A DNA stretch of 25,873 nucleotides from a virus (IMGVR_UViG_3300043395_001372:1-25873), one strand, 5' to 3'. Positions 1 through 25,873 are shown, counted from the first letter of the stretch. Translations and numbers: made by a program. Notes: generated from the sequence alone by a model not told the origin.

Positions 1-41
1 CTATCTGATTCAGACATTAGGTTTTTATAAATTTTAATCAT
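1..41 (-). CDS. 5' fragment of a leftward gene (MIKIYKNLMSESD...), possibly a 2OG-Fe(II) oxygenase; runs off the window edge
   Basis: Not in the ORF track. ATG at 41 on the minus strand, 6 nt after a TGTTATAAT element (56-48), open to the edge. The N-terminus resembles the 'I.vy.nfls.ee' start of P4H-like oxygenases, but only 13 codons are visible. Confidence 0.5.
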   Translation of the reverse strand, partial: MIKIYKNLMSESD

Positions 42-47
42 ATATTG

Positions 48-56
48 ATTATAACA
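48..56 (-). promoter_or_regulatory. extended -10 promoter (TGTTATAAT), leaderless spacing
   Basis: The + strand reads attataaca; ATG follows 6 nt downstream on the minus strand. Confidence 0.6.
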
Positions 57-317
57 TTCTTTTCTTTATATATAATAGTAATTATCTCTGAGGGAAAGTC
101 CCCCCCTCCCCCCATAGATTTTTTATTCGTATCTAATGGTGGAAGTGAAGATAATATCTCTAGTGCAAAGTCCCCACAAACCCTATAATTACTATACCAT
201 AAAGAATTTGTGATGTAAGCCACTAATGTCCGTTTTATACCGTTATGATATACTTTAATTGCTTGTCCTGTGATCCGTCTCTCATACCCACCGATCATGG
301 GGCAAGTCTATTTTTCA

Positions 318-326
318 TGGTATAAT
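318..326 (+). promoter_or_regulatory. extended -10 promoter (TGGTATAAT)
   Basis: Perfect TGnTATAAT, 9 nt before ATG 336; no Shine-Dalgarno (SD). Confidence 0.65.
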
Positions 327-335
327 CTTTCTATT

Positions 336-734
336 ATGGCAAACCTCTGTGCACCCGAAATTTTTGGCGCTGATCCAGTTACAATTCAATGGCGTGTTGT
401 TCGTGGTGACACAGGAACATTAAGAGTAGAATTTAAAGAAGCAGATGAAGTAGAACCTTATAATACAGAAGGCTGGGTTTATCGTTGTACAGCATACGAT
501 CAATCTGGAAATGTATTAGATGCTTTAGATTGTGAACCAGGAGAAGGATTTGTAGATATTACTGCTTATGCTTCAGTTACTAAGAACTGGGGAAGTGGTT
601 ATAAGGCTACCGTCGCAGAATTGCCTTTTGATGTGCAGGTAATTATTCCAGAAGAAATAGAAGACATTGTTTGGACACCAGTTGTTGGAACAATTTATGT
701 TATCGGTGATGTAACACCAGGAGGTACTTTATAA
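336..734 (+). CDS. virion structural protein, BppU-N/Ig-like adaptor (paralog 1 of 3)
   Basis: Start moved from 270 to ATG 336 because the promoter lies inside the longer ORF. The WRVVRGDTGTLRV and FDVQV...WT...GTIYVIGDVT motifs are shared with 2342..2740 and 7343..7732. Confidence 0.7.
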   Translation: MANLCAPEIFGADPVTIQWRVVRGDTGTLRVEFKEADEVEPYNTEGWVYRCTAYDQSGNVLDALDCEPGEGFVDITAYASVTKNWGSGYKATVAELPFDVQVIIPEEIEDIVWTPVVGTIYVIGDVTPGGTL

Positions 735-1582
735 TGGCAGTTATTAAAATTGTTCCTATGCCAGGTGCAAAGGGAGACAAGGGTGACGATGGTGCAACAG
801 GTGCACAAGGACCACAAGGACCTATTGGTGTGACAGGACCAGCAGGTGCAGATGCAGCATGGTATTACAATGGAGCATACAATCCTGGAGCATCATATGT
901 AGTTGGAGATGTTGTAACTTATGACGGACAAACCTGGTATCGTAAAAATGCAAATGGCGGTAATGTTGGAGATACCCCATCTGAAGGTTTATTTTGGGAT
1001 TTAATTGCAGCAAAAGGTGAACAAGGATTAACTGGATTAGAAGGAGAACAAGGTCCACAAGGAGAACCAGGACCACAAGGAGAAGTTGGTCCACAAGGTG
1101 AGCCAGGTCCACAAGGTGAGCCAGGAAATAGTGATGCATCAAATATGGTTAGATATTCTCCAAACTTCACTGCAACTGGTTTAACGTTTACTGGTACAGG
1201 AACAACTTATCCAACATATAATTCATATTACGTTAAGAATGGCAAGATAGTTAGTTTTGTTATTGAGGTTGATTGTTCTACCGTGACAAATTTTGGTACT
1301 GGTCAATATAAATTACAACTTCCATTTACTCCAGCGATTGGATTTAATCACTTTAGTGGTTGGGCACAAATAGACATTGCAGTAAATCCAGATGTAACAA
1401 ATGGTCACGTAATTCTTAATGTAGATCATGCTGGAATTACAGATATTCTTGACTTGCATTATTTAAAGCAAGCAGGTGGAGCACATACTCCAATTATTGA
1501 GGGATTGTTTTTACAGGGTACACCAGTAACATTAACAACATCAAGCAAGATTTATGTTAATGGAACATATATTTGTCAATAA
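734..1582 (+). CDS. collagen-like fibre protein with a CBM5/12-like module
   Basis: Two Gly-X-Y runs (about 10 and 13 triplets) flank [21 protein letters not shown]; beta-rich C-terminal domain; start overlaps the previous stop (TAATG). Confidence 0.8.
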
Positions 1583-1587
1583 TACCG

Positions 1588-1596
1588 TGAGATAAT
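1588..1596 (+). promoter_or_regulatory. extended -10-like element (TGAGATAAT)
   Basis: One mismatch to TGnTATAAT, 6 nt before ATG 1603, no SD. Confidence 0.45.
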
Positions 1597-1602
1597 AACT
1601 CA

Positions 1603-2325
1603 ATGGCTGTATCCAAATCCATGGACTTTCCAAACAGCAGTAAGAAATCTTCTTATGCTGCACAAGTTGTAGAAACACAAACAACAAATACTGATGTATT
1701 AATTAACTATGTTCCTGTTCCTGGCCCTATGGGGCCTCAAGGACCTGCTGGACCTATTGGACCTTCGGGACCTGCTGGAAAGGACGGGATTCAAGGTCCC
1801 AAAGGCGAGAGAGGTACACCTGGTAAAGATGGTCTAAGTTCCTTGTCTGCGTCTGGACAACAAGCAGGATGGGCATCATATTTTAATCTAAATAGAAAAC
1901 CAATAAATCTTGGTGTCAACTATGGAGATGATGGATGGGTAAAGGTTTGGGTAGATTCCAAGGGTAGCAATACAAATGAAAAATATCTACCAGAAGGATG
2001 TACCAGTCTTTGGAATGCAGAGCAAAGAATGCTTAATTTTCATGGACTTAAAATTGGATCACAGGTATTTGTAACTTATAATTTTGAACTTACTACTGAG
2101 TCTAATAATACAGAGGTTTGGATGAGAACATTTTTCCCTAAATCTACCACTGAAATTTCACAGTTTGTAGCATCATTAAAATACCAATATGTCTACAATA
2201 TGTATGTAACACAACATTTTTTTATAGAAGACAACGTTATGTGGAACTCTGGGGCGGTACCTCAAATTAGAACCGATTATGACTCATCCGTAATTATGAA
2301 TTCCATATACGTCAGCGTGGTATAA
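1603..2325 (+). CDS. collagen-like virion protein
   Basis: About 13 Gly-X-Y triplets (GPMGPQGPAGPIGPS...) followed by a globular beta-rich domain. Confidence 0.8.
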   Translation: MAVSKSMDFPNSSKKSSYAAQVVETQTTNTDVLINYVPVPGPMGPQGPAGPIGPSGPAGKDGIQGPKGERGTPGKDGLSSLSASGQQAGWASYFNLNRKPINLGVNYGDDGWVKVWVDSKGSNTNEKYLPEGCTSLWNAEQRMLNFHGLKIGSQVFVTYNFELTTESNNTEVWMRTFFPKSTTEISQFVASLKYQYVYNMYVTQHFFIEDNVMWNSGAVPQIRTDYDSSVIMNSIYVSVV

Positions 2326-2326
2326 T
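2318..2326 (+). promoter_or_regulatory. extended -10 promoter overlapping the stop codon of the upstream gene
   Basis: GTG GTA TAA T contains TGGTATAAT; followed by SD GAGGAGG and ATG 2342. Confidence 0.6.
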
Positions 2327-2341
2327 TTACGAGGAGGAACT

Positions 2342-2740
2342 ATGGCATTTCCAGGAACATATAACATAAATTACTACAAAGGTGACACTTATCAATTTCG
2401 TGTATACCCTAAAAAGCCAGACGGCTTGCCATTTCCATTAACATCTTATAATTTAGAAGATGACCCATTAACTACTGGAGAGGTAGAAGGAGTCATTTTT
2501 GCATTTGCACAATCACGAGGCGGAAGTTCTGCCCCAGGATGGCATAAATGTTTAGCAGAAATTTCTGATGAAGGAGATTATGTTTTGTGCACAATTAGAC
2601 CAGAAGATGGATTAACTATGGATGCATCAAAAGATTATGTTTATGACGTTCAGGTAAGAAAACCAGGAGTAGATTATCCACAAGTATTAACTTTATTAAC
2701 TGGAACAATTAATGTTACAGAACAGGTAGCAGATAAATAA
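2342..2740 (+). CDS. virion structural protein, BppU-N/Ig-like adaptor (paralog 2 of 3)
   Basis: YYKGDTYQFRV and YDVQV...LTLLTGTINVTEQV motifs; strong SD. Confidence 0.7.
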   Translation: MAFPGTYNINYYKGDTYQFRVYPKKPDGLPFPLTSYNLEDDPLTTGEVEGVIFAFAQSRGGSSAPGWHKCLAEISDEGDYVLCTIRPEDGLTMDASKDYVYDVQVRKPGVDYPQVLTLLTGTINVTEQVADK

Positions 2741-3306
2741 TGACAGATGACGTATTGGTTTTGGGTGGTCCAGATACAGTTAATGTAGAGGTAGATTTTG
2801 GAGATAAAGGAGATCGTGGTAGTTTAATTTTTGTTGGTAATGGAAATCCAGATTCTGTAGATATTGGACAAGATCCAAGAGTATTTGATTTATATATAAA
2901 CTTAAAAAAGAATAGTCCAGAAAATGAATATTTAATGCTTTACCAGTACACCTATGGTTTAGGAAGCAGTACTCCGCAATGGCAAACACTTAACAGACTG
3001 ATTCCAAACACTTATAGCACATTACAGGAAATATCTTTTCCAACACAAAATTATTGCAGAATACCATTAAGTTTTATTAAAGATCCATCTTATGTAGGAA
3101 ATCTTACAAGTGCAAATTTTTCAGTACAGGCAACATTGGCAACATCTTCAGGTAGAGCAATTGCAAATTCAATAAAAACCGAAATTGTAAATGATGGCGG
3201 GTCAGATGATTTAAAAATTACTTTTTATGCAAAGGAGTTTGATGGAAGTTCTTGGGTAGATATTGTAGAATCAAGAACAGCCCACCTGCACATTTCGGTG
3301 GTATAA
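2740..3306 (+). CDS. hypothetical virion protein
   Basis: 188-aa ORF coupled to the previous gene (TAATG); short GDKGDRGS motif followed by G.G.P, as often seen at fibre N-termini. Confidence 0.65.
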   Translation: MTDDVLVLGGPDTVNVEVDFGDKGDRGSLIFVGNGNPDSVDIGQDPRVFDLYINLKKNSPENEYLMLYQYTYGLGSSTPQWQTLNRLIPNTYSTLQEISFPTQNYCRIPLSFIKDPSYVGNLTSANFSVQATLATSSGRAIANSIKTEIVNDGGSDDLKITFYAKEFDGSSWVDIVESRTAHLHISVV

Positions 3307-3307
3307 T
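3299..3307 (+). promoter_or_regulatory. extended -10 promoter overlapping the stop codon of the upstream gene
   Basis: GTG GTA TAA T again; followed by SD-like GGGGGTGA and GTG 3324. Confidence 0.6.
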
Positions 3308-3323
3308 CAAGGGGGTGATTTAA

Positions 3324-4373
3324 GTGGCAGCAGAAGACATTGGTGGCATATGGAATGTAAAGCAACCAGGATATGAAGATAAGGCTGATATACAAGCAGC
3401 ACTTAAGTTATTCCTGTATGGAGACTATAATTTTGATACTACAGCCCCGATTGGTGATCAAAAAACAGATTTAGCAAACAATGATGGGTTAGCCAGACAT
3501 TTACAAGATTTAAGAGAAGATGTAGATAGAGTAGATAATCGAGGAATTGGTTCTGATTATTTAACTATAAATCAAATACAAGCAATTTCATCTCCAACTG
3601 ACGGATATATTGTTATGGCATCAGACTCTACTGGCGCAGCAGTTCAGTCAACTTATGGAATTGCTCTTTATCAAAATGAAGAACCAACAACTAACCTAAC
3701 AAACGGAATAGTCTGGATAGATAAAGACTCTGATAGTAAAGATATATATGTCTATGATTCTTCTGATTTTGTTAAAGTAGGAACATATACTGATGCCAAA
3801 GGTGATTTAATTGTTGGTTTTGATCAAGGAATTACTCAAATTTTACCAGTAGGAAGCACTGGAAAAGTTTTAACTGCAGATTCGAGTGCACCTTTAGGAA
3901 TTTCTTGGACTGATTTAGACTATGAAACAAATAAAAATATATCTTCTATGTATTTTGGAAATTACTCAGATACAAGTTTAACTGGAATACAATTAAATGG
4001 TGTTAATGAAAATGGAACATTAAAGACAATTGATTCTGATGATATTGAGTTAGCAATAACAAAGAGTGCATCGTCAACAAAAACAAAAATTACATTTACT
4101 GGTGTCTGTAGACCAACAACAGATACAAATATTGAAGCATTTATTGGATTACAGAGAAAGATTAATTCTGGATCATACTCAACTATAAATGTTGGGTTAA
4201 TATCTAAAGAATTAGTAAGTTCGCATTTTGAATGGCTAGACACTCATAATGCTACAACTGGAGATATTATTACTTATAGATTAATTAATATTACTCCCTC
4301 TGGATACCTTGCAAATGTCATAACACAAAGATTTGGCGAAACATCAGATACTTTTATTGTGGAGGAAATCTAA
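3324..4373 (+). CDS. putative tail/fibre protein
   Basis: 349 aa. AKGDLIVG...LPVGSTGKVLTADSSAPLGISW and EPTTNLTNGIVWID are motifs typical of phage fibre shafts. Confidence 0.65.
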   Translation: MAAEDIGGIWNVKQPGYEDKADIQAALKLFLYGDYNFDTTAPIGDQKTDLANNDGLARHLQDLREDVDRVDNRGIGSDYLTINQIQAISSPTDGYIVMASDSTGAAVQSTYGIALYQNEEPTTNLTNGIVWIDKDSDSKDIYVYDSSDFVKVGTYTDAKGDLIVGFDQGITQILPVGSTGKVLTADSSAPLGISWTDLDYETNKNISSMYFGNYSDTSLTGIQLNGVNENGTLKTIDSDDIELAITKSASSTKTKITFTGVCRPTTDTNIEAFIGLQRKINSGSYSTINVGLISKELVSSHFEWLDTHNATTGDIITYRLINITPSGYLANVITQRFGETSDTFIVEEI

Positions 4374-4374
4374 T

Positions 4375-5007
4375 ATGGCAAATCTAGCGTCGCAAAGCAA
4401 AGTAGCATATATGTATGATGAAGGAAGTAATTTATGGTACGCTATTGCTGGTGTTGCAAATACCAATGTTCCATATACATGGACACAGGCTCATACTTTT
4501 GGTTCTACAGTAACAGTTAATGATGTTATTAAGGCAAAAGGTGGAGTTAACATATTTCAAAATCCAAATGCTAGAGATGCTGCAATAACTTCACCAACAG
4601 AAGGTACCGTATGTTTTGTAGAGCAAACTAATAGTGGTACAGATATAAGTCAGGTTCAATATTATAATGGAACCAAATGGGTTGGGTTATTGGATAGTGT
4701 TGTTTTTAATGAAAAAACTGCTAACTATACACTTGTTTTAGGAGATGCTGGAAAAACAGTAACAATTAATTCTGGCTCAGATACAACAATTACAGTTCCT
4801 TTAAATTCATCTGTGCCATTTGAAATTGGTCAAAGAATAGACATAATTAGAGTTGGTTCAGGCAATGTTACTTTTAATGGAGCAACAGTAGCAGTTATAA
4901 TTAATAGTAAAAATTCAAATAAAAAAATTGCTGCAAGGTATTCTGGTGCAACCTTAATTAAGTATGCTACCGATACTTGGGTCTTACTTGGCGATTTGAC
5001 GGCGTAG
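4375..5007 (+). CDS. short fibre protein with C-terminal 'TDTWVLxGDL' domain (cassette 1, first gene)
   Basis: Start revised to ATG 4375 (SD GGAGG at 4361). The C-terminal ~100 aa align by eye with the C-terminus of 10626..12944. Confidence 0.7.
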   Translation: MANLASQSKVAYMYDEGSNLWYAIAGVANTNVPYTWTQAHTFGSTVTVNDVIKAKGGVNIFQNPNARDAAITSPTEGTVCFVEQTNSGTDISQVQYYNGTKWVGLLDSVVFNEKTANYTLVLGDAGKTVTINSGSDTTITVPLNSSVPFEIGQRIDIIRVGSGNVTFNGATVAVIINSKNSNKKIAARYSGATLIKYATDTWVLLGDLTA

Positions 5008-5014
5008 GTGTCCA

Positions 5015-6094
5015 ATGCTAAATTCATTATGGACATTTTTAGCAAAAGGTATGGGATCAGTACCCAACCTACTTGGATTAACAAAAAATCAAGCAAGACA
5101 ATCATTGCAGAATGCAGGATTTAATTATGGAACAGAAATAGAAGAGGTTCAAGATAATGAATCTTTAACTGGATTAGTTAAATCACAAGATGTTGCAGCA
5201 AATACATTATTAGATTACGAAAGTACTGTTAACTATAAACTTCACTCATTTTCTTTTTCTCCATTTGGTGTTTTTGGTTTTTCTCCATTTGGTGTTTTTG
5301 GTTTTTCTCCATTTGCTGTTTTTGGTTTTTCTCCATTTGGAGTATTTTCTTTTACACCAGGACCGATAGAGTGTCCTCAGCCAGGAGCATGGTCAGAGTG
5401 GTCTGCTTGGGACATAGGCCCATGGGGTCCATGGGGTGAATGTGAAGCAGATGGATATAGAAGACAACATAGAACATATACAAGAACAAGAACAAGAACA
5501 ATATATACATTAGTATCAGGAAACTGTATTGCTGGAACTGAAACTCAAACAGAAACTATGGACGATGTAAATGTTGAGGTTTGTGGCACTCCAGCCTTCA
5601 ACTTTATGCCAACATTTGCTGTCTTTAGTTTTACTCCAGGATTTAGCGTATTTACATTTACACCAGAACCATCATTTAACTTTATGCCAACGTTCGGAGT
5701 GTTTAGTTTTACTCCAGCATTTGCAGTCTTTAGTTTTACACCAGAACCATCATTTAACTTTATGCCAACATTTGCCGTCTTTAGTTTTACTCCACAGGCA
5801 TTTTCTGTGTTTTCATTTACTCCAGCATTTAGCGTATTTAGTTTTACACCAGAGCCATCGTTTAACTTTATGCCAACATTTGCCGTCTTTAGTTTTACAC
5901 CAGCATTTAGTGTCTTTAGTTTTACACCAGCATTTAGTGTCTTTAGTTTTACACCAGCATTTAGTGTCTTTAGTTTTACACCAGCATTTGGTGTCTTTAG
6001 TTTTACTCCAGCATTTGGTGTCTTTAGTTTTACACCAGAGGCCACTTTTAGTTTTACCCCAGAGGCTAGTTTTAACTTTGCACCCTGGGGCTAA
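5015..6094 (+). CDS. PASTA-like + thrombospondin-1-like protein with Phe-rich FxVFxF(S/T)P repeats, ending FNFAPWG
   Basis: VPNLLGLT...A...L..AGF...G.V.SQ...V.Y fits the PASTA pattern. WSEWSAW...WGPWGEC...RTRTRT with 4 Cys fits a TSR-like pattern. 17 octapeptide units. Confidence 0.75.
   Translation: MLNSLWTFLAKGMGSVPNLLGLTKNQARQSLQNAGFNYGTEIEEVQDNESLTGLVKSQDVAANTLLDYESTVNYKLHSFSFSPFGVFGFSPFGVFGFSPFAVFGFSPFGVFSFTPGPIECPQPGAWSEWSAWDIGPWGPWGECEADGYRRQHRTYTRTRTRTIYTLVSGNCIAGTETQTETMDDVNVEVCGTPAFNFMPTFAVFSFTPGFSVFTFTPEPSFNFMPTFGVFSFTPAFAVFSFTPEPSFNFMPTFAVFSFTPQAFSVFSFTPAFSVFSFTPEPSFNFMPTFAVFSFTPAFSVFSFTPAFSVFSFTPAFSVFSFTPAFGVFSFTPAFGVFSFTPEATFSFTPEASFNFAPWG
5249..5359 (+). repeat. 24-bp tandem coding repeat, 4 x F(G/A)VF(G/S)F(S/T)P
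   Basis: Unit tttggtgtttttggtttttctcca, read directly from the sequence. Confidence 0.95.
5597..6091 (+). repeat. composite coding repeat: 13 x FxVFxFTP plus 4 x FNFMPT with EPS linkers
   Basis: 27-bp units (gcatttagtgtctttagttttacacca) and higher-order blocks, read directly. Confidence 0.95.
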
Positions 6095-6099
6095 ACTAT

Positions 6100-6660
6100 T
6101 TAATTAGGAAATTTGCCTAACCATTCTTTTGCTTTTGGAGTTAATCCTTTCCAAGAACTCCAGTCTTCTCCGCCATTTGTCATTTTATAGGCAATTTGTG
6201 CATTTACAACTGGATTAAATAAGTCAGCATTGTGATCTAAATCATACTTTTTACGACGATCTGGACCAAGCATTCCAAGCATGTTTATTTGAAAAATACC
6301 ATATGAACTGTCTCCAGTTTCAGTATTTCCATTGAATGCAAATGGTCGACCATTACTTTCTCTCTTAGCAATAGCCCAAGCCTCCTTAAGATTTTGACCT
6401 TCAAATCCTACTAATTTTAATAGATTTTTAAGATCTTTATCAGATAGAGATGTAGCATTTTTATATTTTTCTAACTGATCTTCTTTAGCCTTAGAAACAC
6501 TTTTGGCCACTTCCGTGGCCTCAATAGTCTCTTCAAGCGTGATAGTTTTACTATCTAATCGGTTTTCAGAAGCATTGGCAATGTTTGACCAAACGGAAAA
6601 CATCACCAATATGCTGAGTGTTCCAATGATATTCCTATTATTATTCATAAAGTTAATCAT
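6100..6660 (-). CDS. secreted lytic transglycosylase / lysozyme-like (SLT family) protein
   Basis: AIAKRES (catalytic Glu), SYGIFQIN and LFNPVVNAQIA...WSSW motifs. Hydrophobic N-terminus ending ANA-S. Start revised to ATG 6660, which has SD AAGGAGG. Confidence 0.85.
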   Translation of the reverse strand: MINFMNNNRNIIGTLSILVMFSVWSNIANASENRLDSKTITLEETIEATEVAKSVSKAKEDQLEKYKNATSLSDKDLKNLLKLVGFEGQNLKEAWAIAKRESNGRPFAFNGNTETGDSSYGIFQINMLGMLGPDRRKKYDLDHNADLFNPVVNAQIAYKMTNGGEDWSSWKGLTPKAKEWLGKFPN

Positions 6661-6661
6661 A

Positions 6662-6705
6662 GTTTCCTCCTTAGAAACGGAATGACACCTTTTTAAGGGT
6701 GTCAT
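6662..6705 (-). promoter_or_regulatory. two hairpins in the 5' UTR of the transglycosylase; one encloses the SD
   Basis: ATGACACC/GGTGTCAT arms at 6682-6689 and 6698-6705. Minus-strand GTTTC-TAAGGAG-GAAAC spans 6678-6662. Confidence 0.5.
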
Positions 6706-6715
6706 ATTACTTCTA

Positions 6716-6724
6716 AGTATAACA
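6716..6724 (-). promoter_or_regulatory. extended -10 promoter (TGTTATACT) for the transglycosylase
   Basis: The + strand reads agtataaca; divergent from the element at 6750. Confidence 0.55.
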
Positions 6725-6749
6725 CAATTTAGTCAAGGTAGTCAAATAA

Positions 6750-6758
6750 TGATATAAT
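6750..6758 (+). promoter_or_regulatory. extended -10 promoter (TGATATAAT)
   Basis: 8 nt before ATG 6767, no SD. Confidence 0.65.
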
Positions 6759-6766
6759 TACTGTCT

Positions 6767-7324
6767 ATGGCAGATACAACAGATAATTATAATTTAAAAT
6801 TTCCAGAAGCAACAGATTCTGTAAATGTTCATAATGATATTAAAAAGTTAGCAGATTCTGTTGATACAGCATTACAATCTTTAGACGCATCTAATGTTAG
6901 AATAAAGGTTATTAATAAAACATCAAATAATATTTCTGCTGGAAAACCAGTTTATGCTGCAACATGGTTTGATCCTGATTTAAATCAAGAAAGAGGTCAA
7001 AATAATGGAAGAACAGTTATTAAACCTTTTACCTCAGAGTTATCTGATAATTATCCATTTTTAGGATTAACAAAAGAACAAATAAATGCAAATGGAGGAA
7101 CTGGAGAAGTTGTTGTTTCTGGAGTCCTTTCTGGACAAAATATAAATACATCATCTTTTCAAGCAGGAGATCTTTTATATCCAACTTCTGGTGGTGGACT
7201 ATCTACTACTGTAAATGGTGGAGCAATTGGTGTAGTTGCTTTAGCAGCAACGAGTAATGGAGTTATAGTTGTTCAAGCAAAAGGTAATGGAACATGGGGA
7301 GCATTAAAGGCTGGATTAGCCTAA
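6767..7324 (+). CDS. putative virion fibre/decoration protein
   Basis: TTDNYNLKFP...D...DIKKLADSVD resembles a fibre N-terminus; Gly-rich beta C-terminal domain. Confidence 0.6.
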   Translation: MADTTDNYNLKFPEATDSVNVHNDIKKLADSVDTALQSLDASNVRIKVINKTSNNISAGKPVYAATWFDPDLNQERGQNNGRTVIKPFTSELSDNYPFLGLTKEQINANGGTGEVVVSGVLSGQNINTSSFQAGDLLYPTSGGGLSTTVNGGAIGVVALAATSNGVIVVQAKGNGTWGALKAGLA

Positions 7325-7327
7325 ATA

Positions 7328-7336
7328 TGATATAAT
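7328..7336 (+). promoter_or_regulatory. extended -10 promoter (TGATATAAT)
   Basis: 6 nt before ATG 7343, no SD. Confidence 0.65.
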
Positions 7337-7342
7337 CGACAT

Positions 7343-7732
7343 ATGGCTACCTTCCGAAATCAACCCACAGACTCATATGCTTTAGGTTCTGCTCCACCAG
7401 AAGTTCGTTGGACGGTAGTTAGAGGAGACTCTGCAGCATTTAGAGTTTATGTAACAAACGATGCAAGAGAGCCACTATATTTAAATGATTGGGAAATTGC
7501 AATGGACATTTATCGTCCATCTACTAGTCAAGTTATAGTTTCATTATCACCAGAACCAATTGAATTTCAAGACTCAGAAGGAACATTTACAGTTAACTTA
7601 ACATCTTCACAATCAGAACTTTTAGAGACAGGAGATATCTTTGACATTCAACTCACAGAACTTTTGTCTGAGGGAAGAGTCTGGACGGTAGCCAAAGGAT
7701 CAATGGTTATCCTTGAAGATGTTACGCAATGA
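7343..7732 (+). CDS. virion structural protein, BppU-N/Ig-like adaptor (paralog 3 of 3)
   Basis: VRWTVVRGDSAAFRV and FDIQL...VWTVAKGSMVILEDVT motifs. Confidence 0.7.
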   Translation: MATFRNQPTDSYALGSAPPEVRWTVVRGDSAAFRVYVTNDAREPLYLNDWEIAMDIYRPSTSQVIVSLSPEPIEFQDSEGTFTVNLTSSQSELLETGDIFDIQLTELLSEGRVWTVAKGSMVILEDVTQ

Positions 7733-7977
7733 GCAATTATAATTTAATCCCAGTAAATCAAGAAGTTTTTAATACAACTCATAAAAAAGCACATGCACAA
7801 ATTAAAGAACTTGATAAAAGATATATCAGAATAGATCATATACAACCAAAAGCAAGAATTGAAGAAGTTTTACCTTTTCGTGTACAGTTTATCAATGTTA
7901 GCGTGTTTGGGTATTCAAAAAATAATCCACCCCCAATACCGCTTCAAATTATTGGATATAGTAATTATATTCTATAA
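7729..7977 (+). CDS. hypothetical protein
   Basis: 82-aa ORF with an ATGA overlap to the previous gene; fills the gap exactly. Confidence 0.65.
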   Translation: MSNYNLIPVNQEVFNTTHKKAHAQIKELDKRYIRIDHIQPKARIEEVLPFRVQFINVSVFGYSKNNPPPIPLQIIGYSNYIL

Positions 7978-8000
7978 TAAAAAGGAGTTATAATACCATC

Positions 8001-8447
8001 ATGGCAAAAATATCAATACCTAATCTAAAGACAAAGTTTGAGACTGGGGATCGCCCCACGCAACAAGATTATGAGGATTTAATTGATTCAGCCTCAGCCC
8101 GTTCAACCGACCTTGGTTCAATGGGTAATAATGAAAATACAATTACGGGTATTGAAAATGCCACAGTAATTGATAACTTTGACGCCACAGAATGGCGTAT
8201 GGTTAAGTATATTGTTTCTATCGCAAAAGTAACTGCGGGAGATAATAAATTCTATGCAACAGAGTTGACCATCTTGGTAGACGGCACAAATGTGAATGTC
8301 TCTGAGTATGGCACAATAGACAATGATGGGAATATTGGCACCGTTAGCGTCTCCAGGGTTGGAAATACAGTATCCTTAACGGTTACTCCAGATCCTGCGA
8401 TTAAGCCAGTCACAGTTCGTTATGCACGAATTGGACTTAAGGCATAA
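8001..8447 (+). CDS. virion structural protein
   Basis: N-terminal LKTKFETGDRPTQQDYEDLIDS motif; C-terminal domain paralogous to that of 8464..10077; TATAAT at 7989-7994, 6 nt upstream. Confidence 0.7.
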   Translation: MAKISIPNLKTKFETGDRPTQQDYEDLIDSASARSTDLGSMGNNENTITGIENATVIDNFDATEWRMVKYIVSIAKVTAGDNKFYATELTILVDGTNVNVSEYGTIDNDGNIGTVSVSRVGNTVSLTVTPDPAIKPVTVRYARIGLKA

Positions 8448-8463
8448 ACAAGGAGATAAATAA

Positions 8464-10077
8464 ATGGCAACAGTAAACAAAGACTTTAAAGTAAAGAATG
8501 GTCTCATCGTTGAAGGCACAACAGCCACAGTTAACAACTATGACATTCTTACAAAGAAGACAGACGATCAAAACTATATCGTCAATTTAATTGGTGGTAC
8601 AGCCACCTCAGCAAACGAAGCAAACAAGGTTGTAAAGCGTGATGGCTCAGGCAACTTTGCTGCAGGAGTAATAACAGCAGACCTCGTTGGTGATGTAACT
8701 GGTAATGCAGATACAGCAACAGCACTTGAGACTTCTCGCACAATTGAACTTACTGGTGATGTAACTGGTCAAGTTAATTTTAATGGTACACAAAATGTAC
8801 AAATTTCTACAACATTAAATGGATCTTTTGCAACAGATGCAGAGGTTGCAACAGCAAAGTCTGAAGCAATTTCAGCAGCATCATCAGATGCAACTACAAA
8901 GGCAAATGCGGCTCAAGCAGCAGCAGAACTTACAGCATCAAATGCTCTTTCTTCAGCAGTAACAACTCTTGAAGGACAGATTGCAGACGCAGAAACAGAC
9001 GCAAATACTTACACAGACAATGCTATTACAGCACTTAATCTCGCTGGCACATATGATGCACTTGGTGCAGCAGCAGATGCTCTTGCAGATGCAAATACAT
9101 ACACAGATGGTAAAGTTTCAGCGCTTGTAGATTCAGCACCAGAATTACTTAATACTCTTAATGAGTTAGCAGCAGCAATTGCTGATAATCCAAACTATGC
9201 AACAGATGTTGCTAACTTGGTTGCAACAAAGGCTGATACTACTTATGTAGACGGAGAAATTTCAGCAGTAGATACAGCAGCACAAGGCTATGCTTCAACA
9301 GCACAGTCAAATGCACAATCATTTGCTACAACTGCAGCAAACAATGCTCAGTCTGCAGCAGAAGATTATGCTGATGGACTTGCAATCAATTATGATTCAG
9401 CAGGTTCTGCAGCAGCAGCACAGACAGCAGCACAGTTATATGCTGATGGTCTTGATGATGCAACAAATACTCGTATTGATAACCTTACAACATCAAATGT
9501 TGCAGAAGGTACAAACCTTTATTACACTGATGCTCGTGCAAAGGCAGAAGCAGCAACGCTTCTTGCAAATGCAACAAAGACTAACATTGTAATTACAAAA
9601 GATGGATCAAATAATCTTACAATTACCGCAGAAAACGGTGTTGCAGATTCTGACACAGATGACCTTGCAGAAGGAACAAACCATCTTTACTTCACAAATG
9701 CTCGTGCAGTAGATGCTCTTGAAGCAGTTGTTCCTAACTTTACAGCAGTTGAACTTAATTCAATTGCAAAGCAGGTAGCAGCAACCGCTTCTATCGCTAC
9801 AGCAAGCACAAACAACGCAATTTCATGGTTGAAGGCAGACTATCGTTCTGCTGAATTCCTTGTTAAGATTGCTAATGGATCTCATACAGATGTATCCAAG
9901 GTTATCTTGACACTTGACACTTCAGATAATGTCGCTATTACAGAATACGCAATGGTTGGAACAAACGGTTCTCTTGGATCAGTTTCAGCAGATGTTTCTG
10001 GCAATGATGTTCGTCTTCGTGTCACTACCGCCAACAACAACTCAACAGTTGCTGTTATCGGAACACTTTTAGCATAA
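8464..10077 (+). CDS. long fibre protein with Ala-rich coiled coil
   Basis: SD AAGGAG. Fibre motifs VVKRDGSGNFAAG, ATALETSRTIELTGDVTG, LVDSAPELLNTLNELAAAI and AEGTNLYYTDAR. Confidence 0.8.
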   Translation: MATVNKDFKVKNGLIVEGTTATVNNYDILTKKTDDQNYIVNLIGGTATSANEANKVVKRDGSGNFAAGVITADLVGDVTGNADTATALETSRTIELTGDVTGQVNFNGTQNVQISTTLNGSFATDAEVATAKSEAISAASSDATTKANAAQAAAELTASNALSSAVTTLEGQIADAETDANTYTDNAITALNLAGTYDALGAAADALADANTYTDGKVSALVDSAPELLNTLNELAAAIADNPNYATDVANLVATKADTTYVDGEISAVDTAAQGYASTAQSNAQSFATTAANNAQSAAEDYADGLAINYDSAGSAAAAQTAAQLYADGLDDATNTRIDNLTTSNVAEGTNLYYTDARAKAEAATLLANATKTNIVITKDGSNNLTITAENGVADSDTDDLAEGTNHLYFTNARAVDALEAVVPNFTAVELNSIAKQVAATASIATASTNNAISWLKADYRSAEFLVKIANGSHTDVSKVILTLDTSDNVAITEYAMVGTNGSLGSVSADVSGNDVRLRVTTANNNSTVAVIGTLLA

Positions 10078-10106
10078 AAAATAAATAAAAAGAGGGAGTG
10101 GTAATC

Positions 10107-10562
10107 TTGGCAACAGTCAACAAAGACTTCAAGGTTAAAAATGGACTTATCGTCACTGGTGGCGGTGAGTTTGGCGGAGCGGTAGTTGTAGGAGAACCTA
10201 CATTATCTACCCATGCTGCTACTAAATCATATGTTGATTCAGTAATAGGTGGCATGACAGTTGGAGGTACCGCTCCCTCTACACCAGATAATGGTGATCT
10301 ATGGTTTGATACATTAACAGAAAGAGTTAATGTTCATTATAATGGTTCTTGGCTAACAATCGCAACAATAGACGATACTCAGAGTCTTCCACAACATATT
10401 CACGATACAGCAATCGATGGTACTGGTTTTATAGTATCTCAATTTTATGAAGGCGGAAGTTTTAATAGCCCACAAGGAGCAGGTTTAGATGCTGGAGGTC
10501 CAACTACAAATCAGTGGACTCTTGTATTTGATGGAGGAAGTGCTATTGATAATTTCAACTAA
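10107..10562 (+). CDS. short fibre-associated protein
   Basis: Start revised to TTG 10107 (SD GAGGGAG at 10092-10098), giving the same N-terminus as 8464 (MATVNKDFKVKNGLIV). HAATKSYVD and APSTPDNGDLWFD motifs. Confidence 0.7.
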   Translation: MATVNKDFKVKNGLIVTGGGEFGGAVVVGEPTLSTHAATKSYVDSVIGGMTVGGTAPSTPDNGDLWFDTLTERVNVHYNGSWLTIATIDDTQSLPQHIHDTAIDGTGFIVSQFYEGGSFNSPQGAGLDAGGPTTNQWTLVFDGGSAIDNFN

Positions 10563-10569
10563 AAATTGA

Positions 10570-10578
10570 TGTTATAAT
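10570..10578 (+). promoter_or_regulatory. extended -10 promoter (TGTTATAAT)
   Basis: Intergenic, upstream of SD AAGGAG and ATG 10626. Confidence 0.6.
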
Positions 10579-10625
10579 TAGCACAGAAATAAACTGGTAG
10601 AAATACCATAAGGAGAGAATAAAAT

Positions 10626-12944
10626 ATGGCAACAAGAATGCAACAACGCAGAGGAACCGCAGCACAATGGACTGCAGCGAATCCAACTTTAGCAGCAGGA
10701 GAAATCGGATTTGAAACCGATACCAACCAGTTCAAAATTGGAAACGGGTCTTCGGCATGGTCTGCCCTCTCCTATTTTAAAAATTTAGATGGCCTTGATG
10801 GCGTAGGTGGAATAGTAACCCTAAACGCACAAGGTATGATCGATATAGCATTAATCCCACAAGGCGTGGCATTAGATGCAGAGTTAACTCAATATATTGA
10901 AGATCATAATAATGAGACAACAGGTGTTCATGGAATTTCTAATACAGCAAATCTTGTATATCAAACAGACCTAACAACTACGGTAAATGACGCAATTTCA
11001 TTAGAAGTAAATAATAGAAACGATGCAATTTCTGATGCTATTGGACAAGAAGTAACAAACCGTAACACTGCAATTGATGATGCTATTGCATTAGAAGTAA
11101 CAGAGCGCAATACTGCAATTAATGATGCTATTGCCCTAGAAGTCTCTGCTAGAGATGTGGCTATTGATGATGCTATTGCTCAAGAAGTAACAGATAGAAA
11201 TAATGCAATAGGAAATGAGATTGCAGCAGAAGTTTCTGATAGAAATCAGGCTATTGATGATGCTATTGCTCAAGAAGTAACAGATAGAAATAATGCAATA
11301 GGCACAGAAATTGGTACACATAATTCTGACACAACTGGTGTTCATGGAATTACAGATACAGCAGCACTTGCAACAAAAACATATGCAGACAATGCAGCAT
11401 CAGCAGTAGGATCTTCTGCTTCAGCAAATCTAACTGCTCATACTACAGCAACAACAAGCGTACATGGTATTGCTGATACAGCAGCACTTGCAACAAAAAC
11501 ATATGCAGATGGAGCAGTTTCGACAGCAGTTGCAGCATTGACAAAGTCTTCCGTAGGACTTGGAAATGTTGATAATACATCTGATGCAAATAAGCCAATA
11601 TCAACTGCAACACAGTCTGCACTTGATCTAAAGGCACCGCTTGCTTCTCCAACATTTACTGGCACAGTATCTGGAGTTACAAAAGCAATGGTTGGACTTG
11701 GTAATGCAGACAATACTTCCGATGCTAATAAGCCAGTTTCAACTGCTACACAAACAGCACTTGATCTTAAGGCTCCTCTTGCAGGACCTACCTTTACAGG
11801 AACTGTTACTCTTCCATCAACAACATCAATTGGAAATGTTTCAGCAACTGAACTTGGATATGTTGACGGTGTAACCTCAGCAATTCAAACACAATTAGAT
11901 TCTAAGTTAGCACTTGCTGGCGGAACAATGACAGGAGCCTTGACACTTTCGGGCGCACCATCAGCAGATTTACATGCAGCAACTAAGGCATATGTAGATA
12001 ATGTAACTGCAGGAATTAACTTCCATCAGCCAGTTCGTGTTGCTACAACAGCAAATATTACATTAAGCGGAACACAAACAATTGATGGAGTTTCTTTATC
12101 TGTTGGTGATCGTGTTCTTGTTAAGGATCAAACAACTCAAACACAAAATGGTATTTATGTAGTTGCTTCAGGTTCATGGACAAGAGCAACAGATGCAGAC
12201 AATACTCCAGACGGAGAGTTAAAGGGTGGAGATTTCACTCTAGTACTTGAAGGTACTGTTAACTCAGGATACGGATACGTTTGCTCTAACACATCAGCAA
12301 TTACAATTGGAACAACAAATGTTACCTACGCAGCATTTAATGCTGCTAAAGCAATAACAGCAGGTTCAGGTCTTACAGAATCAACACCAGGAACAATTGA
12401 AATTGCAACTGGTGGAGTTACATCAGCAATGATTGCAGATGGAACTATCGTAAATGCAGATATTAATGCGTCTGCAGCAATTGATCAATCCAAGATTTCT
12501 GGACTTTCAGCATCATTTGCTGCTAAAGCAGATCTTGCATCACCAACCTTCACTGGAACCGTAACTCTTCCAGCAGCAGGTATCGTATTTTCAGACGGCA
12601 CACAGTCTAAAGAAGGCGTTCCTTCAAGAACGCCAATTATTCAAAAGTCCGCAGCATATACACTATCTGCACTTTCTGAAAGAGACTCTATGATTGAAGT
12701 TTCACACACTGGCGGAACTGCTGTAGATATTACAATTCCAGCAAACTCCTCAGTTGCATATCCAGTAGGAACATCTATTGATGTTCTTCGTACAAATACT
12801 GGTGGAGTAAGAATTGTCGGAGCAGCAGGAGTAACAGTAAATGGTACACCTGGTGCATATTTAAGAGCACAATGGTCTGCAGCAACCTTATTTAAGAGAG
12901 CAACAGATACTTGGGTCTTGATAGGCGACCTCGCTACGGCGTAA
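10626..12944 (+). CDS. long fibre protein with Mtd-N-like N-terminus and C-terminal 'TDTWVLxGDL' domain (cassette 2, first gene)
   Basis: RRGTAAQWTAANPTLAAGEIGFETDT..FKIGNG is the major-tropism-determinant N-terminal pattern. Also 15-aa repeats, 3 x H...TTxVHGI, 2 x VGLGNxDNTSDANKP and GDRVLVKDQT...NGIYV. Confidence 0.85.
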   Translation: MATRMQQRRGTAAQWTAANPTLAAGEIGFETDTNQFKIGNGSSAWSALSYFKNLDGLDGVGGIVTLNAQGMIDIALIPQGVALDAELTQYIEDHNNETTGVHGISNTANLVYQTDLTTTVNDAISLEVNNRNDAISDAIGQEVTNRNTAIDDAIALEVTERNTAINDAIALEVSARDVAIDDAIAQEVTDRNNAIGNEIAAEVSDRNQAIDDAIAQEVTDRNNAIGTEIGTHNSDTTGVHGITDTAALATKTYADNAASAVGSSASANLTAHTTATTSVHGIADTAALATKTYADGAVSTAVAALTKSSVGLGNVDNTSDANKPISTATQSALDLKAPLASPTFTGTVSGVTKAMVGLGNADNTSDANKPVSTATQTALDLKAPLAGPTFTGTVTLPSTTSIGNVSATELGYVDGVTSAIQTQLDSKLALAGGTMTGALTLSGAPSADLHAATKAYVDNVTAGINFHQPVRVATTANITLSGTQTIDGVSLSVGDRVLVKDQTTQTQNGIYVVASGSWTRATDADNTPDGELKGGDFTLVLEGTVNSGYGYVCSNTSAITIGTTNVTYAAFNAAKAITAGSGLTESTPGTIEIATGGVTSAMIADGTIVNADINASAAIDQSKISGLSASFAAKADLASPTFTGTVTLPAAGIVFSDGTQSKEGVPSRTPIIQKSAAYTLSALSERDSMIEVSHTGGTAVDITIPANSSVAYPVGTSIDVLRTNTGGVRIVGAAGVTVNGTPGAYLRAQWSAATLFKRATDTWVLIGDLATA
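10980..11315 (+). repeat. 45-bp (15-aa) tandem coding repeat, about 7.5 copies of AIxDAIAxEVTxRNx
   Basis: Read from the translation; includes an exact 54-bp duplication at 11159-11212 and 11249-11302. Confidence 0.9.
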
Positions 12945-12975
12945 TAGAAATTACAAATAAAAGGAGTAGATAGTA

Positions 12976-14184
12976 ATGGCAGGTAAACTTGGAAGAAAAG
13001 CAGGTCAGCAATCATGGCCTAATGATGTAACAATTACCACTGCAACAGACGTTGGTACGAATCGTCCATATGCTGCCTCAGCAGCATCAACAGAGGCAGG
13101 AGCCTCTGGTGTTGGAGGATCTGTAAGTCTTGCATGGTCTTTACCAGCAGGATCAGCAGAAGCATCATCTTATACCATTACTACTACTCCTTCTACTTAT
13201 TCAAAAACGGTATCTGGAACAAGCACTACATTTGAAGGACTTGCATCTAATACAGCATATACATTTACAATTAAAGCAAATAATAGTGTAGGCTCTTCTG
13301 CAGGAACAACATCTTCTTCAGTAACTGCTACTACAGTTCCTCAAGCACCAACACTTTCATCTGCAACAGATGTTGGAACAAATAGACCCTATAACAATGG
13401 ATCTGTTTCTGTTGCATTTACTGCCAACGCTACTGGTGGAAAATCAATAACAAGTTATACAGTATCTGGTGGAGGATATTCTGCTTCTGGAGCAACTTCC
13501 CCATTGGCTCCAACAGGATACGCTACTGGTGCAACTCCAACGTTTACAGTCACTGCTACAAATGGAAATGGTACTTCATTAGCATCTTCTGCTTCTAGTG
13601 CTGTTACAGTAACAACTGTTCCAGATACACCAGCAGCACCAACAGTATCATCTCCAACGCCTTCTGCTGGAGTTAACGTTGCTGGAACTACAACAGACAG
13701 CGTATCTTGGTCTGCACCAGCAAATGGTGGAAAGGCTATTAGTCAATATACCTGGACATCTTCGGACTCAAAGTCTGGAACAACAGCAGGAACATCGGTT
13801 TCTGTAAATCAAGAAGGTGGAACTGCTCAAACTTATCAGGTTCGTGCAGAAAATGCTAATGGTGCTGGAAATTATTCTTCTGCATCTTCTAGCGTTACAA
13901 CATTCCAATTTACTCCATTCTCGGTCTTCGGATTCTCACCATTCGGTGTATTTTCCTTCGCACCATTCTCGGTCTTCGGCTTCTCACCATTCGGTGTATT
14001 TTCCTTCGCACCATTCTCGGTCTTCGGCTTCTCACCATTCGGTGTGTTTGGCTTCTCACCATTCGGTGTCTTCGGCTTCTCACCATTCGGTGTCTTCGGC
14101 TTCTCACCATTCGGTGTGTTTGGCTTCTCACCATTCAGCGTGTTCGGCTTCTCACCAGCGTTTAACTTTGCTCCTTGGGGCTAA
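12976..14184 (+). CDS. fibronectin type III (x3) protein with Phe-rich octapeptide repeats, ending FNFAPWG
   Basis: VSLAWSLP...YTI...GLASNTAYTFTIKANNSVGSS plus two further FN3-like units; Ser/Thr-rich; SD AAGGAG. Confidence 0.85.
   Translation: MAGKLGRKAGQQSWPNDVTITTATDVGTNRPYAASAASTEAGASGVGGSVSLAWSLPAGSAEASSYTITTTPSTYSKTVSGTSTTFEGLASNTAYTFTIKANNSVGSSAGTTSSSVTATTVPQAPTLSSATDVGTNRPYNNGSVSVAFTANATGGKSITSYTVSGGGYSASGATSPLAPTGYATGATPTFTVTATNGNGTSLASSASSAVTVTTVPDTPAAPTVSSPTPSAGVNVAGTTTDSVSWSAPANGGKAISQYTWTSSDSKSGTTAGTSVSVNQEGGTAQTYQVRAENANGAGNYSSASSSVTTFQFTPFSVFGFSPFGVFSFAPFSVFGFSPFGVFSFAPFSVFGFSPFGVFGFSPFGVFGFSPFGVFGFSPFGVFGFSPFSVFGFSPAFNFAPWG
13918..14157 (+). repeat. 24-bp tandem coding repeat, 10 x F(G/S)VF(G/S)F(S/A)P
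   Basis: Unit ttcggtgtcttcggcttctcacca; 240 bp, exactly 10 units. Confidence 0.95.
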
Positions 14185-14188
14185 AACA

Positions 14189-14197
14189 TGGTATACT
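14189..14197 (+). promoter_or_regulatory. extended -10 promoter (TGGTATACT)
   Basis: Lies 4 nt after the stop at 14184, upstream of the oxygenase pair. Confidence 0.55.
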
Positions 14198-14226
14198 GTA
14201 GTAATACAGTAGAAGGGTAAAATAAA

Positions 14227-14886
14227 ATGCAAAATCAAGGAATGAGTCCAACTGCAAAATTTGGAACTAAGCCACATAAATTTTTTGAAAGACATTTAAA
14301 TAATGATCTTAATAAATTGTCTAATTTTTTATCTGATAGATATGAAAAAATAGAAAGAGCCGAAATAGATGGTGTAACTCCTTTGGGTTCTGCAGGACAC
14401 GAATATTGGGTAAAATCTGGAAGTACTTCCACAGTAAAATGGAGAGAGTACAATGTTTTTCAATTTCATAGTGAAGAAATATATAATGTTTTTAAAGGTG
14501 TTAAAGATGCAACAAAAGAGGCATGTGAATATTATGATATTGACTTTGATGCACAAAACTTTATGGTTCAGGGATGGTTTAATATAACTCATAAGGGTAA
14601 AGGCAAATTAGATTGGCATGATCATGGTCAACCAGGAGCACCAAATTTTCACGGGTATTATAGTGTTAAAGCAGAGCCTTCTACAACACATTATCATGTG
14701 TATGGAGAAGTGGTAGATCATCATAATATTGATAATAAATTAATTGTTTCTGAAATGGGTCATCAGCATGCTATGGCAGATTGGGATTGGGAAGGTCCAA
14801 GAATAACAATCGCTTACGACATTATTCCATTGGAATATTTAATTAGGGCAAATGCTGCCGAACAGCATTGGATCCCATTGTTATGA
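14227..14886 (+). CDS. putative Fe(II)/2OG-dependent oxygenase (DSBH fold, HxH type), paralog A
   Basis: GWFN...WHDH...FHGYYSV...GHQH...PRITIAYD fits the W.N / HxH / GYY / distal His / R-x-(S/T) layout. Confidence 0.7.
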   Translation: MQNQGMSPTAKFGTKPHKFFERHLNNDLNKLSNFLSDRYEKIERAEIDGVTPLGSAGHEYWVKSGSTSTVKWREYNVFQFHSEEIYNVFKGVKDATKEACEYYDIDFDAQNFMVQGWFNITHKGKGKLDWHDHGQPGAPNFHGYYSVKAEPSTTHYHVYGEVVDHHNIDNKLIVSEMGHQHAMADWDWEGPRITIAYDIIPLEYLIRANAAEQHWIPLL

Positions 14887-15560
14887 TAGCAATGAAGCCA
14901 CCACATAAATTTTTTGAATCATTTATTGATAATGATTTAGATTTTTTATTTGACTATTTAGTAGAAAAACAATCGGAATTACTTTCTGGTTCTTTAGCAC
15001 CTATTCCAGAAGATGTTTTATCAAAGTATAACAAAGATAATGGACCAACAACACAATTAGGAAACTATTATAATATTTTTAATTTTGAAAATAATGAAAT
15101 TAAAAATTTAAAAATATCTTTATCTAATTTAACTAAAGAAGCATGTGAGTATTATAATTTTAATTATGAAGAACTGGACTTTATGATTCACGGCTGGTAT
15201 AATTTAGATTATAAAACTTATGGAAGTTGGGACGAAAAAAAACAAAAAATAATGGCTGTAAATGGTGGAGTTAGTCCAATAAATAATGCCCATTCATTTC
15301 ATGATCATGCAGAGGGCACAGGAGCACCAATCTTTCATGGTTATTATTGTGTTAACGCTGAACCATCTATAACATTTTATAAAATAAATAAACAAGTGTT
15401 ATTTGAAAATCACAATAAAAACAATAGAGCAATAGTATCAGAAACAGGACACCCACACGGTAGAGATGATTGGTATGAGGACAAGCCAAGAATTACAATT
15501 GCTTATGATATTGCTCCAAAAGATTCTCACGTAGTAACAGAGTTATGGACAAAATTATGA
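14883..15560 (+). CDS. putative Fe(II)/2OG-dependent oxygenase, paralog B
   Basis: Start revised to ATG 14883 (ATGA overlap). Shares PHKFFE, EACEYY, GW.N, HDH, GAP.FHGYY.V.AEPS, VSE.GH.H and PRITIAYDI.P with paralog A. Confidence 0.7.
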   Translation: MIAMKPPHKFFESFIDNDLDFLFDYLVEKQSELLSGSLAPIPEDVLSKYNKDNGPTTQLGNYYNIFNFENNEIKNLKISLSNLTKEACEYYNFNYEELDFMIHGWYNLDYKTYGSWDEKKQKIMAVNGGVSPINNAHSFHDHAEGTGAPIFHGYYCVNAEPSITFYKINKQVLFENHNKNNRAIVSETGHPHGRDDWYEDKPRITIAYDIAPKDSHVVTELWTKL

Positions 15561-15685
15561 AAAAGATAATTTGTTTTTTTAAAGGACATAACATGCAAAC
15601 ATCTGAATGCCCAGTTACTGGTGCAAAACTAAATATATGTCTAAGATGTTTTCCACAAAATCATTCAAGAGTAACTTTTAAATAA
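15557..15685 (+). CDS. 42-aa Cys/His-rich protein, putative Zn-binding
   Basis: Not in the ORF track. MKKIICFFKGHNMQTSECPVTGAKLNICLRCFPQNHSRVTFK; ATGA overlap with the previous stop. Confidence 0.7.
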   Translation: MKKIICFFKGHNMQTSECPVTGAKLNICLRCFPQNHSRVTFK

Positions 15686-15708
15686 CTATAACCCTCAATA
15701 ATAGCATA

Positions 15709-15741
15709 AGAGTTTTATAAAACTAAAAACTCTGGTATACT
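15709..15741 (+). promoter_or_regulatory. palindrome / inverted repeat plus extended -10 (TGGTATACT, 15733-15741) upstream of nrdJ
   Basis: AGTTTTATAAAACT at 15711-15724 is a perfect palindrome; AGAGTTTT/AAAACTCT arms at 15709-15716 and 15726-15733. Confidence 0.5.
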
Positions 15742-15773
15742 TAAATAATTACAGTTTCTTAAGGAGAATAACA

Positions 15774-17807
15774 GTGTCAGATTTTTTTAGTTTTCGCTTG
15801 TCAGAAGATTTTATAAATGAGTATAAAACAAAAGAACCACCATTTGGATTTACAGATGCTGGTGGTAATTCACTAGGAGAGATTACGTTTATTCGTACCT
15901 ACTCTCGAATGAAGGAAGATGGAACTAAAGAAAGATGGTATGAGGTTTGTCGTCGAGTAATTGAGGGCATGTATTCAGCCCAAAAGAATCACGCCAAAGA
16001 AAACAGACTCCCTTGGAATGACTATAAAGCACAGGCTTCTGCAAAAGAAGCATATCAGCGTTTGTTTGAGTTAAAGTGGACACCACCAGGGCGAGGCCTA
16101 TGGTCTTTTGGCACGGCACTTACAATGGAAAAGAAAAACTCAGCAGCATTACAAAATTGTGCTATGGTATCTACAAAAGATATAGACAGAAATGATCCAG
16201 GAACATTATTTGCTTGGGTTATGGATGCGCTTATGATGGGTGTAGGTGTAGGATTTGATACTGTCGGGGCAGAAAAAAAGTTACCTATTTATGACCCTAC
16301 AGAACCACCACAGGTTTATGAAATCCCAGATACTCGTGAGGGCTGGGTAGAATCTGTTAGATTATTAATTAACTCATTTTTAAAACCTAATATGTACATA
16401 CAAGAATTTAACTATGACCTCATTCGTCCTTTAGGAGCACCTATTAAAGGGTTTGGAGGCACAGCAAGCGGTCCTGCACCACTTATACAGTTACACAAGC
16501 AGATAAGGTCTGTAATCGGCGGTAGGGCAGGAGAAACACTTGACTCAAGAGCAATAGTAGATATCGTTAACCTCATTGGCACCTGCGTGGTATCAGGAAA
16601 TGTTAGACGATCTGCAACATTGGCTCTAGGTAATGCTCAAGATGAAGACTTTATGAATCTTAAGAATTCTGAGGTTTTCCCAGAAAGAAATTCATTTGAT
16701 CCAGAAAATCCAGGTTGGGCCTGGATGTCAAACAATTCTGTTTCTGCGACGGTAGGCACAAAGTACGAAGAATATGTAGACCTTATTGCTAATAACGGAG
16801 AACCTGGTTTTATATGGTTAGATGTGGCAAGAAATTACGGGCGTTTAAAAGATCCTGCTGACGGAAAAGATTATAGAGTCATGGGCTTTAATCCTTGTGC
16901 AGAACAACCTTTGGAGTCATATGAACTATGCACCTTGGTTGAAGTACATTTAAACCGTCATGAGTCTAAAGAAGATTTTTTGCGTACATTAAAGTTTGCA
17001 TATTTGTATGGCAAGACGGTAACGCTGATACCAACACACTGGCAACAGACAAATGGAATTATGCAGCGTAATCGTCGCATTGGAACATCACTAACTGGTA
17101 TTGCTTCATTTTCAGACAAATTTGGTTTGCCTGTTGTGCGTGAATGGATGGACGAAGGCTATGAAACTATACGTAGATATGATCATAAATATTCTGAATG
17201 GTTATGCGTTCGTGATTCCATTAGAGTCACAACTGTTAAACCATCAGGGTCTGTATCAATTCTTTCTGGCGCAACGCCTGGAGTTCACTGGGCGCCTGGT
17301 GGAAACTATTTCTTGAGAGCAATTCGTTTTGGGAATACCGACCCAATGATTCATTTGTTCAAGGCTGCTGGATATAAAATGGAGGCTGACCTTGTATCTG
17401 CGAATACAACTGTCGTTTATTTCCCAGTACATTCTGGTCATTCAAGGTCTGAAAAAGATGTAACGTTATTTGAGAAGATTGCGCTTGCTGCTACTGCTCA
17501 GAAATATTGGTCTGATAACGGCGTGTCTGTAACGCTTTCATTTGACAAAGAAACTGAAACAAAGCACATTGCGCCAGCGCTTCATATGTACGAAGGACAG
17601 TTAAAGGCGGTATCATTTTTACCTATGGGTAATACTGTGTATCCACAACAACCATATACAGAGATTACTGAAGAGGAGTATAATAGTTATATAGGACAAA
17701 TAAAGAAGATAGACTGGTCCGCTATTTACGATGGAGCAGAAAATTTGGAGGCACAGGGAGAAATGTACTGCACAACTGATGCTTGTGAGATAAGGATTAA
17801 ATCATGA
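15774..17807 (+). CDS. nrdJ: class II adenosylcobalamin-dependent ribonucleotide reductase (monomeric RTPR type)
   Basis: PPGRGLW, LQNC, GNVRRSA, FNPCAEQPL (thiyl Cys), LCTLVE, TTVKPSGSVS and a C-terminal CTTDAC redox pair; GTG start with SD AAGGAG. Confidence 0.95.
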   Translation: MSDFFSFRLSEDFINEYKTKEPPFGFTDAGGNSLGEITFIRTYSRMKEDGTKERWYEVCRRVIEGMYSAQKNHAKENRLPWNDYKAQASAKEAYQRLFELKWTPPGRGLWSFGTALTMEKKNSAALQNCAMVSTKDIDRNDPGTLFAWVMDALMMGVGVGFDTVGAEKKLPIYDPTEPPQVYEIPDTREGWVESVRLLINSFLKPNMYIQEFNYDLIRPLGAPIKGFGGTASGPAPLIQLHKQIRSVIGGRAGETLDSRAIVDIVNLIGTCVVSGNVRRSATLALGNAQDEDFMNLKNSEVFPERNSFDPENPGWAWMSNNSVSATVGTKYEEYVDLIANNGEPGFIWLDVARNYGRLKDPADGKDYRVMGFNPCAEQPLESYELCTLVEVHLNRHESKEDFLRTLKFAYLYGKTVTLIPTHWQQTNGIMQRNRRIGTSLTGIASFSDKFGLPVVREWMDEGYETIRRYDHKYSEWLCVRDSIRVTTVKPSGSVSILSGATPGVHWAPGGNYFLRAIRFGNTDPMIHLFKAAGYKMEADLVSANTTVVYFPVHSGHSRSEKDVTLFEKIALAATAQKYWSDNGVSVTLSFDKETETKHIAPALHMYEGQLKAVSFLPMGNTVYPQQPYTEITEEEYNSYIGQIKKIDWSAIYDGAENLEAQGEMYCTTDACEIRIKS

Positions 17808-18325
17808 TAGATAAAATAAAGTATGTAGAAGAATTTATGCCAAGAGATATTGCTTTAAGGATATCTGATTATGCAAAAAAATATACAGATGATTTTCCAG
17901 AATATGGGAATAATGAACAAGAATTTACTGTTCATACATACAACGAAATAAAGGCTAGAGATCCAGAACTGTTGGATATAATGCAAGAGTATGCAATTAA
18001 AGTTTATAATTTTGTAAAAGAAAATTACGATGGCCCATTTCAAGATTTCCTTCATGAAAAAACACATATAGCAAAATTTGTTGCTGGAAAAGGAATGCAC
18101 GAACATTTTGATTCTAACAGACCAAATGACATAGCAACCTTAGTTTACTTAAATGATGACTATGTCGGAGGAGATATTTATTTTCCAAAATATAACATAT
18201 CCTATAAGCCAAAGCCAGGAGATCTTCTTTGTTTTCCAGACAATCCAGACTATGTTCATGGAGTAAAGGTTATAGATTTAGGAACAAGATATACTGCTCC
18301 TAGATGGTTTACACGCATCGTATGA
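17804..18325 (+). CDS. prolyl-4-hydroxylase-like 2OG-Fe(II) oxygenase
   Basis: HFD...LVYLNDDYVGGDIYF...PKPGDLLCFP...HGV...GTRY (HxD...H...R). Confidence 0.88.
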   Translation: MIDKIKYVEEFMPRDIALRISDYAKKYTDDFPEYGNNEQEFTVHTYNEIKARDPELLDIMQEYAIKVYNFVKENYDGPFQDFLHEKTHIAKFVAGKGMHEHFDSNRPNDIATLVYLNDDYVGGDIYFPKYNISYKPKPGDLLCFPDNPDYVHGVKVIDLGTRYTAPRWFTRIV

Positions 18326-18331
18326 TAAAAT
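18323..18331 (+). promoter_or_regulatory. extended -10-like element (TGATAAAAT) using the upstream TGA stop
   Basis: 9 nt before ATG 18341, no SD. Confidence 0.5.
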
Positions 18332-18340
18332 AGACCCATA

Positions 18341-21300
18341 ATGTCTAGTCCGTCAAATCTATATGCTGAAAAAATATTTGCTGAACATCCACAAAGACTT
18401 TGGGCTTTGGATGATAAAGTAGATTATGTATCAATTATTAATAACTCGCACAGAGATTTTTCATCATGGGAGATAATTAATGGGTCTTCTGTTTCTACAA
18501 CAGAATTTTTAGACACACCATTTCCAGAAAGCATAGTTAATAAGATAACTCCAGAAAGTTTAGAAGGAGAAACATTTTCGGTAACTTTAGAAAGTCCAGA
18601 TATTATTAATGTTGATGATATTAATCAAACATTAAAAACATTTTCTATAGGTTCTTATTTTTATACTCAAAGCCCATATGTTTTGGGTGTGGAGTTAGGT
18701 TATAGATATTATGACTCAGTTTTAAGTTCTTATGTTGATGTGTTAAGACCCTACGATGTTGCAATCAGAGAAAGATGGATCTTTTTATCAGAAACTTTTA
18801 GTCCAGACTTTGATAATTCTCAAATAAAAATTATAATTAAATTTAATTTTTTATTTGCAACTAATGACGTAAACGATTATTTAGTTTATTCAAATGGTTT
18901 AACATTTGGACAATGGTCTGAAGAATTTCATTCTCATTCATTAGGCATAACAACATCTAGTTTGCCGTCAACTATTTCCTTAGAGTCTTCACAGGTTATC
19001 CCAGCAGATGCTTACGGATTAACCGAAGACTGTGGATATTATTTTTCTAAAGATAATGCTTTAGTTGCAAAAAATTCTGGCGTACCAATGGTTTTTGGTT
19101 CACAAAGTATTACAAAAATATATAACAATGACAATATGCCATCTTTAATTATTCCATCTTTAGGTATGCTTTCTGATTCTGGTAAGCATCAAGATTATAC
19201 TTTAGAATTTTGGCTAAGAACTAATAATGCATCAACAGAACAAAAAAGAATTATAGGTCCAATCGCATCTCAAGACGGTATATATTTGCATGGACCATTT
19301 TTATTATTAAAAATAGATGATAAATACGGGTCTTATTATGTTGGTAAATGGGAAAGACCAATGCTTATGCATCTTAGATATACAAATAATCAATTATCCC
19401 TATTATTAAATGGTGAAGAAATTATTACAATTACAATAAATTCTAACACAATATCCCTGCCTAGTGCATTTGATGAAAATAATAAAAGTCAAAATTGGAT
19501 AGGATTTTATGCATATGAAAAAATAGAGCCAATAGAAATAGATTGTGTTGCTATATATCCATATGTAGTCCCATCTATTGTTGCCAAAAGAAGATTTGTG
19601 TTTGGCCAAGGAGTCCAGTACCCTCAAAATCTAAATTCAATATATGGCGGAGATTCTGTTTTGTTTGATTATTCTTTTGCAGACTATACTAAAAACTATA
19701 ATTATCCAGATTTAGGATCGTGGAGTCAGGCATCAATAGATAATCTAATTATTGAAGATAATATGCTTACAATTCCAAATACTTTTATACCACAAATATT
19801 TACAAATAATTTTAATAAAAAAGAACAAGATATGTTTAATGACCAAAATTTATTGTCTGAAAATTTATATCTTTCTTTAAGGCCAAACAACTCTTGGAAT
19901 TTAGTTAACTCATATATATACTTTGATAATTTTTCTTTATATAATCAAATAACAAAAGCAGTTTATGGGTTATTTGAAGTTCCAACCTCTTTTACTGGAA
20001 CACAGGTTTTGATGAGAATTGAAGACAATAATTCTAATTATTTTTCTATAGAATGTGTTAATGATAAAATTAAATATATATTAAAATATAATAGTGTTAT
20101 AAAAGATATATATGAGTGTTCTAGAGTAAATGCACTATCTTCAACCAATTTAGATGACGGAGAACCTGGAGAAACTGAAAACATTATTTTTGCTGTAGGA
20201 CTTGAATTAGATAAATTTAGCAACCATTTTGGAGACAATATAATATCATTTTTTACTAATCAGTCCACATTAAAGTTATATGTTGGAGGAACAAAAGAAT
20301 TTGAAAAAACTTTTACTGGAAAAATTTATAAAGTTGGAATTTGTTCTGAAAAGAATTTATTAGACATTGATAACTTATTTAATGAAATAGGTGTTCCAGT
20401 AGACTATGAAAATATATTTGACTTATACGAACCAGGCATAGACTTTGACGGCGGATTATATAATCAAGATAATATAGGATGGAGTGATTCTATAGGAGAA
20501 ACAAATCAACTATTATATGAAGATGAAAATGATATAACAATTCCAATACTTGAAAACTATAGTTATTCTCCATCATTGCCAGACTTAAGACTTTTAAAAG
20601 ATCATACCCCTAGCGTGGGCATAATTCCTAAAAAATATTTTAATAAATTTTATTTAGATGCAACTGTATCTGGGTCATGGAAAGATTATGTTCCATTGTC
20701 TTACTTTGGTCAAAACGTTGTAGATGAATATGGCAATCAAGTTTTTGAATTAGACTTTATTCAGTTTAATGTAAATTATCCAGCATCTGTTAAGTTTAAA
20801 GAAAGTGAAACAATAGATCCAAATGGATGGCCTTATTCAGAGTTATCTGCAGAATATTCTTTCCCACAGCAAAGGTCGTATGCTTCCTTAGACAATTTCT
20901 TATATACTGGGTATTTAAATTATGAAGATTTACAACAAAAATCAATTAAGAAATATACATATGATACTTCAAATGAAATTGTTAAAACATATATTACATT
21001 TGAATATTTAGAAGAAGGTGCAAATGCTGAAGAATCATTTTTTATAAGAAAAGAAGATGTTCCAAAAAATGGCGTAATTGAGCCAGGCAGCAATTGGATA
21101 AATACAAAGTATGAGGTTGTAGATAATGTTATTATTTATCCACCTAGCGGAGTTAATTTTAATGATTTAGCAATAGTGTTACATATAGAGGTTGACATAA
21201 ATGGAATTAGATATAGTCCACTAAAAATTAAAAATTTACAGTTAGCATCACAGGCATTTAACTATAATGGAGCAAACAGCGTTGGGACAAGGTTTGGAGT

Positions 21301-22138
21301 TCCAGTTTATCCATATAAGTCTACAGGTTATTATTTTGATTACAAAACTAAAAATCCTTTTTCTATATATAAAGGTTCGTCTCCATATTTATATTTGACA
21401 AGGGATTCTGGTTTAGAAATAAGAGGAAGTTATGATCCACTAATTAATCGTGGTGTTGCTTTATCAATCAATCCATCAAAAATACAAACATACGAGATTA
21501 TGGCAATGCAAAGTTTAATAAGGTTTAATTCTGATTTTTTCCCTTATGCTCCAACACAAATAATGCAAATAAATGCAAAAAATAAAATTATCAAATTGTA
21601 TATGGTTGCAAACCACCCATCTGGTAAAAGAGCAAAGATATACGCTATTGATGGAAATACTGGTGGACTATACAATGCAATATCTTTTTATTTAAATGGA
21701 AAAATTGTTAAAGAACCAGTAATTAATATAAATGAATGGTCTTTACTTGGTATAGGATTTTCAGACATTTTAAATTTTAAATCCTATACTGGATCTATAA
21801 TGATTAATGGTCCAATTATATTTAATGCTTTATCATATTATCAAACAACTAACTTACAAGAAGTTAAGAATGTTACAAAAAGACCTTGGGCTAGAGTTAG
21901 ATTTTCTGCAGATGGCATATATGAATGGGAATATTGGAATGATTTTTATATGTGGGACGGCGTTTTGGTTCAGTCATCTAGCAGTTATTATGGTGTTGAT
22001 CCTGAAGACCTATATAAGTCGTATACTGGCACCAATAAAATTATAATAGAAGATGACAGTGTTTTTGGTATTCAGGGTTACGAATATTCTATATTTAAAG
22101 ACGTAACCTGGCAATCACAAATATCAAACGCAGTATAA
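18341..22138 (+). CDS. large virion (tail/baseplate-like) protein with LamG/ConA-like segments
   Basis: 1265 aa, aromatic and beta-rich. YAEKIFAEHP..LWALDD and DYTLEFWLR...LLLNGE...IDCVAIY resemble LamG-like domains. Confidence 0.65.
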   Translation: MSSPSNLYAEKIFAEHPQRLWALDDKVDYVSIINNSHRDFSSWEIINGSSVSTTEFLDTPFPESIVNKITPESLEGETFSVTLESPDIINVDDINQTLKTFSIGSYFYTQSPYVLGVELGYRYYDSVLSSYVDVLRPYDVAIRERWIFLSETFSPDFDNSQIKIIIKFNFLFATNDVNDYLVYSNGLTFGQWSEEFHSHSLGITTSSLPSTISLESSQVIPADAYGLTEDCGYYFSKDNALVAKNSGVPMVFGSQSITKIYNNDNMPSLIIPSLGMLSDSGKHQDYTLEFWLRTNNASTEQKRIIGPIASQDGIYLHGPFLLLKIDDKYGSYYVGKWERPMLMHLRYTNNQLSLLLNGEEIITITINSNTISLPSAFDENNKSQNWIGFYAYEKIEPIEIDCVAIYPYVVPSIVAKRRFVFGQGVQYPQNLNSIYGGDSVLFDYSFADYTKNYNYPDLGSWSQASIDNLIIEDNMLTIPNTFIPQIFTNNFNKKEQDMFNDQNLLSENLYLSLRPNNSWNLVNSYIYFDNFSLYNQITKAVYGLFEVPTSFTGTQVLMRIEDNNSNYFSIECVNDKIKYILKYNSVIKDIYECSRVNALSSTNLDDGEPGETENIIFAVGLELDKFSNHFGDNIISFFTNQSTLKLYVGGTKEFEKTFTGKIYKVGICSEKNLLDIDNLFNEIGVPVDYENIFDLYEPGIDFDGGLYNQDNIGWSDSIGETNQLLYEDENDITIPILENYSYSPSLPDLRLLKDHTPSVGIIPKKYFNKFYLDATVSGSWKDYVPLSYFGQNVVDEYGNQVFELDFIQFNVNYPASVKFKESETIDPNGWPYSELSAEYSFPQQRSYASLDNFLYTGYLNYEDLQQKSIKKYTYDTSNEIVKTYITFEYLEEGANAEESFFIRKEDVPKNGVIEPGSNWINTKYEVVDNVIIYPPSGVNFNDLAIVLHIEVDINGIRYSPLKIKNLQLASQAFNYNGANSVGTRFGVPVYPYKSTGYYFDYKTKNPFSIYKGSSPYLYLTRDSGLEIRGSYDPLINRGVALSINPSKIQTYEIMAMQSLIRFNSDFFPYAPTQIMQINAKNKIIKLYMVANHPSGKRAKIYAIDGNTGGLYNAISFYLNGKIVKEPVININEWSLLGIGFSDILNFKSYTGSIMINGPIIFNALSYYQTTNLQEVKNVTKRPWARVRFSADGIYEWEYWNDFYMWDGVLVQSSSSYYGVDPEDLYKSYTGTNKIIIEDDSVFGIQGYEYSIFKDVTWQSQISNAV

Positions 22139-22149
22139 TATGGTATACT
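22134..22149 (+). promoter_or_regulatory. tandem -10 elements (TATAAT 22134-22139; TGGTATACT 22141-22149)
   Basis: The second element ends 7 nt before ATG 22157. Confidence 0.55.
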
Positions 22150-22156
22150 GGTGGTA

Positions 22157-22525
22157 ATGAAAAGAGAGATTCCTGGCCAAATTGGCAAAACACGAATTAA
22201 AGCAATCGACAAAATGTACGATTGGGGAATATACGTATGGAAAAAACAAAATGGAAAATGGTTTACAGATGGACAGGGAAACATTTTAAACATACCATCT
22301 ATGAAGGGTGATATTTCCAAGATAGCCGAACTAAAAAAGGCTGCAGCATATTATGGAGAGCCAGAGGGCGAGGCTATATTTTTCCCAGGACTAAACCGTG
22401 TTACCGATGAAGAGTACGCAGAACAAAAGCAAAGAATGCTTGAGGGGCTAATCCCTAACCTCAACGATATGGGATCTGTTTATGATGCAAAACAAACTAT
22501 TAAAAAGTATGGAGCACAAGACTAA
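22157..22525 (+). CDS. hypothetical protein upstream of portal
   Basis: Start revised from GTG 22151 to ATG 22157 (leaderless spacing); stop overlaps the portal ATG. Confidence 0.7.
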   Translation: MKREIPGQIGKTRIKAIDKMYDWGIYVWKKQNGKWFTDGQGNILNIPSMKGDISKIAELKKAAAYYGEPEGEAIFFPGLNRVTDEEYAEQKQRMLEGLIPNLNDMGSVYDAKQTIKKYGAQD

Positions 22526-24111
22526 TGAGCGACCAAGAATTTTTTATTAATGCAAGAATTGATAATCCAGTAGATATACTTCAGCAGTTTAAAGAAGAAG
22601 ATCCATTTAATAAGTCTTGGACCGAATTAAAGAATCTAGTCGGATTAGACAATAACTTTAAGCGCAGAGCAGGAAGACTGGCAGAAAAAGCAGTCGCTCC
22701 AGAGAACATGACGGGGTATCTAAACAATGCTAAAGCACAGCCAACAGGTATAGACGGAGCACAATCAAAAGAGATCAATCCTGGATCTGTATATCGAAAT
22801 GCTTACGGTTTATTTGATGTCATTACACCACCATGGAACCTTTATGAATTAGCAAATTATTATGATACATCTTTTGCAAATCATGCTGCTATTGATGCAA
22901 AGGTTGAAAATATAGTTGGTTTGGGATATGACTTTGAGATTTCTCCAGCGACAATGCTTCGTCTTGAGTCTAATCAAGATAAAGAGCAGGTAGGAAGAGC
23001 AAGAAATAGAATTGAAAGAGCAAAGATTGAACTACACGCATGGTTAGAGTCATTAAATGATAACGATTCATTTACTACAACTATGGTTAAGATTTATACT
23101 GATATGCAAGCAACAGGAAATGGATATCTAGAAATAGGCAGGACTACACGTGGGGAGATAGGATATGTTGGACATATACCTTCTACAACAATGCGTGTTC
23201 GTCGTTTGCGTGATGGATATATTCAGATAATTGGACAAAAGGTAGTTTATTTCCGTAATTTTGGCGCTAAGAATGCAAATCCAATTACTGCTGATTCAAG
23301 ACCTAATGAAATTATTCATTTTAAACAATACTCACCTCTAAATACTTTTTACGGAGTTCCCGATATACTTTCAGCAATCAATTCTTTACACGGAGATCAG
23401 TTAGCCTCACAATATAATATTGATTATTTTAGTAATAAGGCTGTTCCAAGATATGTGGTGACACTAAAGGGTGCTAGGCTTTCTGCTGATGCAGAAGATA
23501 AGATGTTTAGATTCTTGCAAACAAACCTTAAGGGGCAATCACATAGAACGCTGTACATACCGCTTCCTGGAGATTCTGATACAAATAAAGTTGAATTTAA
23601 TATGGAGCCAATTGAAAATGGTGTGCAGGAAGGTTCATTTGAAAAATATCGTAAACAAAATCGTGATGATATTTTAATTGCACATCAGGTACCGCTATCT
23701 AAAATTGGTGGTGGAGAGTCTGGAGGAATAGCAGCAGCACTTGCACAAGATCGTACATTTAAAGAGCAGGTTGCAAGACCAGCACAAAGAGAACTTGAAA
23801 AAACATTAAATAGAATTATTAAAGAAAAGACTGATATTTTAGTTCTTAAGTTTAATGAACTAACCCTAACCGATGAAAATGTACAGTCTCAAATACTTGA
23901 AAGATATGTAAAGAATCAAGTTATGCTTCCAAACGAAGCAAGAAATATTCTTGGACTTCCACAACGGGAAGGAGGGGATGAGCCTTTCCAGCCAAAACCA
24001 CAGGATACCGCAACTAGAGCACGGGACGGAGAAAGAATGAATAATCAATCAGACAGTACCGCAACAGTTGCTGGTAGAAACCCAAAAGGTGAAGGCAGAT
24101 CAACCGAGTAG
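22525..24111 (+). CDS. portal protein
   Basis: HAAIDAKVENIVGLG, TGNGYLEI.R, EIIHFK..SP...FYGVP, YFSNKAVP, DILIAHQVP and PNEAR..LGLP motifs; lies before the protease and capsid genes. Confidence 0.9.
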   Translation: MSDQEFFINARIDNPVDILQQFKEEDPFNKSWTELKNLVGLDNNFKRRAGRLAEKAVAPENMTGYLNNAKAQPTGIDGAQSKEINPGSVYRNAYGLFDVITPPWNLYELANYYDTSFANHAAIDAKVENIVGLGYDFEISPATMLRLESNQDKEQVGRARNRIERAKIELHAWLESLNDNDSFTTTMVKIYTDMQATGNGYLEIGRTTRGEIGYVGHIPSTTMRVRRLRDGYIQIIGQKVVYFRNFGAKNANPITADSRPNEIIHFKQYSPLNTFYGVPDILSAINSLHGDQLASQYNIDYFSNKAVPRYVVTLKGARLSADAEDKMFRFLQTNLKGQSHRTLYIPLPGDSDTNKVEFNMEPIENGVQEGSFEKYRKQNRDDILIAHQVPLSKIGGGESGGIAAALAQDRTFKEQVARPAQRELEKTLNRIIKEKTDILVLKFNELTLTDENVQSQILERYVKNQVMLPNEARNILGLPQREGGDEPFQPKPQDTATRARDGERMNNQSDSTATVAGRNPKGEGRSTE

Positions 24112-24151
24112 TATACACAGGTTTTTCCACAATTTATTAACATTTGTATAA
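24111..24151. promoter_or_regulatory. cluster of four DnaA-box-like 9-mers
   Basis: GTATACACA (24111), TTTTCCACA (24123, perfect TTWTNCACA), TTATTAACA (24134), and TTATACAAA on the minus strand (24151-24143). Confidence 0.45.
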
Positions 24152-24175
24152 AAAGGCTCTATAATATATTCTAGT

Positions 24176-25549
24176 ATGACTATATCTAAAGGCCATTGGG
24201 CAACCAACGGCGACTCAGTAAGACTTTCCCTTCCATTTGCGAAGGTTGATAAAGAGAGACGTATCGTCTCAGGTTTTGCATCTCTTGATAATGTTGATAA
24301 ACAAGGAGATATAGTTACAGCAGAAGCATCAATGAAAGCGTTTTCTGAATTTCGTGGAAACATTCGTGAAATGCATCAACCACTTGCTGTTGGTAAAATG
24401 GTTAACTTTAAAGCAGATAGATATTTTGATCCAGAATCTAAAAAGTTTTATTCAGGTGTTTTTGTTTCTGCGTATGTATCTAAGGGCGCACAAGATACAT
24501 GGGAAAAAGTTTTAGACGGCACACTAACAGGATTTTCTATTGGTGGTCGTATGAATAAATGGGACGATGGATATGATGAGAAATCAGATTCCACAATTAG
24601 AATTATTAAAGATTATGACCTTGTAGAGTTGTCACTTGTTGACTCTCCAGCAAATCAATTTGCTAATATTATGCAAGTTGAAAAAGTAGACGGAGTGCCG
24701 ATTGTTAAAGGTCAAGATGTTGAATTAGAAAATGTTTTTTATGATGAAGAGTCTGGCATTGTTATGGTATCAGATCAGGAATCTGTTGCAAGTCCAATTA
24801 ATGGTAATCAGATGAAAAATATAGGGTTCGTTGAAAAAACGGATAATGAAAAAATGGATATAGTCAAATTCTTAGTTGATAGTGCTAAAGGCATGAATGC
24901 TTCTAAGATAACAGAGGAGGAAAATCCTATGGCAAAGAAAACAAAAACTGTTGAAGAAACAGTTGAAGTAACTAAGTCAGAAGAGATCGCTCCAGTTGCT
25001 GAAGAAACTCAAGCAGTTGAAACTGAAAAAGCAGATGTTGTTGATGAAACAACTGAAAAGACAGATGTTGTAGAAACAACAGAAGTTGCTGAAACAGAAA
25101 AGGCTGCAAAGCATCCAGATAAGGAAACTCCTGCAGAAGATGCAGAAGAGGGTCCAGGTGCTGAGATGGAAGAAGAGAAGAAAGCAAAGAAGAAGTCAGA
25201 TGAAGTAGTTGTTGACGCAATTGCTGAAATTAGAGAAACTATTACATCGGCCTTTAGCGATCTTTCAAATACTCTTAAGTCCTTGCAGGCTGAAGTAGAA
25301 GTACTAAAGTCTACCGCAATTGACAAGGAGACAGTAAAAAGTTCGTTTGATGCAGTCGCCAGAGATATCGCTGCAACTAATGAACGATTCAGTGAGTTTG
25401 GAAAGCGTGTTGACGCAGTAGAAGCAGATACAGCATTCCGAAAGTCTGGCGATCTAGGCGAGATCGTTCAGGATCGACCACAGGAAACTATGGTTGAAAA
25501 ATCCTTATGGGGCGGACGTTTCCTCAAAACAGCCGACTTATTTAATTAA
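24176..25549 (+). CDS. prohead maturation protease (HK97-like) fused to an acidic scaffold-like region
   Basis: RIVSGFAS...DKQGD, EMH (His), GFSIGG (Ser) and LVELSLVDSPAN motifs; TATAAT at 24160-24165. Confidence 0.88.
   Translation: MTISKGHWATNGDSVRLSLPFAKVDKERRIVSGFASLDNVDKQGDIVTAEASMKAFSEFRGNIREMHQPLAVGKMVNFKADRYFDPESKKFYSGVFVSAYVSKGAQDTWEKVLDGTLTGFSIGGRMNKWDDGYDEKSDSTIRIIKDYDLVELSLVDSPANQFANIMQVEKVDGVPIVKGQDVELENVFYDEESGIVMVSDQESVASPINGNQMKNIGFVEKTDNEKMDIVKFLVDSAKGMNASKITEEENPMAKKTKTVEETVEVTKSEEIAPVAEETQAVETEKADVVDETTEKTDVVETTEVAETEKAAKHPDKETPAEDAEEGPGAEMEEEKKAKKKSDEVVVDAIAEIRETITSAFSDLSNTLKSLQAEVEVLKSTAIDKETVKSSFDAVARDIAATNERFSEFGKRVDAVEADTAFRKSGDLGEIVQDRPQETMVEKSLWGGRFLKTADLFN
24929..25549 (+). 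CDS. nested in-frame scaffolding protein (206 aa)
   Basis: SD GAGGAGG at 24914-24920, in-frame ATG 24929; Glu/Lys-rich tract followed by coiled coil. Confidence 0.6.
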   Translation: MAKKTKTVEETVEVTKSEEIAPVAEETQAVETEKADVVDETTEKTDVVETTEVAETEKAAKHPDKETPAEDAEEGPGAEMEEEKKAKKKSDEVVVDAIAEIRETITSAFSDLSNTLKSLQAEVEVLKSTAIDKETVKSSFDAVARDIAATNERFSEFGKRVDAVEADTAFRKSGDLGEIVQDRPQETMVEKSLWGGRFLKTADLFN

Positions 25550-25572
25550 GTACAAAACTCGGAGGTGACAAT

Positions 25573-25873
25573 ATGTCGGAAGAAATAAAGAAAAACCAGC
25601 CAGGAGAATCAGGCCAACTCGGTGGAACAACACCAGGTCTTTATCAGGCACAAGGTGCATTTGCATCTGGTTCTGATGCAGGCTCAAATATCCCTGGCAA
25701 TTATACTGATGGTGGCGTTCTTGGAAATGTTCCAAACGCAAACCTAGGTCTTACAACAGGACCAAATGCAGTAAATCCTTCAGGTGAGGCTGGAAGCGGT
25801 ATCCTACGCCCTGAACAGGCACAGCGTTTCATTGATTACGTTTGGGACGCTACAGTTCTCGCCCAGGATGGTC
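25573..25873 (+). CDS. major capsid protein, 5' part (truncated by the window)
   Basis: Not in the ORF track. SD GGAGGTG, ATG 25573, open to the edge; MSEEIKKNQPG...GILRPEQAQRFIDYVWDATVL resembles an HK97-fold capsid N-terminus and follows the protease. Confidence 0.85.
   Translation, partial: MSEEIKKNQPGESGQLGGTTPGLYQAQGAFASGSDAGSNIPGNYTDGGVLGNVPNANLGLTTGPNAVNPSGEAGSGILRPEQAQRFIDYVWDATVLAQDG

Follow-up and report, generated by a model that had tools for sequence, protein, structure and literature searches.

Among freshwater phages, the class of a repeat array and the class of oxygenase encoded behind it form a real, conserved and apparently undescribed pairing. Judged from the sequences, the match across relatives is real and the independent events behind it are few. 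At the locus analysed here, an FN3-domain protein ending in a Phe-rich array is followed by two paralogous predicted oxygenase genes (OxA and OxB) and a Cys/His microprotein gene. We tentatively favour the reading that OxA and OxB hydroxylate the array in place as a surface tag.

The locus and its two repeat arrays

The window, i.e., the whole stretch of DNA analysed, is one virus record of 25,873 bases. Based on Pfam and PHROGs, it is a virion gene block with collagen-like and Mtd_N fibre genes, a lytic transglycosylase, a portal, a head protease and a class II ribonucleotide reductase (RNR). Its close relatives are phage records of 100–125 kb, and the group to which it belongs has a size of roughly 110–125 kb. 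One of these, G006, encodes an OxA 96% identical to that of the window and carries a WhiB gene, so the host of this phage group is probably a member of the Actinobacteria. Searches of 50,697 deposited phage records returned no matches for OxA and none for the FN3 protein, and no cultured relative was found. The features relevant to the analysis are as follows.

4333..5007, + strand: fibre-type protein immediately before the PASTA-array gene (PHROG minor tail and virion structural matches)
5015..6094, + strand: PASTA-domain protein carrying 17 related units and likewise ending in FNFAPWG (Pfam PASTA, E 4e-10)
10626..12944, + strand: Mtd_N fibre protein immediately before the FN3 gene (Pfam Mtd_N)
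12976..14184, + strand: FN3-domain protein, 402 aa, with a Phe-rich array at its end and without a Hint tail (Pfam fn3, E 3.2e-10; weak PHROG minor tail protein match, E 3.6e-5)
13903..14181, + strand: the array, 93 aa, uncharged, with an FQFTP starter, 10 FxVFxFxP units and an AFNFAPWG end (sequence)
14189..14197, + strand: putative extended -10-like promoter motif, 1 of 10 in the window (motif count)
14227..14886, + strand: OxA, 219 aa, predicted Fe(II)/2OG oxygenase with H131, H133, H181 and R192 (AlphaFold2 model, fold matches)
14883..15560, + strand: OxB, 225 aa, ancient OxA paralogue with H140, H142, H192 and R203 (37% identity, motifs, separate clade)
15557..15685, + strand: Cys/His microprotein, 42 aa, probable Zn ribbon, DUF1660-like (conserved residues; PF07874 matches in relatives)
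15774..17807, + strand: class II ribonucleotide reductase, the usual right limit of the variable cassette (Pfam, synteny)
17804-18325: PF13640-matching gene, separate from OxA/OxB (Pfam)

Sequence counts bore out the initial annotation, which had described 10 units plus FNFAPWG on the FN3 protein and 17 units on the product of 5015..6094. The former carries exactly 10 contiguous F-x-V-F-x-F-x-P units (13918-14157) followed by AFNFAPWG, and its 93-aa tail holds 34 Phe and no charged residues. In the PASTA protein, four units, a Cys/Trp spacer and 13 further units precede the FNFAPWG end. Both proteins stop at this end and have no C-terminal Hint domain. The 25 window proteins contain 27 units in all, as against a maximum of one in 1000 shuffles; shuffling the FN3 protein 10,000 times likewise gave at most one. 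The codons of the two arrays differ: 26 of 30 Phe codons are TTC in one, whereas 50 of 51 are TTT in the other, and both Ser codon families are used. The differing Phe codons and the switches between Ser codon families indicate that the motif is held at the protein level. Gene conversion as the source of the likeness between the arrays was ruled out by the codon use.

The gene arrangement was also as first described: the FN3 stop codon and the OxA ATG are 42 bp apart, and ATGA overlaps couple OxA to OxB and OxB to the 42-aa Cys/His ORF. It had been cautioned that adjacency might be incidental because the oxygenases have a promoter-like element of their own. The motif is real but uninformative, since the window has 10 copies of TGRTATAMT where 1.9 would be expected, most of them lying right ahead of genes. 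A sigma-70 scan gave nine sites (10.5 expected) and no terminator. In one freshwater metatranscriptome, contigs were identical to the FN3 gene and the FN3-OxA junction, with 29 of 30 bins covered, possibly by DNA. Three other RNA runs were sampled as small shares only.

A common C-terminal domain (41% identity over 99 aa, E 7e-18) ends both the Mtd_N fibre protein and the product of 4333..5007. As each array gene is thus preceded by a gene ending in this domain, the two array proteins may each act as partner to a fibre tip. From its gene position, the FN3 protein is likely a fibre-tip accessory protein of the virion.

The enzyme family and the microprotein

OxA and OxB are 37% identical over 209 aa and fall in two old clades on the family tree. 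The AlphaFold2 model of OxA (pLDDT 92) has the double-stranded beta-helix core with N-terminal helices that is a feature of the Fe(II)/2OG oxygenase superfamily. Its best fold match was 2rg4 (Z 16.4, rmsd 3.0, 172 aligned residues), which we take to be a PF13759/TIGR02466 member with an HxH...H site. The next best matches were a Pseudomonas prolyl hydroxylase (4iw3) and SnoK (both Z 13.2); AlkB and TET folds ranked low (Z 9.8–10.9). Of the top 50 fold matches, almost all have titles that mark them as Fe/2OG-type oxygenases. Foldseek placed 3bvc (E 7e-7) and 2rg4 first, and the neighbours of OxA in a protein atlas were PF13759 clusters (0.96). Both 2rg4 and 3bvc are titled uncharacterized.

The metal site has the form H-x-H...H in place of the canonical H-x-D/E...H triad. 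H131, H133, H181 and R192 are conserved in 146–147 of 147 distinct sequences; R192 is invariant within R-I-T, and its position on the last strand points to a role in 2OG binding. The predicted fold and the conserved metal site agree with the HxH-type, oxygenase-like character originally assigned to the two enzymes. At the sequence level, searches of Pfam, PHROGs, NCBIfam and the PDB gave no useful match for either protein. The PF13759 and TIGR02466 profiles matched neither OxA, OxB nor any of 53 aligned members, and the prolyl 4-hydroxylase-type profile PF13640 matched neither OxA nor OxB. Distant relatives scored 17–24 bits with the PF13759 model (cut-off 27). On the strength of the model, OxA and OxB are thus likely 2OG-Fe(II) oxygenases with a three-His site, PF13759-like but not formal members of PF13759.

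Clustering at 90% gave a family of 1026 proteins. At 50% clustering, there were 38 representatives to E 1e-30 and 414 to 0.001. The microprotein was found in 36 of 53 Ox cassettes, and C6, H11, C18, C28 and C31 are conserved in 16 relatives. Two relatives matched PF07874 (E 1e-4 and 1e-3), one above the cut-off (22.8 vs 21.4) and one just below it; the window copy had no PF07874 match.

Array class and enzyme class across relatives

Loci were sampled by OxA (72), by alignment to the FN3-array protein (80), by a PPFF pattern (125, of which 80 with flanks) and by FN3-only alignment (80). We retained 229 array genes, which formed 106 clusters, three of which were dropped for too little downstream DNA. 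The set excludes one frameshifted gene (L332) and any array gene with another FN3 gene behind it. One protein in which an Ox fragment is joined to an array and a Hint domain (P0166) was rejected as evidence of fusion and treated as a probable assembly chimera.

An Ox family gene was present in the downstream cassette of 52 of the 53 FxFxP clusters, as opposed to none of the 39 PPFF, eight FGA and three Tyr-type clusters. Behind PPFF arrays, P4H-type genes were found instead (38/39), in runs with DUF6065 genes, and behind FGA and Tyr arrays there was one DUF6065-like gene. Searches not seeded by the enzyme gave Ox in 46 of 47 FxFxP clusters vs 0 of 49 others, and the FN3-only search in 12 of 12 vs 0 of 25. 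Ox was the first gene after the array gene in 37 of 53 clusters. The array–Ox–microprotein order was retained at four loci without RNR (L047, L128, L153 and L157). The single FxFxP exception (L127) had no Ox in its cassette or in its record, which is 33% complete. Because only seven of the 39 PPFF cassettes were visible to their end, whole PPFF records were searched for the family. The 82 records, two of them complete, contained no close member and gave two weak distant matches; a degenerate, distant homologue sits in one PPFF cassette. Of the 45 short pattern loci among these records, 42 were confirmed as in-frame PPFF.

The unit length of the arrays drifts from three to nine residues across relatives, and an F-x-F-x-P start was found in 64 of 65 non-PPFF arrays vs 0 of 41 PPFF arrays. 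A Hint-like tail directly follows the array in 35 of 54 FxFxP clusters. Pfam Hint_2 matches of these tails are weak and below cut-off, and many tails are without catalytic residues; both the leading Cys and the terminal HN are present in 22 of 55. The Ox family also stands behind Pro-less FYHG arrays (L062, L486).

Independence of the match was assessed on three trees. On the RNR tree (51 rows), array class changes 12 times vs 11.5 when shuffled and is thus scattered, not a clade marker; the window's close relatives on this tree carry FGA arrays plus DUF6065. On the FN3 tree (101 rows), nine of nine independent pairs were concordant (p about 0.004). Since array and cassette can move as one block between the RNR and FN3 anchors, contrasts on both trees overcount. 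A third tree was therefore based on the Hint domain, itself a part of the swapped block. On the Hint tree (56 rows), four of four pairs on well-supported branches were concordant (six on the best tree), with p 0.125; PPFF and FxFxP interleave, and FGA is nearly monophyletic, with close to a single origin.

In whole records, six of which were compared for module placement, the family is not confined to the array. In all four complete FGA or Tyr genomes examined, three of them found through the enzyme, Ox lies away from the array gene, which means that adjacency to the array is not required. In the three FGA genomes (G001–G003), Ox belongs to a module about 60 kb from the array gene, together with an unknown 220-aa gene, DUF6065, a PF11397-like transferase and two prolyl-hydroxylase-type genes; the array gene keeps one DUF6065-like gene. 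The complete Tyr-type genome G011, found via FN3, has its module with Ox elsewhere in the genome. In two FxFxP genomes (G006 and G009), the distant module is without Ox, which adjoins the array gene, and at two other loci (L142 and L035) the module is directly behind the array gene. The PPFF genome G042 has neither Ox nor the transferase. Window OxA groups with the unlinked copies of the FGA genomes (SH-aLRT 88). At the genome level, the sequences associate Ox with arrays starting F-x-F-x-P plus the Pro-less FYHG arrays. Genes for sulfotransferase, GNAT, glycosyltransferase, epimerase and ferredoxin also turn up in the slot that separates the fibre genes from RNR. G006 also carries a Trp halogenase.

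Four matches to the family came from the cellular collection, two of them phage contigs within bins. The other two are homologues (53–54% identical) in two Bacteroidetes-labelled genome bins, where they lie in NRPS-type clusters and adjoin a CmlA-like hydroxylase, GT9 genes and an adenylation domain; the FxFxP pattern was absent from both genomes. In a search with the distant subfamily, 74 of 80 loci held a distant member without a Phe array within 5 kb, and the six close-subfamily loci again followed array or Hint genes. The co-occurrence and synteny that the initial annotation had put forward as a check hold for FxFxP arrays. The occurrence of homologues without the repeat proteins, which it had named as refuting, is seen in part: close homologues lie in two array-free bacterial NRPS clusters, and FGA and Tyr phages have unlinked copies.

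Possible roles and known systems

Under the reading that we tentatively favour, the FN3 protein would be a virion fibre-tip accessory whose Phe-rich repeat is hydroxylated in place by OxA and OxB, and the matching repeat of the PASTA protein would probably be hydroxylated too. The pair belongs to a wider set of tailoring genes that also includes dUTPase-like DUF6065 genes, a GlcNAc-transferase-like gene, two prolyl-hydroxylase-type genes and a carbamoyltransferase. Related phages split this set variously and keep one piece beside the array gene. The hydroxyls could then receive sugar or carbamoyl groups. That the arrays are oxygenase substrates, as originally proposed, is favoured by synteny and the class match, and weakened by the unlinked copies, NRPS homologues and array-free relatives. 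In this proposal, the fold is predicted, and virion display, the array as substrate and the target residue are all inferred.

As for the hydroxylated residue, the original suggestion was Pro or Phe. We lean moderately towards Phe: the family follows Pro-less arrays and occurs in genomes with almost Pro-less arrays, Pro-rich PPFF arrays pair with conventional prolyl-hydroxylase-type genes instead, and Phe is the residue shared by FxFxP-start and FYHG arrays. For an enzyme of this kind, hydroxylating a Phe within a protein would be unusual chemistry. The further proposal of one oxygenase per array type is not supported, as one to four paralogues stand behind one array, both window arrays contain FSP units, and genomes with a single Phe array can hold two paralogues.

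A reading to which we give somewhat less credence, yet still a substantial share, is that this slot before RNR serves as a hot spot of exchange for tailoring genes that act on another substrate (other virion proteins, e.g., the collagen-like fibres, a host peptide or a small metabolite). The array would then be an unmodified adhesion or self-association tag, matching the enzymes only through block inheritance. The unlinked Ox copies in FGA and Tyr genomes fit this, as do the homologues in NRPS clusters, the distant members in array-free oxygenase clusters, the variety of genes accepted by the slot and the halogenase of G006; moreover, Syn9-type clusters have been proposed to make small metabolites (accessible part of PMC2938197). 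It is harder to reconcile with the absence of close Ox members from PPFF cassettes and records despite the interleaving of PPFF and FxFxP on the Hint tree. Nor does it sit easily with G006 and G009, where Ox has left the distant module for the array gene, or with the second array 8 kb away, which has the same motif in different codons.

We consider it unlikely that OxA and OxB are auxiliary metabolic or nucleic-acid enzymes (serving as a 2OG sink, in base repair or in modifying nucleotides) that have nothing to do with the virion protein. They do adjoin RNR, AlkB and TET folds appear in the fold list, and cyanophage oxygenases have been proposed to modulate 2OG (accessible part of PMC3037559). 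However, this leaves the array-class match unexplained, loci without RNR keep the array–Ox–microprotein order, and nucleic-acid enzymes rank far below 2rg4 and the peptide hydroxylases. Least probable, and in our view very improbable, is the RiPP-style processing that the initial annotation had entertained, in which the array would serve as a multi-core precursor, be hydroxylated and then be cut into released octapeptides. Near-identical units beside tailoring enzymes would suit it, and the Hint-like tail of relatives could free the array-bearing protein. But cleavage by Hint would not detach the array from the FN3 protein, and the window's lineage has no Hint tail. Furthermore, the units abut without spacers and drift in length across relatives, the N-terminus consists of about 310 aa of FN3 domains with no leader, and no protease, recognition element or exporter was seen in the window's cassette, which holds only OxA, OxB and the microprotein.

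An extension of the favoured reading, which we regard as doubtful, is a tag-and-writer code on the fibre tips of freshwater actinophages. Each interchangeable low-complexity array (FxFxP, FGA, FYHG or PPFF), borne by an FN3 or PASTA carrier, would have its own oxygenase class, and the three-His family would hydroxylate Phe in a ribosomally made protein and so prime sugar, sulfate or carbamoyl decoration. If true, such decoration would tune host attachment or hide the virion. Aquatic phages hold many 2OG-Fe(II) oxygenases without a known substrate; here, a candidate substrate is encoded beside the enzyme. It is short enough for synthesis, and PPFF arrays provide natural negative controls. Should the array be the substrate, this would be the first function for a PF13759-like family whose three-His site is unusual, and bacteriophages would chemically tailor their own attachment proteins.

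Multi-core RiPP clusters of the cyanobactin or borosin type also place repeated units next to tailoring enzymes. In contrast to these, the window has no leader, spacer motifs, protease or exporter, and the carrier is an FN3 protein in a virion block. Compared with bacterial intein-like or Hedgehog Hint proteins, a Hint-like tail is present in relatives and in neither window protein. PF13759 (2OG-FeII_Oxy_5), with 2rg4 and 3bvc, provides the best folds and atlas neighbours of OxA and OxB, but the two proteins do not match the Pfam or NCBIfam models and identity is 11–12%. The accessible part of PMC10598087 records PF13759 in viruses, with no function.

In the open-licence literature, supplements excluded, we found nothing on these arrays and no Ox family member with a known substrate; family members are listed in supplementary material to PMC2938197, which may affect how new the system is. 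As far as the accessible part of that paper goes, HxH variants are known in other Fe/2OG superfamily members, and bacterial operons pair hydroxylases and sulfotransferases with tail-collar or collagen-like proteins, the repeat or fibre proteins being predicted substrates. The Syn9-type clusters described there share with our loci tandem unrelated dioxygenases, halogenases and a dUTPase-fold gene in aquatic phages; in the same part of the paper, they are read as metabolite pathways, and no Phe array, FN3 or Hint carrier, or array-to-enzyme match is described. The PBCV-1 prolyl 4-hydroxylase (5c5t) has the same fold class as OxA (Z 11.5), is virus-encoded and acts on Pro-containing peptides; according to the accessible part of PMC7019647, it modifies peptides in vitro, and hydroxyproline was not detected in virions, a point that counts against the array as substrate in our phages. 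It differs in coming from a eukaryotic virus and another oxygenase family, and is nearer to the P4H-type genes behind PPFF arrays than to OxA and OxB.

The PASTA protein and its slot in related genomes

In the window, a Cys/Trp/Arg segment (5351-5590) separates the two blocks of FxVFxFxP-type units in the PASTA protein. We take this segment to resemble a thrombospondin type 1 repeat; a Pfam search with it gave no match, and it is missing from the relative L003. The protein occupying the PASTA slot in genomes with FGA-class arrays carries Pro/Thr/Ala/Val repeats and a Cys tail (G001:C1:96390-97235; G003:C1:18707-19738). Genes for small Cys proteins lie 3' of its gene, along with further genes resembling those of oxygenases or glycosyltransferases. 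The PASTA slot of these genomes is a candidate second array-plus-enzyme slot.

Other Ox homologues

Homologues of Ox, the predicted Fe(II)/2OG oxygenase family of OxA and OxB, were found in gene clusters on Bacteroidetes-labelled contigs:

L176:4221-12415, Ox homologue cluster
L177:3192-11503, Ox homologue cluster

Besides the Ox homologue, these clusters contain genes for a CmlA-like beta-hydroxylase and histidine phosphatases, together with GT9-like genes; they also encode an adenylation domain, the pocket of which reads as Thr-type by the code for such pockets. A degenerate homologue of Ox that lacks the His triad, present at L035:7250-7810 and in L383, adjoins a GNAT-like gene and is immediately preceded on its 5' side by array-Hint genes of both the FxFxP and PPFF classes.

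Further genes of the window and its relatives

A PF13640-type oxygenase gene (window 17804-18325) is coupled to the ribonucleotide reductase gene and is not part of the array/Ox finding. Within window 270-340, the true start of a listed 154-aa ORF probably lies further 3' than listed, at the ATG behind a promoter-like motif (318-326). Three neighbouring genes in the relative G006 (L394:13680-15857), one unknown (235 aa) and two DUF6065-like, remain linked from genome to genome and share a similar C-terminal motif; their products possibly form a heterotrimer of dUTPase-like fold.

Oxygenase-type genes behind FN3-PPFF and fibre-type genes

Up to approximately nine tandem prolyl-hydroxylase-type genes lie behind FN3-PPFF genes (loci L179-L381), and the PPFF pattern is present in approximately 1100 stored viral stretches. 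In an unrelated phage (L468:1122-7672), approximately nine oxygenase-like genes, among them a distant Ox, come after a fibre-type gene rich in Gly codons, a layout suggesting that the fibre-then-oxygenase gene order may be general among aquatic phages.
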